Shown here: positions 1-64,000 of the stretch, piece after piece | How the letters are laid out: each line of letters opens with the position of its first letter | Numbering within the stretch: the stretch's first letter is position 1 | Assembly: GCA_965263355.1 (NCBI GenBank) | Contig: CBDHHL010000032.1 | Coordinates: 1,152,001-1,216,000, forward strand | Length of the DNA: 64,000 nt | Direction: 5' to 3' | Origin: Leptolyngbyaceae cyanobacterium | GTDB taxonomy: Bacteria; Cyanobacteriota; Cyanobacteriia; Phormidesmidales; Phormidesmidaceae | The notes under the pieces: generated by a model | The model's input: only the letters and a program-made list of their open reading frames with translations | The model's database searches: none | What the model was told of the DNA's origin: nothing | Made by a program: the position numbers and the translations under genes

Positions 1-656
1 TCGCAATCGCTCAAAAACGTCAGGAAAGCTTTATGGCAGAAGCTGCCCGTGCTCAGGCAGAGGCCTCGGTGCAAACTGCCACAGAAGTAGAAGAAGCCGA
101 AAGAGCTAGACAGCTTGCCGTTATTGAAGCTGAGCAAAGGGCCCAGGAAGTTAAGATTGCCGACCAAAACGTGGTAGAAATTGAAGTCTTTCGCCGTCGG
201 CGTCAGGCGCAGGTGGCTAAGGAAGCAGCCGAGCTGGAAGCGGAAGCAATTCGTACTCTAGCAGAGGCCAATAAAGATAAGGCCCTGGCAGAAGCCGATG
301 GTATTCGTTCCCAGATAGAAGCCAAGAATATTATTAGTGATGCCAATTTGACTGCTGATGTGTTGCAAACTATTTGGCCTGATTTAGCAGAGCGCTTACC
401 AGAGGTTCTACAAGCCCTGGCACCTCAACCAGGAGTGTTGGGAGATACTCGGGTATATTCATTTCCTGGTGCCAATGGGGGAAATGGGGCTCAGGACATT
501 AATAAGCTACTGCTCTCTACCAGTGGTTTATCGTTAATTAACTCTCTCTTAGAGGATGGCAAATTAGGGAACGTAGTTGGTAAAGTTAGCCAGTTGTTAC
601 AGAATAAGACAGCAGAGGTGACTGAAATGAATCCGGAACCTCCTGAAGCCAGTTGA
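1..656 (+). CDS. Flotillin/SPFH family protein, C-terminal part (runs in from window start)
   Basis: Ala/Glu-rich coiled-coil (AEAEAIRTLAEA...AEADG) typical of flotillin C-terminal repeats; ORF open to the window edge. Confidence 0.75.
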   Translation, partial: AIAQKRQESFMAEAARAQAEASVQTATEVEEAERARQLAVIEAEQRAQEVKIADQNVVEIEVFRRRRQAQVAKEAAELEAEAIRTLAEANKDKALAEADGIRSQIEAKNIISDANLTADVLQTIWPDLAERLPEVLQALAPQPGVLGDTRVYSFPGANGGNGAQDINKLLLSTSGLSLINSLLEDGKLGNVVGKVSQLLQNKTAEVTEMNPEPPEAS

Positions 657-675
657 CGACTAGTTAAGAAAATGT

Positions 676-713
676 CCTAAAAAGCCTTGGCTTACGATCC
701 AGGGCTTTTTAGG
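676..713 (+). terminator. Rho-independent terminator after flotillin gene
   Basis: CCTAAAAAGCCTTGG...CCAGGGCTTTTTAGG inverted repeat with A/T tracts on both sides. Confidence 0.7.
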
Positions 714-935
714 CTTGATTAGCCTAGGCGCTTACACTTATCCAATCAGTCTAAATTTTTCAGGGTCAATAGTTAGTTCTTAAAGTTTGCTTACCAGTTT
801 CTCAGCTGAGTAATGAGCGATAACTATTTCATTACAGCAACTTTATGACATGTACATCAGATGACTACGAAAATACTTCCCTGTAATTGAAGTTATTGCC
901 AGTGTGCTCAAGGCAATAAATTAGGAATCGTAGTT

Positions 936-1754
936 ATGGATAGACTGAAGATAACATCAAGGTTAATAGGGTGTGGGCTGATTGCAGGCTTGACAGTACT
1001 AAACGTACGTCCAGCCATAGCATTTCATGATGAGACTGATACCCTAGAGGCTTTGGTACCTGGTTCTAATGATTTTTCAGCTCATGCGGGTGATGTGATC
1101 AAAATTCGTGCCCAGAGTTCAGATGGTAATACGACGTGTTTGCCAGATGTGACTCCCACAGAAGAGTTGCTGCTGCTGGGTGAGGTAAAGCGAACTGCTA
1201 GCGATCGCACCTATGTATTTCAGGTTTATCAGGATGGTACCTATGAGTATCGGTTGCCAACGCCTTTAGATGAAACGGGGAGTTGTTCCATAACCGTGGG
1301 TGTGGCGACACGGTATGAAACATTGATGCTTGAGGCACGGGAGTTAGAGCGTAATAGCTATTGGGTTGCAGCTGAAGGGCAAGTTTCTCAAGCTCTGCAA
1401 ATGCAAAATGATGCACTAGCGCTTTACCAACAAGCAATTGAGTTGGAACCAGACTATCCTGATGCCTATAAGCGAGTGTTAGGGCTGTTGTTAGAAATTA
1501 ATGTGACTGATTTTGATCCAGAACAAGGTGATCTGGATGAGCTAGGAGAAGTTTTTCTGCGTTGGCCAGATTCAGTGCGGATATCTATGCTGACACATTT
1601 AGAGACACTGGCTCAGATCTATGAAAAATCTCCTGATTGGCGAGAAGATAAAGGGGATGATCCTTTATTCCTAAAGGGTTTTGCCGATTTTGTTCGGACT
1701 GGGAATGCACCTGATGTAGTAAGAGAGCTATTACTGGAAGGTCGAGGGGGTTAG
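936..1754 (+). CDS. Secreted hypothetical protein with beta-sandwich (PPC-like) N-domain and one TPR-like repeat
   Basis: Signal peptide ending PAIA; ALALYQQAIELEPDYPDAY TPR-like motif. Confidence 0.55.
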   Translation: MDRLKITSRLIGCGLIAGLTVLNVRPAIAFHDETDTLEALVPGSNDFSAHAGDVIKIRAQSSDGNTTCLPDVTPTEELLLLGEVKRTASDRTYVFQVYQDGTYEYRLPTPLDETGSCSITVGVATRYETLMLEARELERNSYWVAAEGQVSQALQMQNDALALYQQAIELEPDYPDAYKRVLGLLLEINVTDFDPEQGDLDELGEVFLRWPDSVRISMLTHLETLAQIYEKSPDWREDKGDDPLFLKGFADFVRTGNAPDVVRELLLEGRGG

Positions 1755-1843
1755 AGAGAGTATATGGGGTGTGATTGATTGCAACTAATTTTCAGCTGGT
1801 ACCAGCTACTCTTGCTGATACCAGGCAAACTAAAGATGCACGA

Positions 1844-2890
1844 CTAGGCCGTACGATGTTGATTTTGTAGTTGTCGACTCTTTGCTACGTGTTGGGCGGC
1901 TTCAACGGTAGAAATATTAGCACTGCTGGCATAATTAAAAATTTCTAGTAATGTACCATAGATACTGTGAATATGATTGTTTACCTTGGTTGTTTGGTAC
2001 CCAATTAATTCGTGATAGACATTAATAAGCCCACCCGCATTAATGACAAAATCAGGACAATAAAGAATCCCTTTTTGCTTGAGTGATACTGCATCTTGAG
2101 ATGCATTTGCTAGTTGGTTGTTTGCACACCCTGCAATAATTGGAGCCTTGATGTTTTGCAACGTAAATTGATTAATCACACCACCCAATGCACAGGGTGA
2201 AAATACATCGGCATCTAGCCCCATTATTTGATTAGGAGGAACAACGGTTGCTTGATAGCGTTGTTGTATCCAGGCTGTTTTCTGGGTATCTAAATCACTG
2301 ACAAACAACTGAGCACCTTGTTCTGATAGATCATGACAGAGGGCTTGGCCCACATTGCCTAAGCCTTGAATTGCTACTTTTAAGCCCCTCAGAGTGTGAG
2401 ATTGCCATCGAAATGCTACGGCTGCTTTAATGCCCAATAGCACACCTTGAGCTGTTGCGATCGCAGGTCCTCCTCCTTTTTCTTCAACTCCAACAACATG
2501 ATTAGTAATTTGATGCATGGTGCGAACATCTTGAGCATTCAGGTTAACGTCTTGCCCGGTAACAAATCGACCACCCAGGCTATCGACAAAACGAGCATAG
2601 GCTTTGAGTAAGGTGTCTGTTTTTGCATCAGGATGGGCAATAATTACCCCCTTTGCGCCTCCAACCGGAATCTTGGCACAAGCGGCCTTATAGGTCATGC
2701 CTCGGCTTAGGCGCAGAACATCTTTCAGAGCATCGGCTTCATCAGTGTAGGGCCAGAGACGCGTGGCCCCCATAGCCCACCCAGGTGTGGTGTCATGTAA
2801 GGCGATAATGGCCTTTAGCCCTGTAGCCCTATGGCGACAGTACAAAACCTGCTCGTGGTCTGAACTTTGAATTGTTTGAAAGAGTTCCAT
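1844..2890 (-). CDS. scyB: Glu/Leu/Phe/Val dehydrogenase family, ScyB-like tryptophan dehydrogenase
   Basis: HEQV, AMGATR, SRGMTYKAACA, TGQDVN, GGPA, RWQS, QGLGNVG, PCALGG, ANNQL, INAGG; these match my recollection of Nostoc punctiforme ScyB/TrpDH better than Bacillus LeuDH (GGTR, TAEDV). Confidence 0.8.
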   Translation of the reverse strand: MELFQTIQSSDHEQVLYCRHRATGLKAIIALHDTTPGWAMGATRLWPYTDEADALKDVLRLSRGMTYKAACAKIPVGGAKGVIIAHPDAKTDTLLKAYARFVDSLGGRFVTGQDVNLNAQDVRTMHQITNHVVGVEEKGGGPAIATAQGVLLGIKAAVAFRWQSHTLRGLKVAIQGLGNVGQALCHDLSEQGAQLFVSDLDTQKTAWIQQRYQATVVPPNQIMGLDADVFSPCALGGVINQFTLQNIKAPIIAGCANNQLANASQDAVSLKQKGILYCPDFVINAGGLINVYHELIGYQTTKVNNHIHSIYGTLLEIFNYASSANISTVEAAQHVAKSRQLQNQHRTA

Positions 2891-2936
2891 GGTTTTGAGT
2901 TCTTAATACAATAACAGTCGACAATTATTGGGATGG

Positions 2937-4178
2937 TTAAGCTTGAGCACAAATCAGTGAAACCAGGGGCACGCCGTTATAACCAAAATTGAGGTAATGA
3001 TCAGCATGCTTTTGCAGAGTAAGTATGGGCGAGATGATCAAGGCATCAGTGCAGGAGGGGTTTAAGGTATAACCGCTCTGCTTTAGTCGGTTAACCCAGG
3101 ATTGAGCAGTTTCGTGGCGTTCAATACGGGCAGTGTTATCAGCTTTTAGTACATCAACAACTTCACGACCAAAGAAGCAGGTTTTTAAGCCATTTTTGCT
3201 TTGCTGATCAATTGCCAGAACGTCGATCATTTTGAAGACACTACTATAATGACGCCAGCAATTTTGAAATCGAATACGAAAGTCTGGCTCCAGATGATCG
3301 GTGTTAGGCTCAGATAAGACAATGAGTGCTGGATTGAGCTGATGCAGACGCTGTAGCATTTCTGTGCGTACATCTTGCCCAGCTTTATCACAAATATGAT
3401 GTAATGCAAAAGAAGCGTTTATGATAGGGCGATCACATTGATCCTTCAATTGTTGCCAGTCTTGAGCATTGAGATCTTCAATGCCATTACGAAACGCGGT
3501 AAAGGTAACATCAAGCCCAAGCTCATAGGCAGCAGCTAAGATTGTTTGTTGGGCTAGAGATAGGCTTTGTAATGAGGGTTCTATCCCAATAATGTTGACC
3601 CGTTGAGGTTTTCTATGTAGACAGGCTAACTGGTGAAGCAACTCGACCATTTGCCTGCCAGTCCCAATGCCGATATCAATCAGTGTGATATCATCGCGTC
3701 CATTGCAGGCGTCAATGAGTAAGCCGGTTGCGAGTTCGCTGATTTGTGAGACTAAAGGTACCTGGTTGGCTAACAGATTAAACAGTTGAATTTGTGGGAT
3801 TTCATAGGGTTTTAGGTAAAGATTGGCTTTGTCGGCCACACTATTAGAGAGGCGCTCTGCCAGGGCACGGGCAAAAATTAAATGAGCGATCGCATTGGAA
3901 TCAGTGGCGATATTGAGACTATCTAACAACTGGTTTAACTGAGCTTGAGCTGCACACATGTTCCCTTGCGCAATCAAATCTACAACGTTGAAAAGTCTCG
4001 TTTGATTCAAACTTGTTTGATTACGGTTAATGGTGACTGTGGGTTCAACCGGATAATGCTCTAACATCATCCTCACTCTAATATCAGTAATCGGTGCTAA
4101 TGTCTTCAGATTAGGTGTCATCAGTGTGCCTCTTTCAATAGTTTGTGGACTCTCGATTAACAAAAGATTAGGCGACAA
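2937..4178 (-). CDS. Bacterial GRAS-domain protein (Rossmann methyltransferase fold); true start may be a downstream Met
   Basis: LRI-like FARALAERL; VHIID-like ITLIDIGIGTGRQM; INASFALHHI; PFYRE-like LNPALIVLSE...RFQNCWRHYSSVF; SAW-region FGREV...RIERHETAQSW...GY. Confidence 0.88.
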   Translation of the reverse strand: MSPNLLLIESPQTIERGTLMTPNLKTLAPITDIRVRMMLEHYPVEPTVTINRNQTSLNQTRLFNVVDLIAQGNMCAAQAQLNQLLDSLNIATDSNAIAHLIFARALAERLSNSVADKANLYLKPYEIPQIQLFNLLANQVPLVSQISELATGLLIDACNGRDDITLIDIGIGTGRQMVELLHQLACLHRKPQRVNIIGIEPSLQSLSLAQQTILAAAYELGLDVTFTAFRNGIEDLNAQDWQQLKDQCDRPIINASFALHHICDKAGQDVRTEMLQRLHQLNPALIVLSEPNTDHLEPDFRIRFQNCWRHYSSVFKMIDVLAIDQQSKNGLKTCFFGREVVDVLKADNTARIERHETAQSWVNRLKQSGYTLNPSCTDALIISPILTLQKHADHYLNFGYNGVPLVSLICAQA

Positions 4179-4214
4179 CTTTTTATCTCGAATGGTGAAA
4201 GTATCTGGTGTGAC

Positions 4215-5036
4215 TTAAAAAGCCTGGTTGTCTCGGATGTGTGAGTCATTAAATAGAAGAGCGGTGGTTGCTTGCTGCATAATATCAGTCGTATCAAATA
4301 AATCGCCGTTGTAAATTTGGAGTTGTTCAGGGCAGTCTTGCCAAATTTGTTGCCAGCCGTCGGGAAAGCGGGTGTGATGGATGAGTTCAGCGCCATTGGG
4401 CCCCCAGGCTGCTTCAAATATCAGGCTGTCATTGTCTGATTCTGCGTCGGTATCGCCTGGCGTTTGAATGCCGAGACGGTCATAGAGATTAATCAGGGTT
4501 CCGTCCTGGGTGTAGCTTATGCCATTGCCACAGTAATCGGCTCTGGCCATGCGGGTGCAGGCCTGATGATAATCTCTTAGGGAAGTACCCTGCTCTGTTT
4601 GCCAAGGGCGATAGCCCCACAGGGCACATTTGGCGATAACACCGCTGGTGCAGGCAAATGTGATTTCGTCGTTGGCAACATAGGCTCCGGTGTCGTCCCA
4701 TTCACCCTGGAGGGGAATGACTTTAGTGCTGCCATCGGGAGCGGGGTTACACAGGTTATGCCACTCAAAGGTATCGGGGTCTTGATACTGGATGGTGTAG
4801 AGGTAGGTTTCTTGCTGGGGATCGTTGTTATCCAACTCTGGGTCGGTAACTTTGATGGTGAGAGATGCACCGCTGGTCGTTTCCAGGGTGGTGGGCCTAT
4901 CTTGCAGTTGTCCTTCAACATAGAAGGGGACCTGTAATGTTAATCCATGGCCTGGTAATACTGCTTGAGAGAAGCTTAGGGCCGAGACCGTAAGTAAAAG
5001 TGGATTGATTAGAGAGGATAGAGTTACGAATCGCAT
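4215..5036 (-). CDS. Secreted ADYC-domain protein
   Basis: Hydrophobic N-terminal signal; FACTSGVIAKCALWGYRPW, HQACTRMARADYCGNG, FEAAWGPNGA signature motifs. Confidence 0.85.
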   Translation of the reverse strand: MRFVTLSSLINPLLLTVSALSFSQAVLPGHGLTLQVPFYVEGQLQDRPTTLETTSGASLTIKVTDPELDNNDPQQETYLYTIQYQDPDTFEWHNLCNPAPDGSTKVIPLQGEWDDTGAYVANDEITFACTSGVIAKCALWGYRPWQTEQGTSLRDYHQACTRMARADYCGNGISYTQDGTLINLYDRLGIQTPGDTDAESDNDSLIFEAAWGPNGAELIHHTRFPDGWQQIWQDCPEQLQIYNGDLFDTTDIMQQATTALLFNDSHIRDNQAF

Positions 5037-5081
5037 GGTTAATACCTGAAATATTAGACCAGTGAAATTTTCAATCAGGGA

Positions 5082-5128
5082 AACCAGAGTTCACAGTTTA
5101 GAGAAGAAATAGAAAGAGAACTCTGGTT
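5082..5128. promoter_or_regulatory. Intergenic stem-loop between repeat-protein and ADYC genes
   Basis: AACCAGAGTTC (5082-5092) and GAACTCTGGTT (5118-5128) form a perfect 11-bp inverted repeat with a 25-nt loop. Confidence 0.55.
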
Positions 5129-5157
5129 CCGTGTTGTTGGGCGATGGTTAAGCTCTC

Positions 5158-5832
5158 TTATTTGGCAGCATGACCGTCTAATGAAGTGCCCTGTGTACCA
5201 TTGCTTTTAGGGGCATGACCACTTAAGGAGATGCCGTTGTGCATAGCTTTAGGGGCATGACCATTCAAGGAAGTGCTTTGGACAGCATGCCCTTTGGCAG
5301 CATGACCATTAGGAGCCTGTCCGTCTGGGGAGGAGCTGTTTATGGCCAATCTCTTAGGAGCTTGTCCGTCTAAGGAAGAGCTGTTTATGGCCAATCTCTT
5401 AGGAGCTTGTCCGTCTAAGGAAGAGCTGTTCGGTAATGTAACTTTAGGAGCCTGTTCGTTTAGGGAAGAGCCGTTTATGGCCAACCCCTTAGGAGCTTGT
5501 TCGTCTAAGGAAGAGCTGTTTTGACTGATTGCTTTAGGAGCCTGTCCGTTTAGGGAAGAGCTGTTAAACGTTGCTGCTTTAGGTGCATGACCATTTAAAG
5601 AAGTACCATTATTGATTGCTTTAGGAGCCTGTCCGCGTAAGGAAGAGCTGTTAAGCACTACTCTGTCCTTATCACTTTTGGGAGATAGTGGCTGGAAAAA
5701 GGAGGCTTTTGCCGAATTTGCTTTAGGGGATGAGTTTTCTAAAGAGACTGTGTTGGCATTGGCGATTGTTGTCAAGCTTAGTACAGATGTAAATGCACAA
5801 GCGGCGGCCATAGAGAAAGAAATGCGCTTCAT
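5158..5832 (-). CDS. Secreted low-complexity protein with about 11 NSSSL(N/D)GQAPK repeats
   Basis: Sec-type signal ending IANA; ~15-aa repeat made of three pentapeptides; GGAG RBS upstream. Confidence 0.85.
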   Translation of the reverse strand: MKRISFSMAAACAFTSVLSLTTIANANTVSLENSSPKANSAKASFFQPLSPKSDKDRVVLNSSSLRGQAPKAINNGTSLNGHAPKAATFNSSSLNGQAPKAISQNSSSLDEQAPKGLAINGSSLNEQAPKVTLPNSSSLDGQAPKRLAINSSSLDGQAPKRLAINSSSPDGQAPNGHAAKGHAVQSTSLNGHAPKAMHNGISLSGHAPKSNGTQGTSLDGHAAK

Positions 5833-5896
5833 AGATTCAGACTCCTAATAGTTTGTGGGATTTTGGAAAGAACAGTTCGTTTGCTGTTCTGATAAC

Positions 5897-5938
5897 AGAG
5901 TATGGAAGTAGGCGTCCTGAAAACGTCCGCTGGCGTCC
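5897..5938 (-). promoter_or_regulatory. Putative SARP/BTAD-type activated promoter: three phased GGACG(CC/TT) heptamers plus TACTCT -10-like hexamer
   Basis: Minus-strand heptamers at 5938-5932, 5928-5922, 5917-5911 (10 and 11 bp period), then 8 nt, then TACTCT at 5902-5897. Confidence 0.5.
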
Positions 5939-6021
5939 TGGGAAAAAATAGCGTTGATCCTATGGCTTGAGATACGTTCGTATCCCTTGAAATCACTAGG
6001 CTACAGTGCCAATGTGACGCG

Positions 6022-6049
6022 AAAACGTCCTGAAGCCTCAGGACGTTTT
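6022..6049. promoter_or_regulatory. Perfect 12-bp inverted repeat (terminator of STAND gene and/or operator)
   Basis: AAAACGTCCTGA-AGCC-TCAGGACGTTTT; arms share the CGTCC core of the nearby direct repeats. Confidence 0.6.
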
Positions 6050-6127
6050 TCATATCTATGAAGAGCAAGTGTGCTAAAAAATTCCCCAAAAGGCATTCAC
6101 CCGGTGACCTGTTTGGGGCATAAAAAA

Positions 6128-9100
6128 TTATTCAACTGCCCCTAATGCTTTGAGTGCCGATTTTTGGGCCTCGGTTAATCCGGTGACATTGGCAATCTGC
6201 ATACCGGCGTAGGGTTTCAAAATATGAAAGGTAGAAAGGCGGGTGCCACTTTCCACATCCCAGAGGGTGATTTTCTCGTCCTCACCGCTGCAGGCCAACA
6301 GATGTCCGTTAGGATGAAGCGCCATAGACCATAGGGGAGCTTCGTGGGTAAGTACTTGCAGACATTCCCCTGTTTGCACATCCCAAATGCGGGCAGTGCC
6401 GTCATGGCTGGCACTGGCAATCAAGTGCCCATCTGGATGAATGGTCATGGCATATACCCAGCCGGTATGACCAGTGAGGGTACGGAAGCATTCGCTTGAT
6501 TGCAAATTCCATAGTTTAATGGTGCGATCGCCACTAGCACTAGCTAACCAAGTCTCAGGTAGATCATCCAAGGTAGCTCCAGACTGAGACGGACTAAACG
6601 CCACCGCATACATCCAATCGGTATGCTCCTGCAGCGTTTGGACGCATTCCCCAGATTCCACATCCCAAAGCTTGATCATATGATCAGCCCCAGCACTGGC
6701 CAGCTGTCGTCCATCGGGACTAAAGGCCACGGCCCAAACTTGGTTAGCATGTCCTGGCAGCTGCTGACAGCATTGCCCTGTGGTCAAATCCCAAATCCGC
6801 ACCACCGGTTGAATGCTGCCACTCGCTAATAGCTTTCCTTGGGGATGAAATGCTACACCATGGACCCACCCTGCCCGACCATCCAAAATTTGAATACTTC
6901 GGCCAGTGTCCCCATCCCACAGTCGAATGGTTTGATCAAATCCCCCTGTTGCTAGGATGGTTTGCAAGGTGCCGGACAGTTGCTGCTGAGCCACGGCCCA
7001 AACCCCACTGCTATGCCCTTCTAATGTCTTTAAACATTTGCCTGTCCGACTATCCCAAAGACGAATCAGGCTATCATCCCCGCCGCTAACCAGGGTGAAA
7101 TCATCATCACAAAAGGTGAGCGACCGAATGCAGTTGGTATATCCCTGCAGCGTTTGGACACATTGCTGTGTCTCCATATCCCACAACCGAATGGTTTGAT
7201 CAAAGCCACCGCTGGCTAACCTCTGCCCATCGGGACTAAAGCCCACTGCCCAGATTTGATCGGTGTGTCCTAGCAATGTGGCCAGACAGCTTTCGTTTTG
7301 GACATCCCACAAGCGCACCGTTTGATCATTACTGCCACTGGCGAGCATCTGTCCATCGGGGCTAAAGGCAATTGCCCAGATTTGATCGGTATGGGCCATC
7401 AACGTACTTAAGCATTGGCCCGTTTCAAGATCCCATAGACGAATCGTTTGGTCAGCTCCAGCGCTAGCAAGCATCTCTTGAGTGGGGTGTAGGGTAACGG
7501 ACCAAACCGGAGCCTGATGACCTTGAAAAACGGTAACACAGTCTCCTGAGTCCACATCCCACCAACGCACTACCTGAGCGGCATGCCCCGTGGCCAAATG
7601 AGTTCCCCTCGGATTAAAGGCTACAGAACGGACCAATCCCCCCTGGCTCTCCAGGGTGTGTAAACATTCGCCAGTTGTAGCATCCCACAGCTTGGCCGTT
7701 TGGTCTTCGCTGCCGCTAGCTACCCGCTGTCCATCGGGGCTAAAGGCCACGGACCACACCACGCTGGTGTGATCCTGCAGTATTTTCAAACATTGGCCTG
7801 AGGGTACATCCCAAAGCCGCACCGTATAGTCAACGCTGCCACTGACCAGGGTTTTGCCATCGGGGCTAAAGGCGATGGACCACACCCATCCCTTATGGCC
7901 CTGCAACGTCATCAGAGGTTGTCCATCAGTAACACGCCAAATCTGAACGTTGTAATTGTTGTCTCCCATCGCCAGGAGTGTCCCATCGGGACTAAAGGCA
8001 ATGGATAGAGCACTGCCAAAGGCCTGGGTAAACACCGACCTTACAAATTGTGCATGGGAAACATCGAGTTGGTGAAGCGTTGTTCCCTGAAGATAGGCCT
8101 GACGAATAGTGAGCTGGGAAAAATCTAAGTTGCTGGTGTCTAACTGGTTTTGACAGCAAAGATTGAGCAAATTCCCGCCGGCGTAGCTGGCACGATGAAC
8201 TTCGGTGTCGTGAATAGCCGTTAAAATCTGCTGAATTTGTTGCGTTAGGGCTATGGATGATGATGCTTGATTAACCTGCTCAAGGATGGGTTGCAAAATC
8301 AGGCGACATTGACTTTCACGAATAAAGTCTTGAACTGTTGCTTTGATGAGGGCATAGGCCGAGAGATGTGGCAGTTCAGCTGCAGCCTCCCTAAGTGTTT
8401 CGTCAAAATAGCTAATATCCAAAAGTTCATCGCTGACGGCTTCGATCAAACAGACCGTGACATATTCCATGACAACGGATTGTTGGGTGTAGGTATTACC
8501 CCGGCGTTCAATTAGCGATCGCCAACAGAGCGACTCTAGGGTTTCCAACAACAGTCGTTTAGAACACCGAGGATAAATATCAGCCCTCAGCTCTGGAATG
8601 CTGGTCCACTCCCGGTTAATCGCCAGCCAATACATCACCGTCTTTTCTAGAGGACTGAGCCGATCAAATTGTCGATCAAGTAGCTTTTTTGCGCCGTTAA
8701 ATAGAAGGGTATCCTCTTCTAAAAAAAGAGAGATGTCTCCGGAAAACACATCCCGTATCGAACCGCCGACAATTTGCAATGCCAAAGGGCTATATCCATA
8801 TCGTTTCCCCAGTTGTTCTTTTTGCACCTGGGTACCGACCAGTTGCTTAGCGTCTAGTACTGCCAGAGCGGCTTCGGGAGAACCAGCAACTTGGAGCGAT
8901 CGCACCGACTGGTTGATGCTTTCAAATGTCGAAATTTCAGCCGGTTTTTCACGACTTGTGATCATCAGGCAGCTCTGATGATTTGCCTGTCCCACCACTT
9001 GAATCAATTCACCGTAGTTTTCATAGCCGTCTCGAAACTGTCCGGCGCGTTCGCCTCCCTTGAGGATGGTTTCGCAATTATCCAAAACTACCAGACACCG

Positions 9101-10378
9101 GGATTGTCGTAGCCAGTGCATCAAGCGGTTTGTGGAACAGGCAGTGTCCTGTTGATTTGACAAAAAAGGAATTAAATCATTGAGTAACGTTTCTAGGGGC
9201 GGCGCATTGCGAAGCGATCGCCAAATCAGGTGGTCAAATTCCCCTTGTAGTTCCTGAGCTATTTTGGCAACTAGTGCCGTTTTACCAATGCCCCCCATTC
9301 CCAGCACGGCGGTCAGTCGACAGGAGTTTTCAACAATCCATCGCCGCAACTGAGCCAGTTCATCCGTGCGACCGTAGAAGAACTCAATGTCAGGGGCTTC
9401 GCCCCAGTCAATAGACGTCTTTGCCTGGGGCAAGGCTCGATCATCTTTGATATTGAGCCCTTGATCTGAGGAGGACTCGTTGCTATCTGTAGCTACATTG
9501 GATTCTGAGAACAAGGTAGCTGTGGTAGCCTCGGAAGTAGGCGTTTCCCAGCCTGGTACCACGATATCGGTATCCGAAAACTCTCTTGTCGGTAAACTAT
9601 CTGAAATTTGGCTGGTAACTACCTGGGGGGTATCGTCTAGTGTGAGTAACTCTTCATACAAGCTGCAGGTACTAGGACTGGGTGGCATGCCCAATTCCTC
9701 TTGCAGTAAAGTCATGCATTGATGATAGATACGCATGGCAGTGGCGCGATCACCCTTTTGGGCATGCAGCTGCATGAGGTGACAATAGGCCAGCTCTGAG
9801 AGTGGATCTAACTCACATAATTGCTGCGCATATTCAATGGCTGAACTCAGCTGGCCTTGTTCTGTTAGCTGGGTAATCAAGGTATCCAGTGCTTTGATTG
9901 CTTGCTGTCGCATGCGATCGCGATAGGGCTCAATCCAGTCGTCATAACACTCTGGCAATAAATCTCCCTGGTAGAGTTTAGCGGCTTGCTTCAAGTCTTT
10001 GAGGGAACTGGTTTGAAATACTTGTTCGTTGATTACTTGTTCGTTTATCAGTGCTTCAAAACGGTCTATATCTAACGCACACCCCTTACCCATGACCCAC
10101 TGAACCGTTTTAGGCTTAACCTGCAGCCAGCGTTCGCTCTCAGGGATATGTTGCTTCAGTTCATGCAATCGTCGTCTTAAGTTGGCTTTAGCGTTAGTAT
10201 CCGTTGCGTCAGGCCAAAGAGTTGCCGCTATTTGCTGTCGAGATAGTGGTTCATCTCGATGCAGTAAAATAAATGCCAATAATGCCTGTAAGCGTTCAGA
10301 CTTTACCCCACTGATGGGCACAGTATCAGCACTGAGGGAAAACTTGCCCAATAGTTGAATCTGCAGTTGGGTAGACAC
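6128..10378 (-). CDS. STAND/NLR-type transcriptional regulator: wHTH + BTAD + NB-ARC + WD40 repeats
   Basis: N-terminal LQIQLLGKF...LWPD...NLRRRLHEL and BTAD (LYQGDLLPECYDDWI, DPLSE); DWGEAP; Walker A GMGGIGKT; Walker B LVVLDN; about 14 GH...WD repeats. Confidence 0.93.
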   Translation of the reverse strand: MSTQLQIQLLGKFSLSADTVPISGVKSERLQALLAFILLHRDEPLSRQQIAATLWPDATDTNAKANLRRRLHELKQHIPESERWLQVKPKTVQWVMGKGCALDIDRFEALINEQVINEQVFQTSSLKDLKQAAKLYQGDLLPECYDDWIEPYRDRMRQQAIKALDTLITQLTEQGQLSSAIEYAQQLCELDPLSELAYCHLMQLHAQKGDRATAMRIYHQCMTLLQEELGMPPSPSTCSLYEELLTLDDTPQVVTSQISDSLPTREFSDTDIVVPGWETPTSEATTATLFSESNVATDSNESSSDQGLNIKDDRALPQAKTSIDWGEAPDIEFFYGRTDELAQLRRWIVENSCRLTAVLGMGGIGKTALVAKIAQELQGEFDHLIWRSLRNAPPLETLLNDLIPFLSNQQDTACSTNRLMHWLRQSRCLVVLDNCETILKGGERAGQFRDGYENYGELIQVVGQANHQSCLMITSREKPAEISTFESINQSVRSLQVAGSPEAALAVLDAKQLVGTQVQKEQLGKRYGYSPLALQIVGGSIRDVFSGDISLFLEEDTLLFNGAKKLLDRQFDRLSPLEKTVMYWLAINREWTSIPELRADIYPRCSKRLLLETLESLCWRSLIERRGNTYTQQSVVMEYVTVCLIEAVSDELLDISYFDETLREAAAELPHLSAYALIKATVQDFIRESQCRLILQPILEQVNQASSSIALTQQIQQILTAIHDTEVHRASYAGGNLLNLCCQNQLDTSNLDFSQLTIRQAYLQGTTLHQLDVSHAQFVRSVFTQAFGSALSIAFSPDGTLLAMGDNNYNVQIWRVTDGQPLMTLQGHKGWVWSIAFSPDGKTLVSGSVDYTVRLWDVPSGQCLKILQDHTSVVWSVAFSPDGQRVASGSEDQTAKLWDATTGECLHTLESQGGLVRSVAFNPRGTHLATGHAAQVVRWWDVDSGDCVTVFQGHQAPVWSVTLHPTQEMLASAGADQTIRLWDLETGQCLSTLMAHTDQIWAIAFSPDGQMLASGSNDQTVRLWDVQNESCLATLLGHTDQIWAVGFSPDGQRLASGGFDQTIRLWDMETQQCVQTLQGYTNCIRSLTFCDDDFTLVSGGDDSLIRLWDSRTGKCLKTLEGHSSGVWAVAQQQLSGTLQTILATGGFDQTIRLWDGDTGRSIQILDGRAGWVHGVAFHPQGKLLASGSIQPVVRIWDLTTGQCCQQLPGHANQVWAVAFSPDGRQLASAGADHMIKLWDVESGECVQTLQEHTDWMYAVAFSPSQSGATLDDLPETWLASASGDRTIKLWNLQSSECFRTLTGHTGWVYAMTIHPDGHLIASASHDGTARIWDVQTGECLQVLTHEAPLWSMALHPNGHLLACSGEDEKITLWDVESGTRLSTFHILKPYAGMQIANVTGLTEAQKSALKALGAVE

Positions 10379-10403
10379 AGGAAATGTGGGTAGACACAGG
10401 AAA
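10368..10403. repeat. 17-bp direct repeat overlapping the STAND start codon
   Basis: TGGGTAGACACAGGAAA at 10368-10384 and 10387-10403. Confidence 0.8.
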
Positions 10404-10637
10404 CTTAAAAAGCAGCCTGAAGCAGCTGTCAGCGTAAATAAATTTCGTTTTATTCTATCGTGCTACTTTTGTATACCTCAAATACCCCTAAAAAACTTAA
10501 GATAATACTTTTCTACGTTCTAATCAGAACCATTTTGATTGCTGATAACGGTTTACGCCCCGTTGATTATGGGTATTGATTACGATGCAAAGTGATTAGA
10601 TTAAACTAGGGATATTGTTCAGTTGATAAATAAGCCA

Positions 10638-10690
10638 TGGTGGCTGCTAAGGAAAAATTCCCACAGATGACGCCCAAGGAGTATTTTGCC
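10638..10690 (+). pseudogene. 5' fragment of a Uma2-family endonuclease gene
   Basis: Translates as MVAAKEKFPQMTPKEYFA, a typical cyanobacterial Uma2 N-terminus, then switches abruptly to methyltransferase sequence. Confidence 0.6.
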
Positions 10691-11500
10691 CACATACAAA
10701 TGTCCTAACAGAGGATATACGTCAGCTTACTGGCCCAAGATTGCTTCAACAAGCTGGTCTTAAGCGTGGTGAGTTAGATTTATTAACTGGGTGTCCTCCA
10801 TGTCAAGGGTTTTCAACATTGCGGACTAAGCGGCGTAATCAAAAAAATGATGATCAGAGGAATGACCTAATTCGGGAAGTCTTACGTTTAGTTCGTTCTA
10901 TGCGACCAAGATCCGTTCTCATAGAGAATGTTCCAGGTTTAGCGAAAGATCGGAGATTTGCAGATTTTAGAAAAGGCTTGAAAAAATCTGGTTATTTTTC
11001 AGACTATGAAATTCTAAATGCGGCAGACTTTGGTGTTCCACAACGTCGTCGTCGTTTAGTACTTGTTGCCTTTCGAGGTATGGATGTGCCCAGTGGTTGG
11101 TCTTGTTACAAATCCGCCGAGAAGCATGTCAGGCAGACTATTTCTCATTTGTCTACCTCAGCTGGCTCTAGTGGAGATCCGCTACATGATATTCCAGAAC
11201 GAAGAACACCAGCTATGATGGCCAGAATAAAAGCTACTCCCAAAGATGGTGGTAGTCGCAAAGATTTACCTCCAGAAATGCAGTGTGAATGTCATATTCG
11301 TGGAGATGGATATTTTGATGTTTATGGAAGGATGGCATGGGATGATATTGCTCCTACTATTACTAGTGGATGTAGTAATCCTTCTAAGGGACGATTTTTG
11401 CATCCTGAGGAGGATCGAGCAATCATTCTCCGAGAAGCTGCACTGCTACAAACATTTCCAATAAATTATAAGTTTTGTCTTGAACGCGGGAAGGATCATG
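10690..11500 (+). pseudogene. DNA cytosine-5 methyltransferase, truncated at both ends
   Basis: GCPPCQGFS, IENVPG, GVPQRRRR, REAALLQTFP present; motif I (FxGxG) and motif X (GNA) absent. Confidence 0.8.
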
Positions 11501-12086
11501 TCTTGAATCTAATAATGTTTCTAAGGAATTTAGTGTAGTGGTTCAAAGAGGTGGAACTGCAATCCGCTCCAATCAACTTTATCGAGATATCAAAGCTTTT
11601 GCTAACTCTGGGAGAAAAAATATTTTTATTATTTTTGATGGTGATCATTATCCTGAAAGAGTTATTCCAGAAGATGGTCTCTTGCCACAAGGTGAAAAGG
11701 AAATAAAGGGTCTGATTAACGATATTACAAAAGGTAATAATTCTAAAGGTCCTAATCTAAACTTTGAAGATGTAGATGATATGACACGCTACATTCAATT
11801 TTTTCGACAGTTTATTTATTTCCTCCCGGCCCGTACGCCTGAGGAATTGGTTTGGAATAATGATGTTGCAAAAGAACTCTTAAAAAAAGAAGTTCCCAAG
11901 AGCATTTTAGGGGTAAAAAGTTATAAACAAAAAATCGCTATGCTTGCAGATATACTTCCAGGAGTCGATCCTGAAGCAGTGTTTCAATTTCTACTGTTAG
12001 GTTTCCTGAGTCGAGATAGTGAGCTCAAGTCAGAACTCATGGAACGTATTCAAGAGATTCGCTCATATCTTGCTACCAAATTGTAG
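11496..12086 (+). pseudogene. C-terminal TOPRIM-like fragment of a probable OLD-type ATP-dependent nuclease
   Basis: Frame open from about 11496 (SCLESNNVSKEFSVVVQRGG...IFIIFDGD...TPEELVW); AT-rich; no proper start. Confidence 0.5.
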
Positions 12087-12669
12087 CCATTGTTATTATT
12101 AGTCCTGAAAGTTCTGGATCGCTTTTAACTATATCGGGGTTTGCCAAAACCTCAACAGGGTGTTTTGGACGATAGACATATACAGTTTTATTTTCTCGGT
12201 CAATCAAAAAGCCTAAGCGTAGGCCATTTTCAATATACTCCTGCATTTTCTCCTGCAGGCTTTTTAAGGTGTCGCTAGCAGAGCGTAGCTCGATAACAAA
12301 ATCTGGACAAATGGGAGCAAAAGATTTTTGTTGTTCAGGGGTGAGTGCATTCCAGCGCTCTAATCGAATCCATGAGATGTCGGGTGAGCGAGTGGCACCA
12401 TTGGGTAATGTGAAACCACTAGACGAATCAAATCCTATCCCCGTGCCATCTTTATCAGCCCATTTACCCACCTCAACAGCCAACTTAAAGTTTGAAGCGC
12501 ATGTATCTGAAAAAGCGGGCGGAGTCACAATAATTTTCCCTTGGGCTGTGCGCTCAATGCGCAACTCTCGATTGGCAAGGCAGAAGTCGATAAAATCCTG
12601 CTCGGTTGCTATTGTAGGCAGCTCGATAGTTAAGGGCGTATTAAATGAAGTGACTTGTAGCGTACTCAT
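12073..12669 (-). CDS. Uma2-family (DUF820) endonuclease
   Basis: LRIER, FDSSSGFTLPNGATRSPDISW, CPDFVIELRS, KMQEYIENG. Confidence 0.93.
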   Translation of the reverse strand: MSTLQVTSFNTPLTIELPTIATEQDFIDFCLANRELRIERTAQGKIIVTPPAFSDTCASNFKLAVEVGKWADKDGTGIGFDSSSGFTLPNGATRSPDISWIRLERWNALTPEQQKSFAPICPDFVIELRSASDTLKSLQEKMQEYIENGLRLGFLIDRENKTVYVYRPKHPVEVLANPDIVKSDPELSGLIITMATIW

Positions 12670-12725
12670 AACTTGACTTTGCCTAATAAACTATCAAACG
12701 ACCTACCCATAGATTAGCTCAAAAT

Positions 12726-12756
12726 AAAAAGCCCCCACCCGTAGGCAGGGACTTTT
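12726..12756 (-). terminator. Rho-independent terminator of pgk
   Basis: Minus strand AAAAGTCCCTGCC-TACG-GGTGGGGGCTTTTT. Confidence 0.65.
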
Positions 12757-12800
12757 CTTAAAGTCCTTCTTCCCAAAAGAAAAAGGCTTCAGAATGAGGC

Positions 12801-14009
12801 TTACTTGTCATCTAGAGCAGCAATGCCAGGAAGAGTCTTACCTTCTAACAACTCAAGGCTGGCACCACCACCCGTAGAAATATGGCTCATCTTGTCAGCA
12901 ACGCCTACTTTTTCCACAGCGGCAACGGAGTCACCACCACCGATGATGGACATGCAGCCATTGTTGGTCGTGATTTCAGACAGAGTGTTGGCAACTGCTT
13001 CGGTACCCTTAGCAAACTTGTCAAACTCAAATACACCCATGGGGCCATTCCAGATAACGCCCTTACAATCAGCCAGAGCAGCTTGGAATACCTTGATGGA
13101 ATCAGGGCCAATGTCTAGACCCATCCAGCCATCGGGAATCGCTTCAACACTAACGATTTGATCATTAGCATCGGGAGCAAAGTTGTCAGCAACAACAACA
13201 TCAGTGGGAAGCAACAGCTCAACACCCTTTTCTTTGGCTTTAGCCTCAAGCTCCTTGGCTAGCTCTAGCTTATCTTCTTCAACCAAAGACTTACCCACAT
13301 CAAGACCACGGGCCTTGTAGAACGTGAAGATCATGCCGCCGCCGATAAACAGCTTATCTACTTTTTCAAGTAGAGTTTCGATCACACCAATCTTGGAGGA
13401 AACTTTGGACCCCCCGACAATGGCAGCAAAGGGACGCTGGGGATTGTCCACAGCGCTCTGTAGATACTGAAGTTCTTTCTCGATTAGCAGACCGCTAACG
13501 GAGGGGCTGAGATACTCAGTTACACCAGCAGTGGACGCGTGGGCACGGTGGGCAGTACCAAATGCATCGTTGACATATAGCTCAGCAACGGAAGCCAGAT
13601 TCTTAGCAAACTCAGGATCGTTGTCAGTTTCACCATTGTAGAAACGCACGTTCTCAAGTAAAGCAACCTGACCGTCAGCCATACCATCGACGGCAGCCTT
13701 AACGTCATCGCCAATGCAGTCGTTACACTTGATCACGTCCTGGCCCAATAGCTCAGATAGACGAATGGCAACAGGAGTTAGACGCATACTGTCAACGACC
13801 TTGCCCTTGGGGCGACCGAAGTGGCTGCACAAAATTACCTTGGCACCCTTGCTGGTTAATGCTTGGATGGTGGGCAGAGCAGCGCGAATCCGAGTATCGT
13901 CAGTAATTGTGCCTTGGTCATCTAAAGGCACGTTAAAATCTGCGCGCATCAGAACGCGCTTGCCTGACAGGTCAGCCGCTGACAAATCGGTGACGGATTT
14001 CTTGGCCAC
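12801..14009 (-). CDS. pgk: Phosphoglycerate kinase
   Basis: [61 protein letters not shown]. Confidence 0.99.
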
Positions 14010-14187
14010 AGAACTATCCTCCTTATCTCCTAATGCAGTTTTGTTACGTTACGTACGCCCCACTTCAAAGCTAGGACAAGCTTGATTACCCTAGGTGTAA
14101 AGCGTTGATACATTTTCTTTACTCAATAGGTATTATCGCTTATTGCGGTTCTGATTTTTGATCGAAGTCTAGGGTTTTCCCACGCTT

Positions 14188-14592
14188 ATGTTTAAGACCG
14201 TTCTATTTCCAATAGATGCTAGTCCAGAAGCGCAACAGGCGGCTTTGAAAGCAGCGGAGTTGGTGAAATATCATCAAAGTCATTTGATTTTGCTATCGGT
14301 CGTTGAGACTCAAACTGGGTCCAATGCGCATCCCGAGCAAACATCCCCTGAGGCGGTGGCTCAGCTTTTAGAGAAGGCCAAGACTGTATTTACTCAGCAG
14401 GGCATTGATACAGAAGCGATTGAGCGCGAGGGCAATCCCGCGTTTGTGATCTGTGATGTTGCAGATGAGAAGTCAGCAGATCTGATCGTGATGGGCTGTC
14501 GCGGTATTGGGTTAACCCCTGAAGGGCAGTCAGAAAGTGTGAGTAATCGGGTGATTAATTTGTCGCCTTGTCCGGTGATGGTGGTGCCGTAG
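14188..14592 (+). CDS. Universal stress protein
   Basis: VLFPIDAS, ADLIVMGCRG, SVSNRVINLSPCPVMVVP. Confidence 0.93.
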   Translation: MFKTVLFPIDASPEAQQAALKAAELVKYHQSHLILLSVVETQTGSNAHPEQTSPEAVAQLLEKAKTVFTQQGIDTEAIEREGNPAFVICDVADEKSADLIVMGCRGIGLTPEGQSESVSNRVINLSPCPVMVVP

Positions 14593-14639
14593 GTGTGGCT
14601 GACCGCTAAAATAGGTTGCCGATCTCAATCATCTTTGCC

Positions 14640-15551
14640 ATGTCTTCGCCATCTATTCAGTGGTATCCCGGCCATATTGCTAAGGCGGAGCGTGCTTTGA
14701 AGGAGCAGCTAAAGCGGGTGGATGTGGTGCTGGAGGTGCGGGATGCTCGAATTCCCCTGGCTACGCACCATCCTGAGGTGGATGGATGGATTGGGGATAA
14801 GGCTCGGGTGCTGGTGCTAAACCGGGTAGATATGATTTCACCGGAAGCACGGCAGGTGTGGCAGGCTTGGTTTAAGTCCCAGGGGCAGGCTGCCTACTTT
14901 ACCAATGCGAAGCAAGGTAAGGGGGTGCAAAATCTGCTGCGGGCGGCACAGGATGCGGGCAAGGCGATGAATGAACGACGTCAACGTCGGGGAATGAAGC
15001 CACGACCGGTAAGGGCGGTGGTAATTGGTTTTCCTAATGTAGGGAAGTCGGCGCTGATTAATCGTTTGCTAAAGCGTAAGGTGGTGGTCAGTGAACGGCG
15101 GGCTGGGGTGACGCGGCAACTGCGGTGGGTACGTATTTCGAATGAAATTGAGCTATTGGATGCGCCAGGGATTATTCCCTTGAAGCTAAACGATCAGCAG
15201 ATGGCGCTAAAGCTGGCGATTTGTGATGATATTGGCAATGCCGCCTATGATACGCAGCGGGTGGCTGCTGCCTTTGTTGATTTGGTGAAGGAGCTAGATC
15301 AGCAGATTGAGGTTTATGGAAGTGCGATCGCTCCAACACTGATTAGTCAGTTCGCATCCCGCTACGATACGGCGTTAACCTCTGACACTGGCGAAGACTA
15401 TACCGGTGAGACGTATCTCACCCTGTTAGCCCAGCGACATAATGATGATTTAGAACGAGCGGCCCATCAATTGCTCAATGACTTTCGTAAAGGCAACCTG
15501 GGTAATCTTGTGCTGGAGCTACCGCCGATCGAAGCCGTTGAAGTAACGTAA
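14640..15551 (+). CDS. ylqF: Ribosome biogenesis GTPase YlqF/RbgA
   Basis: IQWYPGHIAKA, EVRDARIP, GFPNVGKS, LLDAPG; ATG at 14640. Confidence 0.95.
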   Translation: MSSPSIQWYPGHIAKAERALKEQLKRVDVVLEVRDARIPLATHHPEVDGWIGDKARVLVLNRVDMISPEARQVWQAWFKSQGQAAYFTNAKQGKGVQNLLRAAQDAGKAMNERRQRRGMKPRPVRAVVIGFPNVGKSALINRLLKRKVVVSERRAGVTRQLRWVRISNEIELLDAPGIIPLKLNDQQMALKLAICDDIGNAAYDTQRVAAAFVDLVKELDQQIEVYGSAIAPTLISQFASRYDTALTSDTGEDYTGETYLTLLAQRHNDDLERAAHQLLNDFRKGNLGNLVLELPPIEAVEVT

Positions 15552-15803
15552 TCTATTGTTAAAGGTGCCTAGCATATTCTTAGTCTACATGCCAAGTTGT
15601 CGATGTAAATATTTGGCGAAGATTAAATCTCATCAAGTGTTGGGAGTTTGCTACTGAGATAGTATTCGGATCAAACGGGAAAGCTTGATGGATAGTTCTA
15701 GTTCTATCCTTAAGGCGGCAAAACTACTGCTGAGTCGATAGGAGAACTGCCGTAATGTCATTTCCCTTACGAAAGTGGTGGCTTTACTGATTGTAGCTAG
15801 TCT

Positions 15804-17072
15804 GTGGATATCCCAAAATCCAAGAATATGGCCAAAAAACTCAAGATTTCTATAATTGCTAGCGATTTATCTAAATCTGGTGCCGGTCGTTGGCAGGGGG
15901 CTGTGCGACCTTTTTTGCTGGCTGAGACAGTTACCAGGCTAGGGCATGATGTAGAAATTCTTGGCTTTACCGATAGCGACACTGATGGGAAGTTTCCATC
16001 AAAGTTTTTTATCAAGGCGATTCCTGGGGGTATTTATCCTCAGTTTTGGGGGGCAGCAAACACCCTTTTGCAGACAATTAGTGGTGATATTGTCTATGCA
16101 TACAAGCCGAAACCTAGCAGCTATGGGTTAGCTCTTTTACATCGTCTGCGCTATCGTCGTCCCGTTATTTTAGATATTGATGATTGGGAGTTAAGTTGGC
16201 ACGGTGGCGATCACTATAACTACCGATGGACTCCGCGTAAGATGATCAGAGGATTGCTTAAAGCGGATGGTGAATTGCGTAATCCAGATCATCCGGTTTA
16301 TCTGCGCTGGACTGAAAATCTGGTGTCACAGGCTAATGCAGTTACCCTGCATAATCAGTTTTTACAAAATCGCTTTGGAGGTACCTACATTCCCAACGGA
16401 AAAGATACTGAGCTATTTAACCCTGAACGCTACAGTCCAGAGGCAAGTCGTTCCAAGTATGGCTTGTCAGATTATCGGGTACTGATGTTTCCAGGGGCAC
16501 CTCGGCCTTATAAAGGGATTGAAGATCTGCTAGCGGCCCTCGATATTTTAAATCAGCCAGATCTACGTTTGGTGATTGTGGGGGGCAGTCCCTATGATGA
16601 CTACGACCAAGTTTTGGCCAAGCGCTGGGGAAAATGGCTGGTACAGCTACCAAAGTGCCCCTATGAAATGATGCCTGAAGTGGTGGCAGCGGCCCATGTG
16701 ATTGTTGTTCCTCAGCAGGACCATGCGGCTGCTAAAGCTCAGTTTCCGCTCAAACTAACTGATGGTATGGCTATGGCCAAACCCGTTCTAGCGACGACTG
16801 TTGGTGATATTCCAGATATCTTAGGAGATGCTGGCTATTTGGTAGCGCCTGACTCACCGCAGCAATTAGCCAACATGTTGCAAACTATTTTGAATCATCC
16901 AGAGCAAGCGGCTAGTCGAGGGCGCTTAGCAAGGAAGCGTTGTATTGAGTACTACAGCGTTGATGCGATGGCGGAGATTTTAGGCCCTTTACTCCAATCC
17001 TGTGTGAATCGACAGTCTTTGAATCAGTTAGGCTATAAGCAAAAATACAGACATATGGAGAGTCGTCGTTAG
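15804..17072 (+). CDS. Glycosyltransferase family 4
   Basis: DIDDWE, PRPYKGIEDL, QFPLKLTDGMAMAKPVLATTVGDIP. Confidence 0.9.
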   Translation: MDIPKSKNMAKKLKISIIASDLSKSGAGRWQGAVRPFLLAETVTRLGHDVEILGFTDSDTDGKFPSKFFIKAIPGGIYPQFWGAANTLLQTISGDIVYAYKPKPSSYGLALLHRLRYRRPVILDIDDWELSWHGGDHYNYRWTPRKMIRGLLKADGELRNPDHPVYLRWTENLVSQANAVTLHNQFLQNRFGGTYIPNGKDTELFNPERYSPEASRSKYGLSDYRVLMFPGAPRPYKGIEDLLAALDILNQPDLRLVIVGGSPYDDYDQVLAKRWGKWLVQLPKCPYEMMPEVVAAAHVIVVPQQDHAAAKAQFPLKLTDGMAMAKPVLATTVGDIPDILGDAGYLVAPDSPQQLANMLQTILNHPEQAASRGRLARKRCIEYYSVDAMAEILGPLLQSCVNRQSLNQLGYKQKYRHMESRR

Positions 17073-17174
17073 CTCTTAAATATTAGAAACATCCAAAAAA
17101 TTTCCATAGGTTATTTGTGTTGTCTTCAAGTTCCATCTATTGAGCATCTCCTGCCTACTTATTCCTACTTATCT

Positions 17175-19265
17175 ATGTCTTCCACCCGTTTATTAGTACA
17201 GTCGGTTTTAAAGTATCCGATTCTATTATTTTTTACGATATTACTGGGCTTCTCGGGGGCTCTTTTTAATGGTGTAAGCACCTTGTTAATTGTGCCGATT
17301 TTGCTAGAACTACTGGGGCAAGCGGCTCAAAGCAAGGATTCGTTCCCGCCAATTTTGCAAACAATTATTGGCGTCTTTGATGGGTTACCTGATGGGGCAC
17401 GTTTGCCGATGATGGCAGCTTCGGTCGTCACTGTAATCGTGCTCAAAAGTCTGTCAGCCTATGCCAGTGCGCTAAGCGCTGGCACCTTAAATCGTAAGTT
17501 GGCGATGTCGCTGCGGCGAGACGGGTTAAGGCTGCTTTTAGATGTGGATTTGGGGTATTTTGCACGCACTAAGATTGGGGATTTGATCAATCAATTGAAT
17601 GTGGAGGTCAATCGCACCACTATTGCGATTAGAAACCTGGTCCGCATTGTGATCTTACTGATTACGATTGGGGTTTTTCTGAGTTTGCTAGTGCTCACAT
17701 CTTGGCAGATAACGCTGATTTCAATCGTTACCCTGGGCTCAGTTACCTTACTCAATCAATTTATCGTTAAGCGCTCTAAGGCCCTGGGTAAAGAGCTGTC
17801 TAAAATCTCTAAAGCATATTCGTCTCGTGTTTTTGAAGTTCTGTCGGGGATTCGTTTAGTTAAGGCAACCGCTAATGAGGAGCGGGAATATCAGTACCTG
17901 GATAAAATTATTATTGCTCGAGAAAGCGCTGAATTTAATTCCCAGCTGATTTTTGCGGGGATTGGTCCGTTTAACGAAATTATTAACATCCTGGCACTAA
18001 TCCTGATTGCTGTTCTGGGGCGAGTGGCGTTTGGGAATCAACTGGAGCGGTTTTCGTCTTCATTGCTGACATACCTAATCATTTTATTTAGGATGCTGCC
18101 CTACATTGGCCAGCTGAATAGCCAACGTAGCACCCTGGCCAATACCTCAGCTAGCGTGGAGGTGATTACGGCCCTTCTCCGTCGAGAGGATAAACCGTTT
18201 ATGTCGCGTGGTGCCCAACAGTATCGCCCCCTAGAAAAGGGAATTCATTTTCACCAGATCCGGTTCAGCTATCCAGGCCATGATCAGGAGGTGCTACAGG
18301 GTATTGATCTATTTTTACCTAAGGGGCAAACTCTGGCTCTGGTAGGGTCTTCAGGGGCCGGCAAATCAACACTGGCTGATTTGCTACCCCGATTCTATGA
18401 CCCGACGGGCGGCACCATTGAATTAGACGGGGTAGATCTTAAAACCATTGATCTCCATAGCTATCGGTCGAATTTAGGGATTGTTAGTCAGGAAACGTTT
18501 TTGTTCAATGCATCTGTGCGGGAGAACTTGCTGTACGGTCGCCCTGATGCTACTGAAGAGGAACTGATGGCAGCGGTAAAGCAAGCCAATGCCTATGAGT
18601 TTGTTGAGAATTTGCCCCAGGGGTTTGAAACTATGATTGGTGATCGAGGGGTGTTGCTGTCGGGGGGGCAGCGACAGCGACTAGCCATTGCTAGAGCTCT
18701 ATTGCAAGACCCGGATATTTTGATTTTAGACGAGGCAACCAGTGCTTTGGATACTGTGTCTGAGCGTTTGGTGCAAAATGCGATTGATGATTTGAGTCGT
18801 AATCGTACTACATTAGTAATTGCTCATCGGTTATCGACGATTCATGACGCTGATCAAATCGCTGTTTTGGACCGAGGTAAGGTTGTTGAGGTAGGAAACC
18901 ATACGGAACTGTTAGAAAAACGAGGGGCCTATGCCAAACTTTACGCAATGCAGGTGACTAAGAGTATGCGTGAGCACAGTAATGGTAGCAGCCCCCTGAT
19001 CTCAAATATTTTGCCGGTTTATCGTAAGGCAATTGGTAAGTCATCCTATGAGTTGCGATCGCAGCTTAATTCTATGATTGGCTTATTGGCCCTAATCGAG
19101 GATGAAGTGGATGATCCCTTTGAGCAGGCAGAGCTAATGACCCATGCCCGCACCATTGCCGTTGATCTGCTTAGTGTTGTGGAAAATCTGGAGTCAATTA
19201 GTAGTTTACCTCCGAGCAAGGCGCAACAGACTGAAACACCTAGGCCGGCACCGTCCACATCTTAA
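17175..19265 (+). CDS. ABC exporter (HepA/MsbA-like), fused permease-ATPase with C-terminal HisKA-like extension
   Basis: TM domain, GSSGAGKST, LSGGQRQR, LILDEATSALD; ATG at 17175. Confidence 0.92.
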   Translation: MSSTRLLVQSVLKYPILLFFTILLGFSGALFNGVSTLLIVPILLELLGQAAQSKDSFPPILQTIIGVFDGLPDGARLPMMAASVVTVIVLKSLSAYASALSAGTLNRKLAMSLRRDGLRLLLDVDLGYFARTKIGDLINQLNVEVNRTTIAIRNLVRIVILLITIGVFLSLLVLTSWQITLISIVTLGSVTLLNQFIVKRSKALGKELSKISKAYSSRVFEVLSGIRLVKATANEEREYQYLDKIIIARESAEFNSQLIFAGIGPFNEIINILALILIAVLGRVAFGNQLERFSSSLLTYLIILFRMLPYIGQLNSQRSTLANTSASVEVITALLRREDKPFMSRGAQQYRPLEKGIHFHQIRFSYPGHDQEVLQGIDLFLPKGQTLALVGSSGAGKSTLADLLPRFYDPTGGTIELDGVDLKTIDLHSYRSNLGIVSQETFLFNASVRENLLYGRPDATEEELMAAVKQANAYEFVENLPQGFETMIGDRGVLLSGGQRQRLAIARALLQDPDILILDEATSALDTVSERLVQNAIDDLSRNRTTLVIAHRLSTIHDADQIAVLDRGKVVEVGNHTELLEKRGAYAKLYAMQVTKSMREHSNGSSPLISNILPVYRKAIGKSSYELRSQLNSMIGLLALIEDEVDDPFEQAELMTHARTIAVDLLSVVENLESISSLPPSKAQQTETPRPAPSTS

Positions 19266-19356
19266 TGTTGTTTTTTATTGTTGTTGATCTGACAAAACCT
19301 ATGTTAGCTCTGTATTTCTAATGTAATTCTCTATACCTTCTATCCCTTGAATTCCT

Positions 19357-20355
19357 ATGAAACGTGGCATATATACCCTGGCAAACGATGTCGTCTACGA
19401 CCAGCTTGTCGCCCTACTCAATAGTATTGAACAAAATTCAGGGCATATTCCGGTCTGTGTGATTGCCTACAATGAGCAAATTGAGAAGGTCTCTGCAGAA
19501 GTTGCTAAACGTGACAATGTGTCTCTATTAGATAAACCAGACCTGTTTAAGTTTTGGGAAGACTTTTCACTGCGGGTATGGCAAACTCATCCAACAGCGA
19601 TAGAACAGTGGAAAGCAGCTGGCGTTAAAACTCAATTTTACCGAGTGGGAGAGAACCACCGTTATGTTTCCTTTGACCCAGCAGCCCCCTTTGAGGAGTT
19701 TATATATCTAGATGCTGACACCCTGGTCATACAGCCCCTAGATTTTATGTTTGAGCGTTTGAACCGGGCAGACGTTGTGGTCTATGACTTTCAATTTAAA
19801 GACCTCAGCCATATTTTTAATGTCAATTCTGACAAGCTGACGACTGTATTTTCTGAGGAACGCCTAAAGCGAGATATTTTCTGTTCTGGCTGTTATGCGT
19901 CGAAGCGGGGATTGTTTTCTACAGCGGAGCTTGACCATGTGGTCGATACCTTGGCGCAAGGCAATGCGGATGTCCTTTACATGGGGGCGCCTAATCAGTC
20001 ACTGCTCAATTACATGGTGCAGATTAATCATCGCACTGTTCACAATGTTGCGTTAGAATGGCGGGCCGAAAATAAGGCGACAGGGAATGCGGTTTCATCC
20101 AAACATTTTGAAGAAAAAGATGGTCTTGTGTATGACCAGGGTAAATTGCTGAGCTATTTGCATTTTATTGGTCTGTCATCGAAGATATTTCGCCGAGTTT
20201 GTAATGGTGAGAATCTTGATTTTCCCTACCGTCAAACCTTTTTGCACTATCGCTATTTACATGAACCCATGCCAGAGTTTGAGGGTAAACCCAAGCAGTA
20301 CAATCAGCCCCCATCGTTACAGAAACGGCTGATGAAAAAGATTGGACTGGCCTAG
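19357..20355 (+). CDS. Npun_R2821/R2822-family putative glycosyltransferase
   Basis: GIYTLANDVVYDQLVALLNSIE, FIYLDADT, YLHFIG. Confidence 0.85.
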   Translation: MKRGIYTLANDVVYDQLVALLNSIEQNSGHIPVCVIAYNEQIEKVSAEVAKRDNVSLLDKPDLFKFWEDFSLRVWQTHPTAIEQWKAAGVKTQFYRVGENHRYVSFDPAAPFEEFIYLDADTLVIQPLDFMFERLNRADVVVYDFQFKDLSHIFNVNSDKLTTVFSEERLKRDIFCSGCYASKRGLFSTAELDHVVDTLAQGNADVLYMGAPNQSLLNYMVQINHRTVHNVALEWRAENKATGNAVSSKHFEEKDGLVYDQGKLLSYLHFIGLSSKIFRRVCNGENLDFPYRQTFLHYRYLHEPMPEFEGKPKQYNQPPSLQKRLMKKIGLA

Positions 20356-20358
20356 GAG

Positions 20359-21309
20359 GTGTTGATGACTAGCCAACCAACCAGGGGCGTTTATATCGTT
20401 GCCAATGAGAAGGTGGGGGAAAATGCGATCGCACTTCTTGCCAGCCTCCGTCGTCATGACCCGGATGTACCGGTGTTTATGATTCCCTTCAACGATGATT
20501 ATCAAACCCTGTTCCAGAAGCTACAGACCCTTTACCAAGTACAGCTGTTTCCAGAGCTGTCATTTTTAGACACCTTTACCCAAAGAATTAGCGAGATCTT
20601 TCCCCGCGATTTTCTGGCCCTGCCCAATAAAATGAGAAAACTGGCGGCCTGGTTTGGGCCATTGGATGAATTTCTCTACATTGATACAGATATTCTCTTT
20701 TTTGAGCCAGTTTCCCAGACCCTGGCCTATCTGGATCAGGCAGATTTTATTTGTTGTGACTATCACTTTAAGGGACGTAAGCTACGGGATGTCTTTTCAC
20801 CCGTTGTGATTGAACGGGGCATTTTCCCCGCAGATATTGTCAACTCTCTTTTTAATAGCGGTCTCTGGGGCTCTAAAAAAGGCACCATAACCTTGGACCA
20901 AATGTATCAGCGGTTAGGAGAGTGTGCCCAAAACCGTGACTATTTCGACTTTTCTGGGGGAACCACTGATCAACCGATTATGAATTATTTGGTGCTCAAC
21001 ACCATTGATAAACGCTTAAACATTACTCAGGTCAACCCAAAGGAACCCGGTAGTTGGGGCGGGATGAAACACTTTGTTGTCCGTGATCAGTCTCTCTATG
21101 ATGGAGACACTCGACTACGTTATTTGCACTGGGCGGGGACACCCATGGGGCCAGGGGGACCCTATCGAGAGGTGTGGGAGTATTATCGCTATCTGGATGA
21201 TCCCGATGCCCGTCCACCTGCAGGGACTCAAGGAGTGACAGTACAGCCCCAGCCTCTGAAGAGATTAAAACAGATTATTCGTCGTTTAATCCAACGGATA
21301 AAGAAATAA
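20359..21309 (+). CDS. Npun_R2821/R2822-family putative glycosyltransferase
   Basis: GVYIVAN, FLYIDTD, TDQPIMNY, RYLHWAG. Confidence 0.85.
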   Translation: MLMTSQPTRGVYIVANEKVGENAIALLASLRRHDPDVPVFMIPFNDDYQTLFQKLQTLYQVQLFPELSFLDTFTQRISEIFPRDFLALPNKMRKLAAWFGPLDEFLYIDTDILFFEPVSQTLAYLDQADFICCDYHFKGRKLRDVFSPVVIERGIFPADIVNSLFNSGLWGSKKGTITLDQMYQRLGECAQNRDYFDFSGGTTDQPIMNYLVLNTIDKRLNITQVNPKEPGSWGGMKHFVVRDQSLYDGDTRLRYLHWAGTPMGPGGPYREVWEYYRYLDDPDARPPAGTQGVTVQPQPLKRLKQIIRRLIQRIKK

Positions 21310-21326
21310 CCTCATTGCCCATTGCC

Positions 21327-21349
21327 GGGTGGGCATTGCCCACCCTACG
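21327..21349. repeat. REP-like palindrome
   Basis: GGGTGGGCATTGCCCACCCTAC; related copies at 27975-27995 and 28024-28035. Confidence 0.65.
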
Positions 21350-21352
21350 TTT

Positions 21353-22336
21353 ATGAATCCTGTTAGCTGTTCGTTGTCTATCATGGTGGCCCGCACCGAT
21401 ATTTCCTTCATGATGGAGACCATTCCCCATTTGGTGCGCACCAGTCACTACCCATTTGTGGAGCGGGTGTTATTTCTGGATACAGCCCCTCTAACGGGGG
21501 ATAAAGTGAGGCGACCGGGCATTGGTACCCTGGAGCAACTGCGGGCAAATTGTGCTCAGCTGATGGACATGGGGTTGGTGGATCGCCTTGTAGATATGGA
21601 TTATAACGATGCCTATCGGCAGCGGGTTTACAAAAAACACTTTGGTTCCGTGCCTAAACCCACCCATAACTGGAAGGGATATCCCATTCTGGGCACTATT
21701 TTTTCCCTCGAGGAAACAGTGGGGGACTATGTGGTGCATTTTGATAGTGATATGCTGCAGTATCAAAAAACAGGCCACAGCTGGATTACGGAGGGCATAG
21801 AGCTGATGGAAAAGCGGCCAGAGGTATTGTTTGTGCGCCCCTTGGCTGGGCCACCACGGACTGATGGCGAGCTAAATCAGCGGGTCCCCTATGAACGGGA
21901 TGATGGGTTTTATCGGTTTAAGTTTTTTGGTAGCCGTACCTATCTAATTAAAAAACAAAGTTTTGACCAGTTTTTGCCGGTTCCCGTTCTGTGGATGGAT
22001 TATAAAAACGAGTGGCTCAAACAATTGCCCCCCCGGTTGCTCACCTGGCTTAACTATTGGACTAGCCGCGGCAAACTGGACTCCTGGGAGGTGATGATTT
22101 CTCGCGAATTAGAACGAACTAACGGCTGGCGGGCAACACTCTCAAATCCTGATGCCTGGACGCTACACCCCGTCGCCAGAGGGCAAGAATACATCGCTGC
22201 CTTACCCAAAATTATTAGCGCGATTGAACAGGGTGAGTACCCTACTGGTCAGGAAGGAGATTACGACCTCAATCTAGACCTTTGGTTGCAAAAAGTAGGG
22301 GCAAACCACGGTGCGCCCTTACCGGAATATTCTTAA
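21353..22336 (+). CDS. Putative glycosyltransferase (GT-A fold)
   Basis: VVHFDSD DxD motif; located in polysaccharide cluster; ATG at 21353 after REP palindrome. Confidence 0.75.
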   Translation: MNPVSCSLSIMVARTDISFMMETIPHLVRTSHYPFVERVLFLDTAPLTGDKVRRPGIGTLEQLRANCAQLMDMGLVDRLVDMDYNDAYRQRVYKKHFGSVPKPTHNWKGYPILGTIFSLEETVGDYVVHFDSDMLQYQKTGHSWITEGIELMEKRPEVLFVRPLAGPPRTDGELNQRVPYERDDGFYRFKFFGSRTYLIKKQSFDQFLPVPVLWMDYKNEWLKQLPPRLLTWLNYWTSRGKLDSWEVMISRELERTNGWRATLSNPDAWTLHPVARGQEYIAALPKIISAIEQGEYPTGQEGDYDLNLDLWLQKVGANHGAPLPEYS

Positions 22337-22378
22337 TATTGCCCGCAGCTTCATATTGTCCAATGGACTGTGCTCACC

Positions 22379-23170
22379 CTACGCTGGTCGACTCGGATAC
22401 TGATGCAGATACTCTAAGAAGTGAGCCCAGTTAAAGCTGCGGGGATCTTGTCGAGACCCTGAGCGATCAACCGCTGCATGGGTAGTAATCCGGTTTTCGG
22501 GAATGGTGGTGCGGGCCATTAACCAGGCTAAGGATTGGTATTGAGCATCGGTATATCCGCTATGTGTGGGGGCATTATCCTGGCCGTCGGACGGGGTGAC
22601 CAGGGAAATGTGGTAAGCAAAGTTATTGACAGATGACGCAAATTCAGTGTTCGTTACCACTGTTTCGGGACCGTTAGGGCTGTCGAATACAGAGTTACCG
22701 GCCCCGTAGGCTCGTTTTTCAGGGGGCACGATATAGATAACGGTACCATCTCGATCAATGATGGTGTGATAGCTAACCTGGTCTTCGTCGCGGGGATGAT
22801 AGGTCTGAAATGTATTAATCGCGCTGGTAGCACTCCACACGGTTTCGTGCAAGACGGCCAGGTAATCGTGATTGAGGGGCTGACCGTAGGCATCGACGGT
22901 GTAGCGCTCCCCATAGTTGGAGGGGTCAGCTAACTCAACTCGCTCAGCCGGTCGATAGGTGGCGCTGTTATCAGCGGTGTATATAAATCCATGTTCGACT
23001 TTAGGCGTAGCTGCTTGATTGGCAGGCTCTACGACCTCCAACGTAGGTGCCGCTACAACTTGGGGGCCAAAAATTACCTTATGGGTAGTTGCCAACACAA
23101 TGGTGACTACCACCGCTAGGCAAAATGTACCTACATATATCCCAACTTTGAACCAACGATGCTCGCCCAT
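22379..23170 (-). CDS. N-acetylmuramoyl-L-alanine amidase (Amidase_2)
   Basis: VLHET, VSYH, RAYGAG, HISL, ITTHAAVD...DP; N-terminal TM anchor. Confidence 0.88.
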   Translation of the reverse strand: MGEHRWFKVGIYVGTFCLAVVVTIVLATTHKVIFGPQVVAAPTLEVVEPANQAATPKVEHGFIYTADNSATYRPAERVELADPSNYGERYTVDAYGQPLNHDYLAVLHETVWSATSAINTFQTYHPRDEDQVSYHTIIDRDGTVIYIVPPEKRAYGAGNSVFDSPNGPETVVTNTEFASSVNNFAYHISLVTPSDGQDNAPTHSGYTDAQYQSLAWLMARTTIPENRITTHAAVDRSGSRQDPRSFNWAHFLEYLHQYPSRPA

Positions 23171-23366
23171 GAAAATCTTGCTAAAGACGCTGAATACCGA
23201 TGTTTACATCCATTGCATTATTACCAACTAGAGTCATAATGCAACAATTATTATTTATTTTTCTACAGTATTAGGTTTATTCCGATTATTGAAGTAGCCA
23301 AATAGGCAAATTGTCTAAATTTGATATCGGAGATTTAGGAGATTTGCTTTTTTCTAACTAACTGGC

Positions 23367-24011
23367 TTAGCGCCCCTGACGATGGGTAAATTGCCGATAG
23401 TAGCGTCGATAGGCGATTTCGAGGCGGCCACCATAATCTGCGATCGCAGCCCGCTGACGTCGGTAGAGCCCCTGAAATATATTGGCAAATAGCAGGGTTA
23501 CCATTGCGACCACCAATCCTATAGCCGTAGACACCAATGCCTCACCAATCCCCGCAGTAACCCCTGCCGCTCGGGCTGTGCCCACATCCCCAATCTGTAA
23601 GGAAGACAGTGCCCGAATTAAACCCAGAATAGTGCCCAATAGCCCCAGTAGCGGTGCCAGACCCACTACCGTTTCAAATACTGTGCCAAATCGCTTAAGC
23701 ATTGGAATTTCAGCCTGTGCAGCACTTTCCAAAGCCAACTTAAATTCATCTGGTGTTGCTTGTTCTAAGGATAGAGCAGCCAGAAAAATACGCACCATAG
23801 GTAACGACTGCTTTTGCTGAAGCTGTTTAATCGCCGCCTTAGGTTGCTGAACGTAGTCCATCAGAAAGGTACTAATAACCTGTTCCTGATGCCGAGAAAT
23901 CTGCCACCAAAACCAGCCTCGTTCCAGAATCAACGTAACTACTAGAATTGATGCAGCTAACAGTGGCCATATAACAACACCACCTGACGTAAATAGTTTC
24001 GAAATCACCAC
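23367..24011 (-). CDS. exbB: MotA/TolQ/ExbB proton channel protein
   Basis: APLLGLLGTILGLI, GIGEALVSTAIGL. Confidence 0.88.
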   Translation of the reverse strand: MVISKLFTSGGVVIWPLLAASILVVTLILERGWFWWQISRHQEQVISTFLMDYVQQPKAAIKQLQQKQSLPMVRIFLAALSLEQATPDEFKLALESAAQAEIPMLKRFGTVFETVVGLAPLLGLLGTILGLIRALSSLQIGDVGTARAAGVTAGIGEALVSTAIGLVVAMVTLLFANIFQGLYRRQRAAIADYGGRLEIAYRRYYRQFTHRQGR

Positions 24012-24059
24012 TTAAGCTCCCTCTTGGTGGTTTTAGCGATTTTTTAGCGTTTTATAAAC

Positions 24060-24198
24060 GGGTACCAACTTAAAGTGGGAAGTTTTCCCAAGGATAGATG
24101 TCAGAATTCAGGAGCCAGAAGCCATATCCCTTATCCATTCTGGCTCCTGACTTCTAGATTCCTAGTTAACCAGAATTTCCCGGCTTGAGTGGATACCC
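24060..24198. mobile_element. 139-bp MITE-like element with 8-bp target-site duplication
   Basis: TTATAAAC at 24052-24059 and 24199-24206; imperfect terminal inverted repeats GGGTACCAACTTAAAGTGGGAAGTT / AATTTCCCGGCTTGAGTGGATACCC; internal 13-bp hairpin. Confidence 0.75.
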
Positions 24199-24705
24199 TT
24201 ATAAACCCTTAAAAAATAAATAAATATCCTGAGTGATACAAATCAAGTTTTATCAGCGTTTCAAGACATGTGCTTTTATATCGCATTTTTAATCCTTGTA
24301 AACTTATTTGCCAATGACTTTAGATTAGGTGTCAAAAACAATTACTTTCACTTCAGGTTTCAAGTAACCATCTACCCAAATTACTAATCAATAATTATTT
24401 TCTACTTCTTGAGAAGAAATTAAGTTACAGCGATACCGCTTTCATCTTGAAATGCCTCATGTATGATGAAGTCAGGCAAGTAATGTTAAATACATGCACG
24501 TTATGTTTGGGGTTTGATCAACGATTGAAGACATTCTAAGTTGGTGCATGGCAAGTCGTTTTTTCGTTGATTTTCTACCATGACTCTCATTTGTAAACTC
24601 ATAACAAAATACCCCTCTAACGCCCGTAATTAATAGGGGGGCATAAAGGTCGATGCTAACTGCCCGTTAGCTATGTAAGGCATAATAAATTAGACAGGAT
24701 AAGTC

Positions 24706-25341
24706 ATGTTAAATCACCGAAATGCCCTTAGTCACGATACTGGGTTTACGTCAGAGCAAGTATTAGAAAATCGCGGTAGAGTCGCGATTTTTATTGATGG
24801 TTCGAATCTGTTTTATGCGGCTCTTCAGCTTGGCATTGAAATTGATTACACCAAGTTGCTATGCCGATTAACTGCAGGCTCTAGATTATTCCGAGCTTTT
24901 TTCTACACAGGTGTAGATCGTACTAATGAAAAGCAGCAAGGCTTTTTGCTATGGATGCGTCGCAATGGATATCGTGTCATTGCCAAGGACTTGGTTCAGT
25001 TGCCTGATGGTTCTAAGAAAGCAAACCTTGATGTTGAGATTGCGGTTGATATGATGGCCCTGGTTGGATGCTATGACACCGCTATTCTTGTGAGTGGTGA
25101 TGGTGATTTAGCCTATGCTGTTGATGCTGCTAGCTATCGCGGTGTCAGGGTCGAAGTTGTGAGTCTACGCTCCATGACTAGTGATAGCCTAATCAACGTG
25201 TCTGATCGATACATTGATTTAGACACTGTCAAGGACGACATTAAAAAGACCCCCCGCAGTCACAGCAATGGTTATACCTATCGTCCATTGACAGGTCTTA
25301 GTGTGATGGAAGAAGAAGCAACTAGTGAGCAGCCAGGGTAA
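24706..25341 (+). CDS. NYN-domain protein, LabA/DUF88 family
   Basis: IFIDGSNLFY, KKANLDVEIAVD, LVSGDGD. Confidence 0.92.
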   Translation: MLNHRNALSHDTGFTSEQVLENRGRVAIFIDGSNLFYAALQLGIEIDYTKLLCRLTAGSRLFRAFFYTGVDRTNEKQQGFLLWMRRNGYRVIAKDLVQLPDGSKKANLDVEIAVDMMALVGCYDTAILVSGDGDLAYAVDAASYRGVRVEVVSLRSMTSDSLINVSDRYIDLDTVKDDIKKTPRSHSNGYTYRPLTGLSVMEEEATSEQPG

Positions 25342-25465
25342 CCATCTCTAAGTTTCAATCTTTAACAGCTTCACCCAAAAAAAATCAGTTCTGGGCGTAA
25401 GCAAAATTAATATCCGCTAGGATAATCTGGGCAACTAGGTTATTTACTAGTATGAGTAGTGCTGT

Positions 25466-26623
25466 ATGAATAAGTGGTATCGGTTGACGGCGATTGCAGC
25501 GTTGATTGCTGTAATTGTTGTAACTGTACGTACCTGCCAATCGTCAGGAGATACGTTAGACAGTATCCAGAATCGAGCAGAGGCTGATGATCAAGAGGCG
25601 GCTGAACTCACCCTTAAAGATGTCACTCTGGAGCAGCCTGATGGTAGTGGTGGGTTGCTTTGGCGGGTTAAGGCAGCAGCAGCGACCTACAGCCCGGATC
25701 GACGTTTAGCTAGCCTGAAAGCGCCAGAGGGTGAACTTTATCAAGATGGTAAACTGCTTTATCAAGTTAGAGCTGATCAGGGCGAAATTCGTGACAATGG
25801 TGAGTCAATATTTTTGCAAGGTAATATCTTGGCAACTAGTCCAGATAATCAGCTGACGCTTAAGGGAAATAGCTTAGAATGGACCCCAGATAAAGATTTA
25901 CTATTGGTTCGCGACAGTATTAGCGGGGAGCATCCACAGCTAAAAGTAACGGCTCAAGAAGCACGATTATTTAATCGCACCCAACGTTTAGAGCTGCTTA
26001 GGGGCGTGATTGCTAAAACTCAGCAGGAACCCTGGCTAGGATTTGAGTCAGATAAATTAGTATTGCTGTTAGATAAACAAAAGCTAGAAACCGATACTCC
26101 CTTAAAGGTAGAGCGCTATATTTCCAAAACTGATCAAACAGTAACTGATCGGTTAGTTGGTCAACAAGGGGAGTATGACCTCACCAAGCAACAGGCAATA
26201 TTGCGACAGCAGGTGCAGTTAAACGCGCTTAAAATACCATTACAAACGAATAGTGATATTGCTATTTGGTCAGTTAAAGCTGGCACAATCGTAATTAACA
26301 AGCCCGTTCAGATTCAGCAGCCCAAGCGTAAATTGGCAGCTAATGCTAACCAGGGCCGTCTTAATCTAAATACGCAAATCCTGGTGCTAAGGGGGAATGT
26401 ACGTACAGTTAGCAAAGATCGAGCATCGTTGTTACTGGCAGACCAGCTAACCTGGAATATGCAAACCCAGAACGTAGATGGCAGAGGTAATGTCAGCTAT
26501 CGCCAACGAGACCCGGCAGCGACTGTTAATGGAGATCGAGCCGTTGGTAATTTAGATAAGCAGACGGTGGTAGTCACCGGTAAAAATGTTGTCACTGAGA
26601 TTGTGCCGTTGGGGATTGAATGA
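25466..26623 (+). CDS. lptC: LPS export periplasmic protein LptC (cyanobacterial long form)
   Basis: N-terminal TM, LTLKDVTLEQ...LLWRVKA, repeated beta-jellyroll; position after the NYN gene. Confidence 0.82.
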   Translation: MNKWYRLTAIAALIAVIVVTVRTCQSSGDTLDSIQNRAEADDQEAAELTLKDVTLEQPDGSGGLLWRVKAAAATYSPDRRLASLKAPEGELYQDGKLLYQVRADQGEIRDNGESIFLQGNILATSPDNQLTLKGNSLEWTPDKDLLLVRDSISGEHPQLKVTAQEARLFNRTQRLELLRGVIAKTQQEPWLGFESDKLVLLLDKQKLETDTPLKVERYISKTDQTVTDRLVGQQGEYDLTKQQAILRQQVQLNALKIPLQTNSDIAIWSVKAGTIVINKPVQIQQPKRKLAANANQGRLNLNTQILVLRGNVRTVSKDRASLLLADQLTWNMQTQNVDGRGNVSYRQRDPAATVNGDRAVGNLDKQTVVVTGKNVVTEIVPLGIE

Positions 26624-27932
26624 TTTCATTCCTTTTGGGGTCGCCCAGGCGATAAGGATCTTTATTGAACTGAAGTTTAGGCTTGATTTGCGTGGGCACC
26701 TGACTAGCTTTACCCCACTGTTTTTCAAGGGCTGCGAGTAAACGGTCTTGACGAGCACGTAAGGTTTCTAGACCTGAGCCGTAATTGATAATTGCAAACC
26801 AAACAATGCCTTTTTTCTCAGTCGGGAATGCTCCCGCTAGGGCACTGACAACGGCTAGGCTGCCTGTTTTTACCGATGCATTAGTCGGTATTGTACGGTC
26901 AATCAGGGTGCCCACATCGGTACCTGAGACTGGAAATAAATCAGCAAAATTTAACCCCTGGGCCTGTAGTCGAGTTTGAATAGCTTGCATCAATATAATT
27001 ACGGCTCGTGCCGAGAGCTGATTGTCTTCTCCGAGGCCAGAGCCATTGATCAGGCTAATTTCACCAGGTGTGACCCCCATCTGCTCTGCAATTTTAACCA
27101 CCTTAGTAGGACCGCCTGACAAATTAGCAATCATCTCGGACATCACGTTATTACTATAAATGTTCATTGCCTTGAGAATCATGGCCAGCGGTAGTGACTT
27201 GTGGCGTATTAGCCAGCCTGAGGCTTGATTGATGGTGGTAGCTGCAGAGGCGATTTGTACTGGACCTTGAATCTGCAGAGTGGGTTTGGGGGTACCTGGT
27301 GGCAGAGTGGCATACTGTTTATCAACTTCCCAGCCCCATGTGGCCGAGTTCATGGCTTGCTTGAGTAATTCCCCTGACTCTAGTGGGTCTGTTTTGAAAT
27401 TCATCACAAACTGATCAACGACAATCAGACTGCCTGTGACTTGTTGGATGCCAAGTTGTTGTAGCGTATTACCTAGAGTGATGCCTTCTTCCCAGACGAA
27501 TAATGGATCATAGGCACCCTTAACAATCAAATTACCCTGGAGTACGCCATTGGCAATCGTCCCTTGCCAGCCAATAAAGGTTTCAAACTGATGATTAGTG
27601 CCATAGGTTTCAAGGGCTGCCAGGGTAGTGGCCACTTTGGTTAAAGAAGCTGCTGGTAGACGACGCGACTCCTGATGTCGAGCCACGGGATAGCGACCAA
27701 CATCGATGGCAACACTCTGTTGGTCTGGCGAAAATCCGAGGCTAACCAGGTCAGCCAGGTAGCCATTGAGAATGTTTTCAGCCGCTGGGTCGGCGACTAA
27801 ACGCTGTTGGAGCCAGGGAGATTCCCAGGTGGGGCGAATATCTACAGTAGCGAAATTAACGCTGGCAATGGGCTGCCAGGGGCGAGGTCCAATCAGAGCA
27901 GAAATGAAGGCTAGGGGTAAAAGCCAGTTCAC
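26592..27932 (-). CDS. dacB: D-Ala-D-Ala carboxypeptidase (peptidase S13)
   Basis: AASLTK (SxxK), YSNN (SxN), NGSGL, KTGS. Confidence 0.9.
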   Translation of the reverse strand: MNWLLPLAFISALIGPRPWQPIASVNFATVDIRPTWESPWLQQRLVADPAAENILNGYLADLVSLGFSPDQQSVAIDVGRYPVARHQESRRLPAASLTKVATTLAALETYGTNHQFETFIGWQGTIANGVLQGNLIVKGAYDPLFVWEEGITLGNTLQQLGIQQVTGSLIVVDQFVMNFKTDPLESGELLKQAMNSATWGWEVDKQYATLPPGTPKPTLQIQGPVQIASAATTINQASGWLIRHKSLPLAMILKAMNIYSNNVMSEMIANLSGGPTKVVKIAEQMGVTPGEISLINGSGLGEDNQLSARAVIILMQAIQTRLQAQGLNFADLFPVSGTDVGTLIDRTIPTNASVKTGSLAVVSALAGAFPTEKKGIVWFAIINYGSGLETLRARQDRLLAALEKQWGKASQVPTQIKPKLQFNKDPYRLGDPKRNEIIQSPTAQSQ

Positions 27933-28054
27933 GGCAGTCGGTTATCAGCGGTTTTACTGGCTAAACATACACCAGTAGGGTGAGCATTGCCCACCAGATA
28001 ATTGGGCGGAAATGATAATGTAAGCAATGCCCACCAGATATGGACAAATAGGGT

Positions 28055-28717
28055 ATGGCAAAGACAGACGAGAATCAGGGGTTACGACGACTACCCCTGA
28101 TTGTAGGCAGTGTGGGTGGTACATTACTGATGCTAAATCGCCTGTTGACCCCCGTGGTGACTGACTCTCAGGCCAGGGCCGATGTGGTCGGCGTCTTTCT
28201 CAGTGCAATTTTGATTTTGACCACGTTGCTATGGCGTCAGATTCAGCCGATACCTCCAGAAGCCGTTATTTTAGACGGGAAAGAAGGCTTTGAGCTGGCG
28301 GATAACTTGTCAGAGGCGCTGGCGACTGAACTGGCTTGGGCATCTCATATGTTGCTAACCAATACGGCAACTCGTTCGTTAGTAGCTTACTACGATGGCC
28401 AGGTGCTTATGCGGCGTGGTGTTTTGGGACCTAATAAAGATATAGCAGTGGGGCCAATTTTAGAGCGGGCCTTGACTCAAAAAAAGCCAGTGTATTTGGT
28501 CAGTCTGAAGCTTTACCCTGGCAAAGTGGAATTTAATTATTTACCTGGAAATATCCAGGGAATTATTTGTCAGCCCATGGGGGATAAGGGGGTGTTAATC
28601 CTGGGGGCAAATGCCCCTCGTAGCTATACTAAGCAGGATGAAATTTGGGTTGAAGGTATTGCGGATAAGCTGGGAGCCAGTTTGGATGCTTTAGCTGCTA
28701 CTGAAGTAACTACTTAG
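28055..28717 (+). CDS. Cofactor assembly of complex C subunit B (CCB2/CCB4 family)
   Basis: LRRLPLIVG, ELAWASHMLLTNT, LYPGKVEFNYLP, PRSYTKQDE. Confidence 0.85.
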   Translation: MAKTDENQGLRRLPLIVGSVGGTLLMLNRLLTPVVTDSQARADVVGVFLSAILILTTLLWRQIQPIPPEAVILDGKEGFELADNLSEALATELAWASHMLLTNTATRSLVAYYDGQVLMRRGVLGPNKDIAVGPILERALTQKKPVYLVSLKLYPGKVEFNYLPGNIQGIICQPMGDKGVLILGANAPRSYTKQDEIWVEGIADKLGASLDALAATEVTT

Positions 28718-28791
28718 GCCAATTTAATTTAAGTCAATGGTCTTGTATTCTGTCTATTGTGCTGATGTTTAGCCGATAGGAGCAAAGCGTA

Positions 28792-29061
28792 ATGGCCAAG
28801 TTTGTTATGTGGGGCAGCTACTGTGAGAACGCATTGGAGAAACGTACTCCCTATCGTGTTGATCATTTAGCTGGTTTACAGGAGCAAAAAGATAATGGAG
28901 TGTTGACTTCACTGGGGCCAACCACTGACAATCGTAAAGTATTTGGCACCTATGAAGCTGAGGATGAGGCAACAGTTCGACAGCTAGTGGAGAATGATCC
29001 CTACTGGGTCAATGGTATTTGGACCGAATATGAGGTTTACGAGTGGAATCAGGTGTTTTAG
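28792..29061 (+). CDS. YciI-family protein
   Basis: KRTPYRVDHLAGL, GPT, DPYWVNGIW. Confidence 0.9.
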   Translation: MAKFVMWGSYCENALEKRTPYRVDHLAGLQEQKDNGVLTSLGPTTDNRKVFGTYEAEDEATVRQLVENDPYWVNGIWTEYEVYEWNQVF

Positions 29062-29215
29062 TTTCCAAAAACTAGCTAAAAGCCTAATTTAATTGTGTTT
29101 AGATGTTTTAAGAAAAGGGAGAACTTCTCTAAGAGAGATTATGACCTAGTGTAGATCTACAGCATATGCCTCAGTGCTACATAACCCAATGTTGTTTGAA
29201 TTGTCTACCAGGATC

Positions 29216-30867
29216 TTATCCTCGAATAACCGTAATTTGTCGTTCATTAACTATTGTAGCGGTTTCTGTTGTAGCCCGTTCAGCAATCGGCGGTAACCCT
29301 TCCCGCTGATCAAAAATAACCAACCAGCCAACGTCTAATCCTAACCCAGCCAGATACTTGTCTAACTGCACCAGACCAATATTCAACGGATCTGAACGTC
29401 CCTGTCACCACACCTTTAGTTCAATACCCAGGGTTACTGCGCCATAACGCAAACATAGCTCTATTCGATCTGTACCAATTGCATATTCTCTCTCCAGTGT
29501 TCCACCACCATTGACCACCCGATGTAAAAAGGCCATCATCACCAAATGGGGTGCAATCTCATGATAAGGCGCACTCTTAAGCAACGGTTGTCCATGCTGT
29601 CGCCAGAATGAGAGAAATGCCTCTAACAACTTGTCCACATCCAATTGACCATCAGGCTGTAGCCAGGTGGGATTAATCTGAGGCAAACTGTCCTGGGGGC
29701 CGCTGGCCAGCATCCGAGGCAAAATTTCTTGATGAATGCGGTTAGCGATCACCACCCCTCCTGCAGACGATCTACGTAGCAGGCCTAAATCTACTAAATA
29801 GTCTCGATCATCCAATGGAATTGGATCCAGCTCTTGCCCTGCCATCAGAGGTTCAATCACCGCTCGAATCCGAGATTCCTCTAATCGATCTGCCAAACTA
29901 TCCAGATGGGTATCCCTTCGCTGAATGAGAATTTCTTTGACTTGATAAATATGGTCAGGGGTAATGGTCGTTTGTTCATCGGGAACAATTTCTTCTACAA
30001 TTTCCTTAGCCATTGCATTTACAAGCCAGGGTTGTCCTTGGGTTAGCTCAAATACTGTCGCCAATGCTTCAGGTGTAAATGGTTGTCCTGTCGCGTCGGT
30101 AAGTACCTATGCAGAATTAGTTACAGAACAGTTTTTGAATAGCTACCTAAAATCAGACCATTCCGTCAAAGTCTTTTGTAAGAAATTTTGCATGCCTACT
30201 TATGTTGTTGATACAGCTGACTCACTTCTGTCTGAGTAAAATTAGACAGCGTTAATGACCGCACCTTAATGTTGAACGGACTAGCGGTTTGCAGACGAGT
30301 ACGTCCTCCCGATGTGACTTTATAATCACGGACGTCTCTCATGCCAATTAGGGCGAGGGAGTGGGGAAAGTGCTCAGGTCGTCGGGGATAGCCATCGCGC
30401 AGCTGTCGCAGCACCGAAATCAGGGCATCATCTGTGAGTGAATCGATTTCGTCAATAAAGACTACCAGCGGGCGAGGGCAGACCCTCGCCCAGACCTGTA
30501 GGGCAGCACCAATGCGGCGTCCATCTTCAGCGTCAGGCCAGGGTGGGGGTTGCAATTCATCCGGTAGGTCAGACTGAGCGGCCCCTCTCCAGGCATCCAA
30601 GATTACCCGTTCGGCTTTGCCGGGATCGTGGCTAAAGGGCTGACCGACTTCAGCAGACACCATAATGGCGCAATAGTCGCCTCCGGCGGTTAGTTGCCGA
30701 GCTAAGGCTAACATGGCAGTGGTTTTGCCGGTTTGGCGGGGTGCATGGATGACAAAATAGCTTTCCTGGGCAATCAGGCGATCTAAGGGGGGAAGTCGCG
30801 GGATTGCCGGTAGCATATAGTGCTTATCCGGACGGCAGGGGCCAGCGGTGTTAAACCATTTGGGCAT
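29216..30867 (-). pseudogene. AAA-type ATPase with C-terminal nuclease-like domain, disrupted by a MITE and a nonsense codon
   Basis: MPKWFNTAGPC, APRQTGKTT, FIDEID; QQH|TDATGQ split by insertion at 30102-30200; LKVW-TGA-QGRSDP continues in frame to VIRG-stop at 29216. Confidence 0.85.
30102..30200. mobile_element. 99-bp MITE with TA target duplication (IS630/Tc1-mariner-type ends)
   Basis: TA at 30100-30101 and 30201-30202; ends AGTACCTATGCAGAATT / AATTTTGCATGCCTACT (13/17 inverted match); removal restores the host reading frame. Confidence 0.85.
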
Positions 30868-31061
30868 GGATGGGACCAGATGAAATTCCCTGAAGTATAG
30901 CAATTGCTAGCATTCTGGCTGAGTCAGCGCCAGCCTAGAACATATGTGCCATTAATTTGTAATGGCGTTCCTACTCTCCGATAAGTGCCCCCTTGCCTCA
31001 ATTAGGTCTAATCAGCTCTACAATAAGGATTCAAGCTAAACAAGACTGAAGCTTATTTGCT

Positions 31062-31478
31062 ATGGCCGCTAAAGATGCCTATCACGATATGGTAAAAGCC
31101 GCTTTGCAAAAGGATGGATGGACTATTACCCATGATCCATTAGTGCTAGAACTATCATCGGGACGGCTTGAAATTGATTTAGGTGCTGAGCAATTGGTTG
31201 CAGCTCAGAAAGAAGATGTTCAAATTGCAGTGGAAATAAAGAGTTTTTTAGCTCCTTCGCTAACATCAGAATTTCACAATGCATTAGGACAGTTTCTCAA
31301 CTATCGAGTAGCCTTAAAAGTAAAAGAGCCTACACGAACTCTTTTTTTGGCAGTGCCAATCAAGGTCTATCGGAACTTTTTCTCTGGGGAATTAGCACAG
31401 CTGAGTGTGGCTGAGTATCATGTCAAGCTTCTCGTTTTTGATCCTGAACAGGAGGAGATTGTAAAATGGAGCAGTTAG
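31062..31478 (+). CDS. xisH: XisH-family protein
   Basis: MAAKDAYH, KDGWTITHDP, IDLGAE, AVEIKSF, ALGQFLNYR. Confidence 0.93.
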   Translation: MAAKDAYHDMVKAALQKDGWTITHDPLVLELSSGRLEIDLGAEQLVAAQKEDVQIAVEIKSFLAPSLTSEFHNALGQFLNYRVALKVKEPTRTLFLAVPIKVYRNFFSGELAQLSVAEYHVKLLVFDPEQEEIVKWSS

Positions 31479-31801
31479 ACCAATATCGTCAGTGGATTCA
31501 ACAAGTGCTGACGACCCATAACAATTCAAAACCGTCCTATGGAAATTTAGAACAGTTTACGGTTTTTGATACTCAGAATGATCATTATCAGTTGACAACT
31601 GTTGGTTGGGATGGTGATCGCCGGGTATTTAGTTGTCTAATCCATATTGACATTAAGAATGAGAAGATTTGGATTCAACATGATGGAACTGAGGTAGGTG
31701 TGGCAAATGAACTGGTTGGGTTAGGGGTACCTAAGCAGTCAATTGTAATGGGTTTTCATGATCCGAATGCGCGTCGGTTGACAGACTTTGCGGTAGGTTA
31801 A
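31466..31801 (+). CDS. xisI: XisI-family protein
   Basis: FDTQNDHYQ, HIDIKNEKIWIQHDGTE, GVPKQSIVMGF; overlaps xisH. Confidence 0.93.
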   Translation: MEQLDQYRQWIQQVLTTHNNSKPSYGNLEQFTVFDTQNDHYQLTTVGWDGDRRVFSCLIHIDIKNEKIWIQHDGTEVGVANELVGLGVPKQSIVMGFHDPNARRLTDFAVG

Positions 31802-32036
31802 ATCTGTTGAACGGTAGAGTTCGCAGATACTTTCCATCAGGTTAGTCAACGTCAGTTCGCAGCATCGGCTGAGACCGGGTGAGTGCTATCGGAGGTAAAG
31901 GGTTGAGCGTTGATGCGATCAATGAAACCCCACCCATAAAATCAAGGGTGTCATCTAGAGGGCATCCACCGTCCACCATGTATAGAATGGACGGTTGGAG
32001 GTTGCGATCGCAAACTGCACTCAGTTGATGTCTTAT

Positions 32037-32327
32037 CTATGGCTTGACGGCCACCCGTTTGGTCAAAATGGCCATGACTTCATTGGGGCGTCCAGTGGAG
32101 ATGGGTTTACTCCAATCGTTAGGCTCAGCGTAGTGTTTTTTGTGCAGGTCTTGGATGGTGAGCCGGACTCCGGTGAGAGTACCAAAGAGTAGATGGCGGA
32201 CAGTTTCGTATTGATGCTCGGGCAGTGGGGCAGTGTCAACCAACAATGTGGACGCAGCTGCGCCCTGGGTCGTATCGAGAAACATAAGCTTTGGTCTCCA
32301 AACAATCGTTTTTAGGGAAGAAACCAA
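32037..32327 (-). CDS. Small conserved cyanobacterial hypothetical protein (start uncertain)
   Basis: VRHLLFG...LHKKHYAEPNDWS...EVMAILTK motif seen in dispersed cyanobacterial small proteins. Confidence 0.6.
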   Translation of the reverse strand: MVSSLKTIVWRPKLMFLDTTQGAAASTLLVDTAPLPEHQYETVRHLLFGTLTGVRLTIQDLHKKHYAEPNDWSKPISTGRPNEVMAILTKRVAVKP

Positions 32328-32620
32328 AGCTCAAACTTAGCTACCCCAAGAATGGATGCAAACCGGGGTAGCAATAGGATAAAGTATCCCAAGCCTCGGA
32401 CTGCCGCAATCAGTCGGGGGTTAGCTGGCGGTTCGGTGTTCTAGCACCTGCCGCCAGTGCTAAATATTGAGCTTTGTAGTGGTGCCCCGCAGGGCGTGAG
32501 AACTAAAGTACCGCTAAGGTATTTCTGACGTCAAGTAACAAATATTGCAGTTGCTTACAACGCGAATGGACTCTTCACTCTACATCTTGGGTTTTATCAT
32601 CCGAGGCAACAAGCTGGCCC

Positions 32621-33778
32621 ATGTTTGATGCTGTTTGTAAATTCCTGGTCGAAACATTCTCAATTGACTTTGCCACCTGGCTGTTAAGTGAGCCTGTTAC
32701 CCTGACTGAACTCAGTCCATCCGAGCTATCCCTGGAACCCATTCGGGCGGATGCGTTGATTTTGTTACAGTCTGAGGAGACAATTCTGCATCTTGAGTTT
32801 CAGTGCAGGCCCGATCCGGATATGGCCTTCCGCATGATCGATTATCGATTGCGTGTGTATCGACGCTTTCCTAAAAAATCGATGCGGCAGGTGGTGATTT
32901 ATTTACAACCCACTCAATCTGAGGCCGTTTATCAAACGACGTTTGAGATTCCTAACACTCGCCATGAGTTTGAGGTGGTTCGGTTATGGGAACAGCCGTC
33001 ATCGATATTTCTGAGTGCGCCAGGGCTATTACCGTTTACGGTTTTGACCGCAACTGAGGATCGTTCAGAATTACTGCGGCAGGTGGCACGTAAAATTGAG
33101 CTATTGCCTGAGCGTCGTATGCAAAGTAATGTGGCAGCCTCGACGGCAATTTTGGCTGGGTTAATATTGGATAAGGCTCTAATTCAGAGGGTTTTGAGGA
33201 AAGAAATGATGCAAGAATCGGTCATATATCAGGAAATCAAAGCCGAAGGCCGTCAAGAAGGATGGCAGGAAGGTCGTCAAGAAGGATGGCAGGAAGGTCG
33301 GCAGGAAGGTCGGCAGGAAGGTCGGCAGGAAGGTCGACAGGAAGGTCGACAGGAAGGTCGGCAGGAAGGTCGGCAGGAAGGTCGGCAGGAAGGTCGGCAG
33401 GAAGGGGAGGTGCTATTGGTACGGCGGCTCTTGATGCGTCGAGTTGGTCCATTGCCCGAGGCGTTAGGTGAGCAGATTAAGGCGCTGTCTTTGGTGCAGT
33501 TAGAGGGGTTGGGTGAGGCGTTATTGGATTTTTCTGAATTAGCTGATTTAGAGAGGTGGTTGGGCGATCTTCAGACTGGGATAGCTGAGGTTTTAGAGGG
33601 GGTACAGGTGCAGCTGGGTGAGTTGTTGCCTGAGATGATGGCTGAGGTGCAGGCGTTATCGTTGCAGCAGATAGTGGGGTTAAAGGCTGAGTTGGGTAAT
33701 TGGTCTACTGTGAATCAGTTGCAGGCTTGGTTAGAGGAGAGAAAGGCTGAGGAAGAGAGTTTTAAGGATGGTTTTTAG
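32621..33778 (+). CDS. Rpn-family (DUF2887/PDDEXK_2) nuclease with DUF4351 C-terminus
   Basis: EPIRADAL, LHLEFQ, FRMIDYRLR, MQESVIYQEI, LEGLGEALLDF. Confidence 0.9.
   Translation: MFDAVCKFLVETFSIDFATWLLSEPVTLTELSPSELSLEPIRADALILLQSEETILHLEFQCRPDPDMAFRMIDYRLRVYRRFPKKSMRQVVIYLQPTQSEAVYQTTFEIPNTRHEFEVVRLWEQPSSIFLSAPGLLPFTVLTATEDRSELLRQVARKIELLPERRMQSNVAASTAILAGLILDKALIQRVLRKEMMQESVIYQEIKAEGRQEGWQEGRQEGWQEGRQEGRQEGRQEGRQEGRQEGRQEGRQEGRQEGRQEGEVLLVRRLLMRRVGPLPEALGEQIKALSLVQLEGLGEALLDFSELADLERWLGDLQTGIAEVLEGVQVQLGELLPEMMAEVQALSLQQIVGLKAELGNWSTVNQLQAWLEERKAEEESFKDGF
33245..33400 (+). repeat. 13 tandem 12-bp units encoding EG(R/W)Q
   Basis: GAAGGTCGGCAG-type repeats read directly from the sequence. 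Confidence 0.9.
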
Positions 33779-34130
33779 GGGGACTGCGATCGCAACCACA
33801 GCAATATCTGAGGTCGGTTTGGAGCTATTAAAAGAAGTCACCGTGACCAGTGCGACTGGACTAAGCTCAGCTCGCATTTTTCAAGATGCCAAAATTTCAT
33901 TGTGTGGGCGGCAAGGAACCTTCGAATGTTTGGAATTACCGGGCGGGCGGGAGCCATTGATTGGCGCTATTCCTCTAGAAGCCCTGGGCCTTGAGTTAGA
34001 TTTACAAAAACAAACGCTAAAGGCATTACCATCGGAATCCTGGGATACGTATTTGACAATTACGATTCAATCTCCTACATTTCCAGAACTGAACCAAACG
34101 GTTGAAAAAATCCTAAATGGCTATATCTGA
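33768..34130 (+). pseudogene. Chimeric remnant: clan AA aspartyl-protease C-half joined to Uma2 C-terminal fragments
   Basis: GREPLIGAIPLEALGLELDL (protease, lacks DTG) followed by IQSPTFPELNQTVEKIL (Uma2-like end); HIP1 at 33786-33793 near the left junction. Confidence 0.55.
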
Positions 34131-34246
34131 AGCGTTCCATTCTTGATAGAGAATTTGCTAAAAACCTAAAGCTGACTTTAAGCAGACCCCAACTTAGCTA
34201 GGATCTTCAGTACCCTTGGGACCATACTAAAAATAGGGAATAGCGT

Positions 34247-35200
34247 ATGAAATGGCGTCAGACGATGAAAGGGATTATTTTAGCCAGTTTAGGCGCTTTT
34301 GCCATAGGCACTGTCCCCTCTGCCATTGCCCAGACAGATGAGCAGCCACCAACGGCCCGTTATGCCGCTGGCGACGATGTGGATTTGGCCCTTATCATTA
34401 CCGAATGGAAAGGGCTTATGCCGAATATTCCGGTATTTTCTTGTATTTGTCAGGCTGATAGTTGCGACCATAGTGAACGTTGGCCGTTTCGCAATTATGA
34501 CCGGTATCAACAGACCGTCTCTTTGGGAGACTTTAATCGGGATTACACAGAGAGTTTAGGCTTTAATTGCTTTAATATCGAGACAGAGAAAAGGGACAAT
34601 CAGGCACCGGAGATGCCAACAGAGATAACTGAATCAGAACTGCCCAAGGACGATAACACCCTTGACTCACTCACAGCCTCTGTCTCAGACGACAACACAG
34701 GCTTGATTTTAACCTGGCCAGATGCTCAAACCAACACTATCGATGTCAGAAGCTGGAAGGTCACCCTGTTGGATGCGCTGGATTGTGAAACGGCGACCCT
34801 AGTACCTGAAAAGATAGTGAATGCTCGCCGTATTGTGGGTACTCCTATGGTGGATCCATTGACTGATAATGTTGCAGTTCCTGTACTGCTAGAAGATTGT
34901 TTTGACAGCCAACAAACCGCTGTGTTTGTTGTTAACTCTGAGGGTGCAGAGACCTATGCCCTATATCGAGTTCAGGTACCGGGCGAACGGGAATTTCCCA
35001 ATGAATTTTCTAGCTATGGATTAAATGAGATTGGCGGGTTACGATACTGGAATTCTACTCTGATAGTGCGTCATGGTTCTGCCTCGGGAGCAGAGGCGTT
35101 ATTGGTGTTTCGACCGGATATTACCCCGGCGGGTAGGTTTGTTAGCTGTGGGCTTTTGAATATCCGAGAAGGGGCCGATCGACTGTGTCCATCAGACTAG
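34247..35200 (+). CDS. Secreted Cys-containing hypothetical protein
   Basis: Signal peptide ending AIA; paired cysteines; long ORF with RBS. Confidence 0.7.
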   Translation: MKWRQTMKGIILASLGAFAIGTVPSAIAQTDEQPPTARYAAGDDVDLALIITEWKGLMPNIPVFSCICQADSCDHSERWPFRNYDRYQQTVSLGDFNRDYTESLGFNCFNIETEKRDNQAPEMPTEITESELPKDDNTLDSLTASVSDDNTGLILTWPDAQTNTIDVRSWKVTLLDALDCETATLVPEKIVNARRIVGTPMVDPLTDNVAVPVLLEDCFDSQQTAVFVVNSEGAETYALYRVQVPGEREFPNEFSSYGLNEIGGLRYWNSTLIVRHGSASGAEALLVFRPDITPAGRFVSCGLLNIREGADRLCPSD

Positions 35201-35817
35201 TAGGTATCACTATCCCGCTGTCGCAGATAGTTTAAGACAGTTTCGCGAGACGCTAAATCTCCTTTTTTTCCGTACTTATCAATCCGCTCTTGTTCTCCAT
35301 AGATTAGCTCGTAGCATTTGCCTTGTAGCGTTCCTTGGGAATGCATCACCGTCGCTTGCCAATCGACCGCCATGCCGGGGGCACTGTAAATTCTCAAGGT
35401 TGGATAGTCTACTAAGGCAACGGTAATTAACGTCATCATCGCGCGCTGCTGATGGAATGGCACACTGACGACGAGTAAAGATGTCACCCCTTGGGTCTTG
35501 GCATGTCGCACTGTGGCACGGGCTTCAATCAGGGTATTTAAGTTTTCTGTGGATTCTGGTGGGACTGATGTTAAGAGGGTTGGTGAAAGATAGGTGGCTA
35601 TGCGATCGCACCACGCCGTTTTCCCCGGATAGCCACACAGTGCCTCTGTGCCTGGGAGCCAAATTGCAGAGGTTTGCCCCTGATCCACCAGCAGTTTAGC
35701 CCGTTGAAATACCGCCCCCTCGTTATCTGACGTTTGACCAAAAATATAGGCAGCTTCACAAGACGCAGGCAATGGATCACAAAAAATACGATGGAGCAAT
35801 TCTTCTGATTCAAACAT
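35197..35817 (-). CDS. YdcF/DUF218-like protein
   Basis: NTLIEA, LLVVSVPFHQQRA motif. Confidence 0.7.
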   Translation of the reverse strand: MFESEELLHRIFCDPLPASCEAAYIFGQTSDNEGAVFQRAKLLVDQGQTSAIWLPGTEALCGYPGKTAWCDRIATYLSPTLLTSVPPESTENLNTLIEARATVRHAKTQGVTSLLVVSVPFHQQRAMMTLITVALVDYPTLRIYSAPGMAVDWQATVMHSQGTLQGKCYELIYGEQERIDKYGKKGDLASRETVLNYLRQRDSDTY

Positions 35818-35936
35818 AGTTAGGCTGGTTCAAGGATCTGGACAGAAACAAAGCCCCAGGTGATAAGGGGCAATGGGCAGTGGGCCGTAGACAATTGCCC
35901 CGTAAAATTGATGGACATGCCCAATGGGTACCACTG

Positions 35937-36374
35937 GTACAGATTATGGGGGGACTCTGGTTTATTTGCGCCAATAAAGTAGGTCCTGGACATATTCACC
36001 ATTTGGACTATGACAAAATTCAGCTGGGTGCCTATAGCGCGATCAACCGACAGCGGGAGCTAATAACAGCCATGCAAGCGATTGCCGATGACTTTCAAAG
36101 GGCAAACATTCCTATTAATGGTACCAACGATCTATCTATGGCTCGCTGGCGCAAACTAGTGTGGAATGTGCCCTACAACGGTCTATCGGTGGTCCTAGAT
36201 GCCACCACAAAAATGAAGCCATATCGGACCAGTATGAAAATTGATTTTGATCAGGGACGACCGTTGGAAGTAGACGCTATTTTGGCCAACCCGATCAGGG
36301 CAGCCGCTGAGCTAGGTGTCGCAGTGCCGACCATGGAAAAGCTATATGGACAGTTAAAAGCACTGTCAACTTAA
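35937..36374 (+). pseudogene. 2-dehydropantoate 2-reductase (PanE-like) remnant, 5'-truncated with internal deletion
   Basis: GGLWFIC, RWRKLVWNVPYNGL, TSMKIDF...LEVDAI; N-terminal Rossmann motif and the helix between DATT and KMKPY are missing. Confidence 0.75.
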
Positions 36375-36575
36375 TCTGCCCTTTACAGGGGTTTACACGA
36401 GCAAATAAGCTGCTAACTGTGGATCAATCACCCTGTCCAGGGGGTGATCGCAGCAGCTACGGCCATCGGTTGAGCTGATTTGCAGAGAACTCCTGATGCA
36501 TTGATACCCTGCTTGGTAGGCTGTGCCCCCTGCCGACCGATTATCCAGAAGACGATCCTCTCTTTGCGAACAGCA

Positions 36576-36644
36576 TAAACCCTTTTATAAAGGGCGCTTA
36601 AACCCTTTTATAAAGGGCGCTTAAACCCTTTAGAAAAGGGCGTT
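36576..36644. repeat. Three tandem 23-bp palindromic repeats
   Basis: TAAACCCTTTTATAAAGGGCGCT x2 plus TAAACCCTTTAGAAAAGGGCGTT. Confidence 0.9.
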
Positions 36645-36666
36645 TACTTTATCTGAAGTTACAATT

Positions 36667-38097
36667 TTGAATCAATTTTTGACCAGTATTGACTACGTTT
36701 TTGACCTTTGGGTAACCCTGCTCGAGCACACCTTATTTTTTAAGCTGTGGAATATGCCACTGATTGTGTTGTGGTTGATAGGAGGCTCAGTCTATCTCAC
36801 ATTACGGATGGGGTTTATTAATGTGTGGGGATTGGGCCATAGCCTGGCAATACTGCGAGGTGACTATGATGACCCAGAGGAAGTGGGTGAGGTGAGTCAC
36901 TTTCAGGCATTAGCAACGGCGATGTCAGCAACGGTGGGTTTGGGGAATATTGCCGGGGTTGCGATCGCAATCCAAATCGGTGGCCCCGGTGCAGTCCTCT
37001 GGATAAGTCTATCCGGGCTACTGGGTATGACCACAAAATTTACCGAATGTACCCTGGCCCAGCAATATCGCCTGGTTAAGGATGACGGTCAAGTCCTGGG
37101 TGGCCCCATGTATTACATCAGTCTGGGGTTGGCCGAACGTGGACTTAAGCCCATCGGTCAACTACTCGCAGGCACTTTCGCCGTCCTCTGTATGATGAGT
37201 GCCGTGGGGGGTGGCAACATGTTCCAAGCCAATCAATCCAGCATGGCGTTTGCCCTATTGGGAGAGCATTTGCATTGGCAATGGCTCAGTCATCCCCAAA
37301 CCTATGGTCTGATCCTGGCCCTGGCCGTCGCTGCTGTGATCATTGGTGGCCTGCAGCGCATCGCTCAAGTCGCCTCAGCCATTGTCCCAACAATGGTGGG
37401 CCTATATCTTATCGCCGCGCTCTGGATTGTGTGCCATCACCTGAGCGAAGTGCCCTTTGCAATTGGGCAAATCTGGCATTCGGCCTGGCATCCAGATGCT
37501 ATAGAAGGTGGCATTATTGGTGTTATGGCCCAGGGACTGCAGCGCGGCGTCTTTTCCAATGGGGCAGGCACTGGCGCAGCTTCCATTGCCCATGCCACCA
37601 CCAAAAATCCTGAACCTATTCGCGAAGGTATTGTCGCCCTACTAGAACCGCTGATTGACACTGTCGTCATCTGTAACTTAACAGCGCTGGTTTGCCTACT
37701 GACAGGTGTGTACCAGCCCGGTAATGTGTTCAATGGCATTGAACTCACGACCACCGCCTTTGCGACCGAAATACCAATAATGACCTGGGGTTTGGCCATT
37801 ATTGTTTGTCTATTTAGTTTTTCGACGATTATTGCCTGTTTTTACTATGGTGAAGCCTGCTGGCGATATCTTTTCGACGAACGTGGGCTGTTAGCGTACA
37901 AACTTATTTTCATCCTGGGTAGTTTTGTCGGCACTGTGATTAGCTTGGATGCTGTCGTGCGCTTTAGTGACACCATGGTCTTTGCCATGGGGATTCCCAA
38001 TATGCTAGGGCTACTTTTGCTATCAAACCAGGTCGCTTTTAGCTTAAATACCTACTGGCGGCAAACATTTACAAACAAAATTCTGACCCAGGAGTAA
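36667..38097 (+). CDS. Alanine/glycine:cation symporter (AGCS family)
   Basis: SHFQAL, ATVGLGNIAGVA, GGPGA, GGPMYYI, GGGNMFQAN, IDTVVIC. Confidence 0.93.
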   Translation: MNQFLTSIDYVFDLWVTLLEHTLFFKLWNMPLIVLWLIGGSVYLTLRMGFINVWGLGHSLAILRGDYDDPEEVGEVSHFQALATAMSATVGLGNIAGVAIAIQIGGPGAVLWISLSGLLGMTTKFTECTLAQQYRLVKDDGQVLGGPMYYISLGLAERGLKPIGQLLAGTFAVLCMMSAVGGGNMFQANQSSMAFALLGEHLHWQWLSHPQTYGLILALAVAAVIIGGLQRIAQVASAIVPTMVGLYLIAALWIVCHHLSEVPFAIGQIWHSAWHPDAIEGGIIGVMAQGLQRGVFSNGAGTGAASIAHATTKNPEPIREGIVALLEPLIDTVVICNLTALVCLLTGVYQPGNVFNGIELTTTAFATEIPIMTWGLAIIVCLFSFSTIIACFYYGEACWRYLFDERGLLAYKLIFILGSFVGTVISLDAVVRFSDTMVFAMGIPNMLGLLLLSNQVAFSLNTYWRQTFTNKILTQE

Positions 38098-38170
38098 CAC
38101 TTTTTGCAAATCAGTGTAATCTATAGGCAACTTTTGGCCGGTAGTCCCCCTACGAGTTTTTGAACAATCC

Positions 38171-39055
38171 ATGGGCAGCGATGTTTTAATTTTGACAATC
38201 TATTTTTTGGTAGTGATTTACGTGCTCTACCAAATGGCGCTATCCGTAGAAAACTCGCTGGAAAACAAACTCAAGGTTGATCTTAATCAGGACCTATTGC
38301 TCGATCAGATCAATCAACAGTTGCAGCAACTGCCAGACCCTCAGCAGATTACGGCCCAGGTGGAAGAGTTAAAGATCGAGGGCAAAAAACTACCGCCTCA
38401 GCTAGCCCTCACCGTTACTTCTAGGCTTAATCCTCAGCAAAAACGTAAGGTCGTTGCCAAGGTTGGCCCCATGGGGAAAATGCCCATGGGTGAGTCACTT
38501 ATGGCCCTGGATGTCACCATTGTCAATACCACTAGCGACGCTCAGGTCTTTATCGATTGGGATAAGAGTTCTGTAACTGCAGGCACGACTCGACAGACAC
38601 AACGGGTCGTGCGTTCAGGTATTCCTATTAGTGGTGATTTATCGCGGTCTCAAGTTTTAAGTGTAATTAACCCAGGCGAAGTCTTTTCTACCAAAGTTAC
38701 CGGGGAAAATCGTCTCAGTCTCGATGCTGAAACACGCACCTTAAAGCCTGGCAGACCGTTGATCAATATGCAGGAGGTGGCTAACTATATTTCAATCTTT
38801 ATGGAGGGGCCTGAAGACGACGAGGAGATTCCCCCCATCATGGCCTATAGTTTAGGGCTGATGATCGGCATCCGCCAGATTACCCACGACCAGACAAACC
38901 ATACGGCCTATCTACTATTACCGTTTGCCTTTCAGGCGGTCTTACTACCGGATGAGATTGCCTTTCCCCCCCTACGCTGGCTGCTCAAGCGTCCCCGACC
39001 AGCCAATGCCCGTGATGCTATCAGCACTCTAATTTTGGGTCGCCCGAGACTATAA
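38171..39055 (+). CDS. Hypothetical membrane-anchored protein
   Basis: N-terminal TM helix; FIDWDKSS motif; 294-aa ORF. Confidence 0.7.
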   Translation: MGSDVLILTIYFLVVIYVLYQMALSVENSLENKLKVDLNQDLLLDQINQQLQQLPDPQQITAQVEELKIEGKKLPPQLALTVTSRLNPQQKRKVVAKVGPMGKMPMGESLMALDVTIVNTTSDAQVFIDWDKSSVTAGTTRQTQRVVRSGIPISGDLSRSQVLSVINPGEVFSTKVTGENRLSLDAETRTLKPGRPLINMQEVANYISIFMEGPEDDEEIPPIMAYSLGLMIGIRQITHDQTNHTAYLLLPFAFQAVLLPDEIAFPPLRWLLKRPRPANARDAISTLILGRPRL

Positions 39056-40100
39056 GTAGTTTCAATCGGGTACTAAACTTGAGCCGGGAAATTTCGGTTA
39101 AGTCGGAATTCGCAAAGGGAGTGCATTCCGTTAGGTCATAGGTCAGGGTTTCAGGACTGTGGTTGCGATCGCAGTGGTAAATCCATTGACCTACAGCCTT
39201 TGTCCATCAACACAGATAGTTGTGCGCCCTCAACTCAGAAATCATAAATGCATAGACAAGCTGTAACAAATCAGCCCCTCACCGAAAATATTATAATTCT
39301 GACCCTAAACAGATTTAAGCTTACGTCTTTACCTAAATACAACTAATGTTTTATTTGTACAACACTAGTAAAAATACGGTATTTACATACGGAGTATAGT
39401 ACACAGGCATTTATTACTAGCACCCATTGAAAACCCTATATATTCCATCAAAATAAATTGATTAAAACTCAAAAGCCCTGTTCTTATAAGGTTCCCAAAA
39501 AATACCAATTTATACTGAGTTTTCTTGATGAGAACTCCCCTATGATTTGGACTAGATAGTTACAGGCTACTGAAATGCCCCCGCAGTATGTCTGAAGTAT
39601 CCATCATCTGGGTTTAGTGAAGCATATTAGTCATAAACGGCTGATTGGCTTATAAAAGTAATCTTCTCATTCATCGTCAGAGTCTTAATTTTATCTACTT
39701 CTATCTTAAGTAGCGTCGATTGGTGCTGCTACCGACATGTTGAATTCGTGTCAATCTCTCAAACTAGCATTACGTCAAGTTCAAAACTTTCGATAGGGCA
39801 GTAAGTGGTGATCTTATCCTAAGTTTATCAAAGGTTGGTGAGTAGTATCTCATAGATAACAGTTATCTTATCAATCACCTCTTACACCCTAAGACTGGAA
39901 CTTGACAGACTACGGATGGAGAAAAACGCATCTAGATTGAAACCTGTCTTGCTTTTACGGTGGAATAGCCGTTATGTAGGCACACCAAGGGTTTAATACT
40001 GTCAGGGAACAAGCAAAAAAGCGCATTTGGACTCAGGTCCACGGCCAACCTTGGCCGCTACTATCCCGTTATCCTCGCTGCCAAATTTTGGATAGTTTTT

Positions 40101-41249
40101 ATGACTGCTACACTTCTTTCCCCAAAAAACACAACCACAGTAAAGCCGTCGATTACTATTATTGTCTCTCCACGAGAAAATTTTAGCTACACAAAGCAGG
40201 CTCTAGAAAGTATATATAAACATACGCGTGTATCATTTGAGTTGGTGTATGTTGATACTGGTTCTCCGAGACATATCCAAAAGTATCTAGTTAGGGCAGC
40301 TGCCCAGAAAGGGTTTACTCTCCTGCGCACGGATCATTTCCTCTCTCCTAATCAAGCGCGAAACCTGGGCCTTAGCCAAGCTACCACAGATTATGTTGTT
40401 TTTATCGACAACGATATTCATGTTTCACCCGGCTGGTTAGAGCACCTTTGGTACTGTGCTAAAGATACCAACGCTGCAGTAGTTTCACCCCTTATCTGTA
40501 TTGGCAAACCACTGCATGATCGAATTCATTTAGCAGGAGGAGAAGCCAGAATTTTTATGGATATTAAGGGTGCTTATATCCGTCGTCGTCTCTATGAGAA
40601 ACGATTTCTGGTCAATCGTTCCGTCGCTACTATCAAACATCAGCTCCATAGACGCTCCTGCGAATTTACAGAATTAAACTGCACCCTGGTTAAACGTGAT
40701 ATCTTCAAACAAATTGGTTCTTTAGATGAAAATCTATTCAGCTCTCAAGAGGGCATGGACTTTTCTCTGAGTGTCAACCAGGTTAAGGGGCAGATGTTTT
40801 GCGAGCCAGCTGCAGTTGTCACCCATGTTCCACAGACTTCCTATCGCTGGGCTGATCTAGCATATTTTATGCTGCGCTGGAGTGACACCTGGGAAGTAGA
40901 AAGTCTGATGCACTTTCAAAACAAATGGGACTTAGATATGGATCACTATTTTTTAAAGCGTTACAAACGGCTAGGCCATCGTCGTCATCAGGCATTTCTA
41001 TATCCGCTTCTACGTCAGTTGACCAGAGGTCGTGACATTTCTTGGCTAAAGAATATTGCCATTCAACTAGAACAGTGGCTAAACCAAATAGTTACAGACC
41101 GCTACGCTCAGCTACCCTGCCACACTGTCAAAAAGTTCACCCCTGCCTTATCCACTCCCTACAAAGCTCCTGAAAAAAAAGCATTAGAATGGTCAATCCT
41201 AAACAAACATAACCATCGGCGACTTCACCCTCATCTAATGCTCCATTAG
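40101..41249 (+). CDS. Glycosyltransferase family 2
   Basis: ITIIVSPRE, PNQARNLG, VVFIDND, WLEHL. Confidence 0.88.
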   Translation: MTATLLSPKNTTTVKPSITIIVSPRENFSYTKQALESIYKHTRVSFELVYVDTGSPRHIQKYLVRAAAQKGFTLLRTDHFLSPNQARNLGLSQATTDYVVFIDNDIHVSPGWLEHLWYCAKDTNAAVVSPLICIGKPLHDRIHLAGGEARIFMDIKGAYIRRRLYEKRFLVNRSVATIKHQLHRRSCEFTELNCTLVKRDIFKQIGSLDENLFSSQEGMDFSLSVNQVKGQMFCEPAAVVTHVPQTSYRWADLAYFMLRWSDTWEVESLMHFQNKWDLDMDHYFLKRYKRLGHRRHQAFLYPLLRQLTRGRDISWLKNIAIQLEQWLNQIVTDRYAQLPCHTVKKFTPALSTPYKAPEKKALEWSILNKHNHRRLHPHLMLH

Positions 41250-41421
41250 ACATCATTAAGCTGTCGTTAAAACGACTATAGAAATACCTAAACCACTCTA
41301 AAGACTTATTTTTCCTTGATTACATAGGAAAAATTCTCTTTCCCTCGGCCATATCGTTTGTGCTGGACGTGGGCAACACTGACCTGCATGTGTGCATACA
41401 ACTTTCTTTGAGCAAATGATT

Positions 41422-42450
41422 ATGAAAACACAAGCTCTTGCGCCACGCAATACTACCAATTCGCTTTCAACACCGTCTATTACCTTAATAGTATCTCCAC
41501 GGGAGCGATTTGGCTATGTCCAACCATCACTAGAAAGCATTTACAAACACACTAAACTACCGTTTGAGTTAGTGTATATTGACATTGATTCTCCTGGATA
41601 TCTGCGCAACTATTTAGCCAAGGCAGCCGCTAAAAACCACTTTACTCTGCTACGAACTAATCGTTTTCTGTCGCCAAATCAGGTGCGTAATCTGGGGTTA
41701 AGTCAAGCAACTACAGACTACGTGCTGTTTATCGATAATGATATCCATGTTTCTCCTGGCTGGCTAGAAAGTCTCTGGCAATGTGCTCAGGAAACAGATG
41801 CAACAGTTGTTGCACCACTTGTTTGCGTTGGGAAACCACTGCATGAGCGAATTCTGATGGCTGGCGGAGAGATCAGGCTTTTCCTGGAAACAAATGGAAA
41901 GCATGAGCATCGACGTTTATACAAAAAATGTCATCTGGTTAACCGGTCGGCAACTATGATGAAACGTCAGCTACATCAACGCACCTGTGACTACGCGGAG
42001 TTAAGTTGTGTATTAGTTAAGCGAGATATCTTTCAGGACATTGGCCCATTGGATGAAAGATTGTTAAATTCTCAAGAGCACCTTGATTTTTGTCTTAGCG
42101 TCTCTCGGGCTGGTGGGAAAATTTATTGTGAACCTGCCGCAGTGGTTACCTATGTCCCTGAGGTACCGCGTCGGTGGTCAGAGCTAATTTATTTTATGCT
42201 GCGTTGGAGTGATGCCTGGGAAGCTGAAAGTTTGATTCATTTTCAGAAGAAATGGGCACTGGACATGGATCGGGATTTTATGTTGCGTTTTCGACATCTG
42301 GGACATCAGCGTCATCAGATATTGTTACTGCCATTATTACGTCGACTAACGGCAGGACGTCGGGTACGTTGGGTGGAAAAGTTAGCAATTCAACTAGAGC
42401 GTTGGTTTAATCAGTATCTGACAAACCGTTATAAACGATTGTCCAGGTAA
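41422..42450 (+). CDS. Glycosyltransferase family 2, paralog of the upstream gene
   Basis: Same motifs (VSPRE, FIDND, YFMLRWSD); ATG at 41422. Confidence 0.88.
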   Translation: MKTQALAPRNTTNSLSTPSITLIVSPRERFGYVQPSLESIYKHTKLPFELVYIDIDSPGYLRNYLAKAAAKNHFTLLRTNRFLSPNQVRNLGLSQATTDYVLFIDNDIHVSPGWLESLWQCAQETDATVVAPLVCVGKPLHERILMAGGEIRLFLETNGKHEHRRLYKKCHLVNRSATMMKRQLHQRTCDYAELSCVLVKRDIFQDIGPLDERLLNSQEHLDFCLSVSRAGGKIYCEPAAVVTYVPEVPRRWSELIYFMLRWSDAWEAESLIHFQKKWALDMDRDFMLRFRHLGHQRHQILLLPLLRRLTAGRRVRWVEKLAIQLERWFNQYLTNRYKRLSR

Positions 42451-42475
42451 GTTAACCACTCAGGTTATGATCTAC

Positions 42476-42732
42476 AGCCGCAGAACTTTGGCAATTATCC
42501 GACAACTTTCCCCTCCGGGGAGGGGCTCCGGGGTGGGTCCCCTAGAAGTTGTCTAAAATTGAATCGGGCATTAGCGTCAGCGGTTAACTCACCCTGCCCA
42601 AGGGGCATCCCTCCCGAGAGGGGATATTCTTCTAGATAAACTTGTTTACGCAAAATAGCCCTTTAGCCGCAGAATTTTGGTAATTGTCCGACAACTTTCC
42701 CCTCCAAGGAGGGGTTTCGGGATGAGTCCCCT
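42476..42732. repeat. Two ~68-bp direct repeats with internal CCCCTCC/GGAGGGG hairpins
   Basis: 42476-42543 and 42665-42732 align closely; a related inverted half lies at about 42588-42622. Confidence 0.75.
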
Positions 42733-42740
42733 GAGCATTC

Positions 42741-43304
42741 CTAACCACCAAATGCCTTCTTAATCTTCTTACAAATCTCAACCAAAGCTTTGTTTTGCTC
42801 AGAAGCACTAAGGCTATCAAGAGGATGATTAGGCTCATGGGCAGCCTGATATTTTTCAATCGGACTATCCTGGTAAGTGCTATGGCTAATCGGCACCCAA
42901 ATAATTGTCAGCCCCTCATTCTCAGCGGCATCTAATAACGGAGGCAGCTCATTCTCATGGATAAAATCTGACGCCAGAAAGTCTTGACTCACCAACAGCA
43001 CCGCCACCTTTGCAGACGCCAACGCTTTTTCAATTTCCTTACGCCATTCATCCCCAGCTTGAATGCGTCGATCATCCCATGTGGCAATGGAACCGTTACG
43101 CTCTAATGATTTGAGAAAGGTTTGTAGTTTCTCAAGCCACTCTTTATCCTTATGACTATAGCTAATAAAAACCTGGTTTCTTTCAACCTTCTGCGGCTTA
43201 TGAGCATTTGAATAATACTCAACATGCTGATCCTTTAGATGCTCGTATGCTTCTTGCTCATCCTTGTTATCTCGTCCTAAAATACGATCAGGTCCTGATA
43301 ACAC
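42741..43304 (-). CDS. TIR domain (TIR_2), probably the C-terminal remnant of a larger protein
   Basis: VFISYSHKD, WDDRRI, AVLLVSQDFLASDFIHENELP. Confidence 0.75.
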   Translation of the reverse strand: MLSGPDRILGRDNKDEQEAYEHLKDQHVEYYSNAHKPQKVERNQVFISYSHKDKEWLEKLQTFLKSLERNGSIATWDDRRIQAGDEWRKEIEKALASAKVAVLLVSQDFLASDFIHENELPPLLDAAENEGLTIIWVPISHSTYQDSPIEKYQAAHEPNHPLDSLSASEQNKALVEICKKIKKAFGG

Positions 43305-43659
43305 AGCTGTGAGACGGCGAATCCTGGCAGGTTTTACTTTTCTCTATTATGGCAGTCAAAACCTGCTTCCAGAACAATTCGTTGTCAATGCTGGCTATGG
43401 TGACTTAGCCGTAGGTTTTCTTGTCCCCATCATTCTCTTAGGTAAGCAAAGCATTCAAAAGTACATCGTGTTTCACTTGTTTGGCCAGCTTGATTTTATT
43501 ATCGCCGTCGGTACTGGGCTTACCTTTATTGTCCTTCAGGTCCCTCTGATGGAGAATATTACTACTTTCCCCATCGTACTTATTCCTCTGTTTGGCGTTC
43601 CACTTACGGGAGCGAGCAGCATTATGGCCATTGATGTATTGCTTAGACAACGACGGTAA
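43300..43659 (+). pseudogene. 5'-truncated membrane protein
   Basis: RILAGF...AGYGDLAVG...FPIVLIPLFGVP; no proper start, abuts the TIR fragment. Confidence 0.55.
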
Positions 43660-43845
43660 CTGACTTCTCGTTAATGTGAAATTTTGTGTAAGGAATGCTC
43701 CTACATTCAGGTTTGATACAACATCTCATATCTCCCAAAGAAAAAATGAGGTCTTAATCAATCCCATAGATAGTGATAATACAAAGCATCAATACATCAC
43801 ACGGGGCAGCCATGTTAGGCTCAAAGCCTACCATGACCCTGCCCT

Positions 43846-45030
43846 ATGAAATCTGCCAAATCTCAGGTTGCTCTACTGGCCCTTTGTCAGGCGACGGCCA
43901 TGACCACCAACACTGTCTTAGTCACCGTAGCCGCCCTTATCGGCTATGCCCTGGCTACGGATAAAGCCATGGCCACTGTTCCCCTGGCCATGCGCCAGGT
44001 GGCTACCATGATTGCTACTATCCCGGCGTCATTATTGATGCAGCGCATTGGTCGACGCGGCGGGTTTCTGGTGGGCACAATTATAGGACTGGTCGGTGCA
44101 GGCATTGGTATTTATAGTCTCACCATCGCCCATTTTTGGTTGTTTACACTGTCCACCACATTGTTTGGTGTCTCCAATAGCTTTGTTGGCTACTATCGCT
44201 TTGCTGCAGCTGATTTAGCTGATAAGGCATTTCGCCCCCAAGCGATTTCCTGGGTGTTGGCTGGGGGTATCATCGCAGCCATTCTGGGACCATGGGTGGC
44301 AACGGGCTCCAAAGAATGGTTTAACAGTGATTTGTATATCGGTGCTCTAGTGGCGATATTGGGACTGCAACTGTTCACCAGCTTTTTGTTGTTAGGGTTA
44401 CACGTTCCGTCGACGACAGCAGAACACAACAATCAAAATACTCGCTCCCTGCCTAAGATTATGGGACAGCCTAAATTTTTGGTTGCCACCCTGGGCAGTA
44501 CCGTTAGCTACAGTGTCATGGTGTTTATTATGACCGCTACACCATTGGCCATGGCAGTCGAAACACATTCATTCGACCAAACGGCAGCGGTAATTCAGTG
44601 GCATGTGCTAGGTATGTTTGCCCCTTCATTGATAACGGGCTGGCTAATTAAGCGCCTGGGCGTATTGCAAATTATTATGATCGGAGCTGTGTTGAACTTG
44701 GGTTGCGTAGGGCTCAATCTGACAGGCACCACATTCTGGCACTTTGCCATCGCTCTATTGCTTCTGGGGCTGGGCTGGAATTTTATGTATGTGGGGTCTA
44801 CTACCCTATTAACAGACACCTACATGCCTGCAGAGAAAGGTAAAGTACAGGCCATCCACGACTTTATTGTGTTTAGCGTTGTCGCCCTGGCTACGTTTCT
44901 GGCAGGACGGATATTCCACCGGTTTGACTGGGCTATGCTTAATCAGGTGAGCTGGCCGCTGGTGATCTTTACTCTGTTGGCAGTGTTATGGTTGTGGCAA
45001 ACGCGATCGCAACATCAACGCCAAGTTTAA
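43846..45030 (+). CDS. MFS transporter
   Basis: About 12 TM helices; YRFAAAD, IQWHVLGMFAPS, GLGWNF. Confidence 0.9.
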   Translation: MKSAKSQVALLALCQATAMTTNTVLVTVAALIGYALATDKAMATVPLAMRQVATMIATIPASLLMQRIGRRGGFLVGTIIGLVGAGIGIYSLTIAHFWLFTLSTTLFGVSNSFVGYYRFAAADLADKAFRPQAISWVLAGGIIAAILGPWVATGSKEWFNSDLYIGALVAILGLQLFTSFLLLGLHVPSTTAEHNNQNTRSLPKIMGQPKFLVATLGSTVSYSVMVFIMTATPLAMAVETHSFDQTAAVIQWHVLGMFAPSLITGWLIKRLGVLQIIMIGAVLNLGCVGLNLTGTTFWHFAIALLLLGLGWNFMYVGSTTLLTDTYMPAEKGKVQAIHDFIVFSVVALATFLAGRIFHRFDWAMLNQVSWPLVIFTLLAVLWLWQTRSQHQRQV

Positions 45031-45054
45031 CAGTTAGTCCCGACTCAGTTAACA

Positions 45055-45558
45055 CTATAAGAAGGGATTCACACCGCCCCCAGTCACCTCACATACATAA
45101 TTCAGCACGACTGGTGCCCGAGGTGCGCCCTCCAACGCTGGTGGATACTGCGTCACCTTTAGGTATTCGCTGTCATCAGAGTCCCAGTAATCCAGCAAAA
45201 CAATATCATAGGACAATGCATCATCCGCAGAATTGCCTGTAAATGCATACTCCCAAGCCCAGGGTTCACCAAACTCGTTATAGTCAGCAGATGGTCCCAA
45301 CTGACGGCTCCCTGTCCAAAATTGCGGAAAATCTGAATCTTCACTCGTTAAGAAAAGACCACCTTGGGCCGTAAATAGCCTGACGTCTAGCGACCCTAAG
45401 CCTTCCTGACTAGCGCAACCGTAGTCAAGGTAAAACCCCAAGGGTGGATTAAAAGACTCATACTGTGCCTGTGCCATGGGGCAGACAATAGTCAACGCAG
45501 CACTAATGCTGATAGAAATTGTAAGTGACGGTTTCATTAGACTCATTTGCTTACCCAT
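45055..45558 (-). CDS. Secreted hypothetical protein
   Basis: Signal peptide ending AQA; acidic mature part. Confidence 0.6.
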   Translation of the reverse strand: MGKQMSLMKPSLTISISISAALTIVCPMAQAQYESFNPPLGFYLDYGCASQEGLGSLDVRLFTAQGGLFLTSEDSDFPQFWTGSRQLGPSADYNEFGEPWAWEYAFTGNSADDALSYDIVLLDYWDSDDSEYLKVTQYPPALEGAPRAPVVLNYVCEVTGGGVNPFL

Positions 45559-45783
45559 GTATGAAAATCACAACAGCTAGATTACAGTCGCTATTACCAG
45601 AGACATGTTTCCCCGCAAATTAAGATCGCTATCGATACGGGGTAACCACCTCAGCCACTAAAGTCAGGATGAAGCCAACGCATCTGCCAATAGTATGAAA
45701 CAGTTTGAGCGGGTCGAAGTCACCAGCTGCGACCAGTGGCATACCTGGCAGGCCAACAACCACATCCAAATTATCTAACATCT

Positions 45784-46257
45784 ATGACAACCACATCCTC
45801 AGGGCAAATTATCCAAATCAATATCTCCGATGGGGGCACTCCAAAACTCCCCATCCCTGAAGCCAAAATTACATTAGACGGACTCATTGGCGATCGTCAG
45901 CGCAACCTGAAATATCATGGTGGTCCAGATCGTGCTGTTTGTCTTTGGTCTGCCGATATTATCCAAACCTTGCAAAACGAAGGGCATCCGATTGAGCCTG
46001 GCAGCGCTGGTGAAAACATTACCGTCGCAGGACTCATCTGGGAACAGCTTGTACCTGATACACAACTTCAACTAGGAGACACAGTGCGTTTGTTAATTAC
46101 TGACTATGCCGCCCCCTGTCGTCACATTGGGCGCTATTTTAGTGACCGTCGCTATAGCCGTATTAGTCAAAAGCACAACCCTGGTACCAGTCGTCTCTAC
46201 ACCCGTGTTCTCTCTCCTGGCATTGTACATATCGGCAATAGCGTGCAGGTGCTTTAA
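45784..46257 (+). CDS. MOSC-domain protein
   Basis: GGTPK, GDRQ...HGGPDRAVCLW, AGENIT, PC. Confidence 0.88.
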   Translation: MTTTSSGQIIQINISDGGTPKLPIPEAKITLDGLIGDRQRNLKYHGGPDRAVCLWSADIIQTLQNEGHPIEPGSAGENITVAGLIWEQLVPDTQLQLGDTVRLLITDYAAPCRHIGRYFSDRRYSRISQKHNPGTSRLYTRVLSPGIVHIGNSVQVL

Positions 46258-46349
46258 TTAGTCCCCTGGTGAGAAAATAACAATATTTCTAAGCTTCTAG
46301 AAACTAGATTTATTGGCGTATTCGATGTCATGCGAATGAAATAGCGGCA

Positions 46350-46665
46350 ATGAATGATCTCGCAATCGTATTTGTTATTAAGATTGTTTTTACTTTATTG
46401 CTATGGTGCCTGCCACTGTTATTCTTTCCTGAGAGTCTCTTAATTAAGTTAGGCTTACCAAAGCCTTCTAGTATAGCCTTTTTGCGGCTTTTGGGAATAG
46501 CCGATGGGAATTATTAGCAACGGCGGAGCTTGTCTTATCCTTCTCATCCATGGACTTCTAGGTACCTGGCAAGAATGGAAATAGCTACCTGCCAAAATCA
46601 TGATGTGGCTCTCACTTATCGTAACGGGTGGCATTACAGTTGGTCTTATTGTCACTGGGTTGTGA
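46350..46665 (+). pseudogene. Small membrane protein pseudogene (frameshift/deletion and internal stop)
   Basis: MNDLAIVFVIKIVFTLLLWCLPLL...FLRLLG, then in another frame GIISNGGACLILL...WK*LPAK. Confidence 0.55.
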
Positions 46666-46823
46666 GCTGAGCTTCGGGCTATACAGCTAACGTTGCTTGA
46701 CGCTGGCGAAAGTAGTCCACCGGAAAATCAATCGCCCGACGGCCCCGCAGGGGCAAATGTTGACGATTGGAATATACAATTCAGGTCGTCCGATTCCGAT
46801 CCCATTGTCAGGTAGTTATCACT

Positions 46824-47620
46824 ATGGGCCTATTAATTGGTGGCGTGTGGCACGACCAATGGTACGATACCAGCGGTAATGAGAGGCATTTTGTTCGCAA
46901 AGCCTCTTGGTTTCGCAATTGGATTACTTCTGACGGTAATCCTGGCCCGACAGGTTAAGGCGGCTTTAAAGCAGAACCTGGGCGCTATCATCTCTATGTC
47001 TCCTATGCCTATTCCTGGGCGCACCGCACACTTATTTTGCACATCCTAAAAGGGCTAGAAGAGATGGTTCTATCTCTGTTGTCCATTGGTTTATGGATAA
47101 AAAGGGGTAGGCTTTTGAGCCAAGGGAAGGCATCATTGCTGATTCCCTGTTTAATGCTAAAGTTTTACACAAAGTTTACACCCAGACCGACCCGAACTAT
47201 ATTGGTCGGATAACCGTACCTGTTTTGTGGGATAAACAAACTCAAACTATTGTTAACAACGAATCTGCTGAAATTATTCGTATGTTTAACAGCGCGTTTG
47301 ATCAAGTCGGCGCTAACCCAGGAGACTACTACGCTGCAGACCTCAGGGAAGAAATAGATAGCCTGAGTAAGCGTATTTACAATACGGTCAACAACGGCGT
47401 GTACAAGGGCGGATTTGCGATGACCCAAACAGCCTATGAGGAAGCATTCTTATGGGGATACCCACGTGAGCTATATCAATTACCCGGTATTGCGCAAACA
47501 GTGAATTTTTCAAACATAAAGCGCCATTATTACCAAAGTCATGAAATCATTAATCCCATTAGAATTGTTCCTGAAGGGCCAGAAATCAACTTTATGAAGC
47601 CCCACAATCAAGAACTGTAA
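46824..47620 (+). pseudogene. Glutathionyl-hydroquinone reductase (YqjG/ECM4-type GST) pseudogene
   Basis: MGLLIGGVWHDQWY, FRNWIT, GRYHLYVSYA.SWAHRTL, VPVLWDK, NNESAEII, NNGVYK, IKRHYY, with stops, frameshifts and a large deletion. Confidence 0.85.
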
Positions 47621-47721
47621 AGGATATCTTCAGCTTTTAATAGGTAACAGTATCCCACTTGAACACATTTAAGTTAGAATGCTGAAGCGATGAATGTCGA
47701 TGAAAATCAATATATTAGGAT

Positions 47722-48516
47722 ATGCTCGGAGTCATTCTTGGAGATGCGTTTGGTTCTGCCCATCAACGCACCAAAGTCCAAGACTTTGAACTGATTACGC
47801 CGGATAGCCACTGGACAGAGAATACGATTTTTACGCTGGCGACTGCGGACTATTTGCTATATGGTGGTGAGTACGAGGAAAGCTACACACGCTGGTATAG
47901 CTGGTACCCTGAGATAAAGGGAGGGTACAACGATAGCTTTAGTGAGTGGGCTAAGACAAATGGCGCAAAGCCTTACTACAGTTGTCGTAATGATGGGGCA
48001 TTGCGAGCAGCTCCCATTGCCTATGCCTTCGATAATCTTAAGGAAGTGATGGAAGAAGCTGAGCGGTCTGCCCTCGTCAGTCATAACCATCCCGAAGGTA
48101 TCAAAGGAGCCCAGGCAACTGCTGCTGCAATCTTTCTAGCTAAGGAAAAAGCGCCTAAACAAACCATTTCAGATCTGTTAACCAGTATTTTTGGCTATAA
48201 CTTTGAGACCTCCTATGGGGAGTTACAACAGACTTATCAGTTTAGTTGTCTAGCCGCCGATACTGTTGAGGCCGCCATTATTGCATTTCTGCATTCGAAG
48301 GACTTCGAAGATGCCGTTCGCAAGGCTATCTATCTCGGCGGTGATGCTAAAAGTTTGGCAGCTATTGCAGGTGGCATTGCTGAAGCGTTTTATCCAAAGG
48401 TGCCTAAATCTCTACAGAATTTAGGATGGCAACTCCTTGACGAAGGTCAGCAAGACCTAATTAGTGAGTTTCAGGCTGAGTTTGTAAGGGAGATTGCTCC
48501 AGTGCAAGCGGCTTAG
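47722..48516 (+). CDS. ADP-ribosylglycohydrolase-family protein with degenerate metal sites
   Basis: MLGVILGDAFGS, SHNHPEGIKGA, FEDAVR; TDD appears as TEN and DxDT as DAKS. Confidence 0.8.
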   Translation: MLGVILGDAFGSAHQRTKVQDFELITPDSHWTENTIFTLATADYLLYGGEYEESYTRWYSWYPEIKGGYNDSFSEWAKTNGAKPYYSCRNDGALRAAPIAYAFDNLKEVMEEAERSALVSHNHPEGIKGAQATAAAIFLAKEKAPKQTISDLLTSIFGYNFETSYGELQQTYQFSCLAADTVEAAIIAFLHSKDFEDAVRKAIYLGGDAKSLAAIAGGIAEAFYPKVPKSLQNLGWQLLDEGQQDLISEFQAEFVREIAPVQAA

Positions 48517-48562
48517 TTAGCAAGTTGGCATATCAAGGTGATTATCGAACTTTACTTTACTT

Positions 48563-48841
48563 TTACACATCACCCTTGTACGAAGAACTCCAACCGAGTA
48601 ACTTCTTTAGTTTCTGACCTGGATTAAATTTGAAAGCGGTTGAATCTCTTCTTTGGCTCAGATAAAAGCTCCCAAATCCAGTTAGAGTGACTCCTTGTCC
48701 TTCTCTAAAGGTCTCGTAAAGCGAATCGGTTATACCATCAAGCCATTTACCTGCTATCTCTTCATTAGTTCCCATTCTTGATGCAAGTTTTGCAACAAAT
48801 TCTTGCTTAGATAGTGAACGTCTGGAACTGCTAAATTGCAT
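48563..48841 (-). CDS. HU/IHF-like DNA-binding protein
   Basis: VTLTGFGSF, FKFNPGQKLK. Confidence 0.78.
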   Translation of the reverse strand: MQFSSSRRSLSKQEFVAKLASRMGTNEEIAGKWLDGITDSLYETFREGQGVTLTGFGSFYLSQRRDSTAFKFNPGQKLKKLLGWSSSYKGDV

Positions 48842-48981
48842 TGTTATCCACGTCGGTAAGGAATGAGTTGAGAATAACCAAGATACATCATTACAGCTAA
48901 GTTAGATTCCTGGGTTTCTTCTACGAAAATCTAAAGTCTTTGGCTGCTGATACCGCCACACAAGACATTGATCAGTACTGG

Positions 48982-49191
48982 CTAACCGTCGGGAAATTGC
49001 CAGCAGGCGATTGCCTCTACATTTAGACTGCCACAATGAGGACAGGCTACTTTCCCAGAGGCCACCCATTCTTCATTACACTGGCGACAATGGCAGAATA
49101 CATTATTGCGATTTGCCTCCGCCAGACAACGCTGCCATTCAGCCAGTTCTTCTGGAGTCATCTGTTGTGGCCAATTGTTCTTTTCCGTCAT
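48982..49191 (-). CDS. Small Zn-ribbon hypothetical protein
   Basis: HCRQC...CPHCGS, CWQFPDG. Confidence 0.65.
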   Translation of the reverse strand: MTEKNNWPQQMTPEELAEWQRCLAEANRNNVFCHCRQCNEEWVASGKVACPHCGSLNVEAIACWQFPDG

Positions 49192-49237
49192 CAGTTCTGT
49201 CCTCTTCTATCAACTGCCACAGCTAAATCACTAGAAG

Positions 49238-49750
49238 TTATTCCTGCTTAAGCAATGGAACCAGATGCATCATATAATCTCGCTTGCCAATGGATACACC
49301 AAGCATGCGAAGAATGTCATAAGCCGTAACCATATGGAAGTAGAAGTTTGGCATTAAAAAATCATTCACATAGGCATTACCAGACATCTCAAGGTATAGC
49401 CCTTGACCAAGATCGATGCGCTTAACTTCATCTAGCTTGTCATCTCCAGCGTTAATATCCGCAAGTAGTCCCTTGGCATTTGTTACGTGTTCGTATGCCC
49501 GTGCTAAGGATAGGACTTCTGAATCTAAATTATCCATCGGTTTGCCGTCACACCACAAAGCAAAGTTGCGTGGTTGATTGCAGGTGAACGCAATCTGTGT
49601 ACCAAAAGGTAACATATCAGCAATAATGCGCTTCTGCAGAAAAGACTCACTCCCACTGAAATGTGTCTGAGCTGACTTTAAGAGGTGCTCAAGCGTCGTT
49701 AGGCGGCTTTGGAAAGTAGTTTTGATTGAATCTATAGTTTGACTTGGCAT
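49238..49750 (-). CDS. DUF1993 (DinB-like) protein
   Basis: DMLPF, PNFYFHMVTAYDILR, GKRDY. Confidence 0.9.
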   Translation of the reverse strand: MPSQTIDSIKTTFQSRLTTLEHLLKSAQTHFSGSESFLQKRIIADMLPFGTQIAFTCNQPRNFALWCDGKPMDNLDSEVLSLARAYEHVTNAKGLLADINAGDDKLDEVKRIDLGQGLYLEMSGNAYVNDFLMPNFYFHMVTAYDILRMLGVSIGKRDYMMHLVPLLKQE

Positions 49751-50037
49751 TTTGTAATCCCCTGAGACGTATTTCGTAGAGTCTAGCGTTGCCCATCACC
49801 TGCAGCAAATAACCTTTGTATCATACCGATCCACTTTCGACGATTGGGTGTATATGGGCGTGGTAATGTTTTAGCCTAGTCTTTCCCTGTCGCAGACAAG
49901 TACTTCTGGTGACATATAGCAGTCTTGTTGTGCCTGACTAACCACCTATTTTATTGGGATTTTGAGGTCAAAATTCAGGGCCTTACGGACTCTTGCCTTC
50001 TGACCCCTGATTCCTTCTTTCAGCAACTGTTGTTATC

Positions 50038-50964
50038 TCATAATGCGTTTTCAAGAAACTTAAGCAATGGAGGAATCACCTGCTCATGGGCATCTTCTTG
50101 GATGTAGTGTCCGGCCTCTTCAATGCGCATCACCTCAGCATTGGGAAAATCCCGTAACCACAAATCGTTAAGGATTTCAGGCCCAAAAGCGACATCTTTC
50201 ATTGGCCAAGCGATAAAAATAGGCTTATGGGCAAAGGCTGCTACCAATTGGTCATGGATGACGGCGACAAAATCGCTAACTCTACCAATCGGTCCTGCGG
50301 GAATTTCCCTGGGAAAGACTAGAATAGCCGTGCGTGATGCCCACGTTGGATGGGGGGCAAGATAGGCATCTTTTTCACGCACACCCAGCCGTTTGGGATA
50401 AACCAAACCATCTTTGAACAAAAACAGTTTTACAAATGCATGGAGACCTTTTACCATCACCTCACCGATAACGGGTGTGCGAAACAATTTGAGGGGTAAT
50501 GGCAACGGCACCTTACTAAGCGGACGATGAACAAATGTGTTGAGCACCACAAGACTACGCACGCGCTCAGGATGGCGGGCCGCCCAAGCCAGGCCAATCG
50601 GCCCGCCCCAGTCTTGCACAATGACGGTCGCGTCCTGCAAATCAAGGGATTCCAACAGGGCTTCACAGCGATCGCAATGATTCGGAATCCGATAAAGCCC
50701 TGGCTCATCAGGCTTTTCTGAACGACCAAACCCCAAGTGGTCCAAAACAATAGCTCGATAGCCTGCTTGGGTAACCGCCTCAATAAAACGGCGATACAAA
50801 TACCCCCAAGTGGGATTGCCATGCACCATCACAATCGGTCGACCATGGCGGGGACCTTCATCTACATAGTGCATGCGGCCATCGACACTATTAAACCAGC
50901 GAGGCTGATAGGGCCAGGTACCACCAAACGTCCAATCTTGGCTTTCTACATTAGTTTTCAACAT
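50038..50964 (-). CDS. Alpha/beta hydrolase, haloalkane dehalogenase-like
   Basis: MHYVDEG, HGNPTW, GFGRSEKP, QDWGG, AGHYIQED. Confidence 0.9.
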   Translation of the reverse strand: MLKTNVESQDWTFGGTWPYQPRWFNSVDGRMHYVDEGPRHGRPIVMVHGNPTWGYLYRRFIEAVTQAGYRAIVLDHLGFGRSEKPDEPGLYRIPNHCDRCEALLESLDLQDATVIVQDWGGPIGLAWAARHPERVRSLVVLNTFVHRPLSKVPLPLPLKLFRTPVIGEVMVKGLHAFVKLFLFKDGLVYPKRLGVREKDAYLAPHPTWASRTAILVFPREIPAGPIGRVSDFVAVIHDQLVAAFAHKPIFIAWPMKDVAFGPEILNDLWLRDFPNAEVMRIEEAGHYIQEDAHEQVIPPLLKFLENAL

Positions 50965-51004
50965 TGATAATCTGCCCGCAGATACTGCCTACGGCTGTAG
51001 CGAT

Positions 51005-51056
51005 ATTATGCACTGATCGGTGCAATATTGACATTATGCACTGGTTAGTGCAATAT
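51005..51056. promoter_or_regulatory. Twin TetR-type operators in the divergent promoter
   Basis: ATTATGCAC-N6-GTGCAATAT at 51005-51028 and 51033-51056, flanking TTGACA at 51028-51033. Confidence 0.8.
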
Positions 51057-51062
51057 AGGGGC

Positions 51063-51644
51063 ATGGTTCGTCCTAGAAAGTTTGAAGAAAAAGAAGTTCG
51101 TATGGCTGCACTGCAAATGTTTCTGCGCAGGGGCTATGCAAGCACATCGTTAAACGATTTGGAAGAGGCTACGGGCATTGGTCGTCGTAGTCTTTACAAC
51201 AGCTTTGGCGACAAACGTACTGTGTTTCTTAGAGCGCTAGAAGATTTTCGGGCGGCAGCTGTTGAACAAAATCTGGCTCCATTAGGCCAACCAGGGGCTG
51301 GATTAGATGCGATTTCATCCACCTTCAATCACCTCCTTAACTTGGCCAAAACCTCAGAAGGTCGACTTGGTTGCCTTATCTGTAATACCTCCCGTGAACC
51401 CATAGCCAACGATGCTGCTGTAGCCGAACAAATCAACCTTTACTTCGCACGAGTTGAACAGGGGTTTGCTCATGTACTCACCACAGCTCAGAAAAATGGC
51501 ACATTACCCACCAACGAAAATGTCACCAGCCTCTCCCGATTTTATCTGGGAGTACTTGTCAGCATTTGTGTCATGGGTCGTGCTGGTGTTCCCCTTGAAA
51601 TACTCCAGGACATTGTGGCCGAAGCCTTGAAAAGAGTCATGTAA
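51063..51644 (+). CDS. TetR/AcrR-family regulator
   Basis: MVRPRKF, GYASTS, SLYNSFGDK, GCLICN; ATG at 51063. Confidence 0.92.
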   Translation: MVRPRKFEEKEVRMAALQMFLRRGYASTSLNDLEEATGIGRRSLYNSFGDKRTVFLRALEDFRAAAVEQNLAPLGQPGAGLDAISSTFNHLLNLAKTSEGRLGCLICNTSREPIANDAAVAEQINLYFARVEQGFAHVLTTAQKNGTLPTNENVTSLSRFYLGVLVSICVMGRAGVPLEILQDIVAEALKRVM

Positions 51645-51663
51645 TTTTTATCAAAATCCCTTT

Positions 51664-51738
51664 CTTGCCCTCAAAGACTTGGGATTCTCTCTAGACCAGG
51701 TCAAGCACCTGATTGTAGATAAGGTCTCCGCAAATCAA
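51664..51738 (+). pseudogene. MerR-family regulator fragment
   Basis: LALKDLGFSLDQVKHLI resembles the MerR wing-helix segment. Confidence 0.5.
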
Positions 51739-52135
51739 ACAACAGGTAACCATCAACACCTAGTGGTCTGTTGGTCTGGCCTATGATTTCTGGCGGATCA
51801 CTAGGGTAAATTAAGCGAATAGCACCATCTAAATCCTACAAAAGTCTAAAAGTCTATATATTTAAGGTTATGGCCAAGACTAGTAATAAAGAGCCCTAGT
51901 GAAGAGGCCTCTAAGCCATGTCTAAGTTGAAATCTGGAGTTTCCTTTGCAATAAAACTGCAGGTCTGGATATAGACAAGGTTTAGATAGGGTTCCCAAAC
52001 CCTAAAACCGGATGCTACGATAAATCTTGGTAAGTTTTCGGCAGAGAAATAAGTTTTGTTACGTTTAATTTTCAGTGACAGGAATATCTCCGTTTAACTC
52101 GCTACACATTTTTCGTTTACTAAGGGGATTTCCTT

Positions 52136-52444
52136 ATGTCTGTTTATGTGGGCAATTTGTCCTATGACGTTACTCGTCAAGATATCGAGGACGTTTTTAA
52201 TGAGTATGGTCGTGTAAACCGGGTTAGTTTACCGACGGATCGTGAAACAGGTCGCCTTCGCGGATTTGCTTTTGTAGAGATGGCCGCTAAAGAGGATGAG
52301 ACCAAAGCCATTGAAGCCCTAGACGGTGCTGAGTGGATGGGTCGCGTCCTGAAAGTTAATGAGGCTAAGCCTCGCAATGCTTCTGCTGGCGGTGGCGGTG
52401 GCGGTGGCGGTGGCGGTGGCAACTATCGCCGCAACTCTTTCTGA
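52136..52444 (+). CDS. rbp: RRM RNA-binding protein with Gly-rich tail (cyanobacterial Rbp)
   Basis: SVYVGNL, RGFAFVEM, LDGAEWMGRVLKVNEA. Confidence 0.95.
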   Translation: MSVYVGNLSYDVTRQDIEDVFNEYGRVNRVSLPTDRETGRLRGFAFVEMAAKEDETKAIEALDGAEWMGRVLKVNEAKPRNASAGGGGGGGGGGGNYRRNSF

Positions 52445-52539
52445 ATATGTATCTGCTAACGAAATGAATATTTTGTTAGTGTTCTTTGCGAGTGGCTGTA
52501 TGGGCCACTCGTTTTTTATGGGTGCTGTTTTGGTGCTCG

Positions 52540-53169
52540 TTACACTATGGGTGTATCGGCTTGATGCCACATGTACAGTGCCAGATAAGATCGATAGGGC
52601 GCAAAATAGGCGGCAGTGCGAATTGTTTTTCGTCGACGACTAGTTAATCGTTCCAGATTTTTGCGTGCGGTGGTATCGCCATCGGGCCAAATGTCTGGAT
52701 CACCAAAGTAGAAAATGCCCATCATATCTGCCGTCCATTGCCCTACTCCCCAAATCTCCGTTAAACATCGGGTGCGTTCATCATGGTCCAACCCGCTCAA
52801 CCGGACCTCATCTAGCTGACTGGACAATGTAGCCAGAGCAATTGCTCGCATGGCCTTGGCTTTGGCAGCTGATAAACCACAATTGCGTAAGCGGTCCGGG
52901 GAAACTGTTGAAAAATATTCGACCAATGGCTGATCTGCCGCACTCTCTACAACTCGCTGCCAAATCGAAGCTGCGGCTTTAACCGATAGTTGTTGCCCCG
53001 CCACGGCACGACACAAGCGTTCTGGAAACGGAGACTCTTGGTTAAGGGTGAGCTGTAGCGGTTTGGTGGTTGCGATCGCAGCCGCTAATTCATCACTAAT
53101 CTCCTGCGCAATCGCCACAAAACGGGTATGGATTGCACGGGACGATGCTAGTAAATCATCGTCAACCAT
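52540..53169 (-). CDS. AlkA-family 3-methyladenine DNA glycosylase
   Basis: GQQLSVKAA, IWGVGQWTADM, WPDGD, PYRSY. Confidence 0.88.
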   Translation of the reverse strand: MVDDDLLASSRAIHTRFVAIAQEISDELAAAIATTKPLQLTLNQESPFPERLCRAVAGQQLSVKAAASIWQRVVESAADQPLVEYFSTVSPDRLRNCGLSAAKAKAMRAIALATLSSQLDEVRLSGLDHDERTRCLTEIWGVGQWTADMMGIFYFGDPDIWPDGDTTARKNLERLTSRRRKTIRTAAYFAPYRSYLALYMWHQADTPIV

Positions 53170-53226
53170 AGGGGCTTACCTTGTGTATGCTCTGGGAAAA
53201 ACGACCGTTCTAGATGTAGACACGAT

Positions 53227-54636
53227 TTAATTCAAATCAGATTCCAGAATATGCTTTGTATTCAACTGTAAACCAATGGAACCAGTCCCTAACCGTAAAA
53301 TATCTTCGTATTGTTCCAACGAGGCTGGATGAGCTTTTTGTTGACAAACCTGCCAATTCATAGCAGTAGCTTGAGTCACCCCATTGTTCTCGTTCAAAGC
53401 CGCAATATAGCAGTGAGCAACACCCTGGCCCGGTCGAGTTTTCTCACTAGTCATCGTTTCCTCAATTTTGACAGATTCTTGAAAATGTTGTCTTGCGGTT
53501 TTGAGCAATACTTGCTGCTCTGCGTCAGAGGTATCTGCAGCGTTTCCTCGTTTCATGAGAGTGATACCCAGGTTGCGATGGAGTGATGCTTGTAAGAATT
53601 GCTCGTTCTCATTCAAACCCTCCATACCCTCTAATTGATTTAAACCAATGCGGAACAGAACTTCTGCATCTAACAAACCACTCAGTTCTCCAAACTCTCC
53701 TGACTCTTCATTGTTAGCTGCTGCTAAACTTAGGGTGCCCATACCGTTTAGGGCAACAATATCTCCTTTGAGTAATCCATCCTGGTATTCAGCTTGAGCT
53801 TCCTGAAACCTTTCTAGATTTTGATATACCTCCGCCAGGTGATTATGGGGTGCTGTAGCATCTGGGTTAAATGCGATCGCTTCTTTAAAATAATCAATCG
53901 CCACATAGAGATTACCCGCCTCTTGTGCCCTTCGCCCCTTCTCATAATAGAAATTAGAAAATTTAGGCAGAGAGTTATACATACCGTAGGACCCCAAAAG
54001 TAATAAAAGAGAGGCACCTAAGGTCACTTCTGAATGAAAATGAGTAGGAATATTGAGCTTTTTTAATATGCTCTTTACAAATGTCTGACCACGATTTGTC
54101 AGGGCTCCTCCGGCGATTAATACAAGCCCCGTCGCTTGGGACAGGGTGCTCAGAGTTTGTATCAAATCAAACCCACCAACTACGGAAAAAGCTTGGGCCG
54201 TAATGGTCAAAAAAGATGCTGATGTCACCAAACTACCAGCACTTAAAAAGTTCCATAGCCAGTCCAAGCGATCCAATGCATGGATTTTAGTTTCTGGGAC
54301 AGCATCCTCCAACCACCACCACCAGGCTGTTTCGCTAGGTTGACGGCTGCGACGGCAGTCAGCCAGCATATTCTCTTTGGTGAGGGCAGGGGCCAGGTCC
54401 TGCAGTTTATTATCTAACTCACTCAGGACAGCCAAAACCTTGGCCTGCAGACTAATGGAGTTATTAGCCTGTAGCTTAGCCTCAACCGCATCCCGCACTA
54501 ATAGCAGGCGCAGAATTTGCTGCTTCGATATCGTGTCAGAACCTTTATCTAAGCGTGCTAGCTCTTGAGCATAGACCTGTAGTGCTACCTGCACAGGTGC
54601 ATGCTTGGAAAATGATTTAGGGAGTGTTGTAACCAT
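53227..54636 (-). CDS. Membrane-associated TPR protein
   Basis: WWWWL motif, TM segments, TPRs (FKEAIAFNPD...HNHLAEVY). Confidence 0.75.
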   Translation of the reverse strand: MVTTLPKSFSKHAPVQVALQVYAQELARLDKGSDTISKQQILRLLLVRDAVEAKLQANNSISLQAKVLAVLSELDNKLQDLAPALTKENMLADCRRSRQPSETAWWWWLEDAVPETKIHALDRLDWLWNFLSAGSLVTSASFLTITAQAFSVVGGFDLIQTLSTLSQATGLVLIAGGALTNRGQTFVKSILKKLNIPTHFHSEVTLGASLLLLLGSYGMYNSLPKFSNFYYEKGRRAQEAGNLYVAIDYFKEAIAFNPDATAPHNHLAEVYQNLERFQEAQAEYQDGLLKGDIVALNGMGTLSLAAANNEESGEFGELSGLLDAEVLFRIGLNQLEGMEGLNENEQFLQASLHRNLGITLMKRGNAADTSDAEQQVLLKTARQHFQESVKIEETMTSEKTRPGQGVAHCYIAALNENNGVTQATAMNWQVCQQKAHPASLEQYEDILRLGTGSIGLQLNTKHILESDLN

Positions 54637-54693
54637 GCCTGGATTCCGTCTATGATCCGGAATAGTTGATGTTCTTACAGGTATACTGTTCCC

Positions 54694-56097
54694 TTATAGG
54701 GGTAGCAGAACAATAAAACAGGTACGACCTGGAACTGATTCAAGTAATAGACTACCTCCATGCCGTTTTTCAACGATCCGCTGCGCTACATCCAACCCTA
54801 AACCAGTCCCCTTCCCCATCGGTTTGGTGGTAAAAAAAGGCTCCGTCAATCGACTTTGGATTTCCTCCGGAATACCTGGCCCATTATCTTCTACCTCCAC
54901 CCGTAGACAGTCATTCTCTTTACAGGTACGAATAATAATTTTCGGTGACTCTCCAGAAAAACTCTCGTTCAAAGCATCAATTGCATTATCGATAATGTTT
55001 GTCCACACTTGGTTTAGTTCACTTCCAAAGGCCATAATCTCTGGTAGGTTTTGAGCATAGTGGCGTTCCACTGTAATGCCATGTTTAAGCTTAAAGACAA
55101 ATAAACGCAGGGTATCTTCAATGCCATCATGGATATCGATCTGCTGTTGAGCAGCGCGATCCATATAGGAATATGCCTTCATTGATTGAATCAGGGTGGA
55201 AATACGATCGGCCCCATCCAATCCACTTTTGATCATGCCCATGACGTCAAATGATAACGCTAGCCAACGTAGCCCCATCTCCCGCAGTTCAGTGGGATCA
55301 TCGCGCCAACGAGCCATCAATTCATCGAGCTTGGCTGGGTCAACATGTCCAGCGGCTAAGGGGTCTACTAACGTCCAGGCATCTTCGATGCCATAGTCTT
55401 CTAGCCAGTCGGTTAAGGCATCTTCTCGATCACTTTGAGCGAGTGGGTCATTATTAGGATGCGCAATTGCATCAAATCCGCGATCGCGCACTTTTAGCCA
55501 CTCTTCAGTATGCTCATCGTCTACCTGTCGCTGACCGTACACCAGGTTCATACGCTGCAGTTCTAACATGGCAGGTTGTAGATCTTTCATGGCTCGCACC
55601 AGGGCGGCGGCTGGGTTATTGAGTTCATGGGCCAGACCTGCTGACAATGTGCCCAGGGCTGCCATTTTCTCACGGGTTTGAATCAAGGTTTGCAGCCCCC
55701 GCAGGCGCTTACTAACCGTGCGAAAAATATCTCGTTCAAATTCTCGGCAACTGTGGAGAACGTCTAAAAACTCTTCACAGTTTAGCTGGTATAAATCGAC
55801 TTCTGTGTCGGCGGTTAGGGTGACGGGTACTACATCTTCTGTAAGGACTTGAATCTCGCCAAAAAACGATGGGCTTTCATGGCGACCCACGGGCATATCC
55901 ATGCCATTGCTCTGGTGGCTGACGGTAATTTGGCCACTGAGCTGGATAAAGAAGCCTTGGGGCCGATCGCCTTCTTTGACCAGGATTTCGCCTGCGGTTA
56001 AGTGGAGGGGGGAGGCGCGATCGCAAATCCAATCTAACCGCTTCCGAGGCAATGTCCGAAACTCTGGTATTTGCAGTAGAGATTCGACACAGAGCAT
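54694..56097 (-). CDS. cNMP-domain sensor histidine kinase
   Basis: FFGE cNMP fold, AGLAHELNNPAAA, NQVWTNIIDNAIDA, PFFTTK, GTGLGL. Confidence 0.93.
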   Translation of the reverse strand: MLCVESLLQIPEFRTLPRKRLDWICDRASPLHLTAGEILVKEGDRPQGFFIQLSGQITVSHQSNGMDMPVGRHESPSFFGEIQVLTEDVVPVTLTADTEVDLYQLNCEEFLDVLHSCREFERDIFRTVSKRLRGLQTLIQTREKMAALGTLSAGLAHELNNPAAALVRAMKDLQPAMLELQRMNLVYGQRQVDDEHTEEWLKVRDRGFDAIAHPNNDPLAQSDREDALTDWLEDYGIEDAWTLVDPLAAGHVDPAKLDELMARWRDDPTELREMGLRWLALSFDVMGMIKSGLDGADRISTLIQSMKAYSYMDRAAQQQIDIHDGIEDTLRLFVFKLKHGITVERHYAQNLPEIMAFGSELNQVWTNIIDNAIDALNESFSGESPKIIIRTCKENDCLRVEVEDNGPGIPEEIQSRLTEPFFTTKPMGKGTGLGLDVAQRIVEKRHGGSLLLESVPGRTCFIVLLPL

Positions 56098-56099
56098 AG

Positions 56100-56264
56100 T
56101 TACTCTCCCTCGCCTGTTAACGCCACATAGCTACCCGAGGCAATCCCTTCAATGCGTCCCCCTTTGATACTGCGGGTCAGCACATAAAAAATGCCGGGAC
56201 CAGGGGTAATGGCTAGCACAATGGCAGCACTGAGAAACAGTGAGAAGGTAGCAAAATCTGGCAT
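56100..56264 (-). pseudogene. LysE-family translocator, 5' fragment (54 aa)
   Basis: MPDFATFSLFLSAAIVLAITPGPGIFYVLTRSIKGGRIEGIAS, then early stop. Confidence 0.75.
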
Positions 56265-56468
56265 AGGAAACACCTAGTTATGAGGCCAATAGGTTATCTA
56301 ACGTTAATTTGTGTTCTTTTTAACTCTTTTTATAAAAAATGACGTTCAAGTTCCTGCAGCTATTTTAGCGGGTTTAACTCAGAGTTAAACCGTCACAGAA
56401 CTTAGCGTGACTAACGAAGAACGCTATGATTAAGCGGGGCATCCTAAGGTCCAATCAAGCGCTCAGCC

Positions 56469-57119
56469 ATGACCATCTCTCTAGAAAAAGGCACCACCTT
56501 AATCCACCAGCGGCACCATGCCACATGGCAAGATTACATTGCCCTGCGAGATAGCCAGGTAAACGACTGGCGCAAGATTGCGTTTTATCAAGGATGGCTC
56601 TGGGCTGACATGGGCAAGGAAGGACCGAATCATGCCTCGTTTAGCGATTTAGTAACGGCAATTTTCTTTATCTGGGCTTTCTTATATCCCGACGAGGTCT
56701 ATCAATCCTATGGGCGTTGCTTAATTGAGCAACCAGAAACTCAGGCTTGCGCGCCAGACTTGGTGCTCTACAAGGGTGACAATATTCCTAAATGGCAATT
56801 GGGTGAACCCAGACGGATTAGTACAACTCGTCATCGGCTGCCAGACTTGGTCGGTGAAATTGGAGACACCACGCTGAGTCTAGATTTAGATGAACAGAAA
56901 CAACTCTATGCTAGTTTAGGCATCCCCGAGTACTGGGTGATTGATGTAAAAGGAATGCGGCTATTTGCGTTTGGTTTAACTGAATCAGGCAGCTATCAAT
57001 CAATTGAGGTTTCGCGAGTACTCCCAGGGCTAAAACTCTCTCTAGTAGAACAAACACTAGAACGGTTAGAAACAGAAACTAATACAGCTGCCGCTAATTG
57101 GCTACGACAACAATTATAA
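56469..57119 (+). CDS. Uma2-family endonuclease
   Basis: ATWQDY, APDLVLY, PDLVGEI, LYASLGIPEYWVID. Confidence 0.9.
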   Translation: MTISLEKGTTLIHQRHHATWQDYIALRDSQVNDWRKIAFYQGWLWADMGKEGPNHASFSDLVTAIFFIWAFLYPDEVYQSYGRCLIEQPETQACAPDLVLYKGDNIPKWQLGEPRRISTTRHRLPDLVGEIGDTTLSLDLDEQKQLYASLGIPEYWVIDVKGMRLFAFGLTESGSYQSIEVSRVLPGLKLSLVEQTLERLETETNTAAANWLRQQL

Positions 57120-57699
57120 ACAGAGTCAAGAAACTAATTCTCTGTTCTCTCTAATTGTGCTCAAATATTTAAGCCATTTGATCTTGCTCATAAAGATATT
57201 GCTGAAAATCTACAAAAACCTGGCTGATCTCGCCTACACTGCCCAATTCTGCAACAGCATCACGTTACGTCCGCAGTGAGGTCGCAATTGACTGCAATAG
57301 ATTTCGCTCAGGGGAAGGGGGAAGCAGGACTATATTAACTTTATTTGCTTTGAAGCACTTTTTATACTGATATATAAGGGGTTCAGACTTTACTAGCCGA
57401 TAGTCTAGATTTGCTTTGAAGCACTTTTTTGCTTGTTTTTCAAAGATTTTAGGCTACTAGATAAACTTCCTGAACTTTCTAGCGATCGCACCAATCCACC
57501 ACTGCCTCTTTTGACAAGGCAATCGCCAAAGAACTCGATAAAGACTGAAATCCTGACGTTTGAATGTGTTGCATTGCTTTAGCTTAGCTCAACCAGCAAA
57601 CCTAGAACTGTACTTATAGTCTAAATTGCAAGCCATGAGATATGCCTTGGAAGTGGTGCGTGACTCATACACCCTACCTGGCTAGAAAAGCTCACTAAA

Positions 57700-58299
57700 T
57701 CAACTAATATTCTTTATAAGAAAATCTTTCAAAGGCTTAGTATAAGAATTTTCAATAATCCACAATCTATTATCTAAGTAATCTCTTTCCCTTTCTTTGA
57801 TTTTATTTGATTCATTTTTAGTAAGAATAGCCTCGCAATAAGCATAGATCTTTGACTTCTTATTCAGACGCGTATATTGACCACAATGATCAACACAAGT
57901 TTGATAATTATCAAAGCAGGCTAGTAGGGGATGATGCTCCGGATTGGTACAAGCCAACAATAAGTCTTCTAAGGTGCCTTCATCCTTATCATTTGGAAAA
58001 AGGAAATTTTCTAACAGTAAATCAATCTGAAACTCACGATTTATTTTAGTCTTAAGAGCGCTAATCATTTTAAGTTTTTCTAACCGATTTCGATCAGCAT
58101 CTAAGATAACTATATTGCTGTCTCCATCCTCAAATGTTCGTCTAATATCAACCTCATATTTTGGTAAACTTTGCCAGTTTCCCATACGAACAAACTTAAT
58201 AGGTGAGGATTGCTGTGGAATAACTACTTTAATAAAGTCACTGATGAACTTTTCATCAGCATCTCCTTCAACGTATATATAATTCATACGAGCATTCAT
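57700..58299 (-). CDS. DUF3226-like TOPRIM-fold protein
   Basis: IYVEGDAD, VILDAD, FLFPN...GTLEDLL, KSKIYAY; AT-rich. Confidence 0.7.
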   Translation of the reverse strand: MNARMNYIYVEGDADEKFISDFIKVVIPQQSSPIKFVRMGNWQSLPKYEVDIRRTFEDGDSNIVILDADRNRLEKLKMISALKTKINREFQIDLLLENFLFPNDKDEGTLEDLLLACTNPEHHPLLACFDNYQTCVDHCGQYTRLNKKSKIYAYCEAILTKNESNKIKERERDYLDNRLWIIENSYTKPLKDFLIKNIS

Positions 58300-58310
58300 A
58301 TAACTGAAAA

Positions 58311-59396
58311 TTATTTACCACGTATTTCTATATCGCTCTCAATACTTGCTTCAAGATTTTCAAAAGCATACTGATAAAGTCTATGTGTGCCAGTATCGCC
58401 TCTTGCCAGTGAGTAAAGTCTTATATCTTCTTTAGAATAATTATTCTCTGACATTACAGTCATAAGAACTTTAATAGCCTCATAGCTGTGTGTTGCAATA
58501 AACATTTGTACATTAGAATCTCTAGAAACTTCTAACATTGACTTCCAAAGAAGCTTAAGCGTTTTATAATGGAGCCCATTCTCAATTTCATCAACCATCA
58601 AAAATCCATCTTCTGAAATTAGAATATTAGCCATTGCTGAACAGGCTTTAAGGAAACCATCACCCATTAAACTTATCGGAATCATTTGCTCAATACCGAT
58701 ATCGATGTAAACGAGCTTATTAAGTCCAAGAGCTATATCTTCTACTTTAGGATCAATTATCTTCAAAAACTTTATTAGGATATCTTTCCGCTTATCTCTT
58801 TGGAGACGATTAACTCTATCTGACAGAGCCCCCCAAAAATCATACCCATTTAAAATTCTTCCATTTAGCTTTTCCTTATAATCAGAATTTAAGGTGATTT
58901 TCAGGATGCCTTGATCAAAATATAACTTGGAAGTATAAACACTCTCTTCATTTACTCCATGAGTAAACTGATAACTTACACCTGAAGCCTCTTGGGAAAT
59001 TCTGGTATCAGAAGCAGCAGAAGTTTCATTTAGAGACTCAGTGGTACTATCTTTATTGGTAAATTGCTCTACAACTGTATTCGAAAATAGAGGTGAGATT
59101 TTTAATTTACGTTTCCCATCTTTTTTCTCAAAAGCTTCAAGAATAATTGTATTATTTGTATCTAAATTTCTGAAATTAAATTTCAAGTCATTAGCTTCGG
59201 TAGACGTTAGCCCTCTAAAGTTATTGATGCTTGCATAGAGTTGTGGATTGGACATTCCAATTAGCAAAAAAATTGACTCTAAGATTGTTGTCTTGCCTGA
59301 ATTATTAGGCCCAACAAAAATATTGATTCGCCTTAAGTCTGATATTTTAAGACTTTGAATACCTCTTAAATTTTGAATAGATAAGTTCTCAAACAT
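58311..59396 (-). CDS. ABC-type AAA ATPase (AAA_15/AAA_21)
   Basis: GPNNSGKTT, MGDG signature, VDEIENGLH, IATHS; AT-rich. Confidence 0.88.
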   Translation of the reverse strand: MFENLSIQNLRGIQSLKISDLRRINIFVGPNNSGKTTILESIFLLIGMSNPQLYASINNFRGLTSTEANDLKFNFRNLDTNNTIILEAFEKKDGKRKLKISPLFSNTVVEQFTNKDSTTESLNETSAASDTRISQEASGVSYQFTHGVNEESVYTSKLYFDQGILKITLNSDYKEKLNGRILNGYDFWGALSDRVNRLQRDKRKDILIKFLKIIDPKVEDIALGLNKLVYIDIGIEQMIPISLMGDGFLKACSAMANILISEDGFLMVDEIENGLHYKTLKLLWKSMLEVSRDSNVQMFIATHSYEAIKVLMTVMSENNYSKEDIRLYSLARGDTGTHRLYQYAFENLEASIESDIEIRGK

Positions 59397-59582
59397 CCCA
59401 CTAAATTTAAACTGAATACACTGCCAAGTAATTGAGATAAAGCGTATATTTATTGATGGTCAGTAAATAGTCAACTGTACACTCCACCAAATATATTCAA
59501 CTTAAGCATCTAAATATCCCTTTTCGAAGTTAGTTTAAAAATATTTTTGATTCTATGTCTACAAGTACAACTTCGGCACTAG

Positions 59583-59714
59583 TTAAACATTCGCCAAATA
59601 TCGATGCACAAACTGCACACAAATCACCCTTTCACCCACACCATACGCCACTCGCTTCACCGCCCCATGGTACACACCACCGTAAAAAATCCCCGGCACA
59701 TTTGTCTCCAACAA
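59583..59714 (-). repeat. Diverged duplicate of the 3' end of the RR-thioredoxin reductase gene
   Basis: Aligns with about 60874-61007 (AAACATT.GCCAAAT.TCGATG.ACAAACTGCACACAAATC...CGCTTCACCG.CCCATGG...GTCTCCAACAA). Confidence 0.85.
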
Positions 59715-59723
59715 CAATAAATT

Positions 59724-60764
59724 TCATACATTTTGATCTGACTGTTCATCCCACAATTTCAACCGCTCAGCAATCGCCTCAGGACTCGGCAACTCCTCCC
59801 GATACGCCTCCGGCAACTGCGGCACTATCGTATACGTCGCCACCCCAATCGGCATGGACGCCGTCCGCAACGCATACTCCACCACTATCTTATTCTTGTA
59901 CCGACAAATAATCATCCCAATCGGCGGATTCTCCCCCTCCTCCCGTTCCTGACGGTCCAATGCCTCCAAATAAAACTCCATCTTGCCTTTGTGCTCAGGC
60001 TTAAAGTCCCCAATTCTCAACTCAATTGCCACCAAACATCGCAACCGTCGATGAAACAACAGCAAATCAATAAAATACTCCTGCCCACCCACCTCTAACC
60101 GATACTAATTACCAATAAACGCAAACGCCCCACCCAGCTCAGACAAAAAAGACCGTAGGTTCCGTACCAACGCCTGCTCCAACTCCCGCTCCGAATGCTT
60201 GTCCGCCAGCTCTAGAAAGTCAAACGTATAGTGATCCTTAACCGCCAAAGCTGCCTGAGCCTTGATATCATCCGGCACCGTAGCATCAAAATTCGTCTGA
60301 TTTAGTAGATACTTCTCATAGCTTTTATTATCCACCTGATGCTGCAACACCGACTTGGTCCATCCATAGCGAGCCGTTGCCCGCAGGTAAAACTCCCGCT
60401 CTAAATCATCCTTACAGCGGCTGAAAATTACCAGGTTTTTCGTCCAGCTAATTTCTCTAACCAGTGGTTGGAGATTTGGCTTATCCACATAGGCACAGTA
60501 AAACTGACGCATAAACCATAGATTCTGAGTCGAAAACCCATTGCGCCCCGGAAACTCCGCCTGTAAATCCTGCGCCAGGGTTTCTACCACCGACTTGCCC
60601 CAACCCAAAGCCTGCTGCTTCTGATGGATCAGCTCCCCAATTTCCCAATACAGCCCCACCAGCTCACGGTTCACACTCCGCAGCGCCTGCAGCTGCCGCT
60701 CACGAATACGCTGCTTCACCTCATACAAAAAGCTGCCATAGCCCTGGGGCGTCATCTTACTCAC
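59724..60764 (-). pseudogene. YhcG/DUF1016 PDDEXK nuclease with an in-frame TAG
   Basis: LYWEIG, KDHYTFDFL, FIGN-TAG-YRLEV in frame with FIDLLLFHRRLRCLVAIELR; ExK appears as ELR. Confidence 0.88.
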
Positions 60765-60873
60765 AACAGTTTTTTCTCTTGGGTATTGCTCAGACTCTCG
60801 GTCAGCTTATTTATACGGATAATGTTTGGTACATCAATGCTATGCAAAATCACGTTCATGCTCCAGAGCATCC

Positions 60874-62526
60874 CTAAACATTAGCCAAATGTCGATGAAC
60901 AAACTGCACACAAATCGACCCTTCCCCTACACCAGAGGCCACCCGCTTCACCGACCCATGGCGCACATCCCCCACTGCAAAAATCCCCGACACACTAGTC
61001 TCCAACAAAAAGCGGTCTCTTTCTAACGGCCAGGGTGTCCCATGGGGAATATCCGCCCCACTATAAATAAAACCCCGCTCATCCCGCTGCACCACACCAT
61101 CAAGCCAGCCCGTACTCGGCGTCGCGCCAATAAAAATAAACAACGAGTTTGTCTTAAACACCTTCACCTCGTCAGCCTGAGAATCCTTCACCAAAATCTC
61201 TTCCAGCCGATCACCGCCTTTCGCCTCTACCACATTGTGAAACGGCATCACCTCAATATTGTCGGTGCCTGCAATCTGGTCAATCAAATACTGCGACATA
61301 CTTTTCGTCAGCGATTCACCCCGCACCAGCATCCGCACCTGGCGGGCATACTTCGAGAAATACATGGCCGCCTGTCCTGCCGAGTTAGCACCACCCACCA
61401 CATACACATCCTCATTCTCACAGGCCGCTGCCTCGGTCTGGGCCGCACCGTAGTACACCCCAGCCCCCGTAAACTGCTCCACACCTGGCACCGTCAGTCG
61501 TCGCCAGGCCACCCCCATTGCCAAAATCAATGCATGACAGCTAATCTCACTGCCATCTGACAGAGTCACAATCCGATAGTTATCTTCCAATCGAATACCC
61601 GTCGCCTCCTGGGGTGTTAAAATCTCTACACCAAATCGCTTTGCCTGGGTTACGGCGCGTCGGGCTAAATCTCCACCGCTCAAACCCACTGGAAAGCCTA
61701 AGTAGTTCTCGATCCGTGAGCTAGTGCCTGCCTGTCCACCAGGGGCCTCGCGCTCAATCATCACCGTACGTAGACCTTCCGACGCGCCATAAACTGCCGC
61801 TGCCAGACCTGCCGGACCACCACCGATGATCACCAGGTCATAAAACGGATTTGCCGCTTCAGTTTGCATCCCTACCTGCTGCGCCAGATCAGCCGGGCTA
61901 GGTTTTACTAGCTTCTCACCGCTGGGCAACAGCACTAATGGCAAACAGGGGTTATCCTTCTCGCCAGCATAGGTAACCAATTGTCGGGCTTCCTGGTTCG
62001 ACTCAATGTCCAACCAGCGATAGGGCACTTGATTTCGTGAGAGAAAATCCCGTAAAGAATGGGAAGCTGGAGACCAGCGATCGCTAATTACCTTTACCCC
62101 CTGAAATACTGGCTTAAACGTCGCCTGCCAGTCCTGTAGCAAATCGTCTAACACCGGATAAAGCTTTTCTTCCGGCGGGTCCCATGGCTTCAGCAAGTAA
62201 TAGTCTAGTTGCGCCGTATTAATGGCATCGATAGCTGCATTGGTATCAGCATAGGCCGTCAATAGTGTTCGCTTTGCCTTGGGAAATATTTCTGCGCCCT
62301 GATTCAAAAATTCAACGCCACTCATCCCCGGCATCCGCTGATCTGCTAAAAACAGTGCCACCGTATTGCCGCGTAGCTTAAGCTGCTGACTTACCTCTAG
62401 CGCCGTTGCCCCTGAGTCAGCTCGCACAATGCGAAAGCGATCTCCATACTGTTTCCGCAGATCACGGGAAATGGTCTGTAAGACAGCAGGATCATCATCA
62501 ATGGTCAAAATAACAGGCTTGTCCAT
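60874..62526 (-). CDS. Response regulator receiver fused to thioredoxin reductase-like FAD oxidoreductase
   Basis: IDDD, DQRMP, LKPW receiver; GGGPAG, SSRIENYLGFP, GGANSAGQAA, GDVRHGSVKRVAS. Confidence 0.93.
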   Translation of the reverse strand: MDKPVILTIDDDPAVLQTISRDLRKQYGDRFRIVRADSGATALEVSQQLKLRGNTVALFLADQRMPGMSGVEFLNQGAEIFPKAKRTLLTAYADTNAAIDAINTAQLDYYLLKPWDPPEEKLYPVLDDLLQDWQATFKPVFQGVKVISDRWSPASHSLRDFLSRNQVPYRWLDIESNQEARQLVTYAGEKDNPCLPLVLLPSGEKLVKPSPADLAQQVGMQTEAANPFYDLVIIGGGPAGLAAAVYGASEGLRTVMIEREAPGGQAGTSSRIENYLGFPVGLSGGDLARRAVTQAKRFGVEILTPQEATGIRLEDNYRIVTLSDGSEISCHALILAMGVAWRRLTVPGVEQFTGAGVYYGAAQTEAAACENEDVYVVGGANSAGQAAMYFSKYARQVRMLVRGESLTKSMSQYLIDQIAGTDNIEVMPFHNVVEAKGGDRLEEILVKDSQADEVKVFKTNSLFIFIGATPSTGWLDGVVQRDERGFIYSGADIPHGTPWPLERDRFLLETSVSGIFAVGDVRHGSVKRVASGVGEGSICVQFVHRHLANV

Positions 62527-62651
62527 GGGGCAAAGGTAAACTCATTGTTCGCATTCTGACAAAATCTGAGCCGTCTTATCATGAGAATGGTTAGACTTAA
62601 ATCATAGACAAAATTAGCGGATGCATCACAACCGTTTTCACCCCAAAACCA

Positions 62652-63494
62652 ATGAAAATGAATGCGAGTAAACAGTTTGAGACTCAGGGCTACATTATTC
62701 TAAAAAATTTCTTCGAACAAGAAGAAATTGAGCAAATCACTCAAATCGTTGACCGTATCTTTAGCCAGTGGCACACGGAAAATCAGCATGCAGTCATCGA
62801 GCAACAACTGATCAATATGCACTCGCTCACCCATCCAAAGTACTTTGAAAGCCATGGTCACGAAAGGCTTCAGTTCTTTAATTTAATCGCGTCTGCCAAA
62901 CTCACCAGTGCATTGGAGCAACTATTCAATACAGATATTTATTTTCACAATACACAACTCTTTTTTAACCCCTACAGTAAAGAAAAACATCCCTACTGGC
63001 ATCGTGATTTGCAATACAGCCCCATTGACGACAGGGTGCAGGCTGCAGAACAACACAACATGCTCAGCCTCCATGTGCGGATTCCCCTTGTCGCAGAAAA
63101 AGGAATAGAACTTATCCCCGACAGTCACACTCGCTGGGATACCGAACTGGAAAGAAATGTACGTTTTGAACTGAATGGTCATAAAAACCATGAAGCTCTA
63201 CCTGGGGCAGTCCTAATCGAACTCGAACCACGAGATGTATTAATCTTCAGTGCCCAAATAATTCACCGTGGCAATTACGCCCTGAATCCCACCCGTAAAG
63301 CTTTAGATCTCTGTTTAGGCAAACCCCATCCTTTAGTAAAGAGTTTTCTGGACCCAACAGGTCTGCCTACTAACGAAGAGATCAAACATATTCATAATTG
63401 TTCCTGGTACAATCTGGCACAGGAACTTGTCGCTGCTCAAGCAGAAACCCATGACTCATTTTCCAGAACAGCTAAAAGCTTTACCCAAGTTTGA
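62652..63494 (+). CDS. Phytanoyl-CoA dioxygenase-family protein
   Basis: FETQGY, YWHRDLQY (HxD), IPDSH, IHRG. Confidence 0.85.
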   Translation: MKMNASKQFETQGYIILKNFFEQEEIEQITQIVDRIFSQWHTENQHAVIEQQLINMHSLTHPKYFESHGHERLQFFNLIASAKLTSALEQLFNTDIYFHNTQLFFNPYSKEKHPYWHRDLQYSPIDDRVQAAEQHNMLSLHVRIPLVAEKGIELIPDSHTRWDTELERNVRFELNGHKNHEALPGAVLIELEPRDVLIFSAQIIHRGNYALNPTRKALDLCLGKPHPLVKSFLDPTGLPTNEEIKHIHNCSWYNLAQELVAAQAETHDSFSRTAKSFTQV

Positions 63495-63759
63495 CGGTCC
63501 CTTCGACGCCTATAAGCTAACGGCACAAAACTGTGATGTTCTGTTTGCCAGCTATCCTATCGGAACAGAGATTCCACCCCATACCCATGATACCGACAAT
63601 GTTGGCGTGATCACCCAGGGTGAACTCATTCTCATCATGGATGGAGAAGAAAAACACTATAAACCAGGTGACTGGTATCATGTTCCTGCCCAAGCAATTC
63701 ATGCCGCACGATTTGAACAAGAAACCTCAGAAATAGAATTTTGGTTCAAGGTGGATTAG
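63451..63759 (+). CDS. Cupin-domain protein
   Basis: IPPHTHD, GVITQGE, PGDWYHVPA..IHAA; ATG at 63451. Confidence 0.85.
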   Translation: MTHFPEQLKALPKFDGPFDAYKLTAQNCDVLFASYPIGTEIPPHTHDTDNVGVITQGELILIMDGEEKHYKPGDWYHVPAQAIHAARFEQETSEIEFWFKVD

Positions 63760-63927
63760 AGAGAGTTTTTAGCAAGGGGCAATCAGATATCCAGTCAGAA
63801 GGACCGTTCCCTATGTTAAGAGGTTAGCGTCGTAATGGATAAGTTCAAAAAGGGGGTAGTAGTTAAGGAATAATTAGGAATGGTATGTTTTGATTATGAC
63901 CTCGTCGCTCGTTCATAACTCACAACC

Positions 63928-64000
63928 ATGGTGATCTCCCCCAAACCCATTACCCAAATCGGCAGCAGCTTTGAGTTATCCATTGTTGTGCCCATTTACA
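63928..64000 (+). CDS. Probable GT2 glycosyltransferase N-terminus (runs off window)
   Basis: MVISPKP...ELSIVVPIY. Confidence 0.55.
   Translation, partial: MVISPKPITQIGSSFELSIVVPIY

Follow-up and report, generated by a model that had tools for sequence, protein, structure and literature searches.

What does a dehydrogenase of the type used in scytonemin biosynthesis do when its gene stands directly behind that of a bacterial GRAS protein, and does the GRAS protein act on its product? This arrangement is found in the window, the whole 64-kb stretch of cyanobacterial DNA that was analysed. A preliminary description had read the gene as a ScyB-like tryptophan dehydrogenase outside a scytonemin cluster and had paired it with the GRAS protein as a methyltransferase. 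The features involved are collected in Table 1.

Table 1. Features of the locus in the window and of the precursor genes in its relatives (L001 and L004, loci of relatives; P numbers, proteins)
Feature	Position	Strand	Remarks
ScyB-clade amino-acid dehydrogenase	1844..2890	-	348 aa, ATG to TAG; P0001; predicted NAD+-dependent tryptophan dehydrogenase
GRAS-dehydrogenase spacer	2891..2936	-	46 nt, GRAS stop to dehydrogenase start; L001 spacer alike in length and sequence
Bacterial GRAS-domain protein	2937..4121	-	394 aa; P0002; PF03514 E 1.8e-43; predicted methyltransferase, SAM motifs intact
ADYC-domain protein	4215..5036	-	Co-oriented neighbour, outside the conserved pair
N-x-x-S-L-x-G repeat protein	5158..5832	-	Start resembles a signal peptide; associated with ADYC rather than with the pair
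SARP-like/NB-ARC/WD40 regulator	6128..10378	-	Upstream of the co-oriented gene run
Multi-module double-glycine precursors, CxPWxCG or CxxxxCG cores and NHNE tail	L001 11087-12580; L004 2087-2974, 4816-5616, 15189-17855		Also P0006, P0007, P0013

The dehydrogenase and the ScyB clade

The minus-strand reading frame of the dehydrogenase is intact, and the plus frame across the same positions is riddled with stops. All five motifs that had been quoted as ScyB/TrpDH-like are present in the translation: AMGATR (39-44), KAACA (68-72), TGQDVN (111-116), GGPA (140-143) and RWQS (161-164). The protein harbors both ELFV dehydrogenase domains (PF02812 and PF00208), the active-site lysines K68 and K80, the catalytic D114, the GxGxxG motif (G176-G178-G181) and the acidic D199 (NAD), and by these domains and active-site residues it belongs to the Glu/Leu/Phe/Val dehydrogenase superfamily. 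Among solved structures the tryptophan dehydrogenase 5b37 is its top match, at 431.5 bits and with an ungapped alignment over residues 2-339, followed by LeuDH at 312 and PheDH at 189 bits. The gene is under purifying selection (dN/dS 0.11-0.13 against two relatives), and the genes downstream of it have the opposite orientation. A contig from a public run is identical to the window across 26-5362 and may be the source sample itself.

In the trees, ScyB was represented by proteins from scy clusters, and nine plasmid-borne, non-cyanobacterial family members with function by annotation served as outgroup. The dehydrogenase falls in the cyanobacterial ScyB clade with an SH-aLRT of 100 (the 105-row tree is a quick tree), on a long-stemmed branch of its own together with L001, L004, P0122-P0125 and P0244. 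A constraint joining this branch to Bacillota LeuDH-like proteins was rejected (p-AU 4e-58); the clustering with LeuDH/ValDH, which the preliminary description had named as telling against its reading, was thereby tested and rejected, and the enzyme stands apart from LeuDH, ValDH and PheDH. A position as sister to scy-cluster ScyB, as opposed to nested, was not rejected (p-AU 0.405, in a test run without the named ScyB P0133 and four non-scy copies), so that nesting within ScyB is not claimed, the sister placement being equally allowed. Identity is 56-61% to the 73 ScyB rows, which include a few duplicates, and 37-47% to the nine-member outgroup. Among 50%-identity representatives only two exceed 400 bits to the dehydrogenase, the next one reaching 307.

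Twenty-six columns were taken as diagnostic, being at least 95% conserved among the 73 scy-cluster ScyB rows and sharing another residue in three LeuDH-like rows; there, the window enzyme agrees with ScyB at 22 columns and with LeuDH at 2, and matches neither at the other 2. It retains the ScyB-specific M40, A69, I74, G112, L288, I289 and Y292, as well as A42, Q113 and V133, which are taken here to form the tryptophan pocket of 5b37. The residues that set the specificity of LeuDH and PheDH are presumably A113/V291, against G/L. No confirmation of A113/V291 in this role is found in excerpts of PMC9728165. The branch also has changes of its own (G79A, A81G, G99A and I125M), and five of its seven members carry Y67D, the window enzyme keeping Y67; since this position is otherwise invariant, the activity of the branch may have shifted. 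The tyrosine concerned, that of MTYK at column 67, is invariant in the 73 ScyB rows and in the outgroup, and it is Asp in most of the dehydrogenase branch; the sequences listed with Asp are P0241, P0243, P0124, P0244, P0123 and P0125.

The NCBIfam equivalog model for ScyB, NF035922, scores the dehydrogenase at 526.7 bits, below its cut-off of 600, and clade members at 489-530. This miss is not decisive, because 3 of 12 ScyB-type proteins that were rescanned, all three from scy clusters and two given as 339-aa pieces, miss likewise (555-587 bits); the window enzyme scores lower than all 12. It thus resembles ScyB/NpTrpDH (NpR1275; 5b37; NF035922) in clade, length and catalytic and pocket columns, and differs from it in its own long branch, its score below the cut-off, its GRAS partner and the lack of adjacent ScyA and ScyC. 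ScyB deaminates tryptophan to indole-3-pyruvate, according to excerpts of PMC7997468 and PMC3252866. The dehydrogenase is a diverged branch of the ScyB/TrpDH clade, and its substrate, judged from sequence, is very probably tryptophan.

The context agrees with the tree and the pocket columns in bearing out a ScyB-like tryptophan dehydrogenase outside a scytonemin cluster. As had been claimed, no scyA, scyC or scyD is adjacent: tblastn with the ScyA, ScyC, ScyD/E/F-, Ebo- and Trp-type neighbours of scy loci (the ScyD/E/F and Ebo labels being assigned from gene order in those loci) found no match in the 64-kb window, an absence that applies to these 64 kb, just 1.8 kb of which lie downstream of the dehydrogenase. 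Both ScyA and ScyC are present in 70 of the best 80 of 460 genome loci, and L001 and L004 have neither. ScyC was not found in the relatives G001, G002 and G003, and was found in both control genomes. Taken alone, the presence of ScyB away from a scy cluster is no more than mildly unusual. Papers have already described ScyB-like genes in settings other than scytonemin production, according to excerpts of PMC9796282 (on non-producers) and of PMC6939163, and the latter states that scyB always adjoins scyA.

Other ScyB-type genes stand in further contexts. At L044 (779-11075) one is followed by LuxE, LuxC, an isopropylmalate-synthase-like gene and dehydratase-like subunits, and chain extension of indolepyruvate is possible there. 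In Hormoscilla (L015, 7325-12941) such a gene, whose reading frame stops early at 287 aa, is found with an FAD monooxygenase, a glycosyltransferase and an ABC transporter. Three Nostoc loci (L008, L014 and L040) combine it with a ThDP enzyme, a ketosynthase-III-like gene and methyltransferases, without ScyC, and these gene sets may represent another indole pathway.

The GRAS protein and the conserved pair

The GRAS gene likely starts at ATG 4121, which is preferred because of an AGAGG-N-ATG stretch common to the window and L001; the TTG at 4178, which would lengthen the protein, is the less likely start. Bacterial GRAS proteins were assigned to the Rossmann methyltransferase superfamily by Zhang, Iyer and Aravind (2012), as cited in excerpts of PMC5834537 and PMC4279901, and the model of the window protein contains a SAM-binding Rossmann core. 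Its D149-x-G-x-G-x-G motif and residues E181, E215, N235, H241 and H242 are conserved in 110-120 of 120 bacterial homologues; plant DELLA proteins, unlike the bacterial ones, have lost the glycine loop. As in known bacterial GRAS proteins (PF03514), the domain is stand-alone with intact SAM motifs, but the protein differs from the others in belonging to a cyanobacterial branch with a tryptophan dehydrogenase partner and with fusions to peptide precursors.

The structure model (pLDDT 81.5) resembles plant GRAS proteins with Z scores of 34-37, as against 18 or less for class I methyltransferases. A wide structure search placed BelI, CmoA and a Methanosarcina methyltransferase (Z ~18) ahead of SgvM (16.7), and Foldseek gave SgvM as the first non-GRAS match, with MrsA and MppJ also listed and the methyltransferase E-values near ties; O-, N- and C-methyltransferases are all found among these neighbours. 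Membership of the MppJ family was considered and rejected at the level of sequence similarity, since the sole NCBIfam match is a weak one to TIGR04543, 2-ketoarginine methyltransferase (E 2e-4, 20.6 bits against a cut-off of 425), and the GRAS profile found no MppJ/SgvM chain in the PDB up to E 10. When a profile of the MppJ family (120 sequences, seeded with a homologue from G001) was aligned to the GRAS profile with hhalign, at a weak probability of 83%, the invariant first metal His of that family fell in register with H242 and the second (SgvM H296) against V322/D323. The GRAS protein therefore shares with MppJ, SgvM and MrsA the class I Rossmann core and a His in register after strand 4, but it has a helical cap instead of their dimerisation domain, and the second metal His is out of register. 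The conserved H241, H291, H336, E320 and D323 could serve as metal ligands, and it is possible that the protein works like a keto-acid methyltransferase. SgvM is a zinc-dependent alpha-keto acid C-methyltransferase whose metal is bound by H244 and H296, as described in an excerpt of PMC10502145.

The GRAS gene lies directly upstream of the dehydrogenase, on the same strand, in the window and in L001 and L004, as the preliminary description had placed it, and the pairing that it proposed is borne out as an adjacency conserved at three loci of one lineage. L001 belongs to Leptothoe spongobia, and its dehydrogenase is 85% identical to that of the window, with 75% for L004; they are the two closest full-length matches among the best 80 of 460 loci, and the only two of those 80 with GRAS. 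No terminator-like site was called in the spacer, and the promoter and terminator scans scored no higher than shuffled sequence. Purifying selection acts on both genes (dN/dS 0.08-0.19), and the adjacency and the short spacer are kept while the flanks all change and synonymous sites are near saturation (dS 0.7-2). As each of the three loci has flanks of its own, the conserved unit is a two-gene cassette; as the three pairs come from one related lineage, the pairing counts as one evolutionary event, not three. It is probable that the dehydrogenase and the GRAS protein are functionally coupled.

Among 172 genomes of the order of L001, GRAS exceeds the cut-off in 2 (a third match lies below it) and the dehydrogenase family occurs in 6; in both GRAS genomes the dehydrogenase is single-copy and next to GRAS. 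In G003, which has a dehydrogenase at 71% identity cut by the contig end, no GRAS was found. A Leptolyngbya MAG has the two genes on separate short contigs, and the Logan dehydrogenase and the Logan GRAS each come from 4,402-nt contigs, which fits one contig without showing it. The dehydrogenase is absent at 11 metagenome GRAS loci (32-45% identity; four of them shorter than 3.5 kb), at G031 and at a Skermanella plasmid locus, the one examined of two Skermanella records with GRAS among 72,556 plasmids. Consequently, a substrate proposed for the pair need not apply to the whole GRAS family. The neighbours of 13 distant bacterial GRAS loci are TerB domains, kinases, response regulators or unrelated genes, and at L085-L088 and L096 TerB domains are fused to the GRAS protein or come next after it.

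A search of the literature, with subscription titles mostly outside it, found no paper on a GRAS-ScyB-type pairing and none linking a bacterial GRAS protein to a substrate, and excerpts of PMC8225149 make no mention of this locus.

A candidate route to methylated tryptophan and its alternatives

Because the substrate of the dehydrogenase can be predicted, candidate substrates for the GRAS protein can be named: tryptophan, indole-3-pyruvate and a CxPWxC peptide. The proposed model is that the dehydrogenase would convert L-tryptophan into indole-3-pyruvate and that the GRAS protein would methylate the latter with SAM, the beta-carbon being the likeliest single site. The same dehydrogenase would then re-aminate the methylated keto acid to beta-methyltryptophan, which is conceivable because the dehydrogenase family is reversible, and the route would operate without PLP and with zero net redox change. 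In the relatives the pair is part of an exported-peptide locus; in the window it is left by itself behind another regulator and another module of secreted proteins. The parts of this model differ in strength. If the pair is coupled, the balance leans towards the keto acid, or a compound closely derived from it, as the group that receives the methyl. Deamination of tryptophan followed by SAM-dependent methylation by GRAS, in the manner of StnR/StnQ1, is the likeliest of the readings, though it is held with some reserve. The complete scheme, a PLP-free, redox-neutral two-gene route in which GRAS is a metal-assisted C-methyltransferase of indole-3-pyruvate and the dehydrogenase was recruited from the sunscreen pathway, is put forward tentatively and is, as a whole, unlikely. 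The window reveals no later step that would consume a methylated product.

The design has precedents in the beta-methyltryptophan cassettes of streptonigrin (StnR/StnQ1, with StnK3) and maremycin (MarG/MarI, with MarH), in which a tryptophan-indolepyruvate enzyme also stands beside a SAM methyltransferase. According to excerpts of PMC4742848, StnQ1 methylates indolepyruvate, not tryptophan, and StnR and StnQ1 in one pot yield beta-methyltryptophan. Those cassettes rely on a PLP aminotransferase together with an established keto-acid C-methyltransferase, whereas the window has an NAD dehydrogenase and a GRAS-fold protein, with neither epimerase nor assembly line near the pair. The pair is a real, conserved variant of this known deaminase-plus-methyltransferase design. 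Separately, Leptothoe spongobia (G001) carries at L118 1456-3534 a true MppJ-like keto-acid C-methyltransferase (MppJ E 1e-63), with an aminotransferase-like gene next and an EgtD-like methyltransferase gene before it, so that a cyanobacterium has the classical cassette for beta-methyl amino acids.

The main alternative is that GRAS is a methyltransferase tailoring peptides. In L001 and L004 a precursor gene and an exporter adjoin the pair. The L001 precursor, whose gene starts 39 nt past the dehydrogenase and has an NHLP exporter upstream, is a 497-aa protein of nine repeated modules. Each module comprises a leader of the double-glycine type, a core, for which C-x-P-W-x-C-G is the usual sequence, and an NHNE tail. 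Genes of this kind are numerous in L004, which also has heme-oxygenase-like iron enzymes, and in G002 the precursors neighbour heme-oxygenase-like/cupin enzymes, a TPR protein and an MvdD-like ATP-grasp gene. As a DNA pattern, WxCGxNHNE is confined, among the 172 genomes, to the two with the pair, where its 13 matches all lie on the contig of the pair (reversed control, 0), and in three close GRAS proteins the domain is fused to modules (one in P0006, three in P0007, four in P0013), all eight with CxPWxC. No description of this peptide family was found in the literature searched; a DUF5836 profile search gave 0 of 301 genomes, G002 included, and is uninformative. Exact co-occurrence and repeated fusion with tryptophan-containing cores point to a peptide substrate, for which the dehydrogenase would support the supply of tryptophan or indolepyruvate, the window pair having lost the peptide or lying far from it. 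In line with such a loss, 10 of the first 19 residues of the window GRAS protein are identical to those of a fused form (E 0.005), which suggests that modules were deleted here. Yet no NHNE or CxxWxC module occurs in any frame of the window, and no precursor or exporter beside the pair, even though both genes are intact and under purifying selection; a dehydrogenase of free amino acids has no evident job on an internal tryptophan; and it is the dehydrogenase, not the precursor, that stays with GRAS in all three loci, which favours a small molecule over a peptide. Peptide tailoring is considered unlikely, and a serious competitor all the same.

Indole-3-pyruvate is also the precursor of auxin, and a diffusible indole signal could be formed if it decayed or were decarboxylated to an auxin-type acid, with GRAS methylating the carboxyl O or the indole N. 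The near-tie of O-, N- and C-methyltransferases among the structural neighbours would allow such chemistry, and regulators and secreted proteins flank the pair. However, the window has no ThDP decarboxylase of the ScyA type, neither a decarboxylase nor a flavin monooxygenase lies beside the pair in L001 or L004, and the name GRAS is all that points to plant hormones. Nothing specific was found in support of the auxin-like signal that had been suggested earlier, and a signal of this kind is rather improbable.

It could also be argued that GRAS is a non-catalytic receptor which, like plant GRAS, binds the indole keto acid delivered by the dehydrogenase, as its fold is far nearer to plant GRAS than to enzymes and distant bacterial GRAS genes lie near TerB, kinase and response-regulator genes. 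The SAM motifs and polar pocket residues are, though, almost invariant across the 120 bacterial homologues, and no DNA-binding or signalling domain is attached to the window protein, which leaves the receptor a small chance. Just as small is the chance that the two genes moved together without a functional link, the dehydrogenase being a stand-alone tryptophan deaminase for nitrogen scavenging that was recruited outside scy clusters: ScyB-clade genes without ScyC do occur elsewhere, ScyA or ScyC is absent from 10 of the best 80 loci (from some merely owing to short contigs), and such genes are published from non-producers (excerpts of PMC9796282), but here adjacency and spacer have outlasted the changed flanks. 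An aliphatic (Leu/Val) or Phe enzyme that merely resembles ScyB is highly improbable, since the NF035922 score and the name 'leucine dehydrogenase' given to close homologues by two sources are outweighed by the tree test, the diagnostic columns, the higher identity to ScyB and the scy-cluster ScyB proteins that also fall under the cut-off.

If the route to methylated tryptophan is true, it would be a new one, and a bacterial GRAS protein would have a measured reaction, with the auxin precursor of plants as its substrate; in the relatives the route would supply, or run beside, a so far undescribed family of exported CxPWxC peptides. A positive result with the two proteins would give a function to enzyme relatives of DELLA and SCARECROW.

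Neighbouring genes

Upstream of the pair, the ADYC and repeat-protein genes are separate in the window and adjacent in three other genomes (L127, L128 and L130). ADYC is not beside the pair in L001 or L004 and lies on another contig in G002. A five-gene unit of regulator, repeat protein, ADYC, GRAS and dehydrogenase was considered and rejected, as ADYC occurs in 8 of 172 genomes, only one of them with GRAS, and there on another contig. A literature search on ADYC returned unrelated papers only. Within ~20 kb of the pair, both relatives have a run of menG-menF-menD-menB-menE-GST-menA-DUF2515 (L001 13851-20968; L098 4236-13621), with labels mostly read from the sequences and those of menG and DUF2515 from scans.

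The SARP-like regulator is a possible activator of the co-oriented run. Related NB-ARC/WD40 genes flank the pair in L004, and genes of this kind are common among cyanobacteria. Inspection by eye of the stretch upstream of the repeat-protein gene (5912-6050, minus strand) reveals GGACG three times, at distances of 10-11 nt, and a palindrome of the same core, which resemble the binding site expected for a SARP-type protein and could be a putative target of it.

Follow-up and report, generated by a model that had tools for sequence, protein, structure and literature searches.

In the window (the whole 64-kb stretch of DNA analysed here, from a Leptolyngbyaceae cyanobacterium), we found five minus-strand ORFs within the stretch 1844-10378, all of which we read as real. 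Following the minus strand from the regulator onward, the genes and associated elements are:

6128 to 10378, minus strand: SARP-type STAND regulator, 1416 aa, assigned from profile searches
6022 to 6049, no strand assigned: 12-bp perfect, terminator-like hairpin past the regulator stop, its base marked by A/T runs and each arm carrying GGACG
5913 to 5938, minus strand: three GGACG repeats, a candidate SARP box, with spacings of 10 then 11 bp
5899 to 5904, minus strand: candidate –10 element CATACT, read from the sequence, 8 bp past the last GGACG and with no canonical –35
5847 to 5858, minus strand: first copy of a 12-mer, 14 nt ahead of the repeat-gene ATG and common to the GRAS leader
5158 to 5832, minus strand: secreted repeat protein, 224 aa, with a signal-peptide-like N-terminus (judged from sequence and hydropathy only)
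5082 to 5128, no strand assigned: hairpin lacking a U tail, in the gap from the repeat gene to the ADYC gene, a possible mRNA stabiliser or step-down
4215 to 5036, minus strand: secreted ADYC-domain protein, 273 aa, ADYC E = 1.6e-53, with conserved cysteines
4137 to 4148, minus strand: second copy of the 12-mer, 15 nt ahead of the GRAS ATG at 4121
2937 to 4121, minus strand: bacterial GRAS protein, 394 aa when read from the ATG at 4121, as in the protein-collection entry
1844 to 2890, minus strand: tryptophan-dehydrogenase-like ELFV dehydrogenase, 348 aa, ELFV E = 2.5e-21 and 2.6e-19
1796 to 1824, no strand assigned: hairpin between the dehydrogenase stop and a convergent TPR gene, the likely end of the unit

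These coordinates bear out the preliminary description of five co-oriented minus-strand genes with short gaps: in gene order from the regulator, the intergenic gaps are 295, 121, 93 (36 if the GRAS gene starts at the TTG of a longer ORF, 2937-4178, 413 aa) and 46 nt. The domain assignments made there also stand, with BTAD, NB-ARC, ADYC, GRAS and ELFV dehydrogenase all matched in HMM searches. Short gaps, a hairpin behind the last gene and a scan of the window that showed no strong consensus terminator within the set of four make it likely, in our view, that the four downstream genes form one predicted transcript. The gap between the repeat gene and the ADYC gene folds with –26.3 kcal/mol, a value for the whole gap and without a shuffle control. 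The leader 12-mer, a pattern picked by eye, is present in two exact copies in the window and in two copies in 0 of 100 shuffles; a 14-nt form allowing two mismatches was at chance level (11/100 shuffles) and was set aside. Contigs from two runs with the same organism label, which may be the window's own source, extend over all five genes and differ from the window sequence only at scattered single bases, and no single piece spans the whole stretch.

All five HIP1 sites listed earlier (2457, 3886, 6524, 8515 and 8896) exist, and two further sites at 9214 and 9914 bring the locus to seven of the window's 25. Since five of the seven lie inside the regulator and none in the repeat gene or the ADYC gene, the sites are weak evidence for the long residence that had been proposed; they do not show it for the repeat/ADYC module, and we rejected them as proof of age for those two genes.

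The regulator consists of a weak winged helix and a BTAD domain, an NB-ARC domain with intact Walker A/B-like motifs, and two WD40 propellers (13 WD40 stretches). BTAD (E = 5.8e-25) and NB-ARC (E = 6.4e-10) both score above cut-off, and the winged helix (E = 0.004) scores below it. The AfsR model matches residues 5-249 with E = 1.4e-9 at a score far below the model cut-off, and the large-SARP layout of an OmpR-type winged helix (weak), BTAD and NTPase is present. Our literature search for BTAD, NB-ARC and WD40 regulators in cyanobacteria found no paper describing the combination.

The phased repeats reported earlier for the 5833-6127 gap are real and correspond to the GGACG triple. This is the only such match in the window and occurs in 0 of 100 shuffles, for a pattern chosen after being seen; strict 11/11-bp spacing gives no match, the true spacing being 10/11. 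CATACT is absent from the matches of a consensus promoter scan. Two of the GGACG copies are 11 bp apart and end 8 bp from CATACT, and the third is 10 bp off; in large-SARP targets (PMC10936776) the repeats are spaced by 11 or 22 bp and lie 8 bp from the –10. As read from the sequence, this arrangement is compatible with the neighbouring SARP-type regulator acting as activator, and we lean towards a four-gene unit under its control. Because the first spacing is 10 rather than 11 bp and each arm of the 6022-6049 hairpin contains GGACG as well, the motif may derive from a dispersed repeat. The hairpin itself is possibly also a dispersed repeat or a second binding site; other contigs of run X4 match the window there and then diverge.

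The body of the repeat protein is built of 11 S-L-x-G-Q/H-A-P-K units with a period of 15 residues (3 x 5), and its lag-15 self-identity is 0.39 (0/1000 shuffles). It has no Pfam or NCBIfam match, no homologue among 1498 candidates and no Atlas match at 0.9. The ADYC protein has a confident predicted model (pLDDT 84.7, pTM 0.85); a fold search of 48,161 chains returned none at Z ≥ 5 (best Z 4.0, beta-trefoils, over residues 7-102), which does not show that the fold is new. A predicted complex of ADYC with the repeat region scored 0.00, the fold of the partner being uncertain. Elsewhere, an adjacent period-5 repeat gene stands beside 12 of 13 stand-alone ADYC genes. The preliminary description had two surface proteins exported; two secreted proteins are indeed encoded, and given this pairing they are better read as one conserved two-part module. 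Judged by eye, a C-terminal hairpin motif is found in 11 of 12 partner repeat proteins elsewhere and is absent from the window's, where a regular-expression match to it proved spurious. Counting the centre genomes, ADYC was present in 1 of 201 genomes from Acidobacteriota and in 3 of 401 from Alphaproteobacteria, and a literature search on ADYC found no paper describing the gene combination.

The dehydrogenase is closer to PDB 5B37 (E = 1.7e-128) than to leucine dehydrogenase (E = 3.3e-92). Where tryptophan and leucine dehydrogenases differ, it matches 5B37 at M40, A69, G112-Q113, V133, L288 and Y292, residues that we take to line the pocket, and it has V110 where 5B37 has I110. The ScyB model gives 526.7 bits, below its equivalog cut-off of 600. 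A scytonemin pathway was rejected, with no partner genes among the window ORFs scanned, several of which have no family at E 1e-8.

The GRAS protein matches profile PF03514 with E = 1.8e-43 (149.4 bits, cut-off 27). SAM motif I (D149-x-G-x-G-x-G155, with G151 and G153 present) and E181, the acidic residue that follows strand 2, are intact; GxGxG is kept in 78 of 80 GRAS rows and D/E181 in 80 of 80, and plant RGA has lost the SAM-motif glycines. We regard the window protein as probably an active methyltransferase. In a limited literature search, we met with no bacterial GRAS protein whose substrate had been measured; the adjacent tryptophan-dehydrogenase-like gene provides a candidate. H241, H242, E271 and H291 are conserved in the window protein, with H241 in 79 and H291 in 74 of the 80 rows, and plant RGA has both histidines too. 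SgvM, MppJ, MarI, CdpJ, MrsA and GlmT are 2-oxo-acid C-methyltransferases with an amino-transfer partner, and the zinc ligands of SgvM include H244 and H296 (both from PMC10502145). H241 and H291 are 50 residues apart, as compared to 52 in SgvM, and the two pairs occupy similar secondary-structure positions, an equivalence that is positional only. Metal-ligand mapping through an MrsA-like stand-in homologue was abandoned, the matches being too distant. The reading that we favour, with slightly less than even confidence, is that the operon is regulated and that its GRAS protein methylates a 2-oxo acid, for which indole-3-pyruvate is the likeliest candidate.

When we looked at the neighbourhoods of related genes, we found an ADYC or dehydrogenase gene at 0 of 82 other GRAS loci, a set that lies outside the window's own GRAS clade and in which only 55 of 81 loci had at least 1.2 kb downstream, and a GRAS or dehydrogenase gene at 0 of 18 ADYC loci. 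A full-length regulator homologue on a Kovacikia plasmid also has unrelated genes around it. In the loci covered, the neighbourhoods went against the "candidate new system" of the preliminary description as a conserved five-gene unit; a system restricted to the lineage of the window may still exist, the loci counted lying outside its close cyanobacterial relatives. We read the locus as a three-module mosaic: a STAND activator, the repeat/ADYC pair, and GRAS with the dehydrogenase. An unlikely reading takes this further, with the regulator driving the repeat/ADYC pair, and GRAS and dehydrogenase as separate later insertions with no shared chemistry, GRAS making or binding some other small signal, as it would in the clades where it sits in signalling operons. 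The zero counts agree with this, as do the varied neighbours at the GRAS loci nearest the window's clade, a GC3 that varies from 0.36 to 0.53 between the genes, and a decayed low-GC island immediately upstream. Against it stand the 46-nt gap between GRAS and dehydrogenase, the intact reading frames, the 12-mer leader common to GRAS and the repeat gene, and an aminotransferase partner that recurs elsewhere: a co-oriented class I/II aminotransferase lies within 400 nt in 18 of 81 GRAS loci. These enzymes are HisC-like, and an aminotransferase interconverts amino acid and 2-oxo acid just as the dehydrogenase does. In the tree, a single clade other than the window's holds 15 of the 16 aminotransferase-linked rows, and several of the loci are near-duplicates, so the linkage perhaps represents two or three events. 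Other GRAS clades are found in signalling operons without such an enzyme (16 and 12 of 81 loci), which speaks against the 2-oxo-acid reading.

GRAS was absent from the 401 Pseudomonadota genomes searched, and viral contigs held no locus for GRAS, dehydrogenase or ADYC. A metagenome scan with the single GRAS protein gave no matches, and one with the GRAS alignment gave at least 599 stretches. We found no paper on GRAS with tryptophan dehydrogenase in cyanobacteria, nor on a GRAS operon with an aminotransferase.

Three of 91 GRAS homologues (P0010, P0011 and P0016) carry 1, 3 and 4 in-frame cassettes ahead of GRAS, each with a double-glycine leader that matches double-glycine leader models, a Cys-x-Pro-Trp-Glu/Asp-Cys core and an NHNE tail. 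Fusions of precursor and methyltransferase are known from the borosins. The extreme N-terminus of the three is common to the window GRAS, which is nearer P0010 and P0016 than P0011 is; a single clade of fused forms is rejected (p-AU 0.003), and the tree is compatible with either two gains of the cassettes or their loss on the way to the window protein. P0097 is a cassette protein that stands alone, and the cassette region of P0016 has no homologue that we could find. The clade could on this evidence modify ribosomal peptides, the window copy having lost its cassettes and acting on a trans precursor or on the repeat protein. We think this improbable: no NHNE-type precursor is present in the 64-kb window and no NHNE cassette near 81 other GRAS loci, ADYC/repeat pairs occur elsewhere without GRAS, the three fusions were all found in metagenome-assembled genomes, where read-through from a peptide gene lying upstream could have produced them, and the dehydrogenase is left unexplained. 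The literature search found no paper on NHNE precursor peptides.

The predicted GRAS model (pLDDT 90) is closest to plant GRAS proteins (VIA-align Z 33-37; SCL3 Z 37.2, rmsd 2.5, 345 aligned). In a Foldseek search, MrsA and SgvM rank 14 and 16, just under the plant entries; by VIA-align, their Z-scores (14.8 and 15.5) are below those of BelI (19.1, rmsd 3.0, 206 aligned), MM_2633 (19.0) and CmoA (18.4), so that comparison of the predicted structure does not single out the keto-acid methyltransferases as nearest. The only NCBIfam match is the 2-ketoarginine methyltransferase TIGR04543 (E = 2e-4), whose 20.6 bits lie far below the cut-off of 425. In its usual design, C3-methylation has a reversible dehydrogenase or aminotransferase partner (MrsA/MrsB, MppJ, MarI). 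That partner, and a spread of Z among non-GRAS matches that is small next to the 14-point fall from plant GRAS, make it quite improbable that GRAS is instead a carboxyl or N-methyltransferase working in the same operon on the same tryptophan-derived pool, yielding a methyl ester or N-methyl indole of indole-pyruvate, -lactate or -acetate that stores or volatilises an auxin-type signal, even with small-molecule methyltransferases as the best non-GRAS fold matches and BelI, presumably a carboxyl O-methyltransferase, first among them.

Returning to the regulated operon with a 2-oxo-acid methyltransferase, we picture a mosaic that would have been assembled within one cyanobacterial lineage. The STAND regulator would be held off until a ligand binds the WD40 propellers; its SARP head would then bind the GGACG repeats over the –35 position and turn on the four-gene transcript. 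The first two genes would give an exported pentapeptide-repeat protein and its ADYC partner, a conserved pair, probably made up of a beta-solenoid and the factor that caps or assembles it. The dehydrogenase would oxidise L-tryptophan to indole-3-pyruvate, and GRAS, SAM-dependent and probably metal-dependent, would methylate this at C3, an assignment of substrate and position that is tentative; the reversible dehydrogenase may then give back beta-methyl-tryptophan. A methylated-indole product is chemically reasonable; it would be induced along with the envelope module and would likely serve as a building block or a diffusible signal.

A broader proposal, which we consider rather unlikely, is that bacterial GRAS proteins, from which plant DELLA/SCR/SHR derive, work by metal-dependent 2-oxo-acid methylation, applied here to indole-3-pyruvate (the auxin precursor) on demand under a STAND switch, with sister lineages fused to tryptophan-containing peptide cassettes that GRAS may modify. 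If so, the two histidines kept in plant GRAS would be the relic of a metal and 2-oxo-acid site. The locus bears on the ancestral role of a major family of plant regulators, in that it gives a specific candidate substrate for bacterial GRAS together with the enzyme predicted to make it. Further points of interest are the regulator and its predicted binding site, the precursor-fused relatives of GRAS, and the ADYC protein, which is confidently modelled yet lacks a clear structural match. Should GRAS and the dehydrogenase be unlinked, what is left is an ordinary mosaic of known parts.

Like AfsR and the afs box (PMC10936776), the locus combines a SARP head, a nucleotide-binding domain and a repeat sensor with a candidate target in which direct repeats at 11-bp spacing stand close to a weak –10; the window regulator has WD40 propellers where AfsR has TPR, its host is a cyanobacterium, and the repeat sequence of its candidate box is different. 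In common with other PF20032 loci, a stand-alone ADYC gene directly adjoins a gene for a secreted Asn-rich repeat protein; in contrast, the window repeat has a 15-residue period with Pro and Lys and lacks the C-terminal hairpin motif, and predicted co-transcription with two cytoplasmic enzymes is seen at no other examined ADYC locus. The closest solved relative of the dehydrogenase is ScyB/tryptophan dehydrogenase of Nostoc punctiforme (PDB 5B37), with which it shares the residues that distinguish that enzyme from leucine dehydrogenase; unlike ScyB, it falls under the ScyB cut-off and has no scytonemin-type partners among the scanned ORFs. With the SgvM/MppJ/MrsA group (PMC10502145), GRAS shares a predicted role as SAM-dependent methyltransferase, two histidines about 50 residues apart and a neighbour that interconverts amino acid and 2-oxo acid (here the dehydrogenase 46 nt downstream). 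It belongs to a separate family, with a GRAS cap where they have a dimerisation domain, an NAD-linked dehydrogenase where they have a PLP transaminase, and no NRPS or PKS nearby, and the likeness proposed is one of working alone. The bacterial GRAS proteins of Zhang, Iyer and Aravind 2012, in the form in which they are cited in PMC4279901 and 10.1101/398883, have the same Rossmann methyltransferase fold and intact SAM motifs; what sets the window protein apart from them is that it adjoins a tryptophan-dehydrogenase-like gene.

The five minus-strand genes of the preliminary description are present in the window sequence at 1844-10378, between a convergent gene and a low-GC island.

936-1754, convergent gene: signal-peptide-like protein with one TPR; a terminator-like hairpin is common to it and the dehydrogenase gene
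1844-2890, minus strand: ELFV dehydrogenase
2937-4121, minus strand: GRAS
4215-5036, minus strand: ADYC
5158-5832, minus strand: repeat gene
5913-5938, 5' of the repeat gene: three GGACG copies, spaced 10 and 11 bp
6022-6049: hairpin with GGACG on both arms
6128-10378, minus strand: regulator
10600-12086: island of low GC (GC3 0.26) that holds a C5 DNA methylase and a 182-aa ORF

Profile scans identified BTAD, NB-ARC and WD40 domains in the regulator gene and ADYC, GRAS and ELFV dehydrogenase domains in the third, fourth and fifth genes; the second gene, encoding the repeat protein, matched no family in these scans. Taking the ATG at 4121 as the GRAS start, the intergenic gaps are 295, 121, 93 and 46 nt. 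HIP1 sites are far more frequent in the window than expected (25 observed, 0.57 expected), which marks the DNA as cyanobacterial. Of the seven within the locus, the regulator contains five, whereas the repeat and ADYC genes have none. Among named organisms, Leptothoe spongobia has the nearest GRAS relative (75% identity). A 17-nt tandem duplication at 10361-10398 covers the regulator start codon and could be the scar of an upstream insertion. In the low-GC island, the methylase seemingly lacks its N-terminus, the 182-aa ORF matched no family, and 12 nt at 11563 are absent from two sequencing runs with contigs matching the window (X1 and X3).

The preliminary description had proposed a single sensor-activated system making a modified indole and two surface proteins; its observations were confirmed, and this interpretation was partly supported. 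Homologues of the five genes did not co-occur in the loci compared. Among the matches listed, we compared 82 other GRAS loci (at least 74 from metagenomes, seven from 201 Myxococcota genomes and one from a plasmid), all outside the window's own cyanobacterial GRAS clade, and six-frame profile searches found neither the dehydrogenase nor ADYC in any of them (0/82). The same searches found neither GRAS nor the dehydrogenase in any of 18 ADYC loci. BTAD, NB-ARC and WD40 gave no tblastn match in 81 of the listed GRAS loci, many of them on short contigs (1.2 kb downstream in 55/81, on both sides in 35/81), or in 17 of the ADYC loci. A full-length regulator homologue (37.6% identity, covering 99% of regulator residues 1-793) is found on a Kovacikia plasmid (L115:873-19000), where it sits amid unrelated genes and no ADYC is present. 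Large proteins that look secreted surround it there, along with two membrane proteins that are paralogues. Thus, across bacteria outside the window's lineage, the parts of the locus move independently. A regulated mosaic is the preferred reading of the locus.

The regulator has the layout of a large SARP, with WD40 propellers as the sensor. In the available text of PMC10936776, the rule for SARP promoters places the 3' repeat 8 bp from the -10 element, sets the spacing between repeats at 11 or 22 bp and includes a poor -35. Upstream of the repeat gene, CATACT begins 8 bp after the end of the last GGACG, so that the candidate box would be a good fit to this rule, depending on which base is counted as the last of the repeat; one spacing is 11 bp as in the rule, whereas the other is 10 bp. 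A fourth GGACGTTTT is present at 52189-52197, outside the locus. Alternatively, the GGACG motif may derive from a dispersed repeat, because GGACG also occurs in the 6022-6049 hairpin and other contigs of run X4 match there. An exact 12-mer, chosen by eye, has just two copies in the window, 14 nt before the repeat-gene ATG and 15 nt before the GRAS ATG; an extended form with mismatches allowed did not exceed chance. The 12-mer suggests a shared leader or translational signal, and with it some integration of the secreted pair with the enzyme module.

The window repeat protein has a signal-peptide-like start followed by 11 units with a 15-residue period. Among 13 stand-alone ADYC genes (Alphaproteobacteria, Acidobacteriota and one Burkholderiaceae bin), 12 lie next to a small gene whose product carries period-5 repeats and a signal-like N-terminus, and the thirteenth is at a contig end. 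For 11 partners the periodicity exceeded at least 999/1000 shuffles, and for the twelfth 987/1000. Five further ADYC proteins, which come from a single myxobacterial bin, contain the repeats within the same polypeptide. The predicted model of the window's ADYC protein is confident (pLDDT 84.7). The repeat letters vary, while Asn or Gln returns every five residues, a pattern that would be more in keeping with a beta-solenoid than with a core modified by an enzyme. A Microvirga locus (L010:8293-11608) carries two repeat/ADYC pairs in tandem, and in one pair the five-residue unit recurs about 26 times in near-perfect form.

Precursor-like cassettes, in-frame and in tandem where there are several, form the N-terminus of 3/91 GRAS homologues and number one, three or four per protein; the three proteins (P0010, P0011 and P0016) come from cyanobacterial bins. 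A cassette begins with a double-glycine leader, continues with a Cys-x-Pro-Trp-Glu/Asp-Cys core and ends in an NHNE tail; P0097, encoded on a contig of 1 kb, is a cassette protein that stands alone. No NHNE-type cassette was found within the 64-kb window. In a 15-row tree with the extension trimmed, the window GRAS groups with P0010 and P0016 without P0011 (support 96/95), and a single clade of cassette-fused forms was rejected (p-AU 0.003); cassette loss in the window's lineage and two gains would both fit. Among the matches listed, a conserved multi-gene operon, with STAS-like and nucleotide-cyclase-like proteins by eye, lies 3' of GRAS in 16/81 loci, including Myxococcota genomes (L057, L061, L073, L079, L082-L084, L086, L087, L091, L100, L108-L112). 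A 130-aa protein family flanks GRAS in 12/81 listed loci from two separate GRAS clades (L039, L058, L059, L063, L065, L069, L074, L075, L088, L089, L094, L101), and a C-terminal TerB-like domain is fused to GRAS in 11/91 homologues (P0017-P0021, P0024, P0025, P0031, P0033, P0043, P0067). The literature covered, which excludes most subscription journals, held nothing relevant on this gene combination, ADYC or NHNE precursors. According to papers that cite it, the description of GRAS as a bacterial Rossmann methyltransferase is from Zhang, Iyer and Aravind 2012, whose text or supplement may already list such gene neighbours.

The SAM motifs are intact in the window GRAS, lost in RGA and near-invariant across 80 bacterial GRAS rows. 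The predicted GRAS model (pLDDT 90) matches plant GRAS best (Z 33-37), followed by various small-molecule methyltransferases (Z 19 and below). Among the matches listed, no enzyme adjoins bacterial GRAS more often than a class I/II aminotransferase, which is on the same strand within 400 nt in 18/81 loci, not counting three further loci with one at 2.6-3.3 kb. In the window, this place is taken by a dehydrogenase whose closest match is the tryptophan dehydrogenase of Nostoc. Aminotransferases and amino-acid dehydrogenases both interconvert amino acids and 2-oxo acids, so both partners are of the type expected beside 2-oxo-acid C-methyltransferases. In SgvM, according to the portion of PMC10502145 available, zinc held by H244 and H296 enolises the keto acid, and GRAS has the conserved histidines H241 and H291. 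The value of the locus is a testable candidate substrate for bacterial GRAS. The 2-oxo-acid reading and a peptide substrate need not be exclusive, since ApyS, in the accessible part of PMC11117315, shows that an enzyme of the keto-acid methyltransferase kind can act on a peptide. Against a 2-oxo acid, 15/16 aminotransferase-linked tree rows (two short loci dropped) fall in one clade, which is not the window's, and other GRAS clades are located in signalling operons. The fold scores also place BelI and CmoA above SgvM and MrsA, and the GRAS histidines match those of SgvM in position only.

Follow-up and report, generated by a model that had tools for sequence, protein, structure and literature searches.

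What does a bacterial relative of the plant GRAS regulators do in a cyanobacterium, and if it is an enzyme, which substrate does it use? The question is raised by a gene of a Leptolyngbyaceae cyanobacterium, in a stretch of 64,000 nucleotides that was analysed as a whole (the window). The initial annotation described the product as a full-length GRAS protein with an intact SAM-binding loop that may be an active small-molecule methyltransferase. Our best reading, to which we assign a probability of about 0.5, is that the GRAS protein uses a bound metal to methylate indole-3-pyruvate or a closely related compound, and that it forms a two-gene unit with the dehydrogenase encoded next to it. That it is an active methyltransferase of some kind, whatever its substrate, we consider very probable. 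The features discussed are collected in Table 1.

Table 1. Features of the GRAS locus in window coordinates; residues of the GRAS protein are numbered in the 413-aa frame (TTG start).
Feature	Position	Strand	Remark
GRAS gene	2937..4178	(-)	encodes a bacterial GRAS protein of 413 aa (TTG start) or, more probably, 394 aa (ATG at 4121)
Putative ribosome-binding site, AGAGG	4129..4133	(-)	7 bases before ATG at 4121; predicted from sequence
Motif I, IDIGIGTG, residues 167-174	3657..3680	(-)	G170 in 221/222, G172 in 222/222 aligned homologs
E200, motif II acid, expected SAM ribose ligand	3579..3581	(-)	E or D in 223/224 homologs
E234, motif III acid, expected near adenine	3477..3479	(-)	E in 222/225 homologs
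H260-H261 (SFALHH)	3396..3401	(-)	aligned to CysG His122-His123 (PMC11408123)
E353 of RxERHE, proposed third metal ligand	3120..3122	(-)	aligned to CysG Asp191; gap-free from LxxxGF/GY motif
GRAS-dehydrogenase spacer, 46 bp	2891..2936	(-)	length and sequence similar in L001
ScyB-like tryptophan dehydrogenase (Glu/Leu/Phe/Val family), 348 aa, partner	1844..2890	(-)	NF035922 526.7 bits, cut-off 600
ADYC-domain protein, upstream neighbour, probably separate module	4215..5036	(-)	PF20032 E 1.6e-53
Secreted-looking 15-residue repeat protein, accompanies ADYC	5158..5832	(-)	45 bp tandem repeat 5309-5652
SARP/AfsR-like STAND regulator, WD40 repeats	6128..10378	(-)	context; possible controller of co-oriented gene run

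The GRAS reading frame comprises 413 open codons and opens with TTG. The likely start is the ATG that encodes M20, since the database protein P0002 begins at this residue and the AGAGG lies just upstream. In a profile search Pfam GRAS (PF03514, cut-off 27 bits) matched residues 61-371 over model positions 4-325 of 374, with a score of 149.4 bits (E 1.8e-43), and all 15 of the PDB sequence matches were plant GRAS proteins, the best being RGA (E 1.6e-15). The closest named relatives come from marine-type filamentous cyanobacteria, with Leptothoe spongobia at 75%, and an Atlas search with the GRAS protein returned GRAS clusters only. A contig from a public run is identical to the window over 1500-5362, with zero differences; since it possibly comes from the source sample, we do not count it as independent confirmation.

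The AlphaFold model (alignment of 87 homologs; pLDDT 90.2, pTM 0.87) predicts a helical cap and an extended alpha/beta core across the whole GRAS domain. Model residues 30-394 superpose on SCL3 with Z 37.2 and an rmsd of 2.5 Å over 346 residues, and SCL3, SCL7, RGA and SHR all match at Z 33-37, with the next unrelated fold at Z 18.0. The profile match and the predicted fold thus bear out the assignment as a full-length GRAS protein. The accompanying claim that all plant GRAS subdomains are recognisable in order holds in part: the protein is collinear with RGA over residues 66-370, but the VHIID strand reads ITLID, without the His, and the SAW end is degenerate. A VHIID-type word was found in none of 225 homologs. 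While RIERHET...W is present at residues 351-361, the SAW and W-G tryptophans, which we take to be the C-terminal motif of plant GRAS proteins, are not kept, and the protein ends in CAQA. These plant SAW and W-G pairs are itemised in PMC4279901.

The contrast with plants that the initial annotation drew in motif I is upheld: the loop is intact here, whereas the SAM motifs are lost in RGA, DELLA1 and SCL3. Specifically, motif I reads IDFSMNQG in RGA, IDFGLKQG in DELLA1 and IDLDASEP in SCL3, and the position of E200 is occupied by G or H in these proteins, so that the motif II acid is gone. According to a review, SHR/SCR bound neither SAM nor SAH by isothermal titration calorimetry (ITC) (PMC5873383). 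The plant proteins (SHR, SCR, SCL3, SCL7 and DELLA/RGA) share with the cyanobacterial protein the cap and the alpha/beta core (Z 33-38) and the elements LH, E..H and RxERHE..W; they differ in their long N-terminal regions and in acting by protein binding (PMC5873383), and the cyanobacterial protein differs from them in having motif I, E200 and the second His and in lacking the terminal SAW tryptophan.

Residues D168, G170, G172, G174 and E200 correspond to the motif residues of class I methyltransferases, and by comparison with these enzymes E234 may lie near adenine. The intact loop is not special to this copy: in a set of 225 GRAS homologs, with 222 aligned rows covering the SAM motifs, DxGxGxG and the motif II acid are intact in 194 of the 222. 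A representative search gave 200 proteins at E below 1e-30. A special relevance of this copy to the origin of plant GRAS proteins is not supported: the domain occurs in few cyanobacteria (2 of 401 sampled genomes of the phylum) and is common in myxobacteria (40 of 251 genomes). A regional search for plant or algal GRAS returned 13 proteins, all of them bacterial; no GRAS or dehydrogenase locus was found in viral contigs, and longer fused GRAS proteins (962-2745 aa) were looked for without success, a result of little weight. The bacterial GRAS family and its prediction as methylases reportedly stem from Zhang, Iyer and Aravind in 2012 (Bioinformatics 28:2407). PMC4279901 and PMC9474926 likewise date to 2012 a bacterial GRAS family with methyltransferase similarity and predicted methylase function. 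As far as these papers describe them, the 2012 proteins share with ours the family, a stand-alone domain of 360-400 aa, the Rossmann methyltransferase motifs and the predicted activity, with no difference within the protein itself. The cyanobacterial protein is thus genuine, but it is an ordinary representative of a bacterial family already known to be related to plant GRAS, and our literature search found no assay, substrate or structure for any bacterial GRAS protein.

Alignment with a second methyltransferase family points to H260, H261 and E353 as a likely metal-binding site. CysG/BelI are carboxyl O-methyltransferases of malate-type acids, in which Ca2+ is held by His122-His123-Asp191 and in which the change H123A at this site much reduces activity (PMC11408123). 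With a Paenibacillus CysG-family protein as a bridge (E 1.5e-46 to CysG), and with the position of the Asp fixed by a D-to-N mutant entry, both a pairwise alignment and a 10-sequence profile (hhalign 95.8%, E 7.5e-9) placed His122-His123-Asp191 on H260-H261-E353, a mapping made by sequence alignment at about 16% identity. The segment SALSIHH of CysG/BelI aligns with SFALHH of GRAS. The His-His-Glu set is kept in 207 of 221 bacterial GRAS homologs; RGA, DELLA1 and SCL3, which read LHK, LHT and LHT, keep the first His and the Glu and have lost the second His.

In structural comparison, CysG/BelI match the GRAS model at Z 17.7-18.1 (rmsd 2.6-2.9 Å over 206-210 residues) and tie with CmoA/YecO (Z 18.0-18.1) as the best non-GRAS fold, with SgvM at 16.6, so that the fold scores favour no one class of methyltransferase. 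The points shared with CysG/BelI are this tied fold at Z of about 18, the tandem His and, in an alignment of low identity, Asp191 opposite E353; the points of difference are their size of about 230 aa, the missing GRAS cap, the Asp in place of Glu and their carboxylate-binding Arg22, for which the cyanobacterial GRAS has no obvious counterpart (PMC11408123). At 12-15% identity in structural alignment, GRAS falls outside the CysG/BelI family, and CysG/BelI are missing from the 20 PDB matches that the GRAS profile gave with E values up to 10. We note that a tandem His at motif IV is common, occurring in 5 of 16 generic methyltransferases. No description of a GRAS-CysG/BelI link in print was found in our literature search.

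Foldseek ranked the keto-acid C-methyltransferases MrsA, SgvM and an S. hygroscopicus enzyme, presumably MppJ, first after the plant proteins. SgvM binds zinc via H244 and H296 (PMC10502145), and H260 of GRAS matches H244, the first metal His. The second metal His has no clear counterpart in the cyanobacterial protein: a profile match at E 1.1 would put H310 near H296, but hhalign with a true homolog places H296 on the E339-V343 helix. A scan of 401 Actinomycetota genomes yielded no further keto-acid C-methyltransferase, so this comparison draws on one homolog. SgvM, MrsA, MppJ and StnQ1 share with our locus the pairing of a methyltransferase with an enzyme that interconverts an amino acid and its 2-oxo acid (PMC10502145, PMC4742848), and they differ in their N-terminal domain, so that the structural match is confined to the core (model 106-394, Z 16.6). 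A weak match to TIGR04543, the HMM for 2-oxo-acid C-methyltransferases (20.6 bits against a cut-off of 425), was dropped as evidence because it is non-specific, being seen in 9 of 14 control genomes. The unpublished genome G601 supports none of the claims made here.

The GRAS gene sits upstream of the dehydrogenase gene on the same strand, and the dehydrogenase is closer to the tryptophan dehydrogenase (TrpDH) of Nostoc (PDB 5b37, E 1.7e-128) than to leucine dehydrogenase (LeuDH, E 3.3e-92); phenylalanine dehydrogenase (PheDH) is also farther. In an alignment it agrees with TrpDH, and not with LeuDH, at M40, L288 and Y292, positions that we take to shape the tryptophan pocket. The same dehydrogenase follows GRAS in loci L001 and L002, which makes three loci with the window, and the pairing in these three is one inherited event. 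Among 172 genomes of the order, 2 carry GRAS above cut-off and 6 carry a ScyB-like gene: 3 in a scyA-scyB-scyC context, 1 at a contig edge and 2 beside GRAS, where in both GRAS genomes the neighbour of GRAS is the sole ScyB-like gene found.

The closest characterised relative of the partner is ScyB of scytonemin synthesis (NF035922; PDB 5b37), from which the partner differs in its sub-cut-off score and in having no adjoining scyA or scyC. Its neighbours are GRAS and a TPR gene, and no scy genes occur among the window ORFs scanned. The three genes in scyA-scyB-scyC context are also under the NF035922 cut-off, at 539-583 bits. Since the GRAS-linked dehydrogenases are 75-85% identical to one another and 53-58% identical to the three true scyB genes, they form a group of their own, for which we infer tryptophan as the substrate. 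In addition, the dehydrogenases of L001 (9170-10279) and L002 (9053-10207) read MTDK where those of the window and ScyB read MTYK, in a segment that presumably adjoins the substrate-binding lysine. Given this change, the distance from scyB and the sub-cut-off score, the substrate may be one other than tryptophan. A ScyB-like gene with motifs of the GRAS-linked type also lies at a contig edge in genome G818 (L185/L200, 1-1843), followed by a TauE-family exporter; a search of that assembly with P0002 found no GRAS. The L185 row was left out of the dehydrogenase comparison.

Altogether, the fixed TrpDH partner and the likely metal site suggest, short of proof, that the GRAS protein acts on indole-3-pyruvate or a closely related compound, the former being a good substrate to try first. 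In this scheme, the dehydrogenase would interconvert L-tryptophan and indole-3-pyruvate and thereby supply the latter to the GRAS protein, which would work as a class I SAM methyltransferase that depends on a divalent metal. Bound by H260, H261 and E353 beneath the helical cap, this metal would chelate the 2-oxo acid, and SAM would donate its methyl group to the metal-bound acid. Within this reading, we lean slightly towards carboxyl O-methylation, which by analogy with CysG/BelI would give a neutral, diffusible ester. Methylation at C3 appears less probable, yet is a serious candidate: it would give beta-methyl-indolepyruvate, which the dehydrogenase could convert to beta-methyltryptophan, as in the C3-methylation route of StnQ1 with StnR (PMC4742848). 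N-methylation would be a surprising outcome. Rather than a central metabolite, the methylated compound would most likely be a building block or serve as a signal.

The neighbours of GRAS across the family partly favour this reading and partly speak against it. ORFs were called around 80 genome and 79 metagenome GRAS loci, 148 of which had usable flanks, and recurring neighbour clusters were named by Pfam scans of representatives. An enzyme handling 2-oxo acids lies within 450 bp of GRAS in 64 of the 148 loci (56 HisC-like aminotransferases, 3 TrpDH, 3 GltS-like, that is glutamate-synthase-like, flavoenzymes and 2 D-2-hydroxyacid dehydrogenases), and 84 loci have no such neighbour. The 56 cases that form the bulk of the 64 belong to one Bacteroidota branch, and the GltS-like genes are convergent to GRAS, not co-oriented. 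The PLP lysine motif is kept in 60 of 65 members of the aminotransferase cluster, and GRAS-aminotransferase fusions occur in both orders (P0170 and P0218). The partner types fall on separate branches of a FastTree phylogeny of 124 rows with several long branches, from which 29 of 54 aminotransferase-linked rows were dropped as redundant. For 30 myxobacterial loci viewed at +/-1.5 kb (L201-L230), no 2-oxo-acid partner was found; in most of them GRAS is followed by a CinA/PncC-like gene and a SpoIIAA-like gene of 130-150 aa.

This variety of neighbours, with 46 of the 148 loci showing neither labelled partner type, would also fit an active methyltransferase working on some other small acid, with the dehydrogenase taking part at a different step or using a non-tryptophan substrate. 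The malate-type acids of CysG/BelI (PMC11408123) and the divergence of the dehydrogenase from ScyB fit such an account as well. Nevertheless, the order and spacing of GRAS and dehydrogenase are kept in three genomes whose other neighbours differ, and the dehydrogenase is far nearer to TrpDH than to LeuDH or PheDH; we consider another acid unlikely. The tie of CmoA and YecO as best non-GRAS fold could instead point to SAM chemistry other than methyl transfer. CmoA forms carboxy-SAM with release of an aromatic 2-oxo acid, which the partner might then recycle. With no cmoB-like acceptor gene among the recurring neighbours, and with a tandem His that matches CysG/BelI, chemistry of this kind seems very unlikely.

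Peptides are the substrate in another account, in which GRAS would methylate, in cis or in trans, the cores of repeat peptides with a double-glycine leader (CxPWxCGxNHNE, DUF5836), thus acting as a tailoring enzyme of ribosomally made peptides (RiPPs), much like methyltransferases that are fused to their precursors. In the closest relatives the GRAS-dehydrogenase pair is surrounded by proteins made of such repeats. P0006, P0007 and P0012 carry 1, 3 and 4 units fused to the N-terminus of GRAS, the dehydrogenase of L001 is followed by a gene with 9 repeats (10319-11812), and the L002 region has an MvdD-type ATP-grasp enzyme, haem-oxygenase-like oxidases and a Nif11-type precursor. However, NHNE, CxPWxCG and a matching leader motif occur in no frame of the window and no RiPP enzyme is among its 45 further ORFs scanned, so that the GRAS-dehydrogenase pair persists without repeat peptides within 64 kb. 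Moreover, NHNE proteins were seen in only 2 of the clustered loci, a dehydrogenase of free amino acids would have no clear role with a peptide substrate, and the fusions could stem from recombination in a repeat-rich locus; we regard peptide tailoring as distinctly unlikely. When the Leptothoe GRAS was modelled in complex with SAM and an NHNE repeat, the score was 0.02, which is uninformative either way. Improbable too, in our judgement, is a ligand sensor, in which SAM or SAH and an indolic acid would be bound with no useful turnover and the helical cap would pass the signal to neighbouring regulators, foreshadowing the plant proteins. A sensor would sit well with the kinase, phosphatase or STAND regulator genes found within 3 kb of GRAS in at least 60 of the 148 loci, with STAND regulators near GRAS in the window, L002, L007, L010, L012 and L103, with GRAS fusions to CBS and TerB domains, and with the occurrence of many cavity residues (H260, E290, H295, R303, RxERHE and W361) also in non-catalytic plant GRAS. 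Yet regulators beside a signal-making enzyme are equally expected if GRAS methylates indole-3-pyruvate, and the residues lost in plants (the motif I glycines, E200 and H261) are exactly those that bacteria keep, which fits retained catalysis.

What this locus adds is the TrpDH pairing and the His-His-Glu mapping; the GRAS gene itself is unsurprising. Neither turned up in our literature searches, though gene neighbours may already be treated in the 2012 text and its supplement. The methylation of indole-3-pyruvate proposed above would have wider meaning if confirmed. Specifically, methylase activity of a bacterial GRAS protein would reveal the function of the ancestral protein from which DELLA, SCR and SHR arose, and would hint at the ligand of the empty cavity of plant GRAS proteins. 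For such work the locus offers a candidate that is small and soluble, three mutable residues and a partner enzyme by which the choice of substrates is narrowed. A more far-reaching proposition, which we think doubtful as a whole, is that bacterial GRAS proteins are His-His-Glu metal methyltransferases, that this copy methylates indole-3-pyruvate and that plant GRAS proteins descend from an enzyme of aromatic 2-oxo acids. If it were true, the SAM loop and one of the metal ligands would have disappeared in plant GRAS, while a cavity that may still hold such an acid was kept. Indole-3-pyruvate is the direct precursor of auxin in plants.

Several further arrangements were seen at GRAS loci. Small proteins similar in size to the myxobacterial SpoIIAA-like product flank GRAS in many Bacteroidota loci; this comparison covered L201-L230 and L028 (9173-10213). 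Two separate TerB-like genes come after a distant cyanobacterial GRAS (L082, 146-2451), an arrangement that parallels the GRAS-TerB fusions of other groups. In the betaproteobacterial loci L010 (9082-10653), L012 and L017, a flavin monooxygenase-like gene comes after GRAS and a winged-helix STAND regulator adjoins. Genes that resemble those of the menaquinone pathway adjoin the GRAS region in genomes G001 (L001, 13083-17158) and G002 (L198, 5236-13341) and are absent from the window. The RiPP-like precursors of L001 and L002 (several ORFs in the latter) have multiple cores and consist of a double-glycine leader, a CxPWxCG core and an NHNE follower, some being fused to GRAS after a leader without GG, and the G002 region that holds them includes STAND regulators. 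The literature search returned no mention of DUF5836 or NHNE.

Upstream of GRAS, the ADYC gene and the repeat gene were rejected as core parts because their module recurs without GRAS (9 loci viewed). ADYC occurs in 8 of 172 genomes, with GRAS at none of those loci, and small repeat ORFs lie upstream of it in all 9 cyanobacterial ADYC loci viewed (L186-L194), where the small secreted-looking proteins carry NGxxL/SLDGQ-type repeats. No function for this two-gene module is described in the libraries scanned, and an Atlas search with the repeat protein returned nothing. The STAND gene was likewise rejected as a core part; related STAND-WD40 genes flank the GRAS-dehydrogenase pair in L002 too. A promoter scan gave 7 sites against 12.3 in shuffles, fewer than expected. 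Elsewhere in the window, a YhcG/DUF1016 gene at 59724-60764 (-) is split into two ORFs, its nuclease domain being broken between model positions 48 and 55, probably by a frameshift. An AT-rich patch at 10741-12086 (+) holds an unassigned ORF and a C5 cytosine methylase from which model positions 1-57 are missing; it resembles a restriction-modification insert in decay.

Follow-up and report, generated by a model that had tools for sequence, protein, structure and literature searches.

The gene at 5158-5832 on the reverse strand of the stretch analysed here (64,000 nt, referred to as the window) encodes a small repeat protein that, judged from its sequence, is a divergent, stand-alone member of an uncharacterised family of partners of the ADYC domain (PF20032). 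The protein is new as a proline-bearing, hairpin-less variant of a repeat partner of a catalogued but unstudied kind. With confidence somewhat short of even, we favor the view that the gene is the repeat half of a split repeat-ADYC pair, its product being an exported, non-catalytic structural partner whose repeats would stack to give a short, beta-rich rod, bound or capped by the ADYC protein. The genes of the locus are the following.

5158-5832, reverse strand: repeat-protein ORF of 224 aa (translation; no Pfam or NCBIfam family)
4215-5036, reverse strand: ADYC-domain protein of 273 aa with its own predicted signal peptide and six Cys in pairable positions (PF20032, E 1.6e-53)
6128-10378, reverse strand: BTAD (SARP-type), NB-ARC/STAND and WD40 regulator upstream of the repeat gene, its likely controller (domain matches)
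2937-4121, reverse strand: GRAS-family (methyltransferase-fold) gene, probably co-transcribed (PF03514, E 1.5e-43)
1844-2890, reverse strand: Leu/Phe/Val/Trp dehydrogenase, ScyB-like (526.7 bits, below the cut-off of 600)

Within and just ahead of the repeat gene, five further features can be read.

5842-5846, reverse strand: ribosome-binding-site-like AGGAG (sequence)
5755-5832, reverse strand: predicted Sec signal peptide, residues 1-26 of the repeat protein (by inspection)
5161-5652, reverse strand: eleven 11-aa cores, [NQ][SG][STI]SLx[GE][QH]APK, with spacers of 3-4 (once 9) residues (sequence)
5333-5430, reverse strand: recent duplication without mismatch, 53 nt repeated at a lag of 45 (sequence self-comparison)
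5532-5654, reverse strand: stretch crossed twice by contigs of three runs, with a 132-nt in-frame block, three more units, missing from the window (contigs)

Only one of the six frames across 5158-5832 is free of internal stops, the other five containing 6-19 each, and the AGGAG lies 9 nt ahead of the ATG. By inspection, residues 1-26 carry a Sec-type signature with a basic start, a hydrophobic core and an A-N-A site, in keeping with the signal peptide of the original prediction. The N/S/G/Q-rich units that it described are also found, these four residues making up 43% of positions 61-224, with 8 NG, 6 NS and 4 DG. A single aromatic residue occurs among the 164 of the repeat region, and the mature chain lies at the order/disorder boundary (mean hydropathy 0.425 versus 0.430). 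An N-x-S/T sequon opens 8 of the 11 cores (10 sequons in the whole protein), and the cores of two related partners, L014 and L081, open likewise; the cores may be glycosylated at these sites.

The array is composed of eleven units closing in APK, APN or AAK, and the protein terminates at the end of a core. Tandem Repeats Finder reports a period of 45 at 5309-5652 (score 277-289), and core-to-core distances are 14, 15 or 20 aa, a refinement of the roughly 11 units of about 15 aa that had been predicted. All eleven cores have an Ala and, at position 4, a Ser, while Leu, Pro and Lys each occur in ten, proline being found in ten of the eleven units. The proposed unit, NSSSL-DGQAP-KRLAI, is sound in its first two pentamers and the Lys that follows them, which are conserved, but KRLAI itself occurs in two units only. 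The proposed phasing in threes of pentamers is largely real as well: a five-residue phase runs through residues 75-194 (24 pentamers), one insertion of exactly one pentamer included, but it is broken by two 4-residue spacers. Between units, pN and pS are 0.17 and 0.48 for the core as opposed to 0.70 and 0.77 for the three codons before it (pN/pS of about 0.35 versus about 0.9), which indicates that the core is under purifying selection at the protein level while the spacer is nearly free. Positions 5378-5430 repeat 5333-5385 letter for letter (53 nt, lag 45), and one 45-nt unit has thus been exactly duplicated, as originally noted.

The number of units may be larger than the window suggests. 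In all three runs that cover most of this sequence (from two samples, possibly the source of the window), contigs pass over 5532-5654 a second time and carry 9 additional letters; a 72-nt contig in the loop region has depths of 28, 54 and 11 compared with about 20-26, 24-29 and 6-7; and one run also has a contig short of one 45-nt unit. These observations indicate that the array was either collapsed in assembly from 14 units or is variable between strains, and the real array may hold 14 units instead of 11.

No Pfam family matches the repeat protein at E ≤ 1, a search with the whole protein through 1494 candidates of 123-392 aa gave no relative at E ≤ 0.01, and a profile of its unit has no match to PDB sequences at E ≤ 10. 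In the Atlas, only look-alikes scoring below 0.9 were obtained. The exact sequence is absent from a collection of 15 billion proteins in which the neighboring GRAS protein is present, and the repeat gene may have been missed by gene callers or assembled differently. Since the whole protein has no direct relative, the family was traced through ADYC.

The ADYC domain is widespread, with 2,383 representatives of PF20032 at E ≤ 0.001 in a 50%-identity library, and its near-constant companion is a small repeat protein, predicted to be exported, that is mostly missed by Pfam. The closest relatives of the window's ADYC protein are P0086 and P0231, and the nearest named ones are cyanobacterial; in viral contigs, none of 24 candidate stretches was confirmed as an ADYC relative. 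Loci were assembled from 11 genome loci, the best 80 of 570 metagenome loci and 3 from 301 genomes (93 after one duplicate was dropped), of which 25 were too short or unparsed and 68 were assessable; this set was curated by hand, contains several near-duplicates and leans toward relatives of the cyanobacterial query. A repeat element accompanies ADYC in 62 of the 68 assessable loci, as a separate adjacent gene in 52 and fused in 10, and neither arrangement is found in 6. Among 159 ADYC proteins, 35 have at least two tandem N/Q-G pentamers before the domain, 60 have isolated motifs only and 64 have none. Two parts of the original prediction are borne out by these counts: ADYC proteins elsewhere do carry N-terminal pentapeptide repeats, and the repeat and ADYC parts do occur split into two genes. 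A literature search returned no paper on ADYC or on the repeat-plus-ADYC anatomy, and no function for the fused or split form, subscription journals lying mostly outside its scope.

The repeat partners are 61-202 aa long. Most of them have a signal-like start, pentamers of the form N/Q-[GARKS]-x-x-x and, at the C-terminus, a motif resembling a hairpin. This last motif, which was defined from the same partners, is present in 49 of 54 partners versus 26 of 174 control C-termini. Relatives hold a strict five-residue phase over up to 26 pentamers, degenerate ones included; N and Q are mixed within single arrays, and the core sequence varies across the family (NKLAA, NALTS, NGNNW, QGIDY). The PF00805 cut-off is passed by 3 of 13 relatives scanned (L062, 33.9 bits; L088, 24.5 bits; P0127, 40.9 bits), and a profile of the family matches pentapeptide beta-helix structures with a best E of 4e-6. 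A coil of 15 residues common to the family was considered and rejected, the best lag being 1, 2, 3 and 4 pentamers in 10, 10, 6 and 5 of 31 arrays, respectively, and no passage on 15-residue coils was found in the literature searched. Individual loci depart from the common layout. In L010, two repeat-ADYC pairs lie in tandem, and in one of them the pentamer NGLST is repeated perfectly 24 times; in L004, L048 and L077, a single ADYC is preceded by two or more partner genes; and the repeat of L089 has a period of six residues.

Three comparisons tie the window protein to this family, and a fourth does not. Scored on a table derived from 420 pentamers of the family, the first pentamer reaches +5.9 to +13.8 bits in all eleven units, whereas the second is positive in only 4 of the 11 and the third in only 4 of 10. 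A profile of the window units plus one row from L014 retrieved a single protein among 7990 scored candidates, and this protein, P0233 (E 5.9e-4), is a fused repeat-ADYC protein of the kind that the original prediction had proposed to look for. A tblastn search of the window protein against all fetched loci gave 6 matches, all of them partner genes, with the caveat of low complexity. A profile-profile comparison between the alignment of the window units and that of the fused proteins was negative (probability 1.5%). The C-terminal hairpin-like motif was not found in the tail of the window protein. Proline at pentamer position 5 is also seen in 8 of 52 contiguous-type partners.

Two other partners of cyanobacterial type are likewise spaced and hairpin-less, namely those of L014 (668-1024) and L081 (1911-2138). 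In L014, the core NGSSL[TS]G[QH] recurs 23-26 aa apart and out of phase; in L081, three 15-residue units have the core NGTSDTG, and a second small ORF lies between partner and ADYC. When 568,565 nt were searched in six frames, the strict core motif turned up 8 times in the window gene, 3 times in the L014 partner and nowhere else. The ADYC proteins of these spaced pairs lie on different branches of a quick tree that has many open forks. Of the pairs examined, 6 of 7 cyanobacterial-type hairpin pairs and none of the 3 spaced pairs have a G-x-x-L-x-G segment where ADYC begins; loss of the segment together with the hairpin can be taken only as a hint, because 5 of 6 other hairpin pairs lack the segment too. 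What is distinctive in the window gene is the proline in ten of eleven units, the lack of the hairpin, a SARP-like box upstream (described below) and possibly three collapsed units. The gene amounts to a natural experiment in which the core has been kept under selection, the docking-like hairpin dropped and a proline added per unit, and it thus separates the role of the repeats from that of the hairpin.

The ADYC protein was modeled with AlphaFold2 at a pLDDT of 89.6 and consists of a beta-rich N-terminal part and an alpha/beta part. Neither this model nor that of a fused relative has a Foldseek match at E ≤ 0.001, a result that does not establish a new fold. The best VIA match has a Z of 3.7 (rmsd 3.6, 76 aligned) and the best Atlas score is 0.77, with the C-terminal half barely covered. 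Four of the Cys never vary, and two more pairs covary across 249 rows, related rows not being independent: for C169/C235, both are present in 229 rows, neither in 18 and the two disagree in 2, and C218 is concordant with a C-terminal Cys in 243 of 249. Because Cys are gained and lost in pairs, the pattern fits disulfides in an oxidizing compartment and leaves no lone catalytic Cys. The polar residues K136, H157, R162, R165, D167, T176, D186, E208 and R223 are conserved at 87-100% and could form a putative binding or catalytic site; H157 (87%) is the only His conserved at 75% or more. P0001 and P0002 are larger proteins that end in ADYC, preceded by a CarboxypepD_reg-like domain, and P0002 opens with a TIR domain, which hints at a role in signaling.

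Known repeat systems resemble the pair in part. The closest are the single-chain repeat-ADYC proteins (PF20032; P0233, P0104, P0127 and many myxobacterial ones), in which pentamers of the type seen in the window directly precede an ADYC domain. The window differs from them in having two genes, each with a predicted signal, a 15-residue super-repeat with proline, and no hairpin. The five-residue phase is also shared with the Rfr fold (PF00805/PF13599; Qnr, MfpA, Rfr32), and some relatives of the window protein pass PF00805, as given above. According to passages of PMC8145042, the Rfr consensus has a central Leu or Phe in at least eight contiguous pentamers, and exported cyanobacterial members exist, such as the signal-peptide-bearing Rfr32 of Cyanothece. 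Membership of the Rfr family was rejected for the window protein, in which a conserved Leu recurs only every third pentamer and is followed by proline, and which has no Pfam match. With proline at the Leu/Phe position in ten of eleven units and no Pfam match, a canonical pentapeptide beta-helix or curli subunit is not supported. Mycobacterial Erp, a secreted protein with proline-containing five-residue PGLTS repeats (PMC2639381, in part), is brought to mind by the family member L010, which scores 132.7 bits on the GLTT family of Erp (PF01744). The window protein, in contrast, has no GLTT match, and the likeness is probably compositional.

A structural two-part module would account for these observations as follows. 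Both chains would be exported to the periplasm or the cell surface, as their predicted signal peptides suggest. The five-residue rungs, where in phase, would stack into a short beta-rich rod, each 15-residue unit contributing two conserved rungs, N/Q-x-x-S-L and x-G-Q/H-A-P (with the proline at a turn), and one exposed variable rung. An amide ladder would permit the alternation of N and Q seen within single arrays. The neighboring ADYC protein would bind or cap the rod and, as the C-terminal hairpin has been lost, any contact with ADYC would run through the repeats. The upstream SARP-STAND regulator would activate the pair. A structural module is preferred because repeats and ADYC occur fused, long arrays keep a strict phase, N and Q interchange, and ADYC has no lone catalytic Cys. 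Several observations count against a rod: proline occupies the would-be inward Leu/Phe position in ten of eleven units, the spacer is unconstrained and the phase is broken twice; L014 is spaced out of phase, hydropathy is at the order/disorder boundary and the family has no 15-residue period; and in 60 of the 159 ADYC proteins the motifs are isolated, too few for a coil. To these can be added the AlphaFold2 model of the fused relative P0104, in which an 8-pentamer array is unfolded (pLDDT about 40-58 versus above 90 for most of ADYC), although this is weak evidence given a shallow alignment. The proline, the free spacer, the L014 spacing, the isolated motifs and the unfolded model favor either a flexible multivalent ligand or a multi-core substrate of an ADYC enzyme.

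A serious, if unlikely, alternative is that the repeat protein is a disordered string of motifs, in which each N/Q-G-x-S-L-x-G core binds one ADYC, so that the string clusters or titrates ADYC and no solenoid forms. A conserved core with a free spacer is what such a ligand would show, as is the recurrence of a shared 8-residue core at spacings of 15 aa (L081) and 23-26 aa (L014); the confinement of the strict core motif to the window gene and L014 within the 568,565 nt points the same way, as do the isolated motifs ahead of ADYC in many proteins and a chain that is proline-rich and borderline disordered. The joining of ADYC to TIR in P0002 might be a case where clustering matters. However, independent motifs would have no need of the strict phase kept by long contiguous arrays in most relatives, and contiguous five-residue motifs would give each bound globular domain little space.

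It is also conceivable, though we consider it rather unlikely, that the repeat protein is a precursor holding several peptide cores and that ADYC, as an extracytoplasmic enzyme, would modify or cut these Asn/Gln-Gly cores, with the two parts fused or split in the manner of the plant BURP-domain cyclases (burpitides), to release signal or bioactive peptides. In burpitide systems, as in the window, a multi-core repeat chain is fused to or lies beside a Cys-rich domain (parts of PMC12186524), and the fused and split layouts are parallel in the two. The anatomy of core and spacer, the termination of the protein exactly on a core and the conserved polar residues of ADYC listed above are all consistent with a substrate, and the pair heads regulator-linked gene sets in which the downstream genes change. 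On the other hand, core sequences are diverse across the family and N and Q are mixed in one array; most arrays are contiguous and have no common cleavage residue; and ADYC has one conserved His and paired Cys as opposed to the four copper-binding His described for BURP in the same passages. ADYC lacks the His pairs, and the window repeats are almost devoid of aromatics to cross-link. The original prediction had offered a multi-core precursor as its alternative. The conserved core, the free spacer and the L014 relative with its 23-26 aa spacing speak for that part; cleavage after Lys and isoAsp chemistry, which it also specified, find no support, this Lys not being common to the relatives and no protease or known peptide-modifying (RiPP) enzyme occurring among the 8 neighboring ORFs scanned. 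A recognized RiPP precursor was rejected, no known modifying enzyme or protease being conserved with the window gene across the fetched loci. Quite unlikely is the fullest version of the substrate reading, in which ADYC would be a new class of extracytoplasmic peptide-modifying enzyme, possibly with a new fold, acting on Asn/Gln-Gly cores either fused (self-processing) or split, as a bacterial counterpart of the plant BURP pathways; the window gene would then encode the clearest substrate of this enzyme, a precursor of 11 to 14 cores, and the products would act back as signals on the adjacent SARP-STAND regulator.

A self-propagating functional amyloid of the curli type, with the repeat protein as major subunit and ADYC as nucleator, is the original prediction at its strongest and appears improbable. 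The window does share with CsgA and CsgB a (predicted) export signal, imperfect repeats rich in N, Q, G and S (43% N/S/G/Q) and a dedicated partner gene, and disorder of the monomer would be no bar, CsgA being secreted disordered and folding into beta-solenoids that stack (from the part of bioRxiv 10.1101/2023.05.26.542396 available). However, neither curlin nor any other family matches the protein, proline is present once per unit in ten of the eleven units, and the repeat region has only the one aromatic residue mentioned above. No csg export gene (CsgG/E/F) or other dedicated secretion gene was found among the 8 neighboring ORFs scanned, and ADYC, a Cys-rich domain with a globular alpha/beta structure in the model, is not a repeat paralogue like CsgB. 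Finally, a decaying or drifting copy, a hairpin-less gene without a role whose array is kept only by slippage, is highly improbable: the hairpin is gone, the unit number is unstable and 6 of the 68 assessable ADYC loci have no partner, but the frame is open, signal peptide and ribosome-binding site are retained, pN/pS differs between core and spacers as given above, and the spaced, hairpin-less design recurs on two other branches.

The fiber, ligand and enzyme-substrate models can be tested directly with synthetic 15-mers and one soluble domain. If the repeats do form a fiber, the pair would represent an envelope polymer system unlike curli; if they are a substrate, they would point to a new class of enzyme.

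The repeat-ADYC pair lies in a run of genes on the same strand, with gaps of 295 nt between regulator and repeat gene, 121 nt between repeat gene and the ADYC gene downstream of it, 93 nt between ADYC and GRAS, and 46 nt between GRAS and dehydrogenase. The GRAS and ScyB-like dehydrogenase genes probably share a transcription unit with the pair; neither has a match in any fetched ADYC locus, which places them outside the conserved module, and among the neighbors only ADYC travels with the repeat gene across these loci. A candidate control site is found ahead of the repeat gene.

5899-5938, reverse strand: GGACG as a direct repeat in three copies, spaced by 10 and 11 nt, with 8 nt separating the last copy from a -10-like CATACT (predicted SARP-type geometry)

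In SARP promoters, as described in portions of PMC10936776, direct repeats are spaced by 11 or 22 bp, with 8 bp between the 3' copy and the -10 element. The geometry of the GGACG triple matches this arrangement, so control by the adjacent regulator is a reasonable inference, and the upstream SARP-STAND protein likely controls the repeat-ADYC genes. The triple is unique in the window and was reproduced in 0 of 100 shuffles, a post hoc estimate, since the site itself supplied the pattern; a sigma-70 scan did not list a promoter at the triple. A related NB-ARC gene stands beside a repeat-ADYC pair in six other loci (L016, L017, L018, L019, L020 and L026), three of them from one assembly; there it is divergent from the pair, whereas it is co-oriented in the window. 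The genes downstream of the pair change between loci, and include what we take, from resemblance, to be an acyl-AMP ligase with a type III PKS in L018, presumably a terpene cyclase in L019 and presumably a methyltransferase in L022.

A few further observations were made in the window. An element of about 70 nt at 5977-6055 recurs in runs X1, X2 and X4 on other contigs whose flanks differ, is overlapped by a perfect 12-bp inverted repeat at 6022-6049, and is possibly a small dispersed repeat. Over 4634-4784, run X2 has a contig of 151 nt that shows 20 differences and represents a second ADYC-like sequence, belonging to a relative or paralogue. At 10741-12086 on the forward strand, an ORF of 265 aa matches the C-5 cytosine methylase profile from position 58 of 324 onward; an unassigned ORF of 182 aa comes next, and the two may be a truncated restriction-modification remnant. 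Other tandem repeats in the window are found at 33245-33405 (12 nt x 13.4), 36576-36646 (23 nt x 3.1) and 52387-52420 (6 nt x 5.7).
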